Source: Escherichia phage vB_EcoM_SA35RD
Sequence record: OL960577.1
DNA: 64,000 nucleotides
Direction: 5' to 3' (one strand)
Position numbers and translations under genes: made by a program
Notes under the pieces: model-generated
The model's database searches: none
What the model saw: the letters and a program-made list of their open reading frames with translations, nothing else
What the model was told of the DNA's origin: nothing
In this document: one piece after another, positions 1 through 64,000 of the stretch
Layout of the letters: each line of letters opens with the position of its first letter
Position numbering within the stretch: the stretch's first letter is position 1

Positions 1-286
1 TACCACAGGAATTAAGGGTTCTGTAAACACATTAAATACTCTTATAAATGGCACCAACCCAAATGGTTCGACTGTTGAAGAACGCGGTATATTGCCTACA
101 GTTAAAAGTCACGATACGACAATTAATAGTTTAACTTCTAGAATTGCTACTCTTGAAACTGATTTGGCCGCTGCAGAAGCTGAAATCCAAACTCTTAAGG
201 AAGCTGGATATATTGAAGATGCTCCTTCAGACGGTAAATTCTATGTTCGCAAAGATGGCGCATGGGTTGAACTTCCTACAGCTTAA
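1..286 (+). CDS. wac: fibritin (whisker antigen control), 5'-truncated at window start
   Basis: Open frame from position 2 to stop at 284-286; C-terminus GYIEDAPSDGKFYVRKDGAWVELP resembles the T4 fibritin foldon; lies directly upstream of gene 13 as in T4. Confidence 0.85.
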   Translation, partial: TTGIKGSVNTLNTLINGTNPNGSTVEERGILPTVKSHDTTINSLTSRIATLETDLAAAEAEIQTLKEAGYIEDAPSDGKFYVRKDGAWVELPTA

Positions 287-292
287 TGAAAA

Positions 293-306
293 GGGCCTTC
301 GGGCCC
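293..306 (+). terminator. stem-loop after wac (UUCG tetraloop)
   Basis: GGGCC-TTCG-GGCCC hairpin; no T-tract, so may be a stabiliser rather than a terminator. Confidence 0.45.
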
Positions 307-318
307 TAAAGGATTTAT

Positions 319-1245
319 ATGTCAGGTTATAATGCACAAAACCCTAAAGAATTAAAGGATGTAATATTACGTCGTTTAGGCGCTCCTATTGTAAATGTTG
401 AATTAACTACGGACCAAATTTATGATTGTATTTCACGAGCGTTAGAACTTTATGGCGAATACCATTTTGACGGGTTGAATAAAGGTTTCCATGTATTTTT
501 TGTTGATGACGAAGAAAAATACCGTCATGGCGTATTTGATATGCGTGGTTCTAACGTATTTGCCGTAACAAGAATTATAAGAACAAATGTTGGCTCTATT
601 ACTTCAATGGATGGTAATGCAACTTATCCATGGTTCACTGATTTCCTTTTAGGAATGGCTGGTGTTTCAGGTGGTATGGGTAGTAATTGTGGTAAATTCT
701 ACGGCCCTAACGCTTTTGGCGCTGATCTCGGGTATTATTCTCAATTAGTATCTTATATGGGTATGCTTCAAGATATGATTGCTCCTCTCCCAGATTTTTG
801 GTTTAACTCTGCAAACGAGCAATTAAAAGTAATGGGTAACTTTAGACAGAAAGATGTCATTATCGTTGAATCATATGTTCGCTCTTATATCGAGACCCAT
901 AAGATGGTAGGAAATACAGTAGGGTACGGACAGGTCGGTCCTCGTGATTCATGGTCTATTTCTGAGCGGTATGACAACCCGGACCATAATTTGGTCGGAC
1001 GTCGAGTTGGTGAAGATCCTGCAACTAAACAAGGCGCATATAACAACCGCTGGGTTAAAGATTACGCAACTGCATTAGCTAAAGAGCTTAATGGGCAAAT
1101 TCTTGCTAAACATCAAGGTATGATGTTACCGGGTGGCGTCACTGTTGATGGTGTTCGATTAATTGAAGAAGCTCGTTTAGAGAAAGAAGCTTTACGAGAA
1201 GAGTTATATTTACTGGACCCTCCTGCAGGTATTTTGGTAGGTTAA
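319..1245 (+). CDS. 13: neck protein gp13
   Basis: 308 aa; N-terminus [29 protein letters not shown] matches recalled T4 gp13; synteny wac-13-14. Confidence 0.9.
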
Positions 1246-1246
1246 T

Positions 1247-2011
1247 ATGGCAACTTATGATAAAAATCTTTTCGCCAAGCTAGAAAATCGTGGCGGGTAT
1301 TCTCAGACAAATGAAACCGAAATCCTCAATCCATTTGTCAATTTTAATAATTATGAGAATAGTCAGACCTTAGCCGATGTTCTAGTGGCAGAAAGCATAC
1401 AGATGCGCGGTATTGAATGTTTTTATGTTCCACGTGAATATGTTGCAGTGGACCTTATCTTTGGTGAGGACCTTAAAAATAAATTTACTAAAGCATGGAA
1501 ATTTGCTGCATATCTGAACTCTTTTGAAGGTTATGAAGGAGCGAAATCGTTCTTCAGCAACTTCGGAATGCAAGTTCAAGACGAAGTTACATTATCTATT
1601 AACCCAGGTCTTTTCAAACACCAGGTCAACAATCAGGAGCCTAAGGAAGGTGATTTAATATACTTCCCAATGGACAACAGTTTGTTTGAGATTAACTGGG
1701 TTGAACCATATGACCCATTCTATCAAGTAGGTAAAAATGCTATTCGTAAAATTACTGCAGGCAAGTTTATTTACTCTGGCGAAGAAATCAATCCGGTGCT
1801 TCAGAAAAATGAAGGTATCAATATACCTGAATTTAGTGACTTGGAACTTAACCCTGTTAGAAATCTTGACGGTATCCATGACATTAATATCGATGAATAT
1901 TCTGAAGTTGAGCAAATCAATTCAGAGGCAAGTGAATACGTTGAGCCGTATGTAGTAGTTAACAACCGTGGTAGACAAAATTCACCATTTGACGATGGGT
2001 TTATGAATTAA
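1247..2011 (+). CDS. 14: neck protein gp14
   Basis: 254 aa ORF abutting gene 13, size and position as T4 gp14. Confidence 0.85.
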
Positions 2012-2034
2012 TAAATAGATAAGATAAAGCAAAC

Positions 2035-2052
2035 ACCGGTCGAAAGGCCGGT
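2035..2052 (+). terminator. intercistronic stem-loop between genes 14 and 15 (GAAA tetraloop)
   Basis: ACCGGTC-GAAA-GGCCGGT hairpin; no T-tract. Confidence 0.4.
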
Positions 2053-2063
2053 TAGGAGAAATG

Positions 2064-2885
2064 ATGTTTGGCTATTTTTACAACTCGTCGTTCAGGCGAT
2101 ATATCACAATGATGGGCGATTTGTTTTCAAATATCCAAGTTAACCGTCAATTGTCTACAGGCAATAAATTAATTAGAGTTCCTATCACGTATGCATCTAA
2201 AGAGCACTTTATGATGAAACTTAATAAATGGACCTCTATAAACTCACAAGAAGATGTGGCTAAAGTCGAAACTATTCTACCACGTATAAATCTCCAAATG
2301 GTAGATTTCGTTTATAACCCAACGTTTAAAACGAATATATTGAATAACTCTCTTTTGAGTAAATCGACTAAGGATATTGTAGACCAATACAACCCATCAC
2401 CAATTAAAATGATTTTTGAACTGAGCATCTTTACTCGTTATGAAGATGATATGTTCCAAATCGTTGAGCAAATTATTCCATATTTTCAGCCGCATTTTAA
2501 TACGACTATGATTGAGCAATACGGACAGGATATTCCATTTGAAAGGGATATTAAAGTCGTATGGATGGCAGCAGCAATGGATGAACAAATAGACGGTGAT
2601 AATTTATCTCGTCGACGTTTAGAGTGGTCATTAACATTTGAAGTAAATGGATGGATGTATCCTCCGGTAGGCGCAGCTGAAGGCCTTATTAAAACGACTT
2701 ATCTTGATTTTCATGCTAATGAACGAGACCTTCAAACAGCCGCCAGTGTTTTTGAATCAGTTGATACAGAAATTAAACCGAGAGACGTTGAAGCACAAGA
2801 TTGGAATGGTGAAGTTGAACAAACTTATACTCATGATATTCCAATCCCGACTCCACCAACCCCTCCTGGTCCTAGAAAACAATAA
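2064..2885 (+). CDS. 15: tail sheath stabilizer / tail completion protein gp15
   Basis: Second ATG chosen (MFGYFYNSSFRRY matches recalled T4 gp15 N-terminus; better SD spacing); track ORF starts 3 nt earlier at 2061. Confidence 0.85.
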   Translation: MFGYFYNSSFRRYITMMGDLFSNIQVNRQLSTGNKLIRVPITYASKEHFMMKLNKWTSINSQEDVAKVETILPRINLQMVDFVYNPTFKTNILNNSLLSKSTKDIVDQYNPSPIKMIFELSIFTRYEDDMFQIVEQIIPYFQPHFNTTMIEQYGQDIPFERDIKVVWMAAAMDEQIDGDNLSRRRLEWSLTFEVNGWMYPPVGAAEGLIKTTYLDFHANERDLQTAASVFESVDTEIKPRDVEAQDWNGEVEQTYTHDIPIPTPPTPPGPRKQ

Positions 2886-2894
2886 GAGGTAAAT

Positions 2895-5211
<2,317 letters not shown>

Positions 5212-5238
5212 AAATAAAGCAAATTAAGAGGAATTAAA

Positions 5239-7221
5239 ATGGCACTTCTCTCTCCGGGCGTTGAGCTCAAAGAAACTACCGTACAGAGTACTGTAGTTAA
5301 TAACTCCACTGGTACTGCTGCCCTGGCTGGAAAATTCCAATGGGGACCTGCATTCCAGATTAAACAAATCACTGATGAAGTTGCGTTAGTTGATATGTTT
5401 GGTACTCCTAATACGGATACAGCAGATTATTTCATGTCTGCTATGAACTTCCTTCAATATGGTAATGACCTTCGTGTTGTACGCGCAGTTGACCGTGATA
5501 CTGCTAAGAACTCATCTCCTGTAGCAGGCAATATTGAATTCACAATCTCTGCTGCTGGTAGTAACTATGCAGTTGGTGATAAAATTATCGTTAAGTATTT
5601 GACCGAAACTGTTGAAGCAGATGGTTATGTCACTTCAGTTGATGTCGATGGTAAAATTCTTAACATTTATATCCCAACCGGTAAAATTATTGCTCGTGCA
5701 AAAGAAATTAATGAATATCCGGCATTGGGTTCTAACTGGACCGCCGAAGTTGCCAGTTCTTCTTCTGGACTTTCTGGCGTTATTACAATTGGTTCTATCG
5801 TAACCGATTCGGGTATTCTGTTAACTGAAGTTGAAACTTCTGAAGAAGCTATTACTTCTCTAACTTTCCAAGAATCTATTAAAAAATATGGTGTCCCAGG
5901 CGTAGTTGCTCTTTATCCTGGTGAACTTGGCGACCAGCTCGAAATTGAAATCGTATCTAAAGCAGACTACGACAAAGGTGCTTCAGCCCAGTTAAAAATT
6001 TATCCTGATGGTGGTACTCGTGCATCTACTGCTAAAGCAATCTTTGGGTATGGCCCACAAACTGATGACCAATATGCAATTATCGTTCGTCGTAACGATG
6101 CTGTAGTTCAGAGCGTAATTCTTTCTACTAAACGTGGTGAACGCGATATTTATGGTAGTAATATCTTTATTGATGATTTCTTTGCTAAAGGTGCAAGCAA
6201 TTATATTTTCGCTACTGCACAAGGTTGGCCAAAAGGTTTCTCTGGTGTAATCAAACTGGGTGGTGGCTTATCATCTAATGAAACGGTTGACGCTGGTGAT
6301 TTAATGGAAGCTTGGGATTTGTTTGCTGACCGCGAATCTGTTAATGCGCAGTTGTTTATTGCAGGTTCTTGTGCAGGTGAATCTTTAGAAGTTGCTTCTA
6401 CAGTTCAGAAACATGTTGTAGCAATTGGTGATTCTCGCCAAGATTGCTTGGTTCTTTGCTCACCACCACGTGCAACTATAGTCGGTATTCCTGTTAATCG
6501 TGCAGTTGATAATCTGGTTGATTGGCGTACTGCGTCAGGAACTTACACTGATAATAACTTTAATGTAAGTTCTACTTATGCCGCTATTGACGGTAACTAT
6601 AAATATCAATACGATAAATATAATGATGTGAATCGTTGGGTTCCATTAGCTGCTGATATCGCCGGTCTTTGTGCTCGCACAGACAATATTTCTCAGCCTT
6701 GGATGTCTCCTGCTGGTTATAATCGTGGACAAATTCTTAACGTTATTAAGCTTGCAATTGAAACTCGTCAACCACAGCGTGATCGTTTGTATCAGGAAGC
6801 TATTAACCCTGTTACTGGTACCGGTGGTGATGGGTATGTTCTGTACGGTGATAAAACTGCCACTTCTGTTCCTTCACCATTTGACCGTATTAACGTTCGT
6901 CGTTTGTTCAATATGGTTAAAACGAACATTGGTTCAGCATCCAAATATCGCCTGTTTGAATTGAACAACGCATTTACCCGTTCTTCTTTCCGTACAGAGA
7001 CTTCTCAATATCTACAGGGTATTAAAGCTCTCGGTGGTGTATATAACTTTAAAGTTGTTTGTGATACTACCAATAACACCCCAGCAGTTATCGACCGTAA
7101 TGAATTTGTAGCTACTTTCTACTTACAACCTGCCCGCTCGATAAATTATATTACGTTGAACTTTGTAGCAACAGCAACTGGTGCCGATTTCGACGAACTG
7201 ATTGGTGCTGTAGGTGGTTAA
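5239..7221 (+). CDS. 18: tail sheath protein gp18
   Basis: 660 aa, T4 gp18 size and position; late promoter motif upstream. Confidence 0.95.
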   Translation: MALLSPGVELKETTVQSTVVNNSTGTAALAGKFQWGPAFQIKQITDEVALVDMFGTPNTDTADYFMSAMNFLQYGNDLRVVRAVDRDTAKNSSPVAGNIEFTISAAGSNYAVGDKIIVKYLTETVEADGYVTSVDVDGKILNIYIPTGKIIARAKEINEYPALGSNWTAEVASSSSGLSGVITIGSIVTDSGILLTEVETSEEAITSLTFQESIKKYGVPGVVALYPGELGDQLEIEIVSKADYDKGASAQLKIYPDGGTRASTAKAIFGYGPQTDDQYAIIVRRNDAVVQSVILSTKRGERDIYGSNIFIDDFFAKGASNYIFATAQGWPKGFSGVIKLGGGLSSNETVDAGDLMEAWDLFADRESVNAQLFIAGSCAGESLEVASTVQKHVVAIGDSRQDCLVLCSPPRATIVGIPVNRAVDNLVDWRTASGTYTDNNFNVSSTYAAIDGNYKYQYDKYNDVNRWVPLAADIAGLCARTDNISQPWMSPAGYNRGQILNVIKLAIETRQPQRDRLYQEAINPVTGTGGDGYVLYGDKTATSVPSPFDRINVRRLFNMVKTNIGSASKYRLFELNNAFTRSSFRTETSQYLQGIKALGGVYNFKVVCDTTNNTPAVIDRNEFVATFYLQPARSINYITLNFVATATGADFDELIGAVGG

Positions 7222-7232
7222 TAAGACGCCTG

Positions 7233-7254
7233 ATGGGCTATTTCGGTAGCCCAT
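7233..7254 (+). terminator. stem-loop after gene 18
   Basis: 8-bp stem ATGGGCTA/TAGCCCAT with TTTCGG loop directly after the gene 18 stop. Confidence 0.5.
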
Positions 7255-7261
7255 ATAAATA
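7254..7261 (+). promoter_or_regulatory. late promoter motif TATAAATA upstream of gene 19
   Basis: Exact TATAAATA immediately after the gene 18 stem-loop. Confidence 0.55.
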
Positions 7262-7333
7262 TACTATATCGTTTAAAAATTAATTCTATGGGCATCAGGT
7301 TAATCCTAAGCCCATATTACTACAGAGGCTAAT

Positions 7334-7825
7334 ATGTTTGTAGATGACGTAACTCGTGCCTTCGAATCAGGTGATTTCGCTCGCCCTAACCTATTCGAAG
7401 TAGAAATTTCTTATCTTGGGCAAAACTTTAGCTTCCAGTGTCGTGCTACGGCTCTTCCTGCTGCGATCGTTGAAAAGGTTCCTGTTTCTTATATGAACCG
7501 TAAAATTAACGTGGCCGGTGATCGTACATTCGATGATTGGACTATTACAGTAATGAACGATGATGCTCATAGCATTCGTCAGAAATTTGTTGATTGGCAA
7601 GGTATTGCAGCAGGACAAGGTAATGAAATTACCGGTGGTAAACCTGCTGAATATAAAAAGACTGCTATCGTTCGTCAATTTGCTCGTGATGCTAAAACGG
7701 TCACTAAAGAAGTTGAAATTGTCGGCTTGTGGCCTACTAACGTTGGTGAAGTATCTCTTGATTGGGATTCGAATAACGAGATTGAAACGTTCGAAGTAAC
7801 TCTTGCTCTTGATTGGTGGGAATAA
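7334..7825 (+). CDS. 19: tail tube protein gp19
   Basis: 163 aa, T4 gp19 size and position. Confidence 0.9.
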   Translation: MFVDDVTRAFESGDFARPNLFEVEISYLGQNFSFQCRATALPAAIVEKVPVSYMNRKINVAGDRTFDDWTITVMNDDAHSIRQKFVDWQGIAAGQGNEITGGKPAEYKKTAIVRQFARDAKTVTKEVEIVGLWPTNVGEVSLDWDSNNEIETFEVTLALDWWE

Positions 7826-7831
7826 TCTGGT

Positions 7832-7847
7832 TGGGGAGAAATCCCCA
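7832..7847 (+). terminator. stem-loop after gene 19 (GAAA tetraloop)
   Basis: TGGGGA-GAAA-TCCCCA hairpin between genes 19 and 20. Confidence 0.45.
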
Positions 7848-7873
7848 GCTTCCCGTGATGACGGAGAAGTCCA

Positions 7874-7881
7874 TATAAATA
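7874..7881 (+). promoter_or_regulatory. late promoter motif TATAAATA upstream of gene 20
   Basis: Exact TATAAATA 29 nt before the gene 20 ATG. Confidence 0.6.
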
Positions 7882-7909
7882 TAACTATAATTCCCATTCG
7901 GAGAATACA

Positions 7910-9481
7910 ATGAAATTTAATATCTTAAGTTTGTTTGCTCCATGGGCAAAAATGGACGAACGTGATTACAAAGACCAAGAAAAAGAAAATTTAGAATCTA
8001 TCACCACACCAAAATTAGACGATGGTGCTAAAGAATACGAAGTATCTGAAAATGAAGCACAGCAAACATATAATGCTATGTTTCAGAGAATGTTTGGTAG
8101 TCAAGAACCAGGGCTCAAATCAACCCGTGAATTAATCGATACGTATCGAAATTTGATGACGAACTATGAAGTGGATAATGCAGTCTCTGAAATAGTTTCC
8201 GATGCTATCGTATATGAAGATGATACAGAAGTCGTTTCTATAAATTTAGACAACACAAAATTTAGTCCAAATATAAAATCAATGATGTTGGATGAATTTA
8301 ACGAAGTGTTGAATCATTTATCTTTCCAACGTAAAGGTTCAGACCATTTTAGGCGTTGGTATGTGGATTCTCGAATTTTCTTCCATAAAATTATTGACCC
8401 TAAACGCCCTAAAGAAGGTATTAAAGAGCTTCGTCGTTTAGACCCGCGTCAAGTTCAATATGTCCGTGAAGTTATTACAACCACTGAAGCCGGTGTTAAA
8501 ATAGTCAAGGGTTATAAAGAATATTTCATTTATGACACATCACACGAATCTTATGCTTGTGATGGCCGCATATATGAAGCTGGCACAAAAATAAAAATCC
8601 CTAAAGCCGCGATTGTTTACGCCCATTCTGGTTTAGTTGATTGTTGTGGTAAAAATATCATTGGTTATTTGCATCGGGCTATTAAGCCAGCGAACCAATT
8701 AAAACTTCTTGAAGATGCCGTCGTAATTTATCGTATTACTCGTGCTCCCGATCGTCGTGTATGGTATGTTGATACAGGTAATATGCCTTCAAGAAAAGCA
8801 GCAGAACATATGCAACATGTTATGAATACGATGAAAAACCGTATTGCATATGATGCTACTACAGGCAAGATTAAAAACCAGCAGCATATTATGTCGATGA
8901 CCGAAGATTATTGGTTACAACGACGTGATGGTAAAGCAGTAACAGAAGTTGATACATTACCAGGTGCAGATAATACTGGAAATATGGAAGATGTACGTTG
9001 GTTCCGTAATGCACTTTATATGGCTTTACGTATTCCTATTACCCGTATTCCAAGTGACCAAGGTGGTATACAGTTTGATGCTGGTACTTCTATTACACGA
9101 GATGAATTATCATTTGGTAAATTTATTCGTGAGCTGCAACATAAATTTGAAGAGATATTCCTAGACCCGCTTAAAACTAATTTAATTCTTAAAGGAATTA
9201 TTACAGAAGATGAGTGGAATGATGAAATAAATAATATTAAGATAAAATTTCATCGGGATAGTTATTTCTCGGAATTAAAGGATGCTGAGATTCTGGAGCG
9301 TCGCATTAATATGCTTCAGATGGCCGAACCATTTATTGGTAAATATATTTCTCACAGAACAGCTATGAAAGATATTCTTCAGATGTCTGACGAGGAAATT
9401 GAACAAGAGGCTAAGCAAATTGAAGAAGAGTCGAAAGAGGCTCGTTTCCAAGACCCCGACCAAGAACAAGAGGATTTTTAA
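7910..9481 (+). CDS. 20: portal vertex protein gp20
   Basis: 523 aa, T4 gp20 size and position; late promoter motif upstream. Confidence 0.95.
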
Positions 9482-9717
9482 TGGACGATTTAATTCAAGC
9501 TATTAAATCAAACGACCTCGTTGCTACTCGAAAGTTTTTTGAAAGTGCAATGGCAGAAAAAACGGTTCGTTTGATTGAAGCACGCAAAGCAGAAATCGCT
9601 TCTCAATTTTTGATTGAAGGCGAAGAACCTGAAGAAGAAAAGAAAGCTAAAGCTTCGGAAGACGACGCTGATGAAGGCGATGACGACGAAGACGAAGATG
9701 ATGAGGACGATGAATAA
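9481..9717 (+). CDS. 67: prohead core protein gp67
   Basis: 78 aa with highly acidic C-terminal tail, start overlapping gene 20 stop; position as T4 gene 67. Confidence 0.8.
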
Positions 9718-10142
9718 TGTATCTTATCCCTGAATCTTATGAATTGGTACTCGAAAATGTCGAAGCACTTATTCCTGAAGCACAGGGCCGAATCGATGCA
9801 TTGTCTTCTGCTCTCGATATTGACGATATAAATACTATTATCGAGAACATGCTTGAAACTGAAACGGATTTAGCTGTTGCAATGGCTTCCATTATTAATG
9901 AAGAACAGTTAAATGAGTTTATCGTTAAACATGTTTCTTCTCGTGGTGAAGTCACCCGCACTAAAGACCGTAAAACTCGTGAACGTAACGCGTTCCAAAC
10001 CACCGGTCTTTCTAAAGCAAAACGTAGACAAATCGCTCGTAAGGTCGTTAAAGCTAAAAAAGCTAACCCTTCAGGCCAAGTTAAAGGCTTGCGTAAGCGT
10101 AAAAAGGCTCTTAAACGTCGTAAAGCATTAGGATTAAGCTAA
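9717..10142 (+). CDS. 68: prohead core protein gp68
   Basis: 141 aa with basic C-terminus; T4 gp68 size and position. Confidence 0.8.
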
Positions 10143-10783
10143 TGAATAAACCCGAGTTACTTATTGAAACTTGGGGTCAACCCGGTGAGATTATTGATGG
10201 CGTTCCAATGTTGGAATCTCATGATGGAAAAGATTCTGGCTTAAAACCAGGGCTTTATATAGAAGGTATTTTTCTTCAGGCAGAGGTTGTTAACCGAAAT
10301 AAACGTTTATATCCTAAACGCGTTTTGGAAAAAGCAGTAAGTGACTATATTAAAGAACAAGTCGCAACCAAACAAGCCCTTGGAGAATTAAACCATCCAC
10401 CTCGTGCAAATGTTGACCCTATGCAAGCCGCTATCATTATTGAAGATATGTGGTGGAAAGGAAACGATGTATATGGACGTGCTAGAATTATTGAAGGCGA
10501 CCATGGTCCCGGCGATAAATTAGCTGCTAATATACGAGCTGGTTGGATTCCAGGTGTTTCCTCTCGTGGTCTTGGTTCTTTAACCGACACCAATAAAGGG
10601 TACCGTATCGTGAACGAAGGATTTAAATTAACCGTCGGCGTAGATGCCGTATGGGGACCTTCTGCTCCAGATGCTTGGGTTACTCCTAAACAAATATCAG
10701 AATCAGAAAATTCGGTGGAAACCACCAAAAACAGTGCTGATGAAGCATTTAAAGCTCTCGCAGAGAGTTTAAAAGCATTATAA
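10142..10783 (+). CDS. 21: prohead core protease gp21
   Basis: 213 aa, T4 gp21 size and position within the 20-67-68-21-22-23 head module. Confidence 0.9.
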   Translation: MNKPELLIETWGQPGEIIDGVPMLESHDGKDSGLKPGLYIEGIFLQAEVVNRNKRLYPKRVLEKAVSDYIKEQVATKQALGELNHPPRANVDPMQAAIIIEDMWWKGNDVYGRARIIEGDHGPGDKLAANIRAGWIPGVSSRGLGSLTDTNKGYRIVNEGFKLTVGVDAVWGPSAPDAWVTPKQISESENSVETTKNSADEAFKALAESLKAL

Positions 10784-10786
10784 ATA
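10779..10786 (+). promoter_or_regulatory. late promoter motif TATAAATA upstream of gene 22
   Basis: Exact motif overlapping the gene 21 stop, 31 nt before the gene 22 ATG. Confidence 0.55.
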
Positions 10787-10816
10787 ATAATGTAATCTAA
10801 ACCACAGGACACTAAA

Positions 10817-11629
10817 ATGATCAAAGAACAACTTTTGAAAGAAGCTCAGAACATCGAGACTTCAGTTGCTCTTAATAGTGTTTTCGAATCAGTAGAACTG
10901 TCTCCGGACGTTAAAGCTAATTTCAGCACTGTATTCGAAGCCACCGTTAAGCAGGAAGCAGTCAAACTGGCTGAATCTCATATCAAAGCCATCGCCGAAA
11001 AGGCCGAAGAAGAAGTTGAAAAGGCTAAAGAAGATGCTGAAGAGAAAGCTGATAAAAAATTGGCTGAACAAGCTTCTAAATTCCTAGACCATCTTGCAAA
11101 AGAATGGCTCGCAGAAAACCAAATCGCAGTTGATAAAGGCATTAAAGCTGATTTGTTCGAATCCATGCTTGGTGGTCTGAAAGAACTGTTTGTTGAACAT
11201 AACGTTGTTGTTCCAGAAGAATCTGTAGATGTTGTAGCAGAAATGGAAGAAGAGCTGGCCGAACATAAAGAAGAAACCGCTCGTTTGTTCGAAGAAGTTA
11301 CCAAACGTGATGCATATATCAATTACGTTCAGCGTGAAACCGCTATTAATGAAAGCGTAAAAGACCTGACTGAATCTCAGAAAGAAAAAGTTATTGGCCT
11401 GGTTGAAGGTATGGATTATTCTGACGCATTTGGTACTAAGTTAACTGCTATTGTAGAAATGGTTAAAGGTTCTACTAAAGAAGAAGCCGCTATTACCGAA
11501 AGTATAAATACAGTTGACAATGACGCTGCCGGTCTTAATTTTGTTGCCGAAGCAGTTGACACTACCACAACTCAGGTAGAACAGAATTCTAATGTAAGTT
11601 TATATGCGAAAGTCGCATCTCGTTTCTAA
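10817..11629 (+). CDS. 22: prohead core scaffold protein gp22
   Basis: 270 aa, Glu/Ala/Lys-rich coiled-coil composition typical of T4 gp22. Confidence 0.9.
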   Translation: MIKEQLLKEAQNIETSVALNSVFESVELSPDVKANFSTVFEATVKQEAVKLAESHIKAIAEKAEEEVEKAKEDAEEKADKKLAEQASKFLDHLAKEWLAENQIAVDKGIKADLFESMLGGLKELFVEHNVVVPEESVDVVAEMEEELAEHKEETARLFEEVTKRDAYINYVQRETAINESVKDLTESQKEKVIGLVEGMDYSDAFGTKLTAIVEMVKGSTKEEAAITESINTVDNDAAGLNFVAEAVDTTTTQVEQNSNVSLYAKVASRF

Positions 11630-11646
11630 TTTAAAGGTTAACACAA

Positions 11647-13215
11647 ATGACTACTATCAAAACTAAAGCTCAGCTCGTAGACAAATGGAAAGAACTGCTG
11701 GAAGGTGAAGGCCTGCCGGAAATCGCTAATAGCAAGCAGGCTATTATCGCTAAAATCTTCGAAAACCAGGAAAAAGATTTCGAAGTATCCCCTGAATATA
11801 AAGACGAGAAAATCGCTCAGGCATTTGGTTCTTTCTTGACCGAAGCTGAAATTGGTGGTGACCACGGTTATAATGCTCAAAACATCGCAGCAGGTCAAAC
11901 CTCTGGTGCAGTAACCCAAATTGGGCCGGCAGTTATGGGTATGGTTCGTCGTGCTATTCCTAATCTGATCGCTTTTGATATTTGTGGTGTTCAGCCTATG
12001 AACAGCCCGACCGGTCAGGTATTTGCTCTCCGTGCAGTATATGGTAAAGACCCTATCGCTGCTGGTGCTAAAGAAGCTTTCCATCCGATGTATGCCCCAG
12101 ACGCGATGTTCTCTGGTCAGGGTGCTGCTAAGAAATTCCCAGCTCTGGCTGCTGACACTACTACTGTTGTAGGTGATATCTATACTCACTTCTTCCAAGA
12201 AACTGGTACTGTATATCTGCAAGCTTCTGCTATCGTAACACTTGATTCTGGTGCAACTGATGCAGCTAAATTAGATGCAGAAGTTAAGAAACAAATGGAA
12301 GCTGGTGCACTGGTAGAAATCGCTGAAGGTATGGCTACTTCTATCGCTGAACTCCAGGAAGGTTTCAACGGTTCTACCGATAACCCATGGAATGAAATGG
12401 GCTTCCGTATCGATAAACAAGTTATCGAAGCTAAATCTCGCCAGCTGAAAGCTGCTTACTCTATCGAATTGGCACAAGACCTCCGTGCAGTACACGGTAT
12501 GGATGCTGATGCTGAACTGAGCGGTATTCTGGCTACAGAAATTATGCTAGAAATCAACCGTGAAGTTGTTGATTGGATTAACTACTCAGCACAGGTTGGT
12601 AAATCTGGTATGACCCTGACTCCGGGTTCTAAAGCTGGTGTATTTGACTTCCAGGACCCGATTGATATCCGTGGTGCTCGTTGGGCCGGTGAAAGCTTTA
12701 AATCTCTGTTGTTCCAGATTGATAAAGAAGCAGTTGAAATTGCTCGTCAAACCGGTCGTGGTGAAGGTAACTTCATTATCGCTTCCCGTAACGTAGTTAA
12801 CGTACTGGCTTCAGTTGATACTGGTATTTCTTACGCTGCACAGGGTCTGGCTTCTGGTTTTAATACCGACACTACTAAGTCTGTATTTGCCGGTGTACTT
12901 GGTGGTAAATACCGCGTGTACATCGACCAGTATGCTAAACAGGATTACTTCACCGTTGGTTACAAAGGCGCTAACGAAATGGATGCAGGTATTTACTATG
13001 CTCCTTACGTTGCACTTACCCCACTGCGTGGTTCCGATCCTAAGAACTTCCAGCCGGTAATGGGCTTTAAAACTCGTTACGGTATCGGTGTTAACCCGTT
13101 TGCTGAAAGTTCCCTGCAGGCTCCAGGTGCTCGCATCCAGTCCGGTATGCCGTCTATCCTGAACAGCCTTGGTAAGAACGCTTACTTCCGCCGTGTATAT
13201 GTAAAAGGCATCTAA
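11647..13215 (+). CDS. 23: major capsid protein gp23
   Basis: 522 aa, T4 gp23 size and position; codon usage of a highly expressed gene. Confidence 0.95.
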   Translation: MTTIKTKAQLVDKWKELLEGEGLPEIANSKQAIIAKIFENQEKDFEVSPEYKDEKIAQAFGSFLTEAEIGGDHGYNAQNIAAGQTSGAVTQIGPAVMGMVRRAIPNLIAFDICGVQPMNSPTGQVFALRAVYGKDPIAAGAKEAFHPMYAPDAMFSGQGAAKKFPALAADTTTVVGDIYTHFFQETGTVYLQASAIVTLDSGATDAAKLDAEVKKQMEAGALVEIAEGMATSIAELQEGFNGSTDNPWNEMGFRIDKQVIEAKSRQLKAAYSIELAQDLRAVHGMDADAELSGILATEIMLEINREVVDWINYSAQVGKSGMTLTPGSKAGVFDFQDPIDIRGARWAGESFKSLLFQIDKEAVEIARQTGRGEGNFIIASRNVVNVLASVDTGISYAAQGLASGFNTDTTKSVFAGVLGGKYRVYIDQYAKQDYFTVGYKGANEMDAGIYYAPYVALTPLRGSDPKNFQPVMGFKTRYGIGVNPFAESSLQAPGARIQSGMPSILNSLGKNAYFRRVYVKGI

Positions 13216-13239
13216 TCTTAATTGATTAAATCTTATTTT

Positions 13240-13264
13240 GGGAGACTTCGGTCTCCCATTTTTG
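13240..13264 (+). terminator. rho-independent terminator after gene 23
   Basis: GGGAGAC-TTCG-GTCTCCC followed by ATTTTTGG. Confidence 0.7.
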
Positions 13265-13267
13265 GTT

Positions 13268-13537
13268 TTATTTCTGTGCAATTTTGATGTAAGTTTTCAA
13301 AATATTTTGCCAATTAGGCATACCTTCTTGGACATACGCTGGAGAACCGTCTTTGTTTTTGAATGATGCAAGTTTATCAGTGGCCCAATAACCTTTAGCT
13401 CGAGCTTCAGAATCAACTTTCATCCATACTTTGTTGAAGGCATTACCATTAACTTTTGCACCATATTTTTCTACTAACTTAACTGCTTCAGCTTCTAGAA
13501 CTTTTAAAGTATCTCGTAAGAAACGTGCTTTAGTCAT
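13268..13537 (-). CDS. hypothetical protein (89 aa), reverse-strand early-type gene between genes 23 and 24
   Basis: ATG at 13537 preceded by GAGGAG SD; own GTTTAC/TACTAT promoter upstream on minus strand; no recognisable domain. Confidence 0.55.
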   Translation of the reverse strand: MTKARFLRDTLKVLEAEAVKLVEKYGAKVNGNAFNKVWMKVDSEARAKGYWATDKLASFKNKDGSPAYVQEGMPNWQNILKTYIKIAQK

Positions 13538-13567
13538 TTTGTTTACTCCTCTGTAGTTGATAAGTCT

Positions 13568-13597
13568 ATAGTATCACATACCAAATACGTTGTAAAC
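13568..13597 (-). promoter_or_regulatory. early (sigma70-type) promoter for the 89-aa reverse-strand gene
   Basis: Minus strand GTTTAC-18 nt-TACTAT, then leader with GAGGAG SD. Confidence 0.55.
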
Positions 13598-13603
13598 AAT
13601 CTT

Positions 13604-13611
13604 TATAAATA
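13604..13611 (+). promoter_or_regulatory. late promoter motif TATAAATA upstream of gene 24
   Basis: Exact motif 28 nt before the gene 24 ATG. Confidence 0.6.
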
Positions 13612-13638
13612 ATCTATATCACATAAGGAAAAAATGCA

Positions 13639-14922
13639 ATGAGTAAAATCCAAAAATTATTGCGTGAATCTACAACGTCTACTAGCAACTCAATTGGTCG
13701 CCCAAATCTCGTTGCTTTGACTCGCGCTACGACTAAATTAATATATTCTGACATTGTAGCAACACAAAGAACTAATCAACCTGTTGCTGCTTTTTATGGT
13801 ATCAAATATCTTAACCCAGATAACGAATTCACATTTAAAACTGGTGCTACTTATGCAGGCGAAGCTGGATATGTAGACCGAGAAAAAATTACTGAGCTCA
13901 CAGAAGAATCAAAAGTCACACTAAATAAAGGTGATTTTTTCAAATATAATAATATCGTCTATAAAGTGTTAGAAGATACACCATTTGCAGATATTCAAGA
14001 AAGTGATCTAGAATTAGCTCTTCAGATTGCAGTCGTTCATTTAAAGGTACGGTTATTTTCAGATGCAGCGGTAACAAACAAATTTGAAAGCTCTGATAGC
14101 GAAATTTCTGATGCAAGATTCCAGATTAATAAATGGCAAACTTCAGTCAAATCTCGTAAACTTAAAACTGGCCTAACGGTCGAATTAGCGCAAGATTTAG
14201 AAGCGAATGGATTTGATGCCCCTAACTTCTTAGAAGATTTGCTTGCTACTGAAATGGCAGATGAAATTAATAAAGATATTCTTCAGTCTTTAATTACTGT
14301 ATCGAAACGTTATAAAGTTACTGGAATTACTGACACCGGATTTATTGACTTGAGTTATGCATCAGCTCCAGAAGCAGGTCGTTCATTATATCGAATGGTG
14401 TGTGAAATGGTATCACACATTCAAAAAGAAACAACTTATACTGCAACGTTTTGTGTAGCCTCAGCCCGTGCAGCTGCTATTCTTGCTGCTTCTGGTTGGT
14501 TAAAACATAAGCCAGAAGATGACAAGTATCTTTCACAAAATGCTTATGGATTCTTGGCAAATGGATTACCTCTTTACTGCGATACCAACAGCCCGTTAGA
14601 TTATGTTATTGTGGGTGTTGTAGAAAATCTCGGCGAAAAAGAAATTGTAGGGTCCATCTTTTATGCTCCATACACTGAAGGAATAGATTTAGATGACCCG
14701 GAACATGTCGGTGCATTTAAAGTTGTAGTTGATCCAGAAAGCTTGCAACCGTCTATCGGATTATTGGTTAGATATGCGTTATCAGCAAATCCTTACACAG
14801 TAGCAAAAGATGAAAAAGAAGCGAGAATAATTGATGGCGGGGACATGGATAAAATGGCAGGACGTTCAGACTTGTCTGTTTTATTAGGTGTTAAACTACC
14901 AAAAATTATCATCGATGAATAA
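13639..14922 (+). CDS. 24: head vertex protein gp24
   Basis: 427 aa (T4 gp24 size); TATAAATA 28 nt upstream. Confidence 0.9.
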   Translation: MSKIQKLLRESTTSTSNSIGRPNLVALTRATTKLIYSDIVATQRTNQPVAAFYGIKYLNPDNEFTFKTGATYAGEAGYVDREKITELTEESKVTLNKGDFFKYNNIVYKVLEDTPFADIQESDLELALQIAVVHLKVRLFSDAAVTNKFESSDSEISDARFQINKWQTSVKSRKLKTGLTVELAQDLEANGFDAPNFLEDLLATEMADEINKDILQSLITVSKRYKVTGITDTGFIDLSYASAPEAGRSLYRMVCEMVSHIQKETTYTATFCVASARAAAILAASGWLKHKPEDDKYLSQNAYGFLANGLPLYCDTNSPLDYVIVGVVENLGEKEIVGSIFYAPYTEGIDLDDPEHVGAFKVVVDPESLQPSIGLLVRYALSANPYTVAKDEKEARIIDGGDMDKMAGRSDLSVLLGVKLPKIIIDE

Positions 14923-14926
14923 AACA

Positions 14927-14952
14927 AAAGGGACCTTACGGTCCCTTTTTTT
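14927..14952. terminator. bidirectional terminator between gene 24 and rnlB
   Basis: AAAGGGACC-TTAC-GGTCCCTTTTTTT: A-tract upstream and T-tract downstream, serving both convergent genes. Confidence 0.7.
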
Positions 14953-14954
14953 CG

Positions 14955-15953
14955 TTATGATACTAATTCAATCCATGCAGGACGCAGAACATCTTGCACC
15001 ATTCGGACTAATTCTTTCTTAACAAGATTCGGATTATCAGATGATGTTAATACAATACCTTCACGAGAAGTTTCTTCCAGAATATCTTGAACAGTCAATC
15101 CCATCACTTTGCCAAAATCTTTTGGCGTTACAGTCCCAATCTTAGAAATCACATTATTAATACGATTTAATGTAACATAACAAGCTAGAACATCAAGCAA
15201 GTTTTTGTCAGTTTCGGTTAATGGAACCTGAGTTTTAATAGGCTTATCAGACTTTTTCTTTTCACTGAATTTAGAGTTCTTGCACTTAATAGCTACACGA
15301 GTACCGTTTGGCAGCCATTTAGGGAAACAGGGCTTCAGAACATAACCTTCTGCCGTATTATCACCAATAACATTAGCATCAAATACACAATTATTTGCTT
15401 CGACAAGGTCTTCTGACGCAGTAGCATTATAAGCGGCTAAGACGGAATCAAGGTCATTTGGAATCATGATAAGAGAATCAAATGTTCCACGACCAAGCAT
15501 TGGTGCCATTTTAAAACCGAATTCATTACAGAAATCTTGCATTTCATAATCGGTCAAATACGTATTATCACCACTTTCTGTATTGATAAGGATATCGAAC
15601 ACATAAAAATCTTTTTCACCGTAGTCAACACCTTTCTGGATTCCACCACCGGCGAATTCACCGAATACTTGATATGATACAGCTCGAGCTGTGTACATGA
15701 ATTCCTGAACGGCTTTAATAGCTTTATCATACTTCTTGAGTACGATTTCATAACCATAAAAATCTTCTGCTGGAAGAATAGGGCCTGTGCGCTTGGCGCA
15801 TGTGACGTTGTCACGTTCAATTATTAACGAGAAGTTGGTCCCATGGATTTTCTCACGTGCTACCCAAACACCGGTAGTCAAACCATTAGTGTAGAGTTTT
15901 TCAATAAACTTAGAGTTGTAGTGGTTTTCAAGACTGCTGTATTTCTTAAACAT
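14955..15953 (-). CDS. rnlB: RNA ligase 2
   Basis: 332 aa; nucleotidyltransferase motif KIHGTNFS near N-terminus; position after gene 24 as T4 rnlB. Confidence 0.9.
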
Positions 15954-16044
15954 AAATCACCATTATAAATAATAATATCAAAATAATTAGCAGAGACTCT
16001 GTCTCCGACCAGATGTTTAATTTGAATGGATAGAACCTAGATTC

Positions 16045-16070
16045 ATTATACCATCAAAAAATGTAAAGCA
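16045..16070 (-). promoter_or_regulatory. candidate MotA-dependent middle promoter upstream of rnlB
   Basis: Minus strand ATGCTTTAC (MotA-box-like TGCTTTA), then 13 nt, then TATAAT. Confidence 0.45.
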
Positions 16071-16072
16071 TA

Positions 16073-16324
16073 TTAGAACTTGATTTCTATCCAATGACCA
16101 TCACGCTGGTCGTGATTAATTTTATACTGAAAGCCATTATCACGTAACCACTGCCCGACTTGCTCAGTGATAGTTAAATCGTTCTTTGACGGGTAGTACG
16201 TGAATTGTGTCTGGCCTTTATCAGCGGCTTTCTCTGCCATCACAGAGAAGTTAGTAATAAAATCACTCAACAAATTAGCTTTAGTGGCCAGTGCCCTTTC
16301 TCTTAATTCCTGTGCAAAACTCAT
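16073..16324 (-). CDS. hypothetical protein (T4 24.2 position)
   Basis: 83 aa ORF, ATG start, ATGA overlap with upstream ORF; synteny only. Confidence 0.55.
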   Translation of the reverse strand: MSFAQELRERALATKANLLSDFITNFSVMAEKAADKGQTQFTYYPSKNDLTITEQVGQWLRDNGFQYKINHDQRDGHWIEIKF

Positions 16325-16515
16325 TTCTTCACCTTTTTGTTAATCAAACGTTTACGGTATACAACTTTTTCTTTTGCTTTAAACTTTGACCGAGCTGTCT
16401 CGGCTTTAGTCCATAGTAATCCAACTTCTTTAGGTTGTAAACCAATTTTTTGAGCAATTTCTACGAATGAAAATCCCGCCTCATGTAATGTATAAACTTC
16501 AACTTCAGCTCTCAT
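16321..16515 (-). CDS. hypothetical small basic protein (T4 24.3 position)
   Basis: Start moved to the ATG at 16515 (track ORF begins at a TTG at 16521); basic C-terminus. Confidence 0.5.
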   Translation of the reverse strand: MRAEVEVYTLHEAGFSFVEIAQKIGLQPKEVGLLWTKAETARSKFKAKEKVVYRKRLINKKVKK

Positions 16516-16583
16516 AATCAATCCAGTATTATTTGGTTTGTGCCATTATATACATCAATCTCAAGATGTGTTTTGTATGCTTT

Positions 16584-16610
16584 AAAAACGAAGAAAGGGG
16601 CCGAAGCCCC
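16584..16610 (-). terminator. terminator after hoc (minus strand)
   Basis: GGGGC-CGAA-GCCCC; on the minus strand followed by TTTCTTCGTTTTT. Confidence 0.6.
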
Positions 16611-16616
16611 TTACGA

Positions 16617-17747
16617 TTATGGATATGTATAGATGATACCAGTTTCCAAAGCAGTTTTATGGATGATGTATCCATTACGTGATTCTTGAACATCAACTTC
16701 CGGATAGTCTTTCATCATCTTCTGAAGAGTGTAACGATGCAGGTAGTATTTACTATCTGGATCTTCAGTTTTCCAATCTTTACCTTCTTCAGTCATTTTT
16801 TGGATTTCATCCATAACCCACCATCCGCACCAGATGTAAGCTGAAGTACGATGTGGAAGAGGATGAACATAAGGTAGTTCACCTTCTGGTTCTGGAGCAA
16901 CTTTATCAGTTACCTGAACTTGACCTTCTGCTGTAATAGTTTTTCTATCGTAATCAGTTGCAGTAATAGTTGCAGTAACTTCAATAGTTTGACTTCCAAT
17001 AGACGAGGTATCAACGGTATATACATTAGTTGACCCTTCTACAGGAGAAGAATCTTTCTTCCATGAATAAGTAATTTGTGCTTCTGGTGGTGCATCAGTG
17101 ACATTAGCAGTAAATGTGGCTGAAGCGTCTTGCTGAACATTAATAGAAGGAGGGGTCAACGTAACCTGTGGATTCATTGTCTTCTTATTAACCGTTAATG
17201 ATACTTCATTCGAAGTAACTTCCTTTGCATCATAATCTGTCGCAGTTACTTGGGCTACACATTTAATTCTTTTTACTCCATTTGTAGTTGGAGTATAATT
17301 AAATGTAGAGTTAGTTTCTCCACTAACTTGAGAACCGTCAACATACCATTGGTACGTAGCAGATGCACCTGATGGCTTCGAAGCCAAAGCAGCGGTAAAT
17401 TTAACAGCTGTTCCAATTACTCCTGCTGGAGGACTATTGGGAGTTACAGCTAAGGTAGTCGTTTGTGTCTTGTTTTGAACTGTGATGGTTGTAGAAGCTT
17501 CTGCTGTTTCAGCTTCAGCTTCTGGAACTGTATTTGTTGCAACTACTTTAATAGTCTTTTGACCGGCAGGTCCTTTTAGTACATAACTAAAAGTTGCTTC
17601 AGCTCCATCTTGCGGAACATCATCTACAGTCCAAGCATATGTAATAGTTCCACCTCCAGTTTCACCACTGGGAGTAGCAGTAAACTGCTTAGTCTCATCT
17701 ATAACTCCAGTAGGTGTTTTAGGAGTTATATCAACTGTAAAAGCCAT
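16617..17747 (-). CDS. hoc: highly immunogenic outer capsid protein Hoc
   Basis: 376 aa, Thr/Val-rich repeated Ig-like segments plus C-terminal Trp-rich domain; T4 Hoc size. Confidence 0.85.
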   Translation of the reverse strand: MAFTVDITPKTPTGVIDETKQFTATPSGETGGGTITYAWTVDDVPQDGAEATFSYVLKGPAGQKTIKVVATNTVPEAEAETAEASTTITVQNKTQTTTLAVTPNSPPAGVIGTAVKFTAALASKPSGASATYQWYVDGSQVSGETNSTFNYTPTTNGVKRIKCVAQVTATDYDAKEVTSNEVSLTVNKKTMNPQVTLTPPSINVQQDASATFTANVTDAPPEAQITYSWKKDSSPVEGSTNVYTVDTSSIGSQTIEVTATITATDYDRKTITAEGQVQVTDKVAPEPEGELPYVHPLPHRTSAYIWCGWWVMDEIQKMTEEGKDWKTEDPDSKYYLHRYTLQKMMKDYPEVDVQESRNGYIIHKTALETGIIYTYP

Positions 17748-17756
17748 AAGTTATCC

Positions 17757-18425
17757 TTATTTTAATGTTACGAAAGAAGAATTACGAGTTTCACGAATTA
17801 GAACTGATCCATCGCGATTAATATAATAAATTAAGCTAAATAATGTTTGGTGAGCAGAAGCGTGCACAAAACTGGTTGGACGAGATTTCCAATCTGGGGT
17901 TTCGGCTATCCATTGATAAATCCACCAAGGAACAGTAACATATCCTGGGGCTTTGCCTAATTTAATGAGTGTAGGACTAAAATTTTCAGGCAGAACAAAA
18001 TTTACTTCTTTATTTACTTCTGGCTCAGGCTCTTTTTCAGATTCAACAACCTGAGTAATTGCTTCTTCGAATTTATCATGGTCGAATTCTTTTTCTTGTT
18101 CGACAACTTCTAATACTTCAACTTGTTCTGTTGGAGAATCAAACAACAGAATAGCTTCTTCTTTAACTTCTTCGTTGGTGAAATTAACACCGTCCACATC
18201 ATCTGCGGCAGTAATTAAATCGGTGATAGATAATCCATCAGTTTCAGGTAATGGTTCATCAGCCAGTGCGTTAAGAGCTTCTTCGATATCAATAACAATA
18301 TTATCGAATGATTTTGTTTTCTTAACACTAATGCCAAATTGTTCCGCATATTCAAACAGTTTAGCTTTGGCTTCCTTTTTATCAGAAAGAGCACGTAACT
18401 CTTCAATATAGTCTTTATCGATCAT
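17757..18425 (-). CDS. inh: Inh, inhibitor of prohead protease
   Basis: 222 aa acidic protein at the T4 inh position between hoc and uvsW. Confidence 0.7.
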   Translation of the reverse strand: MIDKDYIEELRALSDKKEAKAKLFEYAEQFGISVKKTKSFDNIVIDIEEALNALADEPLPETDGLSITDLITAADDVDGVNFTNEEVKEEAILLFDSPTEQVEVLEVVEQEKEFDHDKFEEAITQVVESEKEPEPEVNKEVNFVLPENFSPTLIKLGKAPGYVTVPWWIYQWIAETPDWKSRPTSFVHASAHQTLFSLIYYINRDGSVLIRETRNSSFVTLK

Positions 18426-18438
18426 GATATTTCCTCAT

Positions 18439-18446
18439 TATAAATA
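18439..18446 (+). promoter_or_regulatory. late promoter motif TATAAATA upstream of uvsW
   Basis: Exact motif 30 nt before the uvsW ATG. Confidence 0.55.
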
Positions 18447-18475
18447 TAGTTATATTTATTACATGGTAATTTGAC

Positions 18476-19990
18476 ATGACTGACATTAAAGTACATTTTT
18501 ATGATTTTAGTCACGTGCGCATTGAATGCGACGAAAGTACGTTTTACGAACTTCGTGACTTTTTTAGCTTTGAAGCTGACGGGTATAAATTTAACCCAAA
18601 ATATCGCTATGGGAACTGGGATGGTAGAATTCGTCTTTTAGATTACAACCGTTTGTTACCATATGGACTTGTAGGACAAATAAAAAAGTTCTGTAACAAT
18701 ATGAGTTATTCTGTATGGATTGACCCTAAAATCTTTGAGACTGAAGACCTTACCAGGGAAGATTTTGACTCATGGCTTTCTAAACAAGAAATTTATTCAG
18801 GCAACGCCAAAATCGAACCACATTGGTATCAAAAAGATGCAGTATACGAAGGACTAGTTAATCGTCGTCGAATTTTAAACCTTCCGACATCAGCAGGTAA
18901 ATCACTAATCCAAGCACTTTTAGCTCGGTATTATCTAGAGAACTATGAAGGTAAAATTCTCATTATCGTCCCTACAACAGCATTGACAACCCAGATGGCT
19001 AATGATTTTGTTGATTATCGCTTGTTTAGTCATTCGATGATTAAGAAAATTGGCGGTGGTGCTGATAAAGCGGACAAATCTAAAAACGACGCTCCAATTA
19101 TTGTTGGCACCTGGCAAACGGTAGTTAAGCAGCCTAAAGAATGGTTCTCTCAGTTCGGTATGATGATGAACGATGAATGCCACTTAGCAACAGGCAAAAG
19201 TATTTCTTCAATCATCTCAGGATTAAATAATTGCATGTTTAAATTCGGTTTATCCGGCTCATTAAGAGACGGAAAAGCCAATGTAATGCAGTACGTAGGT
19301 ATGTTCGGCGAAATCTTCCGTCCTGTTAGCACGTCTAAATTAATGGAAGACGGACAGGTAACTGAGCTTAAGATTAATAGTATTTTCCTTCGTTATCCGG
19401 ACGAATTCACTGTTAAATTAAAAGGTAAAACATACCAAGAAGAAGTTAAAATTATTACCGGACTAAAACGTCGTACAAAGTGGATTGCTCAACTTTCAGT
19501 CAAATTGGCTAAGAAAGACGAGAACGCCTTTGTAATGTTTAAACACGTTACACACGGTAAAGAAATATTTGAAGCTATTAAAGAGCTTGGATACGAAAAA
19601 GTTTATTACGTATCAGGTGAAGTTGATACTGAAACACGTAATGCGCTTAAAGTCATGGCAGAAAATGGTAAAGGCATTATTATTGTCGCATCATATGGAG
19701 TATTCTCTACTGGTATTTCAGTCAAGAATCTTCATCATGTTATTTTTGCCCATGGTGTTAAATCAAAAATTATCGTACTTCAAACCGTAGGTCGTGTGCT
19801 TCGTAAGCACGGTTCTAAAGCTGTTGCTACAGTTTGGGATCTCATAGATGACGCAGGTGTAAAACCTAAATCATTAAATACTAAAAAGAAGTATACTCAT
19901 CTTAATTACTTGTTAAAACACGGTATTGATCGTATCCAACGTTACGCTGATGAGAAATTTAACTATGTAATGAAAACAATTAATTTATAA
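18476..19990 (+). CDS. uvsW: UvsW RNA-DNA / DNA helicase
   Basis: 504 aa; helicase motifs (GKS Walker A, DECH box); late promoter motif upstream. Confidence 0.9.
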   Translation: MTDIKVHFYDFSHVRIECDESTFYELRDFFSFEADGYKFNPKYRYGNWDGRIRLLDYNRLLPYGLVGQIKKFCNNMSYSVWIDPKIFETEDLTREDFDSWLSKQEIYSGNAKIEPHWYQKDAVYEGLVNRRRILNLPTSAGKSLIQALLARYYLENYEGKILIIVPTTALTTQMANDFVDYRLFSHSMIKKIGGGADKADKSKNDAPIIVGTWQTVVKQPKEWFSQFGMMMNDECHLATGKSISSIISGLNNCMFKFGLSGSLRDGKANVMQYVGMFGEIFRPVSTSKLMEDGQVTELKINSIFLRYPDEFTVKLKGKTYQEEVKIITGLKRRTKWIAQLSVKLAKKDENAFVMFKHVTHGKEIFEAIKELGYEKVYYVSGEVDTETRNALKVMAENGKGIIIVASYGVFSTGISVKNLHHVIFAHGVKSKIIVLQTVGRVLRKHGSKAVATVWDLIDDAGVKPKSLNTKKKYTHLNYLLKHGIDRIQRYADEKFNYVMKTINL

Positions 19991-20004
19991 GGGCTTCGGC
20001 CCTT
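19989..20004 (+). terminator. stem-loop between uvsW and uvsW.1
   Basis: AGGGC-TTCG-GCCCT hairpin; no T-tract. Confidence 0.4.
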
Positions 20005-20015
20005 AGGAGATAAAA

Positions 20016-20246
20016 ATGGTACTTGAATTTAAACAATTTTTATACGAAGCATCTATTGACGAATTCATGGGTAAAATTGCTAGTTGTCATACCTTAGAAG
20101 GGCTTGAAGAATTGGAAGCTTATTATAAGAAACGTATAAAAGAAACGGAATTAAAAGATACAGATGATATTTCTGTCAGGGATGCCTTAGCAGGTAAGCG
20201 TGCCGAACTTGAAGGCGATGATGAGGATGTGGAAGAAGACTTCTAA
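20016..20246 (+). CDS. uvsW.1: UvsW.1 small acidic protein
   Basis: 76 aa ORF with AGGAG SD directly after uvsW, as in T4. Confidence 0.7.
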   Translation: MVLEFKQFLYEASIDEFMGKIASCHTLEGLEELEAYYKKRIKETELKDTDDISVRDALAGKRAELEGDDEDVEEDF

Positions 20247-20248
20247 TT

Positions 20249-20278
20249 AAAAAAAGGCCCGACCTTTTTGGAAGGGCC
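20249..20278 (-). terminator. terminator at the end of the minus-strand uvsY cluster
   Basis: GGCCC...GGGCC stem; on the minus strand followed by TTTTTTT. Confidence 0.55.
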
Positions 20279-20304
20279 AAAAACCATAGGCAAAAAAGGT
20301 AACA

Positions 20305-20472
20305 CTATAGTAAAAGTTGGGTTTCGTTCAATTGCTCTTCTGAACTTTCTGAAACCGGCAATTGTTGGACATAATTATAACAAGGACCAGGATGTGCTGG
20401 ACCTTTGTCTGTTTCAACAACCAATGCAGAATCGATTGGAGTTTTACAGACAACACAAATCTTATCTGACAT
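20305..20472 (-). CDS. small Cys-motif protein, 55 aa (T4 uvsY.-2 position)
   Basis: Not in the ORF track (<60 aa). ATG at 20472 with AGGAGG SD; translation MSDKICVVCKTPIDSALVVETDKGPAHPGPCYNYV...; minus-strand TATAAATA 30 nt upstream; strong terminator downstream. Confidence 0.45.
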   Translation of the reverse strand: MSDKICVVCKTPIDSALVVETDKGPAHPGPCYNYVQQLPVSESSEEQLNETQLLL

Positions 20473-20501
20473 GATTGCCTCCTAAGTTGAAATTACATAT
20501 C

Positions 20502-20509
20502 TATTTATA
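20502..20509 (-). promoter_or_regulatory. late promoter motif (minus strand) upstream of the 55-aa ORF
   Basis: Plus-strand TATTTATA is TATAAATA on the minus strand, 30 nt before the ATG at 20472. Confidence 0.45.
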
Positions 20510-20729
20510 CCACTCGCATGCACATATCGATACCCATATCTTTTGTATAAAAATACTCGTCGATGTACCCGGCAAACTTCCCTTTAATATAAAGGACGTC
20601 TTCGCCACAAGGATGGTCTGCCAGGATACGAATATCCTGACGTCGTAGACGATACTTTTCCATTAAGAATTTAATTTCTGTTTCAAATTCTTCATCATTA
20701 TTAAAGGCATCTTCAATTGAATAACGCAT
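20505..20729 (-). CDS. hypothetical protein (T4 uvsY.-1 position)
   Basis: 74 aa ORF immediately downstream of uvsY with stop/start overlap. Confidence 0.55.
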   Translation of the reverse strand: MRYSIEDAFNNDEEFETEIKFLMEKYRLRRQDIRILADHPCGEDVLYIKGKFAGYIDEYFYTKDMGIDMCMRVV

Positions 20730-21142
20730 TATTGCCCCGCTTCAAATTCTCGCATATCCTGGATATGTTTAAGTGCAAAACTACGAGACTTAACTGCATC
20801 AAGTGCACCACTACAGAACTCAAGTAAAATTCCCCAGTATTGTAAAGTAGTCTCTATTTTAAGCACATCTTTATCAGCAGCCAGGACAGTTTTCATTTCA
20901 GATTTCTCGTATCGGTCCATACTGAATTCATCACCGTCACCTCGTCCCGAGTAGTAGTCTAATCTCGCTTTTAGAGCAGTTTTCTTCTGAGTCTCTATAC
21001 GCAACATTTCTTTACGAATAAATGAGTGCTTACGTAGCCATTTGCTGTATAACTTAACATTATTCGCTGTCTCATATTGCAACTTTGTCGTATCAATAGC
21101 TAAGTCTGTGTCTAACTCTTCCTGTAAATCTTCCAGCTTCAT
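20729..21142 (-). CDS. uvsY: UvsY recombination mediator
   Basis: Start set at internal ATG 21142 (MKLEDLQEEL...), giving 137 aa as in T4 UvsY; track ORF extends to 21223. Confidence 0.9.
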   Translation of the reverse strand: MKLEDLQEELDTDLAIDTTKLQYETANNVKLYSKWLRKHSFIRKEMLRIETQKKTALKARLDYYSGRGDGDEFSMDRYEKSEMKTVLAADKDVLKIETTLQYWGILLEFCSGALDAVKSRSFALKHIQDMREFEAGQ

Positions 21143-21222
21143 AATATTCTCTCTTTTAACTAATAATCTCCCGGCTGTATCGGAAGGACCTAAAACCATT
21201 ATACATAGGTTGCCTTGAAGCA

Positions 21223-21621
21223 TTACACTCTATTGCTTGACGCTAACTGAAGTTTGATTTGTTCGATATCATCAGGGTTATCTACGACCGAAAATCTAAT
21301 CTCTACTATAACTGTATAGTCATCATATACTGGCGTTACACTTACAGAAAGTTTGTCGATGCGCGGCTCATAGTTACGGACGGCTGCCTGGATATTACGC
21401 TCAATCGTATCGGCTGTAAGTGGTGTCATGTTCTCGAAAAGTTCATCAACCAAATCGCATCCAAATTCAGGGTCGAAGGGGCGTGAGCCTTTTCTAGTTG
21501 TCACTATGCCAAGAAGACTATTTTTAATAGAACGAAGTCCTACAGAACGAGCAACGTCCTTGTTCCAATCCATACGCATTTCTGGGTCGATATCTGAATA
21601 AAGTTTATTGATATTAGACAT
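21223..21621 (-). CDS. 25: baseplate wedge protein gp25
   Basis: 132 aa; MSNINKLYSDIDPEMRMDWNKDV... near-identical to recalled T4 gp25. Confidence 0.9.
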   Translation of the reverse strand: MSNINKLYSDIDPEMRMDWNKDVARSVGLRSIKNSLLGIVTTRKGSRPFDPEFGCDLVDELFENMTPLTADTIERNIQAAVRNYEPRIDKLSVSVTPVYDDYTVIVEIRFSVVDNPDDIEQIKLQLASSNRV

Positions 21622-22247
21622 TATAGTAACTCAAAGAATTCTTTGAGGCCTCGTATTGTGTGAACGTGTGACGCCCCACATTTGGGACATTTAATAGGGG
21701 TTGCCAGATAAATTGATGGCGATACCAAAAGATTTTTAATATTGATCATGTCATCTTCTGTTATAAGGCCGTAAAGGTCGTTTATTTCTGCTTCAGTTAA
21801 ATCTTCAACAGGGATGGACTCTCCATTGACAAAAACAGCCTCAATACATGAAGCAATCATTAATGCGATATTTTTATCGTCAAATAATTTAGGTTGACGG
21901 AACTTAATTTTAATACCACTGAACGAATACCAGGGATCGGCCTGTTCATCTAATTGAGTGTGCAATAAATTCATATAGACTTGAAATGAATGCCCACAGG
22001 AACAATTCCAGGTGTGTTCTTGATTCACTTCACCTAATGAATGTGCCCACAGATTTACCAACAATAACTCGGCTTCTTGTTTAGACAAGTTTTTAGCGTT
22101 AGAGCAATTAGTGATAATATTGTTCACTGCTGATTCAATAGTACCGGTAGCCCGCGCACCTATGAGTCCTAAATATTCTTTTAAAGTAAAGGCTCTACAA
22201 TTCACTTCTTTATCGCCTAAACGTACGGTAAACGTATATTTGTACAT
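21621..22247 (-). CDS. 26: baseplate hub protein gp26
   Basis: 208 aa, T4 gp26 size and position; divergent from gene 51. Confidence 0.85.
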   Translation of the reverse strand: MYKYTFTVRLGDKEVNCRAFTLKEYLGLIGARATGTIESAVNNIITNCSNAKNLSKQEAELLLVNLWAHSLGEVNQEHTWNCSCGHSFQVYMNLLHTQLDEQADPWYSFSGIKIKFRQPKLFDDKNIALMIASCIEAVFVNGESIPVEDLTEAEINDLYGLITEDDMINIKNLLVSPSIYLATPIKCPKCGASHVHTIRGLKEFFELL

Positions 22248-22265
22248 GTTAACTCCTTTATTGTG

Positions 22266-22277
22266 TATTTATAAATA
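22266..22277. promoter_or_regulatory. divergent late promoters for genes 26 (minus) and 51 (plus)
   Basis: TATTTATAAATA contains TATAAATA on both strands between the two divergent start codons. Confidence 0.55.
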
Positions 22278-22294
22278 ATAGAAAAGGAGTAATT

Positions 22295-23047
22295 ATGGCT
22301 AATATAATTCGTTGTAAATTACCGGATGGTGTTCATCGTTTTAAGCCGTTCACTGTGGCGGATTATAGAGACTTTTTACTAGTTAGAAATGATATCGAAC
22401 ATCGTTCGCCGCAAGAACAAAAAGAAATAATTGCCGATCTGATTGATGATTATTTTGGCGAGTACCCTAAAACATGGCAACCATTTATATTCCTGCAAGT
22501 TTTTGCAGGCTCTATAGGCAAAACAAAAGTTCCTGTTATTTTCACTTGCCCTAAATGCTCTAAAGAAAAAACTGCACCATTTGAGATATATCAAAAAGAA
22601 CTAGTCGAACCTGAACTTGATGTTGCTGGTATAAAAATACGTTTTTCTTTCCCTGAAAAGTTTTATGACAACAAGGCATTAATGATAAGTGAAAACATAA
22701 AAGAAATATACTATAATGATGAATGGTACCCATGGAATGATTTGACTGAAGAGAACCAAATCCAAGTAATAGAAGCAATAGACATTGACTCGCTCGAGAA
22801 GGTTATTGCTTCTATGAATCCTATTAATTTGACCCTTAGATTAGGTTGTTGTGAACGACATGTTAAAACATATACTGATATCTTAGAGGTTTTTAAATTG
22901 TTAGTTAACCCTGATGAGATTTTTACATTCTATCAGATAAACCATTCACTGGTAAAGAGTCAATACACATTGGATTCTATTATGCAAATGATTCCTGTTG
23001 AACGTGGTATTGCTTTAACATTAGTAGAAAAGGACCATAAAAAATGA
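22295..23047 (+). CDS. 51: baseplate hub assembly catalyst gp51
   Basis: 250 aa at the T4 gene 51 position; CxxC motifs. Confidence 0.85.
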
Positions 23048-24216
23048 AAGTATTCCAACGTCCAGGATATCCTAACTTAAGCGTTAAATTATACCAAGAT
23101 TATTCGGCTTGGCAAGAAAATAGATACGTTGAACTCGCAGCAACAATAACAACTTTAACCATGCGAGATTCGTTATATGGAAGAAATGAAGGGATTCTTC
23201 AATTTTATGACACTAAAAACATCCACACTAAAATGGACGGTAGACAGATAGTTCAAATCTCTGTTTCAAATTCAAACACGCCTCTCCAAGTTAGAACTCG
23301 AATTTATGGATGCAAACATTATTCTGTGTCTGTGGACTCAAAAGGTGACAATATTATTGCAATTGAGCTTGGAACAATACATTCTATAGAGAACCTTAAA
23401 TTTGGGCGACCATTCTTCCCGGACGCAGGCGAATCTATACGTGAAATGTTAGGTGTCATATACAAAGACCGTGCGTTAATTACTCCGCCAATAAACACTA
23501 TTAATGCTTATGTTCCTGATATCCCTTGGACAAGCACATTTGATGATTATTTGGCATATGTCAGAGAATTAGGACTTGCTACAGCGAGTGATAAGTTCGT
23601 ATTCGTATGGCAAGATATTTTAGGCGTAAACATGATTGACTATGATACTCTTATTGGTCAGGAAGGCATTAAGATGATTGTAGGCGAGCCAAATACCGTA
23701 GGTCAGTATATTCAAGAGCTTGAGTATCCATTAGTATGGGATTTCACCTGGATGACTAAAGCTAACCAATTTACAAGAGACCCTATTAAAAACGCCACGA
23801 TATTCGCTCATTCATTTTTAGATACATCTATTCCGGTTATTGTTACAGGCGATGGTGATAATGCTATTGTTGTGTCAAGATCCGGTGGATATTCCGAAAT
23901 GACCTATCGTAATGGATTTGAAGAAGCAAGTCGTCTTCAGACAATGGCTCAATATGACGGATATGCTAAATGCACTACTACAGGTAATTTTAACATAACT
24001 CCTGCTACTAAAATTATATTTGTTGACCAAAAGAACCAATTCAAATCCGAATTTTACGTAGATGAAGTTATTCATGAGTTATCAAATAACAACTCACAAA
24101 CTCATCTGTACATGTTTACCAACTCAATGGTGTTAGAACCTGTTAACCCAGTTAAGGTTAAAAATGAACTTAAATCTGATTCTACCTCTAAAGAAAATAA
24201 TTCTACCACAGTCTAA
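23044..24216 (+). CDS. 27: baseplate hub protein gp27
   Basis: 390 aa, T4 gp27 size and position. Confidence 0.9.
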
Positions 24217-24697
24217 TAAAAAGGTAATGATTCCTAAATTAGGGCTCAAACATTATAATCTTTTAAAGGACGTTAAAGGTCCTGACGAAAACATGAAAAT
24301 CTTAGCTGATTCTATTTGTAAAAATATGAGTCCTGCAGATTTTGATTTTGCATGTCTACACATATTGGAATTTAATAACAAACTTAAGTCTGAAGTTGAA
24401 AAAGACGGATTCACGTATAAACTAGATGACGTCTATGTATGCCAACGAACAGAATTCCAATTCCAAGGCAATACTTTTTATTTTAGACCTCCAGGCAAAT
24501 TTGAACAATTCGCTACAATCAGTGAAATGCTATCAAATTGCTTAATAAAAGTTAATGACGAAGAGAAAGAAATTTCTTTCCTTGAGATGCCTGCTTTTGT
24601 AATCAAATGGGCAGAAGACCTTTCGACAACTATTGCTATTCCAGGCCCTAATGGCCCTATTAAGGGTATAGCAGAAATTATTGGATTGCTTGAATGA
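24164..24697 (+). CDS. 28: baseplate hub distal protein gp28
   Basis: 177 aa (T4 gp28 size) if started at 24164, overlapping gene 27 by 53 nt; an alternative ATG lies at 24227. Confidence 0.75.
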
Positions 24698-26466
24698 AAC
24701 CTGAAGAAATGAAATCCATGCGTAGAAATAAGGTCATTGCCGATAATAAACCACAAAAAGTAGCTGCAACAGCAGCTACCGATTCATTAGAAGCATTGAA
24801 TGACATTTCATCAAAACTAGACGATGTCCAAGCCGCGTCTGAACTCACATCACAAAGTGTAGAAGATAAAGGCAATGGAATTATTGAATCAATTGGAGAC
24901 TTAAAGAATTCGACAGATAATACTGCTGAAGGCACAGAGCTTATCGCAGAAGTTATTGAAAAACAAACTGAAGTCACTAAAAGTATAAACGAAGTTTCTA
25001 GTGCAATAAGCTCTAAGTTAGACCGATTAGCTACATTATTAGAGCAAAAATTACAAACATCTACCGCTATTCAAAATACAGGAGGCACCTCTCTTGAAGT
25101 AATTGAGAACGCAATACCTGTTAAAGTGGTTGAGAATGAAACTTCTGATGAGTTGTTTAAAGCATTACCTACACCTGAAAAGATTGATAATAAGCCAGAC
25201 GAAGATTTCTTCCCAGCCCCGGTTCAAGAAAGTGCTAATTCTACTTCCGATTCTAAAGGCGGAATTAGCTTTAAATTGAGCGATAAAATTGCAATGCTCA
25301 CCAAAACAGTTCAAACCGGGTTTAATAAATCAATATCAATTTCGGACAGAATTGCTGGAATGCTTTTCAAATACACTATAACGGCCGCTATTGAAGCAGC
25401 AAAAATGGCCGCACTTATTCTTGGTATTGTTATCGGTATTGATTTATTGATAGTCCATTTCAAATATTGGACAGACAAGTTCACTTCTGCTTGGGATTTA
25501 TTTGATGAAAACTTTACTAAATTCTCTGATGAAGCTAAAGAGTGGGGTAAATTCTTAAGTGATATATTCACTTCTATTGACTCGATAAAACAATTGTGGG
25601 AAGCTGGAGACTGGGGCGGTTTAACCGTTGCTATTGTCAAAGGTGTAGGAACGGCATTAATGAACTTAGGTGAACTAATTCAATTAGGAATGGCTAAACT
25701 CTCCGCGTCTATATTGCGTGCTATAGGTTTTGGTGATACTGCGGACGAAATAGAAGGACGTGCTTTGGAAGGATTCCAAGAAACTACTGGGAATAAATTA
25801 AAGAAAGAAGACCAAGAGAAAGTCGCTAAATATCAAATGAAGCGTGACGATGGGGAATTAGGAACCGTTTCTAAAGGTCTTGATATGTTACAACGCGGCA
25901 AAACATTCGTTACTAACTGGGTTCGTGGTAATGACAATAAAGAAGAGTTTAGTACAAGCGATGAGCGTGCTGCGGAATCAGCAAAATTAAAAGAGTTACC
26001 TGAAGAGGAGCGTAAAGAGGCATACATAAAAGCGAATGAAACTCGTGCGGCACTGGTTAGATTTGAGGATTATATCGATAAAATCGATATGACTAATCCG
26101 GAAAATGCTAAAAACGTTGAGAAGTCTTATGCTGATTTAAGTAAACTTATTAAAGACCCTGAACTTAATAAAACTCCTGTTGTTAAAAAGGAATTAGATG
26201 CTAGATTTGAAAAGCTAAATAATAAAATGGCTGAAGCCAAAAAGGCTCAGACCACAGTTAAGCCTGAATCTTCGTCTAAATCTCCGGAAGCAAAACAAGT
26301 TCAGTCAATAGAGAAAGGACGTGCTTCTGAATCTAAACAACAGCAACCGGTAGCGGCGATTAGTAACACAAATAATGTCGTCAAAAAGAATACCGTAGTC
26401 CAGAATATGGCCCCTGTAACAAGTACAACGGCTCCTGGAATTTTCCATGCCACCGGTGTTAATTAA
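24694..26466 (+). CDS. 29: baseplate hub / tail length determinator gp29
   Basis: 590 aa, T4 gp29 size and position. Confidence 0.9.
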   Translation: MKPEEMKSMRRNKVIADNKPQKVAATAATDSLEALNDISSKLDDVQAASELTSQSVEDKGNGIIESIGDLKNSTDNTAEGTELIAEVIEKQTEVTKSINEVSSAISSKLDRLATLLEQKLQTSTAIQNTGGTSLEVIENAIPVKVVENETSDELFKALPTPEKIDNKPDEDFFPAPVQESANSTSDSKGGISFKLSDKIAMLTKTVQTGFNKSISISDRIAGMLFKYTITAAIEAAKMAALILGIVIGIDLLIVHFKYWTDKFTSAWDLFDENFTKFSDEAKEWGKFLSDIFTSIDSIKQLWEAGDWGGLTVAIVKGVGTALMNLGELIQLGMAKLSASILRAIGFGDTADEIEGRALEGFQETTGNKLKKEDQEKVAKYQMKRDDGELGTVSKGLDMLQRGKTFVTNWVRGNDNKEEFSTSDERAAESAKLKELPEEERKEAYIKANETRAALVRFEDYIDKIDMTNPENAKNVEKSYADLSKLIKDPELNKTPVVKKELDARFEKLNNKMAEAKKAQTTVKPESSSKSPEAKQVQSIEKGRASESKQQQPVAAISNTNNVVKKNTVVQNMAPVTSTTAPGIFHATGVN

Positions 26467-26474
26467 GGATTATT

Positions 26475-27584
26475 ATGATTAGTGTAAAAGAAATAGTAGT
26501 AGATGCAAAGGATTTAAATAAAGCAATCCCAGTCTCAGAAAGTGCTGGGCAAAGCACTAAAACCGAAACAACTACTAAAACTTATGTTGCTCAATTTCCT
26601 ACAGGAAGAGCAGCCGGAAATGACTCCACAGGAGACTTCCAGGTAACAGACCTTTATAAGAACGGATTATTATTTACCGCGTACAATATGTCTGCACGCG
26701 ATTCAGGATCCCTCAGGAATTTACGTCCGGCGTATGCCGGAACTTCATCTAATGGTATCATATCAGATTTAACTGATAATGTGAAAGATGCAGTGACTAA
26801 ATTCTCTAATGGGTTGCTTCCTGCCGGAGCTAATAAATCTACTATAAATAAAACTCCTGTTGCCAATATCCTTTTGCCACGTTCCAAATCTGACGTTGAT
26901 ACAACTTCACATCGTTTTAATGATATCGGTGATAGCCTTATTACTAAAGGTGGAGGTACTGCTACGGGTGTTTTAAGTAACATTGCTTCTACTGCAGTTT
27001 TTGGTGCATTAGATTCTATTACTCAAGGGCTTATGGCTGATAATAACGAACAGATTTATACGACTTCTCGTAGTATGTATGGCGGTGCTGAGAACCGTAC
27101 TAAAGTCTTTACATGGGATTTAACTCCACGTTCAACTGAAGACCTTATGGCTATTATAAACATTTACCAGTATTTTAACTATTTCTCATATGGTGAGACC
27201 GGTAAATCACAGTACGCCCAAGAGATTAAAAGTTATTTAGACGAATGGTATCGTTCAACGTTTATTGAGCCTATGACGCCAGATGATGCAGTAAAAAATA
27301 AGACATTGTTTGAAAAGATTACTGCGTCATTAACAAACGTATTAGTTGTAAGCAACCCTACAATTTGGATGGTTAAAAACTTTGGTTATACATCTAAATT
27401 TGATGGATTAACTGACGTATTTGGCCCATGTCAAATTCAAAGTGTACGTTTTGATAAAACTCCAAATGGACAATTTAATGGTCTCGCTGTTGCTCCTAAC
27501 TTACCATCAACATTTACGTTAGAGATAACAATGCGAGAAATTATTACATTAAACCGTTCTTCACTTTATGCGGGGACTTTCTAA
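26475..27584 (+). CDS. 48: baseplate tail tube cap gp48
   Basis: 369 aa at the T4 gene 48 position. Confidence 0.9.
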   Translation: MISVKEIVVDAKDLNKAIPVSESAGQSTKTETTTKTYVAQFPTGRAAGNDSTGDFQVTDLYKNGLLFTAYNMSARDSGSLRNLRPAYAGTSSNGIISDLTDNVKDAVTKFSNGLLPAGANKSTINKTPVANILLPRSKSDVDTTSHRFNDIGDSLITKGGGTATGVLSNIASTAVFGALDSITQGLMADNNEQIYTTSRSMYGGAENRTKVFTWDLTPRSTEDLMAIINIYQYFNYFSYGETGKSQYAQEIKSYLDEWYRSTFIEPMTPDDAVKNKTLFEKITASLTNVLVVSNPTIWMVKNFGYTSKFDGLTDVFGPCQIQSVRFDKTPNGQFNGLAVAPNLPSTFTLEITMREIITLNRSSLYAGTF

Positions 27585-28546
27585 TGTACTCTTTAGAAGA
27601 ATTTAATAACCACGCTATAAATGCGGATTTCCAACGAAACAATATGTTTAGTTGTGTATTTGCTACTACCCCATCGACCAAATCATCTTCACTAATTTCG
27701 TCAATTGGTAGTTTTGCTTATAATAACTTAGGGTTGGATTCAGATTGGCTAGGATTGTCTCAAGGTGATATCAATCAGGGCGTAACAACCCTGATTACAG
27801 CAGGAACACAGAAATTAATTCGAAAATCGGGTGCAAGTAAATATCTGATTGGAGCAATGAGTCAACGTACGGTACAAAGCTTGTTAGGTGAGTTCACAGT
27901 AGGAACTTATCTGATAGACTTCTTCAATATGGCATATAATAATACAGGTTTAATGATTTATTCTGTAAAAATGCCTGAGAACCGATTATCTTATGAAACG
28001 GATTTCAACTATAACTCCCCGAACATCCGAATTACCGGTCGTGAAATGGACCCGTTAGTAATAAGCTTTAGAATGGATTCCGAAGCATCTAACTTTAGAG
28101 CAATGCAAGACTGGGTAAACTCAGTCCAAGACCCTGTAACAGGTCTTCGTGCTTTACCACAAGACGTCGAAGCAGATATTCAGGTTAATTTACACGCACG
28201 AAATGGTTTACCGCATACCGCTGTCATGTTCACCGGATGTATTCCTGTTAGTGTCTCTTCTCCTGAGTTAACGTATGATGGTGATAATCAGATAACAGTT
28301 TTTGATGTAACATTTGCTTATCGCGTTATGCAATCAGGTGCTGTAAATAGACAGGCTGCTTTAGAATGGTTGGAATCAGGACTTATTAGTAGTGTTTCAG
28401 GAATGTTTGGAAATAATCAGAATGATTCTGGACTAGGAAGTGCAGTATCAAGACTTTCTAGATTAGGTGGGACTGCTGGTGGTGTGTCTAATATAAACAC
28501 ATTGACAGGTGTTGTGAATTCTGCGTCAAGAGTTTTAGGACTATAA
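27584..28546 (+). CDS. 54: baseplate tail tube initiator gp54
   Basis: 320 aa, T4 gp54 size and position. Confidence 0.9.
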   Translation: MYSLEEFNNHAINADFQRNNMFSCVFATTPSTKSSSLISSIGSFAYNNLGLDSDWLGLSQGDINQGVTTLITAGTQKLIRKSGASKYLIGAMSQRTVQSLLGEFTVGTYLIDFFNMAYNNTGLMIYSVKMPENRLSYETDFNYNSPNIRITGREMDPLVISFRMDSEASNFRAMQDWVNSVQDPVTGLRALPQDVEADIQVNLHARNGLPHTAVMFTGCIPVSVSSPELTYDGDNQITVFDVTFAYRVMQSGAVNRQAALEWLESGLISSVSGMFGNNQNDSGLGSAVSRLSRLGGTAGGVSNINTLTGVVNSASRVLGL

Positions 28547-28547
28547 G

Positions 28548-28571
28548 AAAAAGGGAGACGTTGTCTCCCTT
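28548..28571 (-). terminator. terminator after ORF 28579..28872 (minus strand), convergent with gene 54
   Basis: 9-bp stem AAGGGAGAC/GTCTCCCTT; on the minus strand followed by TTTTT. Confidence 0.6.
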
Positions 28572-28578
28572 TAGGGGT

Positions 28579-28872
28579 TTATTTACGGAATGAAAGGAAT
28601 GCTGGTGCTCGGAATGGAGTATCATCTTTAGAGTATTTAACTAATACGACCATTGGTACCTCTGTTTCTAAATGACCTGTCACTACACCGATAAAAATTT
28701 GATCAGTGTGCTCAGGGTCACGAAAGTTTTTAAGAGGTTCCATAGCAATATGGAATGCACCTGGGAATACTCGATTCAATTCGTCAATCACAGCTTCGTT
28801 AAAAACATCATCCGCTGGGATAGCATCTTCAACTACTAGTTCTTGACCATTAAAGCGAAGCATAGATTTCAT
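28579..28872 (-). CDS. hypothetical protein (T4 alt.-1/-2/-3 position)
   Basis: Start set at ATG 28872 with GAGGAAA SD, downstream of an early promoter; the track ORF start at 28944 lies upstream of that promoter and overlaps alt. Confidence 0.5.
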   Translation of the reverse strand: MKSMLRFNGQELVVEDAIPADDVFNEAVIDELNRVFPGAFHIAMEPLKNFRDPEHTDQIFIGVVTGHLETEVPMVVLVKYSKDDTPFRAPAFLSFRK

Positions 28873-28901
28873 AACGTTTTCCTCATGTTGTTGATGGGAT
28901 G

Positions 28902-28931
28902 ATAGTATCACACATCCATGTGTTTGTAAAC
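28902..28931 (-). promoter_or_regulatory. early promoter upstream of the ORF 28579..28872
   Basis: Minus strand GTTTAC-18 nt-TACTAT followed by leader caacaacatGAGGAAAacgtt-ATG. Confidence 0.55.
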
Positions 28932-31018
28932 TATCCTTGGACAAATTTAAACGGAACTGATTCTAAATCCATTAAAGATGCTAACAATTTCAAACCTTTA
29001 GGTGCACTAGTTTTTTCTACAAATGAAGCAAAAGATACCGGCTCATCTGATTCGATTTCACCCGTCATAGCAACCACATCGCCTGTTTCCATGAGAACAT
29101 CGCCATCGTAAATGACAGCTTCGTCCAACTGGTCCGAGGACATGACTTCAGCTTGAATAAATTTAAGGTTGGATTCTAAACCTGCACCAGTATCAGATGA
29201 CGCATCTGTAATTTTATTTATCTGCAAGAGGATGCCTCTAGGCAAAATAATTTCTTGCTCATTAGGGTGATTACTCAACTGTCCTGGATAAATCACGTTA
29301 ACTTTATGGGCACCATCAATAGCCCATCCGACGTTAACACGGATTTGTTCTGGTGCATGTATAGCTGTTCTTACTTGACTAGGAGAAATAGTAACACCTT
29401 CGTCATTATTGTCAATGTTAAGCTCTTTGCGAACTTCTTCAGGAGCAAGTCCAAGGGCAACGTTCTCTTTAAACCCACCGAAAATAATAGGAGCTAGTGA
29501 AGTGGAAACATAGTTTCTGAAGTAGAATACCTTATTTTTAACCATTGCTTCGTAAATAGGCATTCTGATAGACTGAGCTCTATATAACGTTAGTCCTTCA
29601 GGTAAACGGTCTCCATTTAAAAACGCCGAATCAAGACCATCAATAGCGCGTTTAACTTCATCTTCATCCGCAACATCGTAAAAATCTGGTTTATAACGAC
29701 CTAACAACATGTTATTGATATCGGTATACGCAGAAGAGGCGTATTCACGAATAGCTCGTTTTTCAGCAACAGAGTATTGTTTAGGGTCCCGATTCATTGT
29801 TATATTAAAGGTGCCTCTAGCCGATTCTCGTGCATAAGTATACATCACATTAGACAAGAACGCTGATTTACGTTGTTTCCAAGTTCTTTCAGATACTTCA
29901 GCTAAAACGTCATCAGGCAGTTGGAAATTATCACGTCTAAAATCTTCAAACCATTCGTCTTTAATAGAGTCTGCAATTTCATTTGCAGCTTCAACAAAAG
30001 CAGCTAATGCTTTAACAGATGTTGTTTTTTCGGTTTTAATTTTCTTAGCAAACTTTTCTAAAGTCGGCTTAATAACACTACCATAAGAAACTTCATCGGC
30101 AAATTTAAAGGATTCATCAATACGATTATAAATCTTATTTTCGATATCAGCAACTAAAGTGCCTTTTGCTGTGGACGATGCTTGGGCTAGTACGATTTCA
30201 TATGCTTCAGGAAGTAATTCGGCTGTAGCCGGGCCACTAACTTCTTTAGCAGAATTTTCGTATTTCTGGAATAACTCACCTTCTTGGCGGTCAGCTTCTA
30301 AAGATTGACTTGCTGCAATAGCACGACGAGAAATTTTAGTACGAGCAATAACAGGCTTATCTTTACGTTTTTCTTCTACAGCAGCAATAGAACCAGCGAT
30401 AGCCGTTTCTTTGGTGACCTTTTCGCCGGTCTTTTTACTCACATAAACTTCGCCAACATCAGAATCTACTTTCGTGTACAACTCTGTGTTAATGTTAGGG
30501 ATGCCTTTAATATCTTCAATGTTGGCATTTTTACGAACCATCATCACATAGGTGTGTTTACCTGTGAATTGATACATTGCCGACAATACTTTAAAACGAC
30601 CACCGGTTTTAGTAGAAACTAAACGAGCAAGAAGAGTTTGAAGCTGTTGTCCACGTCCTTTCAATTTCTTGGTAGGGAACCGGAACAGAACTGCATCCAT
30701 ACGAAGAGCTTTAACCTGTTCATATACTGTATTGAAAATAGTGTTGATTGCATCAATAGGAGCAGGGCCAAGGCCATTTTTCAATTCAGCGAGATTACCC
30801 TTTTCAGATAGACTCATAATAACAACATGAGCGTATTTGTCGCCAAGTTTAACTTGTTTTACTGCGTCGCCTTCAGAAAGGTAAGAGAATAAGCGAACTA
30901 CGATGTTTGTATCGATATCACCAATTTTCCAGACTTGTGGAACTTTAGCTTTAGGGTTCAAATTGACGACAGGAAGACTGCCTTCAGATTCAAACACTTC
31001 ATTTAATTGTTCAGACAT
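28931..31018 (-). CDS. alt: Alt ADP-ribosyltransferase (packaged)
   Basis: 695 aa at the T4 alt position next to gene 30. Confidence 0.85.
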   Translation of the reverse strand: MSEQLNEVFESEGSLPVVNLNPKAKVPQVWKIGDIDTNIVVRLFSYLSEGDAVKQVKLGDKYAHVVIMSLSEKGNLAELKNGLGPAPIDAINTIFNTVYEQVKALRMDAVLFRFPTKKLKGRGQQLQTLLARLVSTKTGGRFKVLSAMYQFTGKHTYVMMVRKNANIEDIKGIPNINTELYTKVDSDVGEVYVSKKTGEKVTKETAIAGSIAAVEEKRKDKPVIARTKISRRAIAASQSLEADRQEGELFQKYENSAKEVSGPATAELLPEAYEIVLAQASSTAKGTLVADIENKIYNRIDESFKFADEVSYGSVIKPTLEKFAKKIKTEKTTSVKALAAFVEAANEIADSIKDEWFEDFRRDNFQLPDDVLAEVSERTWKQRKSAFLSNVMYTYARESARGTFNITMNRDPKQYSVAEKRAIREYASSAYTDINNMLLGRYKPDFYDVADEDEVKRAIDGLDSAFLNGDRLPEGLTLYRAQSIRMPIYEAMVKNKVFYFRNYVSTSLAPIIFGGFKENVALGLAPEEVRKELNIDNNDEGVTISPSQVRTAIHAPEQIRVNVGWAIDGAHKVNVIYPGQLSNHPNEQEIILPRGILLQINKITDASSDTGAGLESNLKFIQAEVMSSDQLDEAVIYDGDVLMETGDVVAMTGEIESDEPVSFASFVEKTSAPKGLKLLASLMDLESVPFKFVQG

Positions 31019-31053
31019 AGTGTTTTCCTTTTAGTAATAATTTATATTTATGC

Positions 31054-31074
31054 CAAAAAGAGCCCGAAGGCTCT
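31054..31074 (-). terminator. terminator after the small ORF between gene 30 and alt
   Basis: AGAGCC-CGAA-GGCTCT; on the minus strand followed by TTTTTGG. Confidence 0.6.
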
Positions 31075-31262
31075 TAATCCACAATCGGAAGCAAAGTACG
31101 ATAAACTTCAAAATTAGAGCCTTTTTCGTACTTATCGAAATTGTCCATAAAAATATGATAGGAATCGTTATTAGGAAAATCTAATATAATCTGAGAGCAA
31201 GAGGTGGAAACATCTCCACCATCCTTCTTAGCTACAATAACTGTTTCTAAATAAGCTTTCAT
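31074..31262 (-). CDS. hypothetical small protein between gene 30 and alt
   Basis: Start at ATG 31262 (TAATG overlap with ligase stop); track ORF begins at a GTG at 31283; terminator downstream. Confidence 0.4.
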   Translation of the reverse strand: MKAYLETVIVAKKDGGDVSTSCSQIILDFPNNDSYHIFMDNFDKYEKGSNFEVYRTLLPIVD

Positions 31263-32755
31263 TATAAACCTGTCTGGGACCACGGTCCAAATACGTCTTC
31301 AAATGAATCCGCTTCTGTTTTATCAAAACGGAACCCTTTAATAATTGGAAGGAAAATACCTACAGTGCCTTCACGGCCTTTAGAATGAACCCAACCATTG
31401 CATTCACAATCAGCAATACGTCCAATCAATTTACCTTCACGAGCTTCGGTCATTAATCGTTCACGGTCTAAATCATGACGCTCGTCTAAAGGAATAAGAA
31501 CCTTTACACCGTCAACTGTTTTATGAGTTGTATCTTTAAAACCTGAACCACAATCAGTTGTAATACGACGACAACGTGATACGAGTTCGACACCACCTAA
31601 TTTGTTAGGGTCTTTAGAGTGTTCATAGTATCCTACAACTTCTAAAGCGATATCAATAACTTCTTTAAATTTAATTAGGTTCTTAGAGCGTTTGTTTTCC
31701 CAATATGAATCACGGTTTTTAAGGATAATACCTTCAAGACCTTGGTCAACATATTTTTTATAAACCACTTTAGCTTCGTCAAGATTACGAACTAACTGAT
31801 TTTCAATTGGCTCAATTCGCTTAAAGCCTTCAGCCATATTTTCAAGAGCAGCAAAACGAACATCGTATTTCTGACCTTTAATTTTGCCGTCAGAATAGAC
31901 TTCATCTAAAGGAACATAGTCCCAGGCTTGAAGAACCATACCTTCCGCTTCTTTAGGAGAAATAGTCCCTTGAAGAGATTTATTTGCTAAACCGTTTGAA
32001 GTGCTACGGTCCGCAACTTGTACTTCTTCGGATTCTTCATTATCACCAAATAAGAACGACAGGTCATTTCCTGAGCTCACAGCCTTTTTAATATCAAATG
32101 AATGATAAACTAATTCACCGTCGATTAAAACCCCATTAGGATGTCTTTCACGAGCTTCTTTAGTCATTTCCATCAGTTCATCCGCTAATAGAGTAAGACC
32201 ATGATATTCGTTACCGGCACGAGAAAAGAATTGAACACCGTCATCGCGAACTTCAGCGAAACAACGAGCACCATCTGCTTTTAATTGGGCAAATGCAGGC
32301 CATTTAATATTTTTAGTAATCAATTTCTCATCATATGCAGATGCTAACATCTGTGGTTGCAATTGAATAAGTCCAGGCCACACCTTATTCGCGATAGACA
32401 CTGAAGCACCTACTTCAAGGTCGCGCATCATTACACGACGAAGGACTTCTACATCATCAGGTTTACCGTCAGCGATATAACCCATGAGCTCTTTAATTGC
32501 AGCATTACCAGTGAGTTTACGAGTGGCTAATGTGAACTCAATAAAATCCAACATGTCATCTAATTCAAGAAGACCGTATGCTTGAGACCTTTCACCTGGC
32601 CCCGGCCATTTCTTAATATAATACTGGATACCACGTGCATATGTTAAACGATACACACGTTCAAGTAATTTGTTGTCCTTATTTTTCTTAAGGATTTCTT
32701 GTTTTGTTTTAGTAGAACCGATCGCAGCTATTTGGTTTAAAATATCTAAAATCAT
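31262..32755 (-). CDS. 30: ATP-dependent DNA ligase gp30
   Basis: 497 aa; N-terminus MILDILNQIAAIGSTKTKQEILKKNKDNKLL and C-terminus match recalled T4 DNA ligase. Confidence 0.95.
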   Translation of the reverse strand: MILDILNQIAAIGSTKTKQEILKKNKDNKLLERVYRLTYARGIQYYIKKWPGPGERSQAYGLLELDDMLDFIEFTLATRKLTGNAAIKELMGYIADGKPDDVEVLRRVMMRDLEVGASVSIANKVWPGLIQLQPQMLASAYDEKLITKNIKWPAFAQLKADGARCFAEVRDDGVQFFSRAGNEYHGLTLLADELMEMTKEARERHPNGVLIDGELVYHSFDIKKAVSSGNDLSFLFGDNEESEEVQVADRSTSNGLANKSLQGTISPKEAEGMVLQAWDYVPLDEVYSDGKIKGQKYDVRFAALENMAEGFKRIEPIENQLVRNLDEAKVVYKKYVDQGLEGIILKNRDSYWENKRSKNLIKFKEVIDIALEVVGYYEHSKDPNKLGGVELVSRCRRITTDCGSGFKDTTHKTVDGVKVLIPLDERHDLDRERLMTEAREGKLIGRIADCECNGWVHSKGREGTVGIFLPIIKGFRFDKTEADSFEDVFGPWSQTGL

Positions 32756-33021
32756 TTGATGTCCTCGATTTTGGTTACGGTTCTATTATAAGCCACTTCA
32801 TCTAGAAGCGATTTCAGCGTTTTCTGATAAGTGGTAATCCATTTACCGAGACCTTCAACATAGTATTCTGAAATGTAGATGAACCCTTGTTCAACACACT
32901 CTTTAAATATTTCTGCGTCTTTTACTGAACGAAACAATGGCCAGTCTCGAAAGAACATGTTAACGTGACCGTAGTCACGTGTGGTATTTTTGCCATCTGT
33001 AATATCATGAACTACAAACAT
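32752..33021 (-). CDS. hypothetical protein (30.x region)
   Basis: 89 aa ORF with ATGA overlap with gene 30; synteny only. Confidence 0.5.
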   Translation of the reverse strand: MFVVHDITDGKNTTRDYGHVNMFFRDWPLFRSVKDAEIFKECVEQGFIYISEYYVEGLGKWITTYQKTLKSLLDEVAYNRTVTKIEDIK

Positions 33022-33030
33022 AATTAACCC

Positions 33031-33846
33031 TTAACAATTTATAGACCAAGTCCATTTGGACGAATCTAAAGGAAAGTTTTGAATCGTCCACCATGGCTGC
33101 ATATCGGTTGGTCCTGGGGTTCGCCAGGTATACGGATTCGACGGAGCGCCAATTTGATTAGGCCATGCGCCTGGACTTGTTGCACCAGATTCTTTAAGCA
33201 AATCCGCCAATCGTTTTAAAAGGTCTTCACGATCTGAATCTGAATTATGCTCGGGTGGAACCAAACGAGATTCAATATCATCCCACGTGTGTACACGTTG
33301 TGCAGTACGAGGAATGGCATCACGTTCACCACGAGCCAACCAATAAATCGGTACATTAAGAATTTCTGCTGCATGGTCACAGTGATGAGCTAAATCGTCA
33401 ACGTAACAAATCACGTTATATTTTGTTTTAGCTAGTTCAAATAATTGTTCTTTTGAAGAATCATGACCACACATCATTACTTCAGAGAAAGCGCCTGGGA
33501 ACAAAGCATTCAAATTAAATTGTCTATTCAATCGAGCATCAATTGAATCACCTAGCGCCGTCACAGCTACAAAATTATAGTCTTCTTTTAGTTTATTGAT
33601 AACTCGAAGAGCATCCGAATAAGGCGCTAAGTAACGAATAAAATCAGAGCTATTATATTTTTCTATTAATTGTTTACCAAGGTTATCGTCGGTATTGAAC
33701 AGTTTACCAGGAGAAATAAATTTTTCGTCCTGAATCATTTTTAAAATATGTTCTAATGGAAGATTATATTTTTGGGCAAAATAAGGAAGTCCAGATTGCC
33801 AGCTTAAACATACACCATCAATATCAGTCAAAATAGTAGGCTTCAT
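33031..33846 (-). CDS. HAD-superfamily hydrolase-like protein (30.x region)
   Basis: 271 aa; N-terminal DIDGV (HAD motif I) and later YVDD (motif IV-like); Trp-rich C-terminal extension. Confidence 0.55.
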   Translation of the reverse strand: MKPTILTDIDGVCLSWQSGLPYFAQKYNLPLEHILKMIQDEKFISPGKLFNTDDNLGKQLIEKYNSSDFIRYLAPYSDALRVINKLKEDYNFVAVTALGDSIDARLNRQFNLNALFPGAFSEVMMCGHDSSKEQLFELAKTKYNVICYVDDLAHHCDHAAEILNVPIYWLARGERDAIPRTAQRVHTWDDIESRLVPPEHNSDSDREDLLKRLADLLKESGATSPGAWPNQIGAPSNPYTWRTPGPTDMQPWWTIQNFPLDSSKWTWSINC

Positions 33847-34301
33847 AAAGAGTCTCTTAATAGGTTTAACACATCAATAAATTCGGCTTCGGTTAATATT
33901 GTATCATCTTTTGTTAGGTGGCTGGCCATGCTGTGCTTCAAAATTTTTCCTTTAGAGGCTTGTAAGGCATCGCGAAACCCCTTGTTTTGGATCGCGGCTT
34001 CAAAATATGCATTTGTGTATAATTCTTTCCACGCTTCAGAGTATCTTGAAAATGGAACTCCTAACCAGAAGAGAGTCCCACGGTCCTGAGCTCTTGCGTA
34101 AGACCTTCCAGCTTGCTGTGCAGCCAATCCAGACAACCCAAATATATGTCTTTGTTGTTCAACATTTTTCACCTTACATCCTTGGAGAAATCCTTCAAGA
34201 CCTCCGAATTGAATACCATCCATAACAAAAGGCCATTGAGCAAAGTTACTTAATGCACATGACGGCCATTTGAAATTACTTCTTATTTCTAATTCAGACA
34301 T
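33843..34301 (-). CDS. hypothetical protein with YbiA/NADAR-like N-terminal motif (30.x region)
   Basis: Start set at ATG 34301 (track starts at a GTG at 34310); SNFAQWP...DG...E.F.Q..K pattern resembles YbiA/NADAR; C-terminal half does not obviously match. Confidence 0.45.
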   Translation of the reverse strand: MSELEIRSNFKWPSCALSNFAQWPFVMDGIQFGGLEGFLQGCKVKNVEQQRHIFGLSGLAAQQAGRSYARAQDRGTLFWLGVPFSRYSEAWKELYTNAYFEAAIQNKGFRDALQASKGKILKHSMASHLTKDDTILTEAEFIDVLNLLRDSL

Positions 34302-34512
34302 CTTTAACACTTATAATTTCAACATCAGCCCAATGTCCATATCCAGGTATACGGTCTTCGATAGATAAATTTCTGTCATTTTTAGGCATTTTAATTGACG
34401 TAACGTATGGTTCTAAACGGTTTTCCGCGTAATATGGAAAAACGTCGGTTACACGATAAGTAACTTCAATCATTTCCGTACCAAACAATTTCTGGATTAA
34501 TTTATTCAACAT
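34294..34512 (-). CDS. hypothetical protein (30.x region)
   Basis: 72 aa ORF overlapping neighbours at both ends. Confidence 0.45.
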   Translation of the reverse strand: MLNKLIQKLFGTEMIEVTYRVTDVFPYYAENRLEPYVTSIKMPKNDRNLSIEDRIPGYGHWADVEIISVKDV

Positions 34513-34699
34513 GTTTCAACCCTTTAATAGGAGATAACTCTTTACCCATACGTATGTCAGAAGTCCAATCAACCCATTGAACAGCATACGCTTCATTGAT
34601 AATTCCAGCGGCGGTTTTAAATTCAGGGAGAACTTTAAAAATCACCCCAGGAATTCCAACACCTTTTAATTGGACTGTTTGTGCTATTAAAAATTTCAT
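34502..34699 (-). CDS. hypothetical protein (30.x region)
   Basis: 65 aa ORF, ATG start, overlaps downstream ORF. Confidence 0.45.
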   Translation of the reverse strand: MKFLIAQTVQLKGVGIPGVIFKVLPEFKTAAGIINEAYAVQWVDWTSDIRMGKELSPIKGLKHVE

Positions 34700-34753
34700 A
34701 TTTTTCCACTTACTAAAGAAATCATTATACTCTAATCCGTCCTTGGATGTAAA

Positions 34754-35368
34754 CTACTTAATGAAATTAATTTCTACCGGATGAACAACAGGTTGAGCAG
34801 TGATATATTGAGTAATTGCTTTCATGACTAGAGCTTCAGAGCCAGGATTTTTCTCAACGAATTCACGTGCTTGGTTATGAGCTTCAAGTTCACTTAGTAA
34901 ACCACTTCGTTGACATCCACGGTCTTGAGTACCCTGTTCAGATAAAAAGGCGACGATGTATTTTTCATCGTCATAAGGTTTAGGCAGTTGAGCAAATGTT
35001 CCTTTACTTCCAAAAGGAGAGTTATGACGCCACATCACGCCGTGAGGAGTTTCAACCTTCGTATATTCGTGTGGGCCATTTTTCTTAGTTTCTTGATGTG
35101 GAACTTCATGGACCTTAGGGTTAGGACATTCAATAAAATGCTCATCTAAATCAGTCGAGAATATTAAAGTAAAACAATTACTAAATTTACCAACACCTGC
35201 CTGATAAATTTTACCTTCAGACGTTCTAATTTCACAAACCGAGCCAGCATCAGTAACTTCTAAAACTTCAAAAGGCTCGATAAGATCATATGAGAACATG
35301 TTTTTAAGGCGTGGAGTAATATCCCCATTTTTAAAATTCATTTTATAAAAAGTATTAACTTTAAACAT
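34754..35368 (-). CDS. hypothetical His-rich protein (30.x region)
   Basis: 204 aa ORF with SD; stem-loop upstream; no domain recognised. Confidence 0.55.
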   Translation of the reverse strand: MFKVNTFYKMNFKNGDITPRLKNMFSYDLIEPFEVLEVTDAGSVCEIRTSEGKIYQAGVGKFSNCFTLIFSTDLDEHFIECPNPKVHEVPHQETKKNGPHEYTKVETPHGVMWRHNSPFGSKGTFAQLPKPYDDEKYIVAFLSEQGTQDRGCQRSGLLSELEAHNQAREFVEKNPGSEALVMKAITQYITAQPVVHPVEINFIK

Positions 35369-35403
35369 AATTTCCTCAGTGGGAGCCGAAGCTCCCAGTT
35401 AAA

Positions 35404-35769
35404 TTAGATATCGAATTCGTTAAGAACTACATCAAAGATTGCTTCGAGATGTTCAGGTTTAGCTCGGTTACTCAGGATATGACGAATCCAAGTTTTAACC
35501 AGAAGTTTACGATTAACACCATTCCAGCAAGGATGAGTACCTAAATCACGTTGACGGAAATCATCATCTAATGCAATTTTGAAGTTGGAACCTTCCATCG
35601 TGATTGAAACCGTGATGCCATTTTCAAATCGCATATAAACGTAATTAGGAGTCATGCACTGTTCGATTTCACAAACTGTACCGTTTTCGTGTTTCCATAA
35701 GCAAATAACTTCAGAAGAACCAGCGATACCATTAGAAACATATTTACGTTCGAAGTTGATGTAGTTCAT
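35404..35769 (-). CDS. hypothetical protein (30.x region)
   Basis: 121 aa ORF with GGAG SD behind an early promoter. Confidence 0.55.
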   Translation of the reverse strand: MNYINFERKYVSNGIAGSSEVICLWKHENGTVCEIEQCMTPNYVYMRFENGITVSITMEGSNFKIALDDDFRQRDLGTHPCWNGVNRKLLVKTWIRHILSNRAKPEHLEAIFDVVLNEFDI

Positions 35770-35810
35770 TTTATTCTCCAGATGTTTAGGTTGTTTGTTG
35801 ATACAGGTCT

Positions 35811-35839
35811 ATAATAACATAACCTGTACCAAAGTAAAC
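35811..35839 (-). promoter_or_regulatory. early promoter upstream of ORF 35404..35769
   Basis: Minus strand GTTTAC-17 nt-TATTAT; flanking inverted repeat ACAGGT/ACCTGT encloses the -10. Confidence 0.5.
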
Positions 35840-35843
35840 TGTT

Positions 35844-36212
35844 TTATGCAACTTTAATCCAATTGTCTAAATTTAAAACACCTTTGGCTTTCATTTTTTC
35901 GATCAGGTTATCTGCTGTAATGCGTCCATTTTGATACCATGTAACATCTTCAGAGTAACCAGTTTCTTCGTCAACATATGTTTCTGAACGAATTTTACCG
36001 GTAATAATAGTTTTTAATTCGTATGTGTCACCTGTGAAAAAGTTTGCTAACACAATTTTCCAAGAGAAATCATCAGAAGGACCTTCAGGGGTCATACAAC
36101 CTACGAACTCAAATTGCTCTTTGTATAACATCCACTGGAATTCTTTAATTTCGATAGCTTTATAACCATCGTGGTCTTTACATTTGATGTATGAGTTCAG
36201 ATTGATTTTCAT
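35844..36212 (-). CDS. hypothetical protein (30.x region)
   Basis: 122 aa ORF with GGAG SD behind an early promoter. Confidence 0.55.
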   Translation of the reverse strand: MKINLNSYIKCKDHDGYKAIEIKEFQWMLYKEQFEFVGCMTPEGPSDDFSWKIVLANFFTGDTYELKTIITGKIRSETYVDEETGYSEDVTWYQNGRITADNLIEKMKAKGVLNLDNWIKVA

Positions 36213-36254
36213 TTTGTTCTCCAGGTTGTTTTATTGATTAGATGGTACAAGTCT

Positions 36255-36283
36255 ATAGTAACACATCCTACAGGAGAGTAAAC
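36255..36283 (-). promoter_or_regulatory. early promoter upstream of ORF 35844..36212
   Basis: Minus strand GTTTAC-17 nt-TACTAT. Confidence 0.55.
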
Positions 36284-36315
36284 ATCTTTTTAAACTTTTT
36301 CTGCCCTAAACGCAC

Positions 36316-36337
36316 AAAAGGGAGACCGAAGTCTCCC
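36316..36337 (-). terminator. terminator after the 59-aa basic ORF
   Basis: GGGAGAC-CGAA-GTCTCCC; on the minus strand followed by TTTTGTG. Confidence 0.6.
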
Positions 36338-36342
36338 TAAAA

Positions 36343-36522
36343 TTATGCAACAACCTTTCCAAAACGAGAAGCATCATCTCGAAGAACTGCACGTGCTCTG
36401 CGCATGATCTTCTCAACTGTTTGATTAATACGAGAGTTCGACCCACGCTTGTATCCAGCGCGTTTAGAGGTACCATCAACTTTCTTTTCAACTGCTTTCT
36501 TTGCTTTAGCTTGTTTTGCCAT
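36343..36522 (-). CDS. hypothetical small basic protein, 59 aa
   Basis: Not in the track. ATG at 36522, translation MAKQAKAKKAVEKKVDGTSKRAGYKRGSNSRINQTVEKIMRRARAVLRDDASRFGKVVA; terminator hairpin right after stop. Preferred over the overlapping track ORF 36306..36491. Confidence 0.4.
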   Translation of the reverse strand: MAKQAKAKKAVEKKVDGTSKRAGYKRGSNSRINQTVEKIMRRARAVLRDDASRFGKVVA

Positions 36523-36684
36523 TATAAATTCTCTTTAAATGAAAATGCAGGACTTATTGACATTGCCTGCGCAAGCCCTCAAGGGGAACATAGGTTTTGG
36601 ATATTTAACGACAGGATAACCATAAACCCGTCATCATACCACCAAGACTTACACAGCTAACCTTTTGCTGACGCATGATAGCAA

Positions 36685-36933
36685 TTATTTCAAAGTAATA
36701 ACAAAATGACGAACTGCTTTACGTGCGGCAGAAGCCAGAGGCTTAGCATATTTCAATTCATCTTTAGCTTCCAGCGCAGCGGCCAGAGTAGCCTGAGCAG
36801 GATTCAGATGTTTGAAATATCGCAGGATTTCCAGTGCTTCGGCTTCAACATCAATCGACGCGCCGTAGTTTTCGTGACCGTTATTCCATGCGTTTCGTTG
36901 CAGTTCAAGAGCGTGTTGTAATTGTTTAATCAT
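36685..36933 (-). CDS. rIII: rIII lysis-inhibition accessory protein
   Basis: 82 aa (T4 rIII size) immediately downstream of gene 31. Confidence 0.8.
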   Translation of the reverse strand: MIKQLQHALELQRNAWNNGHENYGASIDVEAEALEILRYFKHLNPAQATLAAALEAKDELKYAKPLASAARKAVRHFVITLK

Positions 36934-37049
36934 TTTAAATTCTCAATTCGAGATAATATTTAGTAGCCACGTTCGTCTGAATTTCACCTTCTTTCGACAA
37001 GTCTCTCAGTTGTAGGCTACCGCTTAGAAGAGTGTTCTCTTCATATAGT

Positions 37050-37057
37050 TATTTATA
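37050..37057 (-). promoter_or_regulatory. possible late promoter motif (minus strand) upstream of rIII
   Basis: TATAAATA on minus strand about 117 nt before the rIII ATG; distance is long, so weak. Confidence 0.3.
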
Positions 37058-37390
37058 TCACTTATAAAGACACGGAATAGCTTTATAGTGGCATGTTACG
37101 AATTTCTGTTTAATTTCTTTAGGTTGTTTAAGTCCCAAAGCCACAAATGGATGTGGAACATTTCGAATTTGTCCAACTGGTAGTGGAGTCAAATCACCGA
37201 CTTCAACAAAACCTTCAGGAACATCAGGACCTACAGAATGAACTACACATAGTTCAGGAACTTCACCTTGAACACGTTTACCAATCACAAGTCCTGATTC
37301 GGTAACTTCTTCATCACCTGCTTGAGCGGGTTCAGAAACCAGAATGACATATTCACCAACAGCACGAATTGGGAGTTGTACTTCAGACAT
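37058..37390 (-). CDS. 31: co-chaperonin gp31 (GroES-like)
   Basis: 110 aa; [29 protein letters not shown]... near-identical to recalled T4 gp31. Confidence 0.95.
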
Positions 37391-37420
37391 CTTATTTCCT
37401 TGTTGTTTGACGATAGATTA

Positions 37421-37445
37421 ATAATACCATAATATTCGTAAAGCA
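37421..37445 (-). promoter_or_regulatory. candidate MotA-dependent middle promoter upstream of gene 31
   Basis: Minus strand ATGCTTTAC, then 12 nt, then TATTAT about 30 nt before the gene 31 ATG. Confidence 0.45.
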
Positions 37446-37447
37446 TA

Positions 37448-37756
37448 TTACATAAGAAGCAAACGTTCTACCGGAGTACCATCAACCGAAATTACTTTAT
37501 CAAGGCGGAAAGAACGCCACTGACCTAACTTGGTATCGAATGCTCGAACTGATTCACGAGGTTCAGAACGAACTTCTGTTGCCGGATTGTTATTTTCATA
37601 TTTGACTTCAAGTTCATCGCGAGAAGCAAACATAGTACGAACATCACCGTTAGCCTTTTCAAATACAACACAATGAACGCCTACAGACAGAATAGTTTTA
37701 ATACGTTCACGAAGAACCATAGTTTCTTGTTCAGTTAAAATCATATTATTCACCAC
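37448..37756 (-). CDS. hypothetical protein (T4 31.1/31.2 position)
   Basis: Track ORF starts at a GTG at 37756; an ATG at 37744 would give 98 aa. Confidence 0.5.
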   Translation of the reverse strand: MVNNMILTEQETMVLRERIKTILSVGVHCVVFEKANGDVRTMFASRDELEVKYENNNPATEVRSEPRESVRAFDTKLGQWRSFRLDKVISVDGTPVERLLLM

Positions 37757-38327
37757 AAAAGTTTCGGATTTGTTCCCAATTCAGAGAACGAAGATTATTA
37801 CGAGAGTACTGAATTACTTCAATACCGGCTTGTTTTAGAATGTCTGCCCAATTTTCAGGAGATCTGTCATATAATTCTGCGTATACAACCTTTTTAATAC
37901 CTGACTGCGTAATAGCTTTAGTGCAATCAGGACATGGAGAAAGCGTCGTATATAACGTAGCACCTTCAATAGAATTACCTTTACGAGCTGCAAACAAAAT
38001 TGCATTCAGTTCCGCATGGATTTCGTTATTGGCAGACCATGCACTATGAGCGGCCCGATGTTCTTTAGCCAAAACAAAATTATCTACCCGTCCAAATGCT
38101 GTAGTGCCTTCTTTATGTCCAGCAACGATGACTGGGATTGGTTTATTCTTCAACCAACCATTTTCAGATGCATGTTCGCAACAGTTAACGCCACCTGAAG
38201 GAGAGCCATTATAACCTGTAGAAATAATGCGTCCATCTTTTTCAATGACGGCGCCAACTTTCCATGAACAACATTTTGATTCTTGAGAAATCAGATATGC
38301 AATCTGAAGGTATGTGCTAGCTTTCAT
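37746..38327 (-). CDS. cd: dCMP deaminase
   Basis: 193 aa; zinc-binding HAELNAI and PCPDC motifs of the cytidine/dCMP deaminase fold. Confidence 0.95.
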   Translation of the reverse strand: MKASTYLQIAYLISQESKCCSWKVGAVIEKDGRIISTGYNGSPSGGVNCCEHASENGWLKNKPIPVIVAGHKEGTTAFGRVDNFVLAKEHRAAHSAWSANNEIHAELNAILFAARKGNSIEGATLYTTLSPCPDCTKAITQSGIKKVVYAELYDRSPENWADILKQAGIEVIQYSRNNLRSLNWEQIRNFCGE

Positions 38328-39319
38328 TATTGAACCTTATTAATATAAGTTAACAGCTCTTTAGTTTGTTCCCAACTGATGCACGCATCGGTAACGGAAA
38401 CGCCATAGGACATATTATCAGAAATTTTTTGATTTCCTTCATGTAGGAATGATTCTATCATAATTCCTTTGACCAAATCATTAGCTGCTAAATTTTTACC
38501 AATACCAATTTGATTGCTATAATGCCCATCAGCGTTTGCATGGCTACAATCGACCATTACATAATGATTCAGACCTACTGCCCTTGCTTTGTTAGAAGCT
38601 TCTTGAATATCAGAAGAATGATAGTTCGGGCCGTTGGTCCCGCCACGCAATACGATATGCGTATTCTGATTACCTTCAGCTTCAACAATGCCTACAGTAC
38701 CATCGACGTCCATACCCATATACCGATGAGGCCAGGCGGCACTATACATCGCGTCTGTAGCTACTTTAATAGAACCATTGGTTGCGTTCTTGAAGCCTAC
38801 GCACATCGGTAGACCTGAAGCAATTTCACGATGTGTCTGACTTTCAGTCGTACGGGCGCCAATAGCAACCCATGAGAAAATACCAGAAAGATACTTAATC
38901 GTGAATGGGTCTAATACTTCAGTTGCTAATGGAAGTCCCATACGTAGAAGTTTACGACACAATGTTCGTGCAACTATAAGACCGTGGTTCATATCAAAAC
39001 TTCCGTCAAGATACGGATCATTTACAAGACCTTTCCAACCTACGGTAGTTCGAGGCTTTTCAAAATAAACGCGCATCACTAACAGAACATTAGGAAGACG
39101 AGTTTGAAGTTCAGCCAGACGTTTGCCGTATTCAACAGCAGCAATAGGGTCATGAATTGAACAAGGACCTACAACAATAAGTTTGCGTGGGTCTTCACCG
39201 TTCATAATCGAATTAACTTGTTCGCGATGAGAAGCCACTTGTGATGCGTAAGCTTCCGACAAAGGAATAATCTCAGCTAGTTCTTTTGGAGAAATAAGTT
39301 TTCCGACGACAGGTAACAT
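38327..39319 (-). CDS. 3-deoxy-D-arabino-heptulosonate 7-phosphate (DAHP) synthase, class I (AroG/F/H-like)
   Basis: 330 aa; GPCSIHDP, RVYFEKPRTTVGWKGL, GARTTESQ, ILRGG, DCSHANA, ESFLHEGNQ, TDACISW align with recalled E. coli AroG including its four metal ligands; AAGGA SD; TAATG overlap with cd start. Confidence 0.9.
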   Translation of the reverse strand: MLPVVGKLISPKELAEIIPLSEAYASQVASHREQVNSIMNGEDPRKLIVVGPCSIHDPIAAVEYGKRLAELQTRLPNVLLVMRVYFEKPRTTVGWKGLVNDPYLDGSFDMNHGLIVARTLCRKLLRMGLPLATEVLDPFTIKYLSGIFSWVAIGARTTESQTHREIASGLPMCVGFKNATNGSIKVATDAMYSAAWPHRYMGMDVDGTVGIVEAEGNQNTHIVLRGGTNGPNYHSSDIQEASNKARAVGLNHYVMVDCSHANADGHYSNQIGIGKNLAANDLVKGIMIESFLHEGNQKISDNMSYGVSVTDACISWEQTKELLTYINKVQ

Positions 39320-39327
39320 AACAATCC

Positions 39328-39453
39328 TTAGGAGATATAAACAGATTCTGATTCAACAATACCTTTAACCGGATTAGACAGGCTAAGTTGGTAGTGCTCA
39401 GATTTATGACCATTCTCGATAGTAATGAGATAGCTCTCATTATAGTGTTCCAT
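39328..39453 (-). CDS. possible small ORF, 41 aa
   Basis: ATG at 39453 overlapping the 3' end of the upstream ORF; stop overlaps the DAHP synthase SD; coupling geometry only. Confidence 0.3.
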   Translation of the reverse strand: MEHYNESYLITIENGHKSEHYQLSLSNPVKGIVESESVYIS

Positions 39454-39676
39454 ATACTCGAGTTGCTTCAACAAGACCATCACTGCCTAATTTAAGATTA
39501 GTAATTTGGTCGCCATCTTTAGGATTAACAATTATGAGAAAAGAACGTGGAGATTCTTGAATAACTCGTAATGTTGCATCCTTGAAACGTTCAGACACTT
39601 TATTTATGAGTGCTTGAGCAAATTCTTTTACTTTAATCTGAAATTCGTGCACTGTAATTGGGTTTTCACTTAGCAT
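39440..39676 (-). CDS. hypothetical protein (cd.x region)
   Basis: 78 aa ORF, GAGGAAA SD, behind an early promoter. Confidence 0.5.
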   Translation of the reverse strand: MLSENPITVHEFQIKVKEFAQALINKVSERFKDATLRVIQESPRSFLIIVNPKDGDQITNLKLGSDGLVEATRVYGTL

Positions 39677-39705
39677 TCTGTTTTCCTCATTGTGTTGGTA
39701 GAGTT

Positions 39706-39735
39706 ATAGTATCACAACTCTACCATGTTGTAAAC
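39706..39735 (-). promoter_or_regulatory. early promoter upstream of ORF 39440..39676
   Basis: Minus strand GTTTAC-18 nt-TACTAT, then leader caacacaatGAGGAAAacaga-ATG. Confidence 0.55.
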
Positions 39736-39737
39736 CA

Positions 39738-40013
39738 TTAAATTGCTTTGCATTCAATTTTTTGTGTACCGAAATTGATATCGCATTGGATAACTAAATC
39801 GCCGTCAAGATCAAATACCACTATGACGTGTGCAGACCCAGGGAGAAGAGTAATAGCAATAGAATCTACTTGGTCTGGGAGCAAAGCATTGAGTACATGA
39901 GTTAGTTGAGCATGAACTCTGAGTTCGGCTGCATTATCAAGCACTTCAAACATATTATTAGCAATAATCTGACTGAAGACTACCTTTACAATTTCAGAAT
40001 AAGTTGGGAACAT
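39738..40013 (-). CDS. hypothetical protein (cd.x region)
   Basis: 91 aa ORF, ATG start. Confidence 0.5.
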   Translation of the reverse strand: MFPTYSEIVKVVFSQIIANNMFEVLDNAAELRVHAQLTHVLNALLPDQVDSIAITLLPGSAHVIVVFDLDGDLVIQCDINFGTQKIECKAI

Positions 40014-40020
40014 AATTACC

Positions 40021-40245
40021 TCAGTGTACAGTATTTACTTTAACTCGAACAACAAATCGCTCGGTCGGTTCACCTACAGGAACAAACTCTACATGATATT
40101 CACCTTTGTAACGAGTATTCAGATCATTACGAATTCCTGCGAGTTTGTTGATTAATGTAGGACTCATATTAAGTCCCACTAGTTTACGAAGCATTTTGTA
40201 TGCTTCATCTTCGATTTCATGATGTTTATCGTACATAGTTTTCAT
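40021..40245 (-). CDS. hypothetical protein (cd.x region)
   Basis: 74 aa ORF, ATG start. Confidence 0.5.
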   Translation of the reverse strand: MKTMYDKHHEIEDEAYKMLRKLVGLNMSPTLINKLAGIRNDLNTRYKGEYHVEFVPVGEPTERFVVRVKVNTVH

Positions 40246-40416
40246 TTAACCATTCAATTGCCTGGTCGACGTTATCAAATATACCGCCGTCCAACCATTC
40301 TTCATGTTCATAGTCCAGCACATCAATACCGAACCGTCCATTTACTAAAGGCCATACTACAAACAAATATTCTTTATGCTGTTCGATGGCCTCAATCACT
40401 TCATATAATCGTTTCA

Positions 40417-40417
<1 letters not shown>
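40226..40417 (-). CDS. hypothetical protein (cd.x region)
   Basis: 63 aa acidic ORF, stop overlapping pseT start. Confidence 0.5.
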
Positions 40418-41503
<1,086 letters not shown>

Positions 41504-41504
<1 letters not shown>

Positions 41505-41803
41505 TATTTTATTCCTAAGAAAATTTCAAGAATACGAATGTTATGCTCGCGCCGGTCTTTATTAATTTCAGCAACGTTTTTATTAATTGACGTACTTCTA
41601 ACGTTTGAAGAAATAAATTTAATCATATGACTTTTGAGTTGTTGCAAATCCAACCCTTTTTCTTTAGCAGCTTTACGAAGAGCTTTACCTGCTTCATCTA
41701 GTGCCTTTGCTGCATCTTTGTCATAATAGCCAAGTGACATTCCACGACAGATATCAATATACTCATCAGACCGTTTGATGTAATTCTCTAGTAATGTTTT
41801 CAT
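41504..41803 (-). CDS. hypothetical protein (pseT.x region)
   Basis: 99 aa ORF behind an early promoter. Confidence 0.5.
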
Positions 41804-41831
41804 TTAGATTTCCTCAATTATCCATAGGAGC

Positions 41832-41861
41832 ATTATACTCTGCTCCTGAGAGTTTGTAAAC
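41832..41861 (-). promoter_or_regulatory. early promoter upstream of ORF 41504..41803
   Basis: Minus strand GTTTAC-18 nt-TATAAT; -10 lies in the loop of hairpin GGAGCA/TGCTCC. Confidence 0.5.
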
Positions 41862-42085
41862 TATTTTACTAAAGATTCAATATACTCGTGAAGAGCTTTA
41901 GTCGCTACTGCCCACTTATTCTGATATTCATTTTTCAGATTAGCACGAGACTGAACTAACAATCGGTCATTAGTCGGAGGCAAAGATTCTAATCGTTGAA
42001 TCTGGCGCCCATAAATCATAGCCGCCATTTCAGATTCATAGATAAGCCCTTTAATGTGTTCATGCTGTTCTTTAGTCATTGGCAT
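41861..42085 (-). CDS. hypothetical protein (pseT.x region)
   Basis: 74 aa ORF overlapping o-spanin 3' end. Confidence 0.5.
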   Translation of the reverse strand: MPMTKEQHEHIKGLIYESEMAAMIYGRQIQRLESLPPTNDRLLVQSRANLKNEYQNKWAVATKALHEYIESLVK

Positions 42086-42366
42086 TTTTCCTCTTTTAAA
42101 CCACTACGATAATAACATAACATAGTCTTCTGGTCATGTACATATCTTTTTACGTCGTTTAACCAGATACGAAATTCTTGAGAGTCTTCAAATGGCATTC
42201 CAACCCACGGATTACCATCAATAACCTTTACTTGCCATTTCTGGTTGTATTCAACAATAGATTCAGGCCATGGTGGATGTAAAGTTTCTTTAGGGCTTAA
42301 GGGCACATCCTGGGCACATCCGGCCAAAATGCCAATAGATAATACAACTGCGGTTAATTTAATCAT
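42076..42366 (-). CDS. o-spanin (outer-membrane lipoprotein, Rz1-like)
   Basis: 96 aa; signal peptide with lipobox LAGC; ATGA overlap with upstream i-spanin; T4 pseT.2 position. Confidence 0.75.
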   Translation of the reverse strand: MIKLTAVVLSIGILAGCAQDVPLSPKETLHPPWPESIVEYNQKWQVKVIDGNPWVGMPFEDSQEFRIWLNDVKRYVHDQKTMLCYYRSGLKEEKCQ

Positions 42367-42719
42367 TCTGAGAGCTTCCTGAGGTCTTCTGCAAAGGAAT
42401 CGAAGGACTTGTTGATTTGTTTTTCGACCAATCCTGGTTTACTTGCCACCACGTTCTTCTTCTTCGAATCCTTACGGAGCTTTTCATTTTCAGCCTTAAG
42501 TTGGTCAACTAAAACACGATTCTTATAAGTCATTTCTTCGATTGATTGATATTGAGCTTTGAAGTCGTCTAATACTTTAGCATTGTTTTTAGCAGTCTCT
42601 TTAACAGAAGCTAATTCAGTATTCAATGAATCAACTTTGTTGTTTAAGACCACTATTGTTATCGTAGAAACTAGAGCAAAAGCTGCTACTATAGCATAAA
42701 TCGGATTTACTTTAAGCAT
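42363..42719 (-). CDS. i-spanin (Rz-like)
   Basis: 118 aa; N-terminal transmembrane helix followed by coiled-coil region; T4 pseT.3 position. Confidence 0.75.
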   Translation of the reverse strand: MLKVNPIYAIVAAFALVSTITIVVLNNKVDSLNTELASVKETAKNNAKVLDDFKAQYQSIEEMTYKNRVLVDQLKAENEKLRKDSKKKNVVASKPGLVEKQINKSFDSFAEDLRKLSE

Positions 42720-43207
42720 GTTTTAATAATCTCAATGATTTCATCTCGGGATAAACCATTAATAAGAACGGTTTTCAAACCATCACACTGGATTTTGTAC
42801 GATTCAAACAATACACACAACTCTTCTGCTGTATGATATGGACTTGAAATTCCGAGGCGGTTGAATTTGTCTGTAAGAGGGTCGCAAATAATGTAGAATT
42901 TTATACCTGCGATATGTACGTTTGGTTGACTAATATTAACGAAAACATTAGCGTCATATTTAGTCAAATTGTTTTGAAGAAATTCTACCATAGCATTAAC
43001 TGCTTCCGGCATCGCTTCACGTTTCTCTTCGGTGTAACGTGTTGAATATTCCTTTTGCTTTAACTTCTTTTTAGCATTTTTCGCTAGAGTAGTACGAAGG
43101 TCTGTAAGATAACCAACTGCACGGCCTTTCTTAAAGACCCGGATTCCATCTGTAGAATCACCAAATGCTGCCACAACCATATCGTTAGTAATCAATTGCA
43201 TATTCAT
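42707..43207 (-). CDS. alc: Alc-like protein (host transcription shutoff) by position
   Basis: Start set at ATG 43207 (GAGGAG SD), giving 166 aa; lies between spanins and rnlA as T4 alc. Assignment by synteny and length only. Confidence 0.6.
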   Translation of the reverse strand: MNMQLITNDMVVAAFGDSTDGIRVFKKGRAVGYLTDLRTTLAKNAKKKLKQKEYSTRYTEEKREAMPEAVNAMVEFLQNNLTKYDANVFVNISQPNVHIAGIKFYIICDPLTDKFNRLGISSPYHTAEELCVLFESYKIQCDGLKTVLINGLSRDEIIEIIKTCLK

Positions 43208-43236
43208 AATTTTCTCCTCGTGTTGTTGATAAAGCC

Positions 43237-43266
43237 ATAGTAACACCATCCTTGGTGTTTGTAAAC
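43237..43266 (-). promoter_or_regulatory. early promoter upstream of alc
   Basis: Minus strand GTTTAC-18 nt-TACTAT, then caacaacacGAGGAGaaaatt-ATG. Confidence 0.55.
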
Positions 43267-43268
43267 CA

Positions 43269-44402
<1,134 letters not shown>

Positions 44403-44419
44403 TCAGTTAGTTTTTTTAA

Positions 44420-44449
44420 ATTGTACCACAATCCTTGTGGTGTGTAAAC
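44420..44449 (-). promoter_or_regulatory. early promoter upstream of rnlA
   Basis: Minus strand GTTTAC-18 nt-TACAAT; spacer contains hairpin CCACA/TGTGG. Confidence 0.5.
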
Positions 44450-44859
44450 TACTTTTTCTTATGTTGGATATTCCAAGGCGGGTTGAACTTTTTGATAAAA
44501 AGCGGTTCTTCAAGGTCCATTGTTGCGATGGTCATTGAACCAAGTTCGTTGGTGACTGAAAGGTCAAAACATTGGCGGGCCCAGAATTCAACCTTTTTGC
44601 CTTGCATTAAGGCATCCAAAATCATAAGTGATTTTCTTGAATCTGAAGTCTGGTCTTTTCGATTTATGGCTGTTCGATAATAGTTAATGCGTTTCTTTAA
44701 ATTCTTGGTTTTACCAATATACACAAGTTCGTCATCTATAGCAATAGCGTATATGACATTTTTCTTATTAGGGACATCAACTGTTTTAATTGTTGCATCT
44801 TCTAATAGCTCCAATTCTGTATATTTAATAAAGGAATATTCAGCGGCGATATCTTTCAT
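44449..44859 (-). CDS. denA: endonuclease II (GIY-YIG family)
   Basis: 136 aa (T4 EndoII size); GIY-YIG-like IYAIAIDDELVYIGKT; position between rnlA and nrdB. Confidence 0.85.
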   Translation of the reverse strand: MKDIAAEYSFIKYTELELLEDATIKTVDVPNKKNVIYAIAIDDELVYIGKTKNLKKRINYYRTAINRKDQTSDSRKSLMILDALMQGKKVEFWARQCFDLSVTNELGSMTIATMDLEEPLFIKKFNPPWNIQHKKK

Positions 44860-44885
44860 AATAAAGTGGGACCGAAGTCCCGTCC

Positions 44886-46064
44886 TTAGAAATATTTTTT
44901 GTATGAATTGATTACATTTTGGTCTACATCATTATCAATTTGTGCGACAAGATAAGAACTGATTTCAACTTCCTGAGGAGCTGCTTGAACTAAATCAGAG
45001 TTCAGATATTCACGAATCCAAGGATACGGATGCTTGGTCGGAGCATCAGTGATTGGACACGGCAAACCACACTGTTTCATACGAGACACAGTCAAGTAAT
45101 CAACAAAAGCACACATACTCTGCGTATTGATACCTGGACATGTACCGTCTTTAAAGAGGTGTGCAGCCCATTCCTTCTCTTGTCTATTTACTTCCATAAA
45201 AATATCAACTGCTTCTTGTTCACATTCTTTAGCAATTTGAACCCACTCATCACCATCAGTACCAGATTGAAGTTGACGGATAATGTACTGAGTACCCTTG
45301 AGGTGGAGTTGTTCGTCACGAGCAATGAACTTCATAATCTTTGCATTACCTTCCATAATTTCCATATTTTTATGGAAGTTGAAAGTACATGCAAATGATA
45401 CGTAAAAACGAATAGCTTCTAAGGCGTTGATAACATGCAAACAGAGATAAAGAGACTTCATTAATGCACGTTTACATTCTTCCACATGCATAAGACTATT
45501 TGAATATGCATCCAAATCATATTCATTTTCGGAAAAACATTTAAAAATTTCTTTAGCATTTTCCCATTCACGTGTTTTAACTAGAACATCATCATAATAT
45601 TTGCCGATTGATTCCGCACGTTTCATAATTGCTTCATCTAATACAATCTCATCAAATACCTTCGATGGATCAGTATAAAGATTTCGCATGATATGAGTAT
45701 ATGAACGAGAGTGAATGGTTTCACTGAATGTCCATGTAGCAACCCATGTATCTAATGAAGGGTCGGAAAGCAATGCCATAAGTACCGCAGATGGTGCCCT
45801 GCCTTGGATAGAATCCAATAATGATTGATACTTAAGGTTGTTCGTAAAGATGTTCTGTTGGAACTGTGGAAGCTTATTGAACTGCGCAGAGTCCAACATC
45901 AAGTTTACCTCTTCAGGGCGCCAAAAAAACGACAATTGCTTTTCAATAAGCTCTTCAAAAACTTTATGGCGTTGAATATCGTAACGCGCAAGGCCAAGAC
46001 CGGAACCAAAGAACATTGGTTCATTCAAAACATCAACTTTTTGGGTATTAAAAACTGTACTCAT
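44886..46064 (-). CDS. nrdB: ribonucleotide reductase small subunit, uninterrupted
   Basis: 392 aa continuous ORF with class Ia beta-subunit motifs. Confidence 0.95.
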   Translation of the reverse strand: MSTVFNTQKVDVLNEPMFFGSGLGLARYDIQRHKVFEELIEKQLSFFWRPEEVNLMLDSAQFNKLPQFQQNIFTNNLKYQSLLDSIQGRAPSAVLMALLSDPSLDTWVATWTFSETIHSRSYTHIMRNLYTDPSKVFDEIVLDEAIMKRAESIGKYYDDVLVKTREWENAKEIFKCFSENEYDLDAYSNSLMHVEECKRALMKSLYLCLHVINALEAIRFYVSFACTFNFHKNMEIMEGNAKIMKFIARDEQLHLKGTQYIIRQLQSGTDGDEWVQIAKECEQEAVDIFMEVNRQEKEWAAHLFKDGTCPGINTQSMCAFVDYLTVSRMKQCGLPCPITDAPTKHPYPWIREYLNSDLVQAAPQEVEISSYLVAQIDNDVDQNVINSYKKYF

Positions 46065-46114
46065 TATATTCTCTCAATAGTGACTCATCCATGAGTCAAT
46101 TATAAACAAAATTC

Positions 46115-48370
46115 TTAAAGCTTACAAGCGGAGCAATCTTCAGCTTTAGGTGTTTCTAATTCATAGTCATCTGTACCAGAACCATCTCGAGTGTTATGAT
46201 AGTAAAGGTTCTTACCACCAAAGTACCAGAAGTAAAGCAAGTCATCAAGCATTACAGACATTGGCACTTTGCCTTTCTCAAAGACTGAAGGGTCGTAGTA
46301 TGTATTAGCAGAAGCAGATTGGCACACCCATTTTAACATGATAACAACTTGTGTCAGATAAGGCTTATTACCTTTCTTAGCGAGTTTCCACGCATAGTCA
46401 TAAAGACCCATGTTGTGTTCAATATTAGGAACTACTTGACGGAAATTACCTTCTTTAGATTCTTTAATACTTACCGGGCCACGAGGTGGTTCAATACCAT
46501 TTGTGCTATTTGAGACCTGGCTGCTTGATTCGCATGGCATGAGAGCACTGAGTGTACTGTTACGAATCCCGTGTTCTTTAAGTTCGGCTCGTAGTTCTTC
46601 CCAATCACATACATAGTTTGGGGCTGCGATTTGGTCAATCTTTTTATTGTACCAGTCGATAGGTAATTCGCCTCGAGACCATTTAGTGTCTGAATAATAC
46701 TCGCAACGTCCTTTTTCTTTGGCGAGTTTGATTGATGCTTTGATAAGGCCATATTGCAATCTCTCAAACAATTCATGAGTCAAATCGTTAGCGTCTTCAT
46801 ATGAAGCGAAGTTAGAAGCTAACCATGCAGCATAGTTCGTAACACCAACACCAAGATTACGACGCTTTTTGGCTTTTAAAGCTTCTGGAACCGGATAATC
46901 TTGATAGTCTAACAGGTTATCAAGTGCACGTACTTGTACTTCGGCAAGTTCATTAATTTTATCTTGGTCTTGCCAATCAAATTTATCTAACACGAATGCA
47001 GATAATGTGCATAAACCAATTTCAGCATCAGGACCATTCACATCATTAGTTGGAATAGCGATTTCACAACATAAGTTACTCTGACGAATTGGAGCTTTTT
47101 CACGAATAAATGGAGTGTAGTTATTCGTGTTATCAACAAACTGTGGATAAATTCGAGCAGTGCCAGAACGTTCAGTCATGAACAATTCAAAGAGTTCTAG
47201 TGCTTTGATTCTTTTCTTTCTGATTGTTGGGTCTTTTTCAGCTTTCTCATAAAGCTCACGGAATTTATCTTGATCTTCAAAGAACGAGTAGTATAGTTCG
47301 CCTGACATTTCGTGAGGGCTAAATAAAGTAATATAATCATTTTTACCAAGGCGTTCCATCATAAGGTCATTAATCTGAATTCCGTAGTCCATATGTCGAA
47401 TACGGTTTTCATCCACGCCTTTGTTATTTTTCAGAACTAATAGGTTCTCTACTTCTAAGTGCCACATCGGATAATACGCTGTAGCAGCACCACCACGAAT
47501 ACCACCTTGAGAACAAGATTTTACTGCAGTTTGGAAATGTTTCCAGAATGGAATAACACCCGTATGTCGAACTTCACCCACACCGATCTTAGAACCTTCT
47601 GCACGAAGCATACCAACGTTGATACCGATACCAGCTCGTTTAGAAATATATTCAATAATTGATGCTGAAGTTTTGTTAATAGATTTTAACGAATCACCAG
47701 CTTCAATAACTACACAACTAGAGAACTGGCGAGTTGGAGTACGAGCACCTGCCATAATTGGGGTTGGCAATGAAACTTGATGAGTAGAAACGGCATCATA
47801 AAAACGAATAATATGTTTCAAACGGTCATGAGTTTCGTCTTGGTGTAAGGCCATGCCAATAGCCATGATAGCAAACTGGGGAGTTTCATAAATCTTCCCA
47901 GTTGTTTTATCTTTAACTAGATATTTTTCTTTAAGCTGCATAGCACCAGCATAAGTCAGGTCAAAGTCTCGTTCATGTTTAATCTGTGAATCGAGATAAA
48001 TGATTTCTTCTGCTGAATATTGAGACAACAGCTCAGGGTCATATTTGCCTTCATTAACACAATAAGAAATATGGTCGATAAAAGCAGGCGGTTCAAACTG
48101 CCCATATACATCTTTACGAAGTGCAAACATTAGCCCTTTGGCGGCGACATACTGATAATCAGGTTCTTCGACAGAAATCGAGTTAGCTGCAACTTTAATA
48201 CAAATCTTCTGGATATCTTTGGTGCTCATCCCGTCAACAAGATGGGTCTTAATTTCTTCGTACAATTCATATGGGTCAATTTGTGTTCCTTCACATTGCC
48301 AGGTCAGAACTTGGATAATTTTCTGTGCATCAAAATTTTGGGATACGCCACTGCTCTTAGTTACTTGCAT
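46115..48370 (-). CDS. nrdA: ribonucleotide reductase large subunit
   Basis: 751 aa; class Ia alpha-subunit features including NLCCEIA and C-terminal CSACKL. Confidence 0.95.
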   Translation of the reverse strand: MQVTKSSGVSQNFDAQKIIQVLTWQCEGTQIDPYELYEEIKTHLVDGMSTKDIQKICIKVAANSISVEEPDYQYVAAKGLMFALRKDVYGQFEPPAFIDHISYCVNEGKYDPELLSQYSAEEIIYLDSQIKHERDFDLTYAGAMQLKEKYLVKDKTTGKIYETPQFAIMAIGMALHQDETHDRLKHIIRFYDAVSTHQVSLPTPIMAGARTPTRQFSSCVVIEAGDSLKSINKTSASIIEYISKRAGIGINVGMLRAEGSKIGVGEVRHTGVIPFWKHFQTAVKSCSQGGIRGGAATAYYPMWHLEVENLLVLKNNKGVDENRIRHMDYGIQINDLMMERLGKNDYITLFSPHEMSGELYYSFFEDQDKFRELYEKAEKDPTIRKKRIKALELFELFMTERSGTARIYPQFVDNTNNYTPFIREKAPIRQSNLCCEIAIPTNDVNGPDAEIGLCTLSAFVLDKFDWQDQDKINELAEVQVRALDNLLDYQDYPVPEALKAKKRRNLGVGVTNYAAWLASNFASYEDANDLTHELFERLQYGLIKASIKLAKEKGRCEYYSDTKWSRGELPIDWYNKKIDQIAAPNYVCDWEELRAELKEHGIRNSTLSALMPCESSSQVSNSTNGIEPPRGPVSIKESKEGNFRQVVPNIEHNMGLYDYAWKLAKKGNKPYLTQVVIMLKWVCQSASANTYYDPSVFEKGKVPMSVMLDDLLYFWYFGGKNLYYHNTRDGSGTDDYELETPKAEDCSACKL

Positions 48371-48666
48371 ATGTCCTCTATATTAAATTCGTCTTTAAAA
48401 AGTTTATTAACCACTAGAGCTATTATATCACCATGACAGGCTTTTGGTTTACATGTGCATCCCAGACGCATACCACGTAAAGGTTCTAGATGAGCTTTTG
48501 TGATTTCTCCACACTTAATTCTCTTAATAAAATCCTTTTTGAAAAGCTCAATAGCTTCTTCTCGGGAAGAGGCATCCTTGCCTACATAATTTCCCCAGAA
48601 TGTGCCACGATGAATATTAACATCAAAATCGGATTTATATTTATTCACAACGCGGCACATTTTCAT
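48361..48666 (-). CDS. hypothetical Cys-containing protein (T4 nrdA.1 position)
   Basis: 101 aa ORF overlapping nrdA start; synteny only. Confidence 0.55.
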   Translation of the reverse strand: MKMCRVVNKYKSDFDVNIHRGTFWGNYVGKDASSREEAIELFKKDFIKRIKCGEITKAHLEPLRGMRLGCTCKPKACHGDIIALVVNKLFKDEFNIEDICK

Positions 48667-48920
48667 TACATGTCCTCTGCAATAATTTCTTCGTATTCTT
48701 TAGGAGTCAAGACCGTGATATTAAAATAAACCAACGGTTCTTTTTCTATACCGAATCCACCACAGAATTCACGATATTCATAAATTCGTTCATGTGAATA
48801 ACAAATGAATCGTTCACCTTTAACTGTGATTTCACTATTTGGTGAAGGGATATCCAGTTCACTTGGATTTTTCATTTCAAAAATTGTGGTGCCATATGAA
48901 TTAATAAAACGTAAAATCAT
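48666..48920 (-). CDS. hypothetical protein (T4 nrdA.2 position)
   Basis: 84 aa ORF, coupled starts and stops. Confidence 0.5.
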   Translation of the reverse strand: MILRFINSYGTTIFEMKNPSELDIPSPNSEITVKGERFICYSHERIYEYREFCGGFGIEKEPLVYFNITVLTPKEYEEIIAEDM

Positions 48921-48921
48921 T

Positions 48922-50607
<1,686 letters not shown>

Positions 50608-50609
50608 AA

Positions 50610-50858
50610 TTATTTCCTCAGATTTTTCTTAACAACTTTCCAATCAGCTTTAAACGATTCAACATCAGAGTGGTGAATCCAGAATCCTGCGCTTTCACCA
50701 TCTTCGTAGAGTGGACATCCATCACATTCTTCGTTCCAACCCATTTCACGTAAAGCTTCTTCAGCTTGTTCAAGGAGTTCAGCGTCTTTACCAACTATGT
50801 TAAAGTACCATTTACCTCTAACTTCAGAATCTTTGATGCTCTGGCGTTGCAATCTCAT
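50610..50858 (-). CDS. hypothetical protein (frd.x region)
   Basis: 82 aa ORF with GGAG SD behind an early-type promoter. Confidence 0.5.
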   Translation of the reverse strand: MRLQRQSIKDSEVRGKWYFNIVGKDAELLEQAEEALREMGWNEECDGCPLYEDGESAGFWIHHSDVESFKADWKVVKKNLRK

Positions 50859-50893
50859 TTTATTCTCCGCTTCACTTTTGATTTGATAGGGCT

Positions 50894-50923
50894 ACTATAA
50901 CATAACCCTATCCGATTGTACAC
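50894..50923 (-). promoter_or_regulatory. early-type promoter upstream of ORF 50610..50858
   Basis: Minus strand GTGTAC-18 nt-TATAGT; -10 inside hairpin ATAGGG/CCCTAT. Confidence 0.45.
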
Positions 50924-51327
50924 TACTTTTTAAAAGTTTTTTGCAAAAGTTTGATGATTTCGTCGACGTTGGTTTCATCTACGATACAATGGATTTTTGT
51001 TACACCTAAAGTTATACCTTCGTTAGTAGGTTGAGGCTTTACTAAATCTACCTCAGTAAAGTACTCAATAAAGTATTTGAACTCGTCAGGATAAATCTCA
51101 AAATAAGTTTCAATTTCACCACCGGCAGAACATACAGTACCATCTTCCATAGTTACACTTACTACGTTTGACGTATCGCTATCATAATCAGGTTCCATTC
51201 CGTTTACAACAAAACTAGGCCCGTGGAGTTCAATCAATTTTAACATCTTAGCGTTATTATGTGGTGCTTCTTGAACAAAGTCGTCTTTAAATAAAGGGTT
51301 AATGATATAAGATTTTCCGATTTCCAT
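50923..51327 (-). CDS. hypothetical protein (frd.x region)
   Basis: 134 aa ORF with GAGGAAA SD behind an early promoter. Confidence 0.5.
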   Translation of the reverse strand: MEIGKSYIINPLFKDDFVQEAPHNNAKMLKLIELHGPSFVVNGMEPDYDSDTSNVVSVTMEDGTVCSAGGEIETYFEIYPDEFKYFIEYFTEVDLVKPQPTNEGITLGVTKIHCIVDETNVDEIIKLLQKTFKK

Positions 51328-51356
51328 TTTGATTTCCTCATGTTGTTGATAGGTCT

Positions 51357-51385
51357 ATATTAACACATCTAGGGAAGAAGTAAAC
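51357..51385 (-). promoter_or_regulatory. early promoter upstream of ORF 50923..51327
   Basis: Minus strand GTTTAC-17 nt-TAATAT, then caacaacatGAGGAAAtcaaa-ATG. Confidence 0.55.
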
Positions 51386-51412
51386 AACTTTTTCGGCAAT
51401 TTACAGATACTC

Positions 51413-51434
51413 AAAAGGGAGACCGAAGTCTCCC
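51413..51434 (-). terminator. terminator after gene 32
   Basis: GGGAGAC-CGAA-GTCTCCC; on the minus strand followed by TTTTGAG, 7 nt past the gene 32 stop. Confidence 0.65.
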
Positions 51435-51440
51435 GATTTA

Positions 51441-52343
51441 TTATAGACCAGCTAACAGGTCATCGAGGTCGCCATCATCTGAAGATGAGGTAGAGCTCAT
51501 GAAGTCATCTTCAGTTTTTGCAGAACTAAAGGCTTCCATGTCTTTATCAAAATCGTCAAGGTCAGAAGCAACTTTATCTGCAACAGAAGCTGCGGCAGCT
51601 GCTGCACCACCAAGAGCAGCAGTACCAAGAACCTTAGCGAAAGATTCATTTAATTTTTCAAAGGATTTGAACTGGTCTTTAGCCGTCAAAGTAGTAAGGT
51701 CTACCATCTGATCATATAGTTCTTTCTGGAATGCTTCGTCATTAATACGAGGAATTTCAGATTGACCTAAGAATTTAGATTCATCGTAGTTGCTAAAACC
51801 GGAAACCTGCTTAGCTTTCAGAACGAAGTTAGCACCTTCAAACGGACAAGTAACATCAACTGGAGTTTCACCCATTTCGGTATCAACAGCAATCATTGCA
51901 TTGATTTTGTCCCAAATCTTTTTACCGAAACGATATTTAAATACTTTACCTTCGTTATCTGGAGCTTGAGGGTCTTTAACAACCAGAATATTAGCCCAAT
52001 AAGAAGTTTTACGTTTCAGTTGAGAATATTCAGTTTTGTTGGTATTGTACAGGTCATTTTTACTAATGTACTGACATACAGGACAAGAGTCGTAATCACC
52101 ATGTGTAGAAGAGCAATTTTCAATATACCATTTACCATTTTTCTTGAAACCGTGGTTAACAAGAATTGCAAATGGTAGTGCATCATCAGTTTTTGCTGGC
52201 AAGAAACGAATTACCGCTTGACCATTACCTGATGCATCTAGCTTCAGCTTCCATTCGCCTTTATCTTCTGAAGAGAAACCTTTGTTACCGTTCAGTTTAG
52301 CCATTTGAGCAGCGAGGTCAGCAGTAGATTTACGTTTAAACAT
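51441..52343 (-). CDS. 32: single-stranded DNA-binding protein gp32
   Basis: 300 aa; N-terminus [23 protein letters not shown] and acidic C-terminal tail as T4 gp32. Confidence 0.95.
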
Positions 52344-52384
52344 TATATTTACCTTTATTTAGATTATTTAATTTATTTACAGTT

Positions 52385-52415
52385 GGTTGCTACGACACTT
52401 ATACCTCGTAGCTGG
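52385..52415 (-). promoter_or_regulatory. gene 32 leader structure (candidate autoregulatory translational operator)
   Basis: Inverted repeat GCTACG (52388-52393) / CGTAGC (52407-52412) in the gene 32 leader, followed by an A/T-rich tract to the start codon. Confidence 0.45.
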
Positions 52416-52422
52416 TATAATT

Positions 52423-52430
52423 TATTTATA
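52423..52430 (-). promoter_or_regulatory. late promoter motif (minus strand) for gene 32
   Basis: TATAAATA on minus strand about 80 nt before the gene 32 ATG, leaving a long leader. Confidence 0.5.
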
Positions 52431-52459
52431 AAGTAATTTTAACACACAAGAAATAAAGC

Positions 52460-53113
52460 TTAATACTTACATGATTTGATTGTTTCTATGAACAATTTCT
52501 TAGCAACATTTCCATCGATTTGAAGTATTTTTCGATATGCCTTTAATTTGGTAGAATAATTTTGCCAGACTAAGTTATCGGTGAGTTCGTCGTGCTTATC
52601 TATAATATTCAAAAATGAGTCCAACAATAAGAAAGTTTCAAACGAAATTATATTGCTTTGTAGCAATTTAAATATGTAGCTCGACTGAACGTTGTTATTA
52701 TAATCAAATATCTCTTGAAGCGCACTAACTTCAACTTTCTTACTGAAATAGTAGATGTTACGTACGTCTTCAGCAAACGTCTCTTTAGCTTGTTTGAGAC
52801 GTCCAATATATTCCCTATAGAAAACTAATGCATCAGCGTCTGATATCTCACCAATCCATGCGTCTTGGTTAGCAACTAAGTTGCTTATGAATATCAAGGT
52901 GAGTTCCTTCAATTTATATTTCTCTGCTAGTTTTTCAAAGAAATATTTATCTCGGCGTTTTTGATACGCATTATCCGAAACACGCATGCACCAGTTATAT
53001 TTGATTACGTCATACCGACCACCAAAGTGGTTTTTGCACATCAAGTATAGTTTATATACTGATTTACCATTAATATAACGTTCTCCATCAGGAGGCATGC
53101 GTATTTTAATCAT
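52460..53113 (-). CDS. 59: helicase loader gp59
   Basis: 217 aa; near-identical to recalled T4 gp59 throughout. Confidence 0.95.
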   Translation of the reverse strand: MIKIRMPPDGERYINGKSVYKLYLMCKNHFGGRYDVIKYNWCMRVSDNAYQKRRDKYFFEKLAEKYKLKELTLIFISNLVANQDAWIGEISDADALVFYREYIGRLKQAKETFAEDVRNIYYFSKKVEVSALQEIFDYNNNVQSSYIFKLLQSNIISFETFLLLDSFLNIIDKHDELTDNLVWQNYSTKLKAYRKILQIDGNVAKKLFIETIKSCKY

Positions 53114-53789
53114 AGTTCCATCCAGGCCATTTTGAAGATTTAAGTCTATATGTAACTAAAGACGCAGAAATATTAAAAACATTTGAAACTTCTTTACACG
53201 AGGCGTATTTTATACCATCAATAATTATAGGTTTTTGTTTTTTAATAGTTCTTTCTTTAGAATGCGGCTTTGAATTTGCTATTCTAAGAGCTTCTTTGGT
53301 TGAATCAGGCATCGGCTTATTCGTTTTTCGCCCTTTTCGGACTTTACTCAAGGCCAATTTGTGAGCTTCAGATAGTTTCTTACCCTTATTAGGTGACGGT
53401 ATTTTTCTTTCTAGTCTTGTTTTAGATACTTTAGCCTTAGTCTCTTCAGATCTAGGTTTACCTAATTTAGAAAGTGAAATAGACCTTTTAGCTTCATCAC
53501 TTTGTTTTTTACCAGGACCACCTTTACCACCGGGAACTAAGTTATAAGTATCATCTCGCAAAACAAAATCTTCATTAACCAATTCTGCTTCTTTTTTATA
53601 GGCGTCCTTGTCATTATCATATTCATAAAGAATTTCGGTATAAAAATTTTTTAGTCCATATTTAGCTTTGGCCGCTAATATAGCGCGGCCTGATCCAATA
53701 TACCAATCTTTCTCTTTATGTTTTTTGTGTACGCCTATATAAATTTTACCATTTATTTTATTGGTAGTTTTATACACAACGTATTTCAT
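53106..53789 (-). CDS. GIY-YIG homing endonuclease (Seg-like, free-standing)
   Basis: 227 aa; N-terminal GIY-YIG module (KIYIGVHKK...WYIGSG, NLVPGG); Lys/Arg-rich linker; overlaps gene 59 start and gene 33 stop. Confidence 0.8.
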   Translation of the reverse strand: MKYVVYKTTNKINGKIYIGVHKKHKEKDWYIGSGRAILAAKAKYGLKNFYTEILYEYDNDKDAYKKEAELVNEDFVLRDDTYNLVPGGKGGPGKKQSDEAKRSISLSKLGKPRSEETKAKVSKTRLERKIPSPNKGKKLSEAHKLALSKVRKGRKTNKPMPDSTKEALRIANSKPHSKERTIKKQKPIIIDGIKYASCKEVSNVFNISASLVTYRLKSSKWPGWNYD

Positions 53790-54124
53790 AATAAGAAATC
53801 TAACGTATTAGTTTTTTCACCACGAGCAACTGATGGGCGAAGCATGTTTTCGTCAATTGCTTCGCTTGTAATTTTTTCAACAATTCCTGTAGGAATAAAT
53901 TTAGCAAATTGTGTTTCTGGAATAGAATTTTCTTCCAAGAAAGCAGTTGTTGCTTCTAAATAAGACATACCAAATTGTTCAACCATGGATTCGATAATGA
54001 ATCCGTTTTCTTGTCGGTCAAGTAATTTAGCGATATCATCTTTATCGTGTTTTACTGCTAATTCTTGTTCAGATAAACCGGCCTCATCAACCGGTTTAAT
54101 ATCACTTAGTGAAAACTGTGTCAT
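53786..54124 (-). CDS. 33: late transcription accessory protein gp33
   Basis: 112 aa, T4 gp33 size and position. Confidence 0.9.
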   Translation of the reverse strand: MTQFSLSDIKPVDEAGLSEQELAVKHDKDDIAKLLDRQENGFIIESMVEQFGMSYLEATTAFLEENSIPETQFAKFIPTGIVEKITSEAIDENMLRPSVARGEKTNTLDFLL

Positions 54125-54371
54125 AAAGCTCGACTACCTCTTCGTTTTCAGCTTCAAATTGATCACGAGCGTCTTTATGATAAAGAGCTAACAAACGATT
54201 AAACATTTTTCCATCGACGCCAAGCTCTTCTTTAGCACGAGTACGAATGTCTTTAATCAGTTCATTATAACCAGAAATTTTAAGTTTGTTATCGGAAGCT
54301 TCCTTGACTAGTTTAGCCAGTTCTTCACCATGCACATCTTGATTAAATTCAACTGCTTCTTTCTTAGCCAT
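54102..54371 (-). CDS. dsbA: double-stranded DNA-binding protein DsbA
   Basis: Start set at ATG 54371 (MAKKEAVEF..., GAGGT SD), giving 89 aa as T4 DsbA; track ORF starts at 54389. Confidence 0.85.
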   Translation of the reverse strand: MAKKEAVEFNQDVHGEELAKLVKEASDNKLKISGYNELIKDIRTRAKEELGVDGKMFNRLLALYHKDARDQFEAENEEVVELYDTVFTK

Positions 54372-54378
54372 GTTTACC

Positions 54379-55296
54379 TCAGAATTCATTAATTACACTT
54401 GTTAATTTAGAAAGACCGGATTTTACAAAGTATGAATAAATCTTGCCTTTAGGTTGTTGTTTATACGAGTTATAATACTCTATAATGGTTGAAGCAATAT
54501 TATCAGGGATATAATCAAAATCAATGAGAACCAAATTTTCTTGATACCGTTTATATTCTTCTGCACTTAATAATACTTCAGCTTGAGAACGGTCGTTAGC
54601 AATTGCTTCAATAATTGATGTTTTCATGCTTGGAGTTCGTTCACCTTCAACTCGAGTAAACCAGAAGTCACCACGAACTCGAACAGATGCAACACCATCC
54701 TTACGGTCACCTTTAAGAATTTTAGTCATGCAATCAATTTCAGCAGAACCGTTCTTAATTTTAACCCATTTTTTCTGTGGTGGCGACCACTGTTTAACGT
54801 TAGGATATTTGTGTAATTGTGTAAAGTCACCATCTGATGCAACAATACATACCTTATGTCCAGCTAATGACAAATATTTAGTTAATACACCGATATGGTC
54901 ATCCGCTTCATACTTGTCAATATCCATTACAACGTATGGCATGTATTTCTTAATCTCATCAACAACTTGATGGAGTGCAGTAAAATATCCTTCCCAATCC
55001 CACTTTGAAGCTTCACGATCGGTTTTACGATTTTTCTTGTAATAGTAAGCAAAATCACGTCGCCAATAACCTGAAGTAGCATTATCCATACACAATACAA
55101 ATTTTGTATAGCCTTGCTTACGGAACAACACGACGTTTTTACGAATTGAATTCAAGATTACATGGCGAACCATTGGAACAGTAATTTTATCACCGTCTTC
55201 AAAGTTGTTTAATGCGGCTGCCAACGCAATGTTACTAAAGTCGGCAAGTGCAATACCTTCTTTGTAATCTTCATCCAACATCATTTCTAAATCCAT
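54379..55296 (-). CDS. rnh: RNase H (5'-3' exonuclease, FEN family)
   Basis: 305 aa at the T4 rnh position upstream of gene 34; early promoter upstream. Confidence 0.9.
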   Translation of the reverse strand: MDLEMMLDEDYKEGIALADFSNIALAAALNNFEDGDKITVPMVRHVILNSIRKNVVLFRKQGYTKFVLCMDNATSGYWRRDFAYYYKKNRKTDREASKWDWEGYFTALHQVVDEIKKYMPYVVMDIDKYEADDHIGVLTKYLSLAGHKVCIVASDGDFTQLHKYPNVKQWSPPQKKWVKIKNGSAEIDCMTKILKGDRKDGVASVRVRGDFWFTRVEGERTPSMKTSIIEAIANDRSQAEVLLSAEEYKRYQENLVLIDFDYIPDNIASTIIEYYNSYKQQPKGKIYSYFVKSGLSKLTSVINEF

Positions 55297-55328
55297 ATGA
55301 ACCTCTTGTTCAGTTAGTCAACTTGTCT

Positions 55329-55358
55329 ATAGTAACACACTCATTTGAAAGCGTAAAC
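55329..55358 (-). promoter_or_regulatory. early promoter upstream of rnh
   Basis: Minus strand GTTTAC-18 nt-TACTAT, back-to-back with the gene 34 late promoter. Confidence 0.55.
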
Positions 55359-55362
55359 TGGT

Positions 55363-55370
55363 ATAAATAA
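55363..55370 (+). promoter_or_regulatory. late promoter motif TATAAATA upstream of gene 34
   Basis: Exact motif 30 nt before the gene 34 ATG. Confidence 0.6.
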
Positions 55371-55399
55371 GTATTATTGAAACAATAAAGGAAAAACGA

Positions 55400-58300
55400 A
55401 TGGCCGACATCAAACGTAAGTTCAGAGCCGAAGACGGTCTGGACGCCGGTGGCGACAAGATTGTTAACGTAGCATTAGCCGACCGTACAGTAGGTACTGA
55501 TGGCGTAAACGTTGACTTCCTGGTACAAGAAAACACCGTTCAAGTATATGATTCTACGCGTGGATATAACAAAGGATTTGTTGTTCTTTATGACAACCGT
55601 TTATATCAAGCAATAAATGATATCGTGTCTCCTTCCGGGGCATTTAACCTTTTACAATGGCGTGCAGTTCGTACCGATGCACAATGGATAACTGTAGCTT
55701 CTGGGACTTATCAACTTTCTTCAGGTGAATCGATTTCGGTTAACACTGGTGCCGGCAATGATATGGTTTTCACGTTGCCAAATGCGCCGGTTGATGGTGA
55801 CACTATTGTTTTGGCTGATATTGGTGGAAGAACCGGGGCGGTTAAAGTACAGATTAACGCGTCTGTGCAGAGTATTTTAAACTTTAGAGGCGAACAAGTT
55901 CGTACAGTTTTAATGACGCGTCCGCGTTCACAACTAGTGTTTGTGTTTAGTAATCGTTTGTGGCAGATGTATATCATTGATTACGGTAAAGAATCAATCA
56001 CTGTTACACCTGCTACACCATATCAAGCGCAAGCAAACGATTTTATTGTTCTTCGTTTTACTAGTGCAGCACCAATCAACATTACACTTCCACGTAATGC
56101 TAACAATGGTGATATAATCAGCCTAGTTGATTTAGATAAATTAAACCCACTGTATCATACGATTATTAAAACATTTGATGATACAACGTCTATTGGCGAA
56201 GTCGGGACTCATATCGTCGAAGGTAGAACTTCTTCTGACGCGTTTTTTGTTTTTGATGCTGCAAATAGTTTATGGCGTATATGGGAAGGCGACCAGAAAT
56301 CACGTCTTCGTATTATCCGTACAGATTCAAATATTCGCCCAAATGAAGAAGTTCTTATTTTTGGTACAAATAACGCTACAGCAGAAACTATTAACCTTAC
56401 GCTTCCTACAGGAATTTTGACCGGTGACACTGTTAAAATTTCAATGAACTACATGCGTAAAGGCCAAACAGTAAAAATTAAAGCTGCCGAAGGTGATACA
56501 ATTGCTTCTTCTGTTGCATTGCTTCAGTTCCCTAAACGTTCTGAATATCCACCTGATGCTCAATGGGTTTCTGTTACTGAATTGGAATTCAATGGTACTA
56601 ATTCATATGTTCCTGTATTAGAATTAGCATATATTGAAGACACCGTTGCTGGTACACGTTATTGGGTTGTGCAACAGAATGTCCCTACAGTAGAACGTGT
56701 TGATGCTGGAACTGATGCTACACGAGCTCGTTTAGGTGTTATTGCTCTTGCTACTCAAGCGCAAGCAAATGTTGATTTAGAGAATACTCCAGCTAAAGAA
56801 GTTGCTATTACTCCTGAAACGTTGGCAAATCGTACAGCAACTGAATCTCGACGTGGTATCGCTAAAATTGCTACAACGGCACAAGTTAATCAGAATTCCA
56901 CAGCAGAATTTGTGGACGATACTATTGTTACGCCTAAAAAACTAAATGAGCGTACAGCAACTGAAACTCGTCGCGGTCTTGCTGAAATTGCTACTCAGAC
57001 TGAAACCGATGCTGGTCTTGATGACACAACGATTATTACACCTAAGAAATTGCAGGCACGTCAGGGTTCTGAAACACTATCGGGTATAGTTAAATATGTA
57101 TCAACTACTTCTGCTACTCCTGCTGAAACTCGTGGGGCCGCAGGCACTAACGTTTATAATAAAACCGTAAATAATTTAACTATTTCTCCTAAAGCCCTTG
57201 ACCAATATAAGGCAACTTATGCACAACAAGGTGCAGTAATTTTAGCTGTTGATAGTGAAGTAATTGCTGGTCAATCACAAGCAGGTTATTCTCACGCTGT
57301 AGTAACTCCTGAAACACTGCATAAGAAAACTTCTACTGATGGGCGTATTGGTTTAATTGAAATTGCTACGCAAACAGAAACTAATGCTGGGACTGATTAT
57401 ACGCGGGCAGTAACGCCTAAGACGTTAAATGATAGGAAAGCTACGGAAGGATTATCCGGCATAGCCGAACTTGCTACGCAAGTTGAATTTGATACTGGAA
57501 CTGATGATACTCGTATCTCGACTCCACTGAAAATTAAAACTCATTTTGATTCTTCTGACCGTACCAGTGTTAATTCTGATTCCGGACTTATTGAAGAAGG
57601 AACCTTGTGGAACCATTATACTCTTGATATTTCTAAAGCAAATGAAACACAACGTGGTACACTTCGCGTAGCGACTCAGGCAGAATCTAATGCAGGAACT
57701 TTAGATGATGTTCTTATTACTCCTAAAAAGCTTTTAGGGACTAAGTCCACTGAAACGTCTGAAGGTGTAATTAAGGTTGCTACTCGGGCTGAAACTGTAA
57801 CAGGAACTTCTGCTAATACTGCTGTATCGCCTAAGAATTTAAAATGGATTGTCCAGAATGAACCAACATGGGCTGCTACTACGGCAATTCGTGGATTCGT
57901 TAAAACTTCATCCGGTTCTATTACATTCGTTGGTAATGATACAGTTGGTTCAACACAACCTTTAGAATCATATGAAAAAAATAGCTATGCTATATCTCCA
58001 TATGAATTAAACCGTGTACTTGCTAACTATTTGCCATTAAAAGCAAAAGCTGCTGACGCAAATTTATTAGATGGCATAGATTCATCTCAGTTCATTCGTA
58101 GGGATATTGCACAGACGGTTAATGGTTCACTAACCTTAACGAAACAAACTAATCTGAGTGCCCCTCTTGTATCATCTAGTACTGCTACGTTTGGTGGGTC
58201 AGTTTCGGCAAATAGTACATTAACTATTTCTAATACTGAAACGGCAACTCGTCTGATTTTTGAGAAAGGACCTCAAACTGGAACTAATCCAGCACAGACG

Positions 58301-59275
58301 ATGACTATCAGAGTTTGGGGAAATCAGTTTGGTGGCGGATCAGATACAACACGTTCTACTGTATTTGAAGTTGGTGATGAAACGTCTAATCATTTTTATT
58401 CTCAACGTAATAAAGATGGGAATATAGCGTTTAGCATTAATGGTACTGTGATGCCAATAAACATTAATGCTTCTGGTTTGATGAATGTTAATGGCGTTGC
58501 AACATTCGGTCGTTCAGTTACTGCTAATGGCGAATTCATTAGTAAGTCTGCAAATGCTTTCAGAGCAATTAGTGGTGATTACGGATTCTTTATTCATAAT
58601 GACGCTGCTAATACCTATTTTATGCTCACTGCATCAGGCGATCAGACTGGCGGATTTAATGGATTACGTCCTTTAGCTATTAATAATGCATCCGGCCAAG
58701 TAACGATTGGTGAAGGTTTAATCATTGCCAAAGGTGCTACTATAAATTCTGGCGGTTTAACTGTTAACTCGAGAATTCGTTCTCAGGGTTCTAAAACTGC
58801 TGATTTATACACTCGTGCTCCTACTGCTGATACAGTCGGATTCTGGTCAATCGATATTAACGATTCAGCCACTTATAACCAGTTCCCGGGTTATTTTAAA
58901 ATGGTTGAAAAAACTAATGAAGTGTCTGGACTTCCATACTTAGAACGCGGTGAAGAAGTTAAATCTCCTGGTACATTGACCCAGTTTGGTAATACACTTG
59001 ATTCGCTTTACCAAGATTGGATTACTTATCCAACAACTCCAGAAGCACGTACAACCCGTTGGACTCGTACATGGCAGAAAACTAAAAATTCTTGGTCAAG
59101 TTTTGTTCAGGTATTTGATGGCGGAAACCCTCCTCAACCTTCTGATATTGGTGCTTTACCTTCTGATAATGCAACAATCGGAAACTTGACAATAAGGGAT
59201 TTCTTAAGGATTGGTAATGTCCGCATTATTCCAGACCCTGTGAATAAATCTGTTAAATTCGAGTGGATTGAATAA
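55400..59275 (+). CDS. 34: long tail fibre proximal subunit gp34
   Basis: 1291 aa; internal repeats (RRG.AEIATQTE..AG.DDT...TPK.L); late promoter motif upstream. Confidence 0.95.
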   Translation: MADIKRKFRAEDGLDAGGDKIVNVALADRTVGTDGVNVDFLVQENTVQVYDSTRGYNKGFVVLYDNRLYQAINDIVSPSGAFNLLQWRAVRTDAQWITVASGTYQLSSGESISVNTGAGNDMVFTLPNAPVDGDTIVLADIGGRTGAVKVQINASVQSILNFRGEQVRTVLMTRPRSQLVFVFSNRLWQMYIIDYGKESITVTPATPYQAQANDFIVLRFTSAAPINITLPRNANNGDIISLVDLDKLNPLYHTIIKTFDDTTSIGEVGTHIVEGRTSSDAFFVFDAANSLWRIWEGDQKSRLRIIRTDSNIRPNEEVLIFGTNNATAETINLTLPTGILTGDTVKISMNYMRKGQTVKIKAAEGDTIASSVALLQFPKRSEYPPDAQWVSVTELEFNGTNSYVPVLELAYIEDTVAGTRYWVVQQNVPTVERVDAGTDATRARLGVIALATQAQANVDLENTPAKEVAITPETLANRTATESRRGIAKIATTAQVNQNSTAEFVDDTIVTPKKLNERTATETRRGLAEIATQTETDAGLDDTTIITPKKLQARQGSETLSGIVKYVSTTSATPAETRGAAGTNVYNKTVNNLTISPKALDQYKATYAQQGAVILAVDSEVIAGQSQAGYSHAVVTPETLHKKTSTDGRIGLIEIATQTETNAGTDYTRAVTPKTLNDRKATEGLSGIAELATQVEFDTGTDDTRISTPLKIKTHFDSSDRTSVNSDSGLIEEGTLWNHYTLDISKANETQRGTLRVATQAESNAGTLDDVLITPKKLLGTKSTETSEGVIKVATRAETVTGTSANTAVSPKNLKWIVQNEPTWAATTAIRGFVKTSSGSITFVGNDTVGSTQPLESYEKNSYAISPYELNRVLANYLPLKAKAADANLLDGIDSSQFIRRDIAQTVNGSLTLTKQTNLSAPLVSSSTATFGGSVSANSTLTISNTETATRLIFEKGPQTGTNPAQTMTIRVWGNQFGGGSDTTRSTVFEVGDETSNHFYSQRNKDGNIAFSINGTVMPININASGLMNVNGVATFGRSVTANGEFISKSANAFRAISGDYGFFIHNDAANTYFMLTASGDQTGGFNGLRPLAINNASGQVTIGEGLIIAKGATINSGGLTVNSRIRSQGSKTADLYTRAPTADTVGFWSIDINDSATYNQFPGYFKMVEKTNEVSGLPYLERGEEVKSPGTLTQFGNTLDSLYQDWITYPTTPEARTTRWTRTWQKTKNSWSSFVQVFDGGNPPQPSDIGALPSDNATIGNLTIRDFLRIGNVRIIPDPVNKSVKFEWIE

Positions 59276-59283
59276 GAGGTATT

Positions 59284-60411
59284 ATGGAAAAATTTATGGC
59301 TAAGTTTGGACAAGGATACGTCCAAACGCCATTTTTATCGGAAAGCAATTCAGTACGATTTAAATTAAGCATAGCGGGCTCTTGTCCGCTATCAACATCT
59401 CCTGCTTATATTAAGTTCCAGGATAATCCACTTGGGTCCCAGGTTTTTTCTGTTGGATTAAACGTTCGTGTAATAAATCCTACAACAGGTGCAGTAGTTG
59501 AATCTAAGTCATATAATTTCTCTACTGAAAACGACGCCACGTCAAGTGCATTTGTTACTTTCATGGACACATACGCTTCAAATTTTATATTTGCTCTTGT
59601 TACTAACGCTAAAACAAACTTTCCGCCAGAAGTTCTTGCATGGTTTACCAAAGCTGGGAGTTCTGCTATTCCATTAGCTCAACAAGTTTTAAATATAGTG
59701 GACATTTCTTATTCGGCATTTTATATTTCTGGTAAGAATGCTATAGCGCTAGAACATATTAAGTATAGTAATAAGAAAACTTCAACCGACTATAGTACAC
59801 CACTTGATGTTGTGTACGACACGATCGATGATATTGGTGCGACCGGCTTCCCTAGACGTACGTATGAATCGACAGACACATTTTTATCTGCTGTTGGAGG
59901 TACTAATAACGAAATTAAAAGGATGCCTACAACGTCCATTATTACACCTCTCGCTGGGTATAAATTGAAGCCTGGAGATTTCCTTTATATGAAATTCCAA
60001 CTAATGGCTGATGCCGATTTGTTAGCACAAGGGACGACACGACTTTCTATTCGTTTCTTTAAATCTCCTTCTACTTCACCTATTTCATTTAAGGATACAA
60101 ACTTTGATGGGGCTGCAGGTGAATGGAAGATATATGAAGACTACATAGAAATTCCTGCTGGTGCTGACGGGTTCACGATTTATTGTTATCGTACAGCTCC
60201 AGTCGGGCAAGGTGGATTAAGAAACGTTATATTCACTGAAGTATCATGTAATGGAAGCGTTTCAAAACCTGCTGAGTTTGGTATAAATGGTATTCGTGTA
60301 AATTATGTTTCAGAATCTTTAAGTGCTCCAGACATAATGACATTACCTACTCAATCTTCAACTGATACTGGTAAGGTATTTGGACAAGAATTTAAAGAAG
60401 CATCAGAATAA
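59284..60411 (+). CDS. 35: long tail fibre hinge protein gp35
   Basis: 375 aa, T4 gp35 size and position. Confidence 0.9.
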   Translation: MEKFMAKFGQGYVQTPFLSESNSVRFKLSIAGSCPLSTSPAYIKFQDNPLGSQVFSVGLNVRVINPTTGAVVESKSYNFSTENDATSSAFVTFMDTYASNFIFALVTNAKTNFPPEVLAWFTKAGSSAIPLAQQVLNIVDISYSAFYISGKNAIALEHIKYSNKKTSTDYSTPLDVVYDTIDDIGATGFPRRTYESTDTFLSAVGGTNNEIKRMPTTSIITPLAGYKLKPGDFLYMKFQLMADADLLAQGTTRLSIRFFKSPSTSPISFKDTNFDGAAGEWKIYEDYIEIPAGADGFTIYCYRTAPVGQGGLRNVIFTEVSCNGSVSKPAEFGINGIRVNYVSESLSAPDIMTLPTQSSTDTGKVFGQEFKEASE

Positions 60412-60416
60412 ATTTA

Positions 60417-60440
60417 GGGAGACTTCGGTCTCCCATTTTT
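60417..60440 (+). terminator. rho-independent terminator after gene 35
   Basis: GGGAGAC-TTCG-GTCTCCC followed by ATTTTT. Confidence 0.7.
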
Positions 60441-60441
60441 G

Positions 60442-60449
60442 TATAAATA
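60442..60449 (+). promoter_or_regulatory. late promoter motif TATAAATA upstream of gene 36
   Basis: Exact motif 25 nt before the gene 36 ATG, just after the gene 35 terminator. Confidence 0.6.
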
Positions 60450-60473
60450 TGGTATACATATAAGGAGACAACT

Positions 60474-61139
60474 ATGGCCGATTTAAAAGCTGGTAGTACA
60501 ACTGGCGGTGCTGTTATATGGCATCAAGGTAATTTCCCTTTAATGCCAGCAGGTGATGACGTCCTGTATAAAACGTTTAAACTCTATTCAGAATATAATA
60601 AACCGCAAGCTGCTGATAACGATTTCGTTTCTAAAGCTAATGGTGGTACTTATGCATCAAAGGTAACATTTAACGGCGGCGTTCAAGTCCCGTATGCTGT
60701 AAACAACACAAACCCGTGCGGTATTTATCCAGGTAACGGTGATAATGCTACTTTTGCTGTAGCAAATATCGATATTGTTTCATGGAATGGTATTGGTTTT
60801 AAATCATCGCAAGGTTCAGCAGCCCGAACTGTTGTAATTAATGCACGTAATGGTGATATTAATACAAAAGGTGTTGTGTCTGCGGCAGGTCAAGTAAGAA
60901 GTGATGCAGCTGCTCCTATAGCAGCGAATGACCTTACTAGAAAGGACTATGTTGATGGACGAATAAATATTGTTACGGATAACGCAAATTCCCGTGTATT
61001 GCGTAAAGGCGATACCATGACTGGTACTTTAACAGCACCAAACTTTTTCTCACAGAATCCGGCGTCTGAGGCTAATCATGTTCCTCGTTTCGACCAGATT
61101 GTAATTAAAGATTCTGTTCAAGATTTCGGCTATTATTAA
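60474..61139 (+). CDS. 36: long tail fibre distal connector gp36
   Basis: 221 aa (T4 gp36 size); late promoter motif upstream. Confidence 0.9.
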
Positions 61140-61147
61140 GAGGACTT

Positions 61148-64000
61148 ATGGCTACATTAAAACAGATACAATTTAAAAGAAGCAAAGTGGCAGGAGTTAA
61201 TCCTACTGCAGCACAATTAGCCGAAGGCGAATTAGCGATAAACTTAAAAGACCGAACTCTTTTTACTAAAGATGACCTCGGTAATATTATTAGCCTGGGC
61301 TTTGCTAAGGGTGGGCAAGTTGACGGCAACGTTACTATTAACGGACTTTTGAGATTAAATGGCGATTATGTACAAACAGGTGGAATGACTGTAAACGGAC
61401 CAATTGGTTCTACTGATGGCGTAACTGCAAAAGTTTTCAGATCTACACAGGGTTCGTTTTATACAAGAGCATCAAACGATACTGCAAATGCCCATTTATG
61501 GTTTGAAAATGCCGATGGCACTGAACGAGGCGTTATATATGCTCGTCCTCAAACTACAACTGATGGTGAAATACGCCTTAGGGTTAGACAAGGAACAGGA
61601 AGCACTACTAATAGTGAATTCTATTTCCGTTCTATAAATGGAGGCGAATTTCAGGCTAACCGTATTTTAGCATCAGATTCGTTAGTAACTAAACGCATTG
61701 CAGTTGATACAGTTATTCACGGCGGCAAAGCCTTTGGTGTATATGATACGGATTCATTAGTTAACTATGTATACCCAGGCACCGGTGAAACGAATGGTGT
61801 AAACTATCTTCGTAGAGTTCGTGCCAAATCCGGTGGCACTATGTGGCATGAGCTTTGTACTGCTCAATTAGGCCAAGCTGATGAAATGTCTTGGTGGACA
61901 GGTAATACTCCACAGTCAAAACAGTATGGTATTCGTAATGATGGTCGAATGGCTGGCCGTAATAGCCTTGCATTAGGTACATTCACTACAGATTTCCCGT
62001 CTAGCGATTATGGTAACGTCGGTGTAATGGGCGATAAGTATCTTGTTCTCGGTGACACTGTAACAGGTCTGAAATATATTAAACAAGGAGTTTATGATTT
62101 AGTTGGCGGTGGTTATTCTGTTGCTTCTGTTACTCCTGACAGTTTCCGTAGTACTCGTAAAGCGTTATTTGGACGTTCAGAAGACCAAGGCACTACATGG
62201 ATTATGCCTGGTACTAATGCTGCATTTTTATCAGTCCAAACTCAAGCGGATGTGAATAACGCAGGGGACGGTCAGACGCATATTGGCTATAACTCTGGTG
62301 GAAAAATGTCACACTATTTCCGCGGTAAAGGCCAAATGAATATTAATACCCAAGAAGGTATGGAAATTAACCCCGGTGTTCTTAAACTAGTAACAGGCGC
62401 TAATAATGTAAGGTTTTATGCTGATGGCGGTATTACATCTGTTAAGCAGCTTTCAATATATAACGGCGTATATTTAGCAGCTAATAACTCAACAGCAGGT
62501 TTGACTTTTTCAGCAACTACCACGATTGATGGCACCAAACAAATCCTTTGGGAAGGCGGCACTCGAGCAGGCCAGAATAAGAGTTATGTAACTGTTAAAG
62601 CATGGGGTAATGCCTTTAACGCATCTGGCGATCATTCCCGTGAAACAGTTTTTGAAGTATCAGATGGACAAGGTTACCATTTTTATTCTCAACGAGTTGC
62701 TCCTGGTGCAGGTTCTACTGTCGGACCTATTCAATTCCGAGTTAATGGCGGTTTATTAACTTCAGGTAGTATTGTTGCTTCTGGTTCTATTACAACTGAA
62801 TCTTCTTTGAGTGTTAATAATGGCATGACAGTAAATGGCCAGGCTAAGTTTGGCGGAACTGCAGATGCGTTAAGAATTTGGAATGCTGAATATGGTGCTA
62901 TTTTCCGTCGTTCAGAGGCGGCATTGCATATTATCCCGACTCCTAAAGATGCTGGAGAATCAGGTGGAATAAGCAATCTCCGTCCATTAAGTATTAGTCT
63001 TAATAATGGTATGGTACAAATGCGCCATTCTGTCACGTTAGGCGATGATGGCGCTGGCGGTAATATGATTACTGTGGACAATGATAACAAACTTGTTGTT
63101 GTTACTAGTCATAGTCGTATTTCTCCTAATTACCGTATGCAGGTAGGACAAGCAGCTTATATTGATGCTGAATGTACTGACACCGTTCGCCCGGCTGGTG
63201 CAGGGTCTTTTGCTTCACAAAATAATGAAAACGTTCGTGCTCCGTTCTATATGAATATTAATCGCACAGATACAAGTACTTACGTTCCTATTTTAAAACA
63301 ACGTTATGTTCAAGGAAATAGCTGTTATTCTTTAGGTACTTTAATAAATGGCGGTAACTTCAGAGTTCATTATCATGAAGGTGGAGACGGAAGTTCAACA
63401 GGCGCAACTATAAAAGATTTAGGCTGGGAATTTACACGTTCTGGTGATTTTATATCTCCTAAGCGCATTTCTGCTGGGGGTTCAGTTTATTTAGGTACAG
63501 ACGGTAACATTACTGGTGGTTCTGGTAATTTTGCCAACTTAAATAGTACAATTGAATCACTTAAAACTGATATTGTCTCAAGTTATCCAATTGGTGCTCC
63601 GATTCCTTGGCCTACTGATACACCTCCTGAAGGCTATGCCATAATGGAAGGTCAAACATTTGATGCTGACTTGTATCCTAAGTTAGCTGCAGTGTATCCT
63701 TCCGGCGCTCTGCCTGATATGCGTGGTCAGACGATTAAAGGTAAACCATCTGGGCGTGCTGTATTAAGTACAGAAGCAGACGGTGTTAAGTCACATAGCC
63801 ATAGTGCAAGTGCATCAAACACAGATTTGGGTACTAAGACCACTTCTAGTTTTGATTACGGTAGCAAAACGACTTCAAGCTTTGATTACGGTACCAAGAC
63901 CAGTAATACCACTGGTAACCATAACCATACAGTGAGTGGTAATACTAGTTCCGCAGGAGCTCACCAACACGCGCGTTCAGGTCCACAGGTCACTGCTGCA
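61148..64000 (+). CDS. 37: long tail fibre distal subunit gp37, 3'-truncated at window end
   Basis: ATG at 61148 with AAGAGGA SD; frame open for 951 codons to window end; His-rich segment and tandem TSSFDYG(S/T)KT repeat near the end. Confidence 0.9.

Follow-up and report, generated by a model that had tools for sequence, protein, structure and literature searches.

The window, a 64,000-nucleotide stretch of Escherichia phage vB_EcoM_SA35RD (OL960577.1), derives from an RB69-like T-even phage of the genus Mosigvirus and includes, on its minus strand, three overlapping genes: (i) gene 33 (53,786–54,124; 112 aa), the late-transcription co-activator (Pfam Trans_coact, E 3.5e-26), (ii) a Seg-like homing endonuclease gene (HEG; 53,106–53,789; 227 aa, ATG start, from the ORF listing and the sequence), and (iii) gene 59 (52,460–53,113; 217 aa), the helicase loader (Pfam T4_Gp59_N, E 1e-49; T4_Gp59_C, E 1e-44). 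Gene 33 is the upstream neighbour of the HEG, and gene 59 is both its downstream neighbour and its predicted target gene. The HEG is assigned as a free-standing GIY-YIG endonuclease from its ORF, matches to TIGR01453 and PHROG 314, its presence or absence among relatives and its pN/pS. The sequence confirms the length and the two overlaps that the initial annotation gave for this ORF. The HEG ATG (53,789–53,787) shares an ATGA with the gene 33 TGA, a 4-nt overlap, and the gene 59 ATG lies inside the final HEG codons (AAC TAT GAT TAA), an 8-nt overlap. Public records already label the gene 'homing endonuclease / putative Seg-like'; thus, the HEG is not a gene discovery.

Alignment to the HEG-less phage NRG-P0074 defines the insertion point. 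The insert is 676 bp, has a 5-bp direct repeat at both ends and is seated exactly in the ATGA overlap of genes 33 and 59. At the left junction (53,786–53,790), TATGA lays the gene 33 TGA over the HEG ATG, which is the same ATG that begins gene 59 in HEG-less relatives. At the right junction (53,106–53,114), a second TATGA copy (53,114–53,110) recreates the gene 59 ATG within the last HEG codons, so that gene 59 keeps a start, and the HEG stop TAA (53,108–53,106) falls in codons 2–3 of gene 59. The HEG copies of Dhakavirus and Winklervirus have a longer duplicated stretch, ATGAT(T/A)A. The left side of the insertion site is made up of the conserved C-terminal codons of gp33 (TLDFLL and stop), which are kept across genera, and conservation among T-even genera peaks locally over the opening ~25 nt of gene 59 (1.4 bits per position vs ~0.5 upstream). 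The empty site of Mosigvirus is a precise ATGA junction, as in T4 and other genera, where it is the ancestral overlap. The initial annotation placed T4 segG between genes 32 and 59 and suggested a different insertion site here. The T4 RefSeq annotation and a review (PMC2988022) agree on this position of segG, and the site differs from that of every T4 seg gene, the 33/59 boundary of T4 being a bare ATGA overlap. The 59-32 gap of the window is only ~116 bp.

The best NCBIfam model for the HEG protein is TIGR01453 (grpIintron_endo; residues 4–224, 73.9 bits vs a cutoff of 56), and the records WFbE185 and 348Ecol098PP give the product a group I intron endonuclease name. The intron-encoded origin that such a label implies is scarcely credible: the ORF stands between, and overlaps, two complete and separately translated genes, and in relatives lacking the HEG the 33/59 overlap is intact and nothing else is absent. 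No Rfam family, group I introns included, matches positions 51,300–55,500 at E ≤ 1 (cmscan, all families), and a group I intron around the HEG is refuted by this search together with the empty-site alignment. The gene is thus free-standing, as first described.

The HEG is sporadic among close relatives and far from universal at this site. In the phage collection, Mosigvirus includes 27 records with the HEG at 33/59, which match the full 2-kb query, and ~125–145 close relatives without it (~145 others match the query minus exactly the insert). Presence or absence of the gene is noted among Mosigvirus genomes that are otherwise 97–99% identical, and the species with the gene include mar005p1, 25307, shsm521, utam and JS09. 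HEG+ and HEG-less genomes are interspersed in both flanks, the between-group distance being about that of within-group diversity. HEG+ phages as a clade in the flanks are rejected, with nearest neighbours mixed, in a test that is biased by a HEG-less sample picked for its similarity to the window. Orthologues at 33/59 are found in Dhakavirus (LQ5, IME540 and AnYang; 56% aa identity), Winklervirus (CHI14, CBH8, Kc304 and LC53; 50–52%) and the Enterobacter phage KMB20 (47%). They are likewise sporadic within each genus: four Dhakavirus records, which are three phages (AnYang is present as RefSeq and GenBank entries), cover at least 80% of the query and most records are without the HEG, and in Winklervirus the gene is present in five records and absent from five. 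All other matches are at most 38% identical and lie at other loci (tblastn, annotated phage collection). Judged by sequence, the 33/59 HEG is its own orthologous group, 47–100% identical and tied to the 33/59 site. A pattern search of IMG/VR (NGKIYIG, KW..W.Y) has generic GIY-YIG genes of unrelated phages among the matches listed, which carry no information on occupancy of the 33/59 site.

The protein has the Seg/I-TevI layout proposed in the initial annotation, as judged from Pfam, TIGR01453, PHROG 314 ('homing endonuclease', E 6.6e-56), phmmer and the alignment with T4 Seg proteins. The GIY-YIG catalytic domain (residues 1–92; 53,514–53,789) is delimited by alignment with SegA-G and I-TevI, by hhalign and by a pN/pS of 0.08; the Pfam model SegE_GIY-YIG falls just under its gathering cutoff (E 1.6e-4, 22.4 bits vs 25). 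The linker (residues 93–182; 53,244–53,513) is basic, with Lys and Arg making up 31% of its residues in agreement with the Lys/Arg-rich linker first described, and is marked by its composition, by a layout of about four NUMOD3-like repeats and by a weak NUMOD3 match (residues 93–122, 18 bits, under the cutoff of 20.4). A zinc finger is not found in the linker; the Cys-rich segment of I-TevI aligns to a gap, and the entire protein has a single cysteine (C198). What had been called a DNA-binding-like C-terminal region is an I-TevI-type helix-turn-helix domain (residues 183–226; 53,112–53,243), matched by Pfam I-TevI_DNA-bd (PF20987; E 8.3e-12, 45.3 bits vs a cutoff of 27) and, by phmmer, to 1i3j/1t2t, structures of the DNA-binding domain of I-TevI that share its motif LVTYR-KS-KW.

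The catalytic domain includes VVY (4–6), IYIG (16–19), H21, D28, Y30, GSG (32–34), E67 and N83. The GIY-YIG module reported in the initial annotation stands, but its pairing of IYIG with YIGSG as the core does not: VVY corresponds to the 'GIY' element and IYIG to the 'YIG' element, whereas YIGSG (30–34) is a separate motif that is invariant throughout the SegA-E clade. By hhalign, the domain aligns to the I-TevI catalytic domain with a probability of 86.5%, pairing Y6 with Y6, Y17 with Y17 and N83 (of NLVPGG) with N90. Within the Seg clade E67 does not vary, and its column is near-invariant when I-TevI is added (MAFFT); the exact register of E67 is uncertain, as hhalign puts it one residue off E75 of I-TevI. 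No mutation affects the residues that are invariant among SegA-E, a clade of experimentally active enzymes (Y6, Y17, G19, H21, D28, Y30, S33, E67 and N83 are all present), and the same residues are kept in the 50–56% diverged orthologues of other genera. The I-TevI Arg27 segment (FEKRWKRHF) is a gap in the HEG protein and in the active T4 SegA-E enzymes alike, and R35 of the HEG is not conserved within that clade. The missing Arg27 counterpart is thus no argument for inactivity, as active Seg enzymes share the feature.

Activity of the HEG is inferred from this conservation, which extends to its pattern of substitution. Across 10 intact copies, pN/pS is 0.11 overall, and 0.13 in the DNA-binding region compared with the lower value of the catalytic domain, pointing to purifying selection; the pS of 0.11 is the same as in gp59 and rnh. 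The gene is intact in 10 of the 11 sampled copies, the exception being that of AV116, in which a +1 frameshift cuts the protein off at about residue 107. These data make it improbable that the HEG is decaying or already non-functional, the remnant of an old invasion kept through its linkage to the essential genes 33 and 59. In a relic, pN/pS would move towards 1 and stops would accumulate, whereas the clade-invariant residues are kept even in diverged orthologues and 26 of the 27 Mosigvirus records have a full-length, single-piece tblastn match. The frameshifted AV116 copy is what decay would produce, and the lack of an aligned Arg27 equivalent also fits a relic. In addition, a relic would be hard to lose, since only a precise deletion keeps gene 59 translatable; the start context of gene 59 lies within the cassette, so that its imprecise loss would do harm. 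Within Mosigvirus, the HEG is as diverse (pi 0.032, pS 0.11) as the genes that flank it; thus, there is no sign of a recent sweep, which is also consistent with a relic as old as its flanks. The HEG would also be distributed in much this way if it had long been inherited vertically and was lost now and then.

The alleles of gene 59 differ with HEG status in one short segment. When carrier and empty alleles are compared in three genera, the differences fall almost only in nt 28–93 of gene 59 (53,021–53,086, minus strand), a recoded and mostly synonymous patch linked to the HEG. In Winklervirus, CHI14 and Gravdalen differ at 22 positions of nt 28–93 and at none of nt 1–27 or nt 94–654; in Mosigvirus, the window and APCEc01 differ at nine positions of the patch, none of nt 1–27 and four of nt 94–654. 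The diagnostic SNPs of Mosigvirus are at 53,022, 53,023, 53,030, 53,032 and 53,054. The window-type patch is present in 27/27 HEG+ Mosigvirus records, and the 126 HEG-less records divide into 96 with the RB69-type and 30 with the window-type patch (Fisher p 1.8e-14, over non-independent records that include RefSeq/GenBank duplicates and 13 LF82-n phages). The flanks beyond ~100 bp are shuffled, while the 27 HEG+ records share one patch type, a counterpart at population level of the preferential inheritance and co-conversion expected in mixed infection. From these comparisons, the patch looks like a co-conversion tract and/or a cleavage-immunity site, and cleavage is predicted at the 5' end of gene 59. 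The association of patch and HEG could also be plain tight linkage over 60–90 bp. In Dhakavirus the patch is hypervariable, and Bp7 and IME08, both HEG-less, have 12 patch differences between them; thus, the patch is not exclusively a marker of HEG status. A 'sensitive' motif shared by the patches of the three genera is not found, and among the sampled genera there is no convincing donor for the HEG+ patch, the nearest to CHI14 differing at 12 of 66 nt. The KNHFGG encoded in the window-type patch of Mosigvirus is unique among the sampled genera.

An alternative location of the target is the 33/59 junction itself (...GATTTCTTATTATGATTAAAATACGCATGCC...), as for I-TevI, which is encoded in an intron and recognises a site extending across the point of insertion. 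In that case the insertion itself would protect HEG+ genomes by splitting the site, and the gene 59 patch would be only hitch-hiking donor sequence or ordinary allelic variation. Across T-even genera, no stretch of the region is more conserved than the junction plus the opening ~25 nt of gene 59, which encode the gp33 C-terminus (TLDFLL and stop) and the gp59 N-terminus (MIK(I/L)RMPP). From the insertion out to 26 bp towards gene 59 and 33 bp towards gene 33, no fixed difference separates HEG+ from HEG-less genomes. The I-TevI-like C-terminal domain of the HEG and the patch differences between the HEG-less Bp7 and IME08 also agree with a junction target. This location nonetheless leaves unexplained why a 66-nt stretch is 33% diverged strictly by HEG status in otherwise identical Winklervirus alleles and why divergence is on the gene 59 side only. 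The characterised T4 Seg enzymes mostly cut a neighbouring gene away from the insertion site, with targets in uvsX for segA, uvsW for segE, gene 56 for segF and gene 32 for segG (PMC2988022). Recognition of the junction is, on balance, possible but rather unlikely, and a target within the 5' part of gene 59 is preferred.

Expression of the HEG probably depends on its neighbours. No late promoter of its own (TATAAATA) is found within or directly upstream of the gene, and sigma-70-like matches are about as numerous as in shuffled sequence (19 vs 15.3 ± 4.7). The T4 genes segC, segF and segG are likewise described without promoters of their own (PMC2988022). An RNA hairpin that sequesters the start codon was considered and rejected: UUAUUAUGA pairs in both HEG+ and HEG-less contexts, with a stability similar to that of shuffled sequence (z-scores of -0.5 and -0.1). 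The HEG is likely transcribed within the rnh-dsbA-33-59 message, and its translation may be coupled to gene 33 by termination-reinitiation, the coupling being handed on to gene 59.

The reading favoured here, with a probability of about 0.7, is that the HEG encodes a functional, promoter-less, free-standing endonuclease of the Seg/I-TevI type, which is expressed by coupling and cuts the 5' part of gene 59 in HEG-less relatives. The 676-bp cassette occupies the ATG from which gene 59 starts in relatives lacking the HEG. By homology of the domains, the helix-turn-helix and the basic NUMOD3-like linker are expected to anchor the protein on DNA, and the tethered GIY-YIG domain to make a double-strand break in co-infecting HEG-less relatives. 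The comparative footprints suggest a break no further than ~100 bp into gene 59; repair from the HEG+ genome may then transfer the HEG along with the gene 59 segment next to it, nt ~28–93. HEG+ genomes and some HEG-less ones, in which this segment is recoded, are presumably not cut.

A fuller form of this model is tentative and, with all its details, somewhat doubtful: an arms race between the HEG and its gene 59 target site, run in parallel in at least three T-even genera. Here, the cut would fall within gene 59 codons ~10–31, in the conserved NGKSVY-LYLM-K segment, and HEG+ genomes would carry a synonymously recoded, uncuttable form of it. The window-type patch of 30 HEG-less Mosigvirus records would mark them as 'immune but empty', either ex-carriers or escape variants. 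As the cassette would supply both the gene 59 start and the coupling, only precise deletion would remove it, making the element semi-addictive.

A different emphasis would be that the HEG is kept mainly for the benefit of the phage, for example by excluding HEG-less Mosigvirus competitors in co-infection (marker exclusion) or by tuning gp59 dosage via the changed translational coupling, with spread being secondary. Long-term purifying selection without evidence of recent spread and the insertion within the coupled 33-59 translation unit are compatible with such a role, as is the exclusion of T2 markers caused by T4 Seg enzymes (PMC2988022). The sequence, however, gives no distinction from ordinary homing, exclusion being the same biochemical act from the viewpoint of the host phage, and most Mosigviruses do without the gene; retention chiefly for phage benefit is therefore quite improbable.

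The HEG is an uncharacterised new member of the Seg family rather than a new kind of element; its type is ordinary, and no concept is changed by the finding. The catalogue of T-even HEGs gains a further Seg lineage that is tied to one site and has orthologues in four T-even lineages, and gene 59 turns out to have an independent HEG landing site on either side, 33/59 and 59/32. The favoured model makes the testable prediction of a cleavage or immunity determinant in nt ~28–93 of gene 59, for which natural alleles exist that are predicted to be sensitive (RB69-type), immune and empty (NRG-P0074-type), or HEG+. Mosigvirus phages feature widely in collections for phage therapy and biocontrol, and elements of this type cause marker exclusion and mosaicism at a local scale in these phages. 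An enzyme built, like I-TevI, from modules could, once characterised, also be used as a nuclease scaffold.

Among known systems, the HEG is closest to the SegA-E clade of T4. The alignment with T4 SegA-G called for in the initial annotation makes it a member of this clade, with SegD the closest T4 paralogue (42% identity), followed by SegC (38%), SegA (36%), SegB (34%) and SegE (33%). It shares with the clade Y6, T9, N10, Y17, G19, H21, D28, Y30, GSG, K43, E67, YN (82–83) and GG, and like SegD and its relatives it is free-standing, resides in a T-even phage and is variably present in close relatives. By contrast, segD is at 23/24 and the other seg genes at other sites, and the C-terminal domain of the HEG is more I-TevI-like than that of most Segs. 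With I-TevI itself (30% overall identity) the HEG has in common the bipartite layout of a GIY-YIG domain, a long linker and a C-terminal helix-turn-helix. It differs in not being intron-encoded, in a linker with NUMOD3-like repeats instead of a zinc finger and in the gap at the Arg27 segment.

Similarly to SegG (gene 32.1), the HEG is a free-standing GIY-YIG gene of the same neighbourhood and a promoter-less cassette on an existing transcript; SegG cuts the adjacent essential gene 32 (PMC2988022). SegG, however, is at 59/32 and only 22% identical, and on location and identity the HEG is ruled out as its orthologue. The two are independent elements; Dhakavirus LQ5 has both and Bp7 only the SegG-like gene. 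The Shf125875 record annotates the gene as 'SegH; similar to RB3 segH', and SegH (RB3/U5) is likewise a GIY-YIG protein of Seg type. The gene annotated as SegH in phage F2, however, adjoins nrdG (the mobC position) and is ~35% identical to the HEG; thus, the SegH label reflects a best-hit name, not orthology. A precedent for the predicted mode of action is SegF with gene 56 of T4: the HEG target is predicted in the neighbouring gene (59), within ~100 bp of the insertion, with a short flanking tract expected to travel with the HEG by co-conversion. The proteins are 22% identical, and the gene 59 target is suggested by comparative footprints, whereas gene 56 is the described target of SegF (PMC2988022).

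The homing endonuclease gene (HEG) is a 227-aa ORF (53106..53789, minus strand) located in the run rnh (54379..55296), dsbA (54102..54389), gene 33 (53786..54124), HEG, gene 59 (52460..53113) and gene 32 (51441..52343), all on the minus strand, which adjoins gene 34 (starting at 55400 on the plus strand). These features are from the window ORF listing, with gp33 and gp59 confirmed by Pfam. The overlaps claimed for the HEG are exact in the sequence: (i) the HEG ATG and the gene 33 stop form ATGA, an overlap of 4 nt, and (ii) the gene 59 ATG is contained in the final HEG codons AAC TAT GAT TAA, an overlap of 8 nt. The start of the neighbouring dsbA is called inconsistently across Mosigvirus records; the longest ORF of 95 aa (288 nt, 54102-54389) is annotated in several, while others give 270 nt, with the start moved 18 nt downstream.

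The Seg-like GIY-YIG layout proposed in the initial annotation is borne out by several matches. TIGR01453, the 'group I intron endonuclease' model of the I-TevI subfamily, spans residues 4-224 (73.9 bits vs a cutoff of 56), and PHROG 314 'homing endonuclease' matches with an E-value of 6.6e-56. Among Pfam domains, the I-TevI DNA-binding domain (residues 183-226, E 8e-12) is above cutoff, the SegE-type GIY-YIG domain (residues 5-81, 22.4 bits) is slightly below its cutoff of 25, and NUMOD3 (residues 93-122) is weak. The sole solved structure matched is 1i3j, the I-TevI DNA-binding domain. The linker (residues 93-182) is 31% Lys+Arg with about four NUMOD3-like repeats. When aligned with SegA-G and I-TevI from the T4 RefSeq record, the HEG protein is closest to SegD (42% identity), followed by SegC (38%), SegA (36%), SegB (34%), SegE (33%), I-TevI (30%), and SegF and SegG (22% each). 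The HEG protein retains every residue that is invariant across the SegA-E clade (Y6, Y17, G19, H21, D28, Y30, GSG32-34, K43, E67, Y82-N83 and G87-G88). A profile alignment to the I-TevI catalytic domain (probability 86.5%) pairs Y6/Y6, Y17/Y17 and N83/N90. The I-TevI stretch with Arg27 falls opposite a gap, both in the HEG protein and in T4 SegA-E. Unlike I-TevI, the HEG protein is missing the zinc finger. The protein has every membership feature testable in silico and is predicted to work like a T4 Seg endonuclease. It is not SegG, which occupies a different site and is 22% identical.

Alignment of the window with NRG-P0074, a phage that is HEG-less (lacking the HEG at 33/59), places a 676-bp insert at the ATGA overlap of genes 33 and 59. 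In the empty site of NRG-P0074 (...GATTTCTTATTATGATTAAAATACGC...), the gene 59 ATG overlaps the gene 33 TGA, as in T4 and most other T-even genera. In the occupied site, TATGA is present at each end of the insert: the left copy is the HEG start, i.e., gene 59's own ATG in empty genomes, and the right copy, within the final HEG codons, is the gene 59 start, with the HEG stop TAA falling within gene 59 codons 2-3. If these copies recombined, the empty site would be restored exactly. The Dhakavirus and Winklervirus orthologues have a longer duplicated stretch, ATGAT(T/A)A, and, thus, their proteins begin MIK..., like gp59. The site does differ from those used in T4, as had been suggested: the T4 33/59 junction is an empty ATGA overlap, and the review of T4 homing endonucleases has no HEG there (PMC2988022).

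The late promoter motif (TATAAATA) is not found within or just before the HEG ORF, sigma-70-like matches in the HEG region are at chance level, and no Rfam family, introns included, matches this region; thus, the cassette is considered promoter-less and an intron-encoded origin is rejected. Translation of the HEG presumably depends on coupling to gene 33, like that of gene 59 in empty genomes. The same promoter-less arrangement is described for segC, segF and segG (PMC2988022). Across the whole window the late motif occurs 18 times (7.0 +/- 2.1 expected), and the copies nearest to the HEG precede gene 32 (52423-52430, minus strand) and gene 34 (55362-55369, plus strand). A hairpin in which UUAUUAUGA of the start region pairs with UCGUGGUGA, which lies within gene 33 some 35 nt upstream (window 53786-53830; compared locus L001:2200-2250), covers the HEG ATG in HEG-containing (HEG+) genomes and the gene 59 ATG in HEG-less genomes; its stability is not above that of shuffled sequence (z -0.5 and -0.1).

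The HEG is not universal at 33/59 in T-even phages, as HEG-less relatives are common in Mosigvirus. Searching the phage collection with 2 kb of sequence surrounding the ORF gives 172 matching records, of which nearly all are Mosigvirus (RB69-like). The query is covered at full length by 27 records (96.8-99.3% identity, with the AV109/AV114 group best), while the remaining close relatives cover 66%, i.e., all but the HEG ORF. The HEG+ phages are spread over several Mosigvirus species (mar005p1, 25307, shsm521, utam and JS09). RB69, JS09, HX01 and mar005P1 themselves are absent from the 27 records with a HEG copy of ≥96% and from the matches listed for the 2-kb query. Matching records annotate the HEG as 'homing endonuclease', 'putative Seg-like homing DNA endonuclease', 'group I intron endonuclease' and, in one case, SegH; the last is rejected, as SegH is ~35% identical and resides at the nrdG/mobC position. 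Two records with Tequatrovirus taxonomy lines, MZ501098 (PaulHMueller, L033) and NC_054913 (F2, L039), are 97.5-98.7% identical in nucleotides to the window's Mosigvirus locus, and their genus labels seem to be outdated or incorrect.

The ORF is intact in 10 of 11 HEG+ loci. In AV116 (L027), a +1 insertion equivalent to window ~53481 cuts the protein off near residue 107, and the record has no more than a 138-aa 'hypothetical protein' there; the extra base reflects either early decay of the HEG or a sequencing error. The intact copies have a pS of 0.110 and a pN of 0.012, and the pN/pS of 0.11 (0.08 in the catalytic domain and 0.13 in the DNA-binding part) indicates purifying selection. As the pS is similar to that of gp59 (0.114) and rnh (0.101), the HEG has been part of the Mosigvirus gene pool for roughly the same time as its neighbours' alleles, and a recent clonal sweep is not evident from this comparison.

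Searching all phage records by tblastn reveals a sharp drop in identity between the 33/59 lineage and other Seg-like matches. The 27 Mosigvirus records are 96-100% identical in aa at 33/59; Dhakavirus AnYang, IME540 and LQ5 are 56% identical and overlap annotated gene 33 (with context checked for LQ5 alone); Winklervirus CHI14, CBH8 and Kc304 (52%) and LC53 (50%) likewise overlap annotated gene 33; Enterobacter phage KMB20 (47%) has its match overlapping an annotated 'transcriptional regulator'; and SegD-like genes of the 23/24 site are ≤38% identical. The 33/59 context is confirmed in LQ5, CHI14 and LC53. Occupancy is mixed within genera: the HEG is in four of the matched Dhakavirus records (three phages, AnYang twice) and is missing from phages including Bp7, MX01 and IME08, while Winklervirus has five HEG+ and five HEG-less records (Gravdalen, Vettismorki, X20 twice and Virsaitis27). 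The LC53 paper independently reports gp244 (this HEG) in LC53 and Kc304 and its absence from Virsaitis27 (PMC10132071). Between genera, the HEG (50-56% identity) is conserved to a similar degree as gp33 (56-60%) and rnh (55%), and less than gp59 (77%). Both old vertical descent with many losses and occasional inter-genus transfer fit this occurrence.

In a Mosigvirus sample of 11 HEG+ and 8 HEG-less loci, HEG+ and HEG-less flanks are thoroughly intermixed (mixed nearest neighbours, between-group distance similar to within-group diversity), with the sole exception of 105 bp of gene 59 adjoining the insertion. Five clustered SNPs (window 53022, 53023, 53030, 53032 and 53054; gene 59 nt 60-92) set two alleles, window-type (..KNHFGG..) and RB69-type (..KQHFNG..). 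Typing the whole collection with a 48-mer of each allele, and matching accessions to the HEG+ list, finds 57 window-type and 96 RB69-type records; all 27 HEG+ records are window-type, while HEG-less records are of both types (30 window-type, 96 RB69-type; Fisher p 1.8e-14, with records non-independent). Tight physical linkage alone could also account for this association, as linkage over the 60-90 bp separating site and HEG would by itself hold the two together.

The differences concentrate in a patch at gene 59 nt 28-93 (window 53021..53086). Over nt 1-27, 28-93 and 94-654, there are 0, 22 and 0 differences between Winklervirus CHI14 (HEG+) and Gravdalen (HEG-less), 0, 9 and 4 between the window and HEG-less Mosigvirus APCEc01, and 1, 11 and 32 between Dhakavirus LQ5 (HEG+) and IME08 (HEG-less). 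Between HEG+ and HEG-less alleles, the final 90 nt of gene 33 differ at 0-1 positions in Winklervirus and 0-3 in Dhakavirus. The first 27 nt of gene 59 are nearly invariant across all T-even genera and, thus, the patch may be contiguous with the HEG. Codon changes in the patch are mostly synonymous (5/7, 8/9, 11/12 and 9/13), including a Ser AGT/TCT switch. The window-type GG (gene 59 residues 31-32) is unique to Mosigvirus among the genera sampled, which makes a local change, or a donor that was not sampled, likelier than import from a known genus. Variation in the patch is also seen in the absence of the HEG: Bp7 and IME08, both HEG-less Dhakavirus phages, differ at 0, 12 and 27 positions over the same intervals, which may either reflect past occupancy or be unrelated to it. 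No motif common to the 'sensitive' alleles of Mosigvirus, Winklervirus and Dhakavirus is found.

Two readings of the patch, not mutually exclusive, are suggested by these comparisons. The patch may be donor sequence, obligatorily co-converted because the break would fall ~80-95 nt into gene 59, or it may be a recoded recognition or cleavage site that is no longer cuttable. Both readings would place enzyme action at the gene 59 5' end.

HEGs have independent landing sites on both sides of gene 59: 33/59 and the segG site at 59/32. LQ5 has HEGs at both (L003:4328-5051), with the 59/32 gene 35% identical to T4 SegG (L026:4910-5542); Bp7 has a SegG-like gene alone (59% identical; L125:1567-1863), IME08 has neither, and the window has a mere ~116 bp between genes 59 and 32 (see also loci L006 and L013, ~3152-3842). 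Gene 32 (51441-52343) is strongly mosaic: window gp32 matches the gp32 of a HEG-less IMG/VR contig (L004) with 100% identity over 278 aa and is only 93% identical to that of AV109, despite 99.3% nucleotide identity across 33-HEG-59. Nucleotide diversity is ~0.07-0.09 in the gene 32 3' half vs ~0.01-0.03 in genes 59, 33 and dsbA. For the 5' portion of gene 34 (55400-57400), which encodes the proximal long tail fibre, pi is 0.10 in the sampled HEG+ loci vs 0.024 in the sampled HEG-less loci, a contrast probably due to tail-fibre allele exchange and to bias in the selection of HEG-less genomes rather than to the HEG.

The initial annotation of a Seg-like HEG between genes 59 and 33, at a site unused in T4, is correct. 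The HEG belongs to an ordinary class of element already recognised in public annotation, and within the Seg family it represents a new, uncharacterised member that has a conserved landing site of its own; a literature search finds no HEG described at 33/59 beyond generic genome-announcement statements. The added value of the analysis is a testable prediction of the place of cleavage, the gene 59 5' end. T4 Seg enzymes cut a neighbouring gene, with segA acting in uvsX, segE in uvsW, segF in 56 and segG in 32 (PMC2988022), a pattern shared by the action predicted for the HEG in gene 59.
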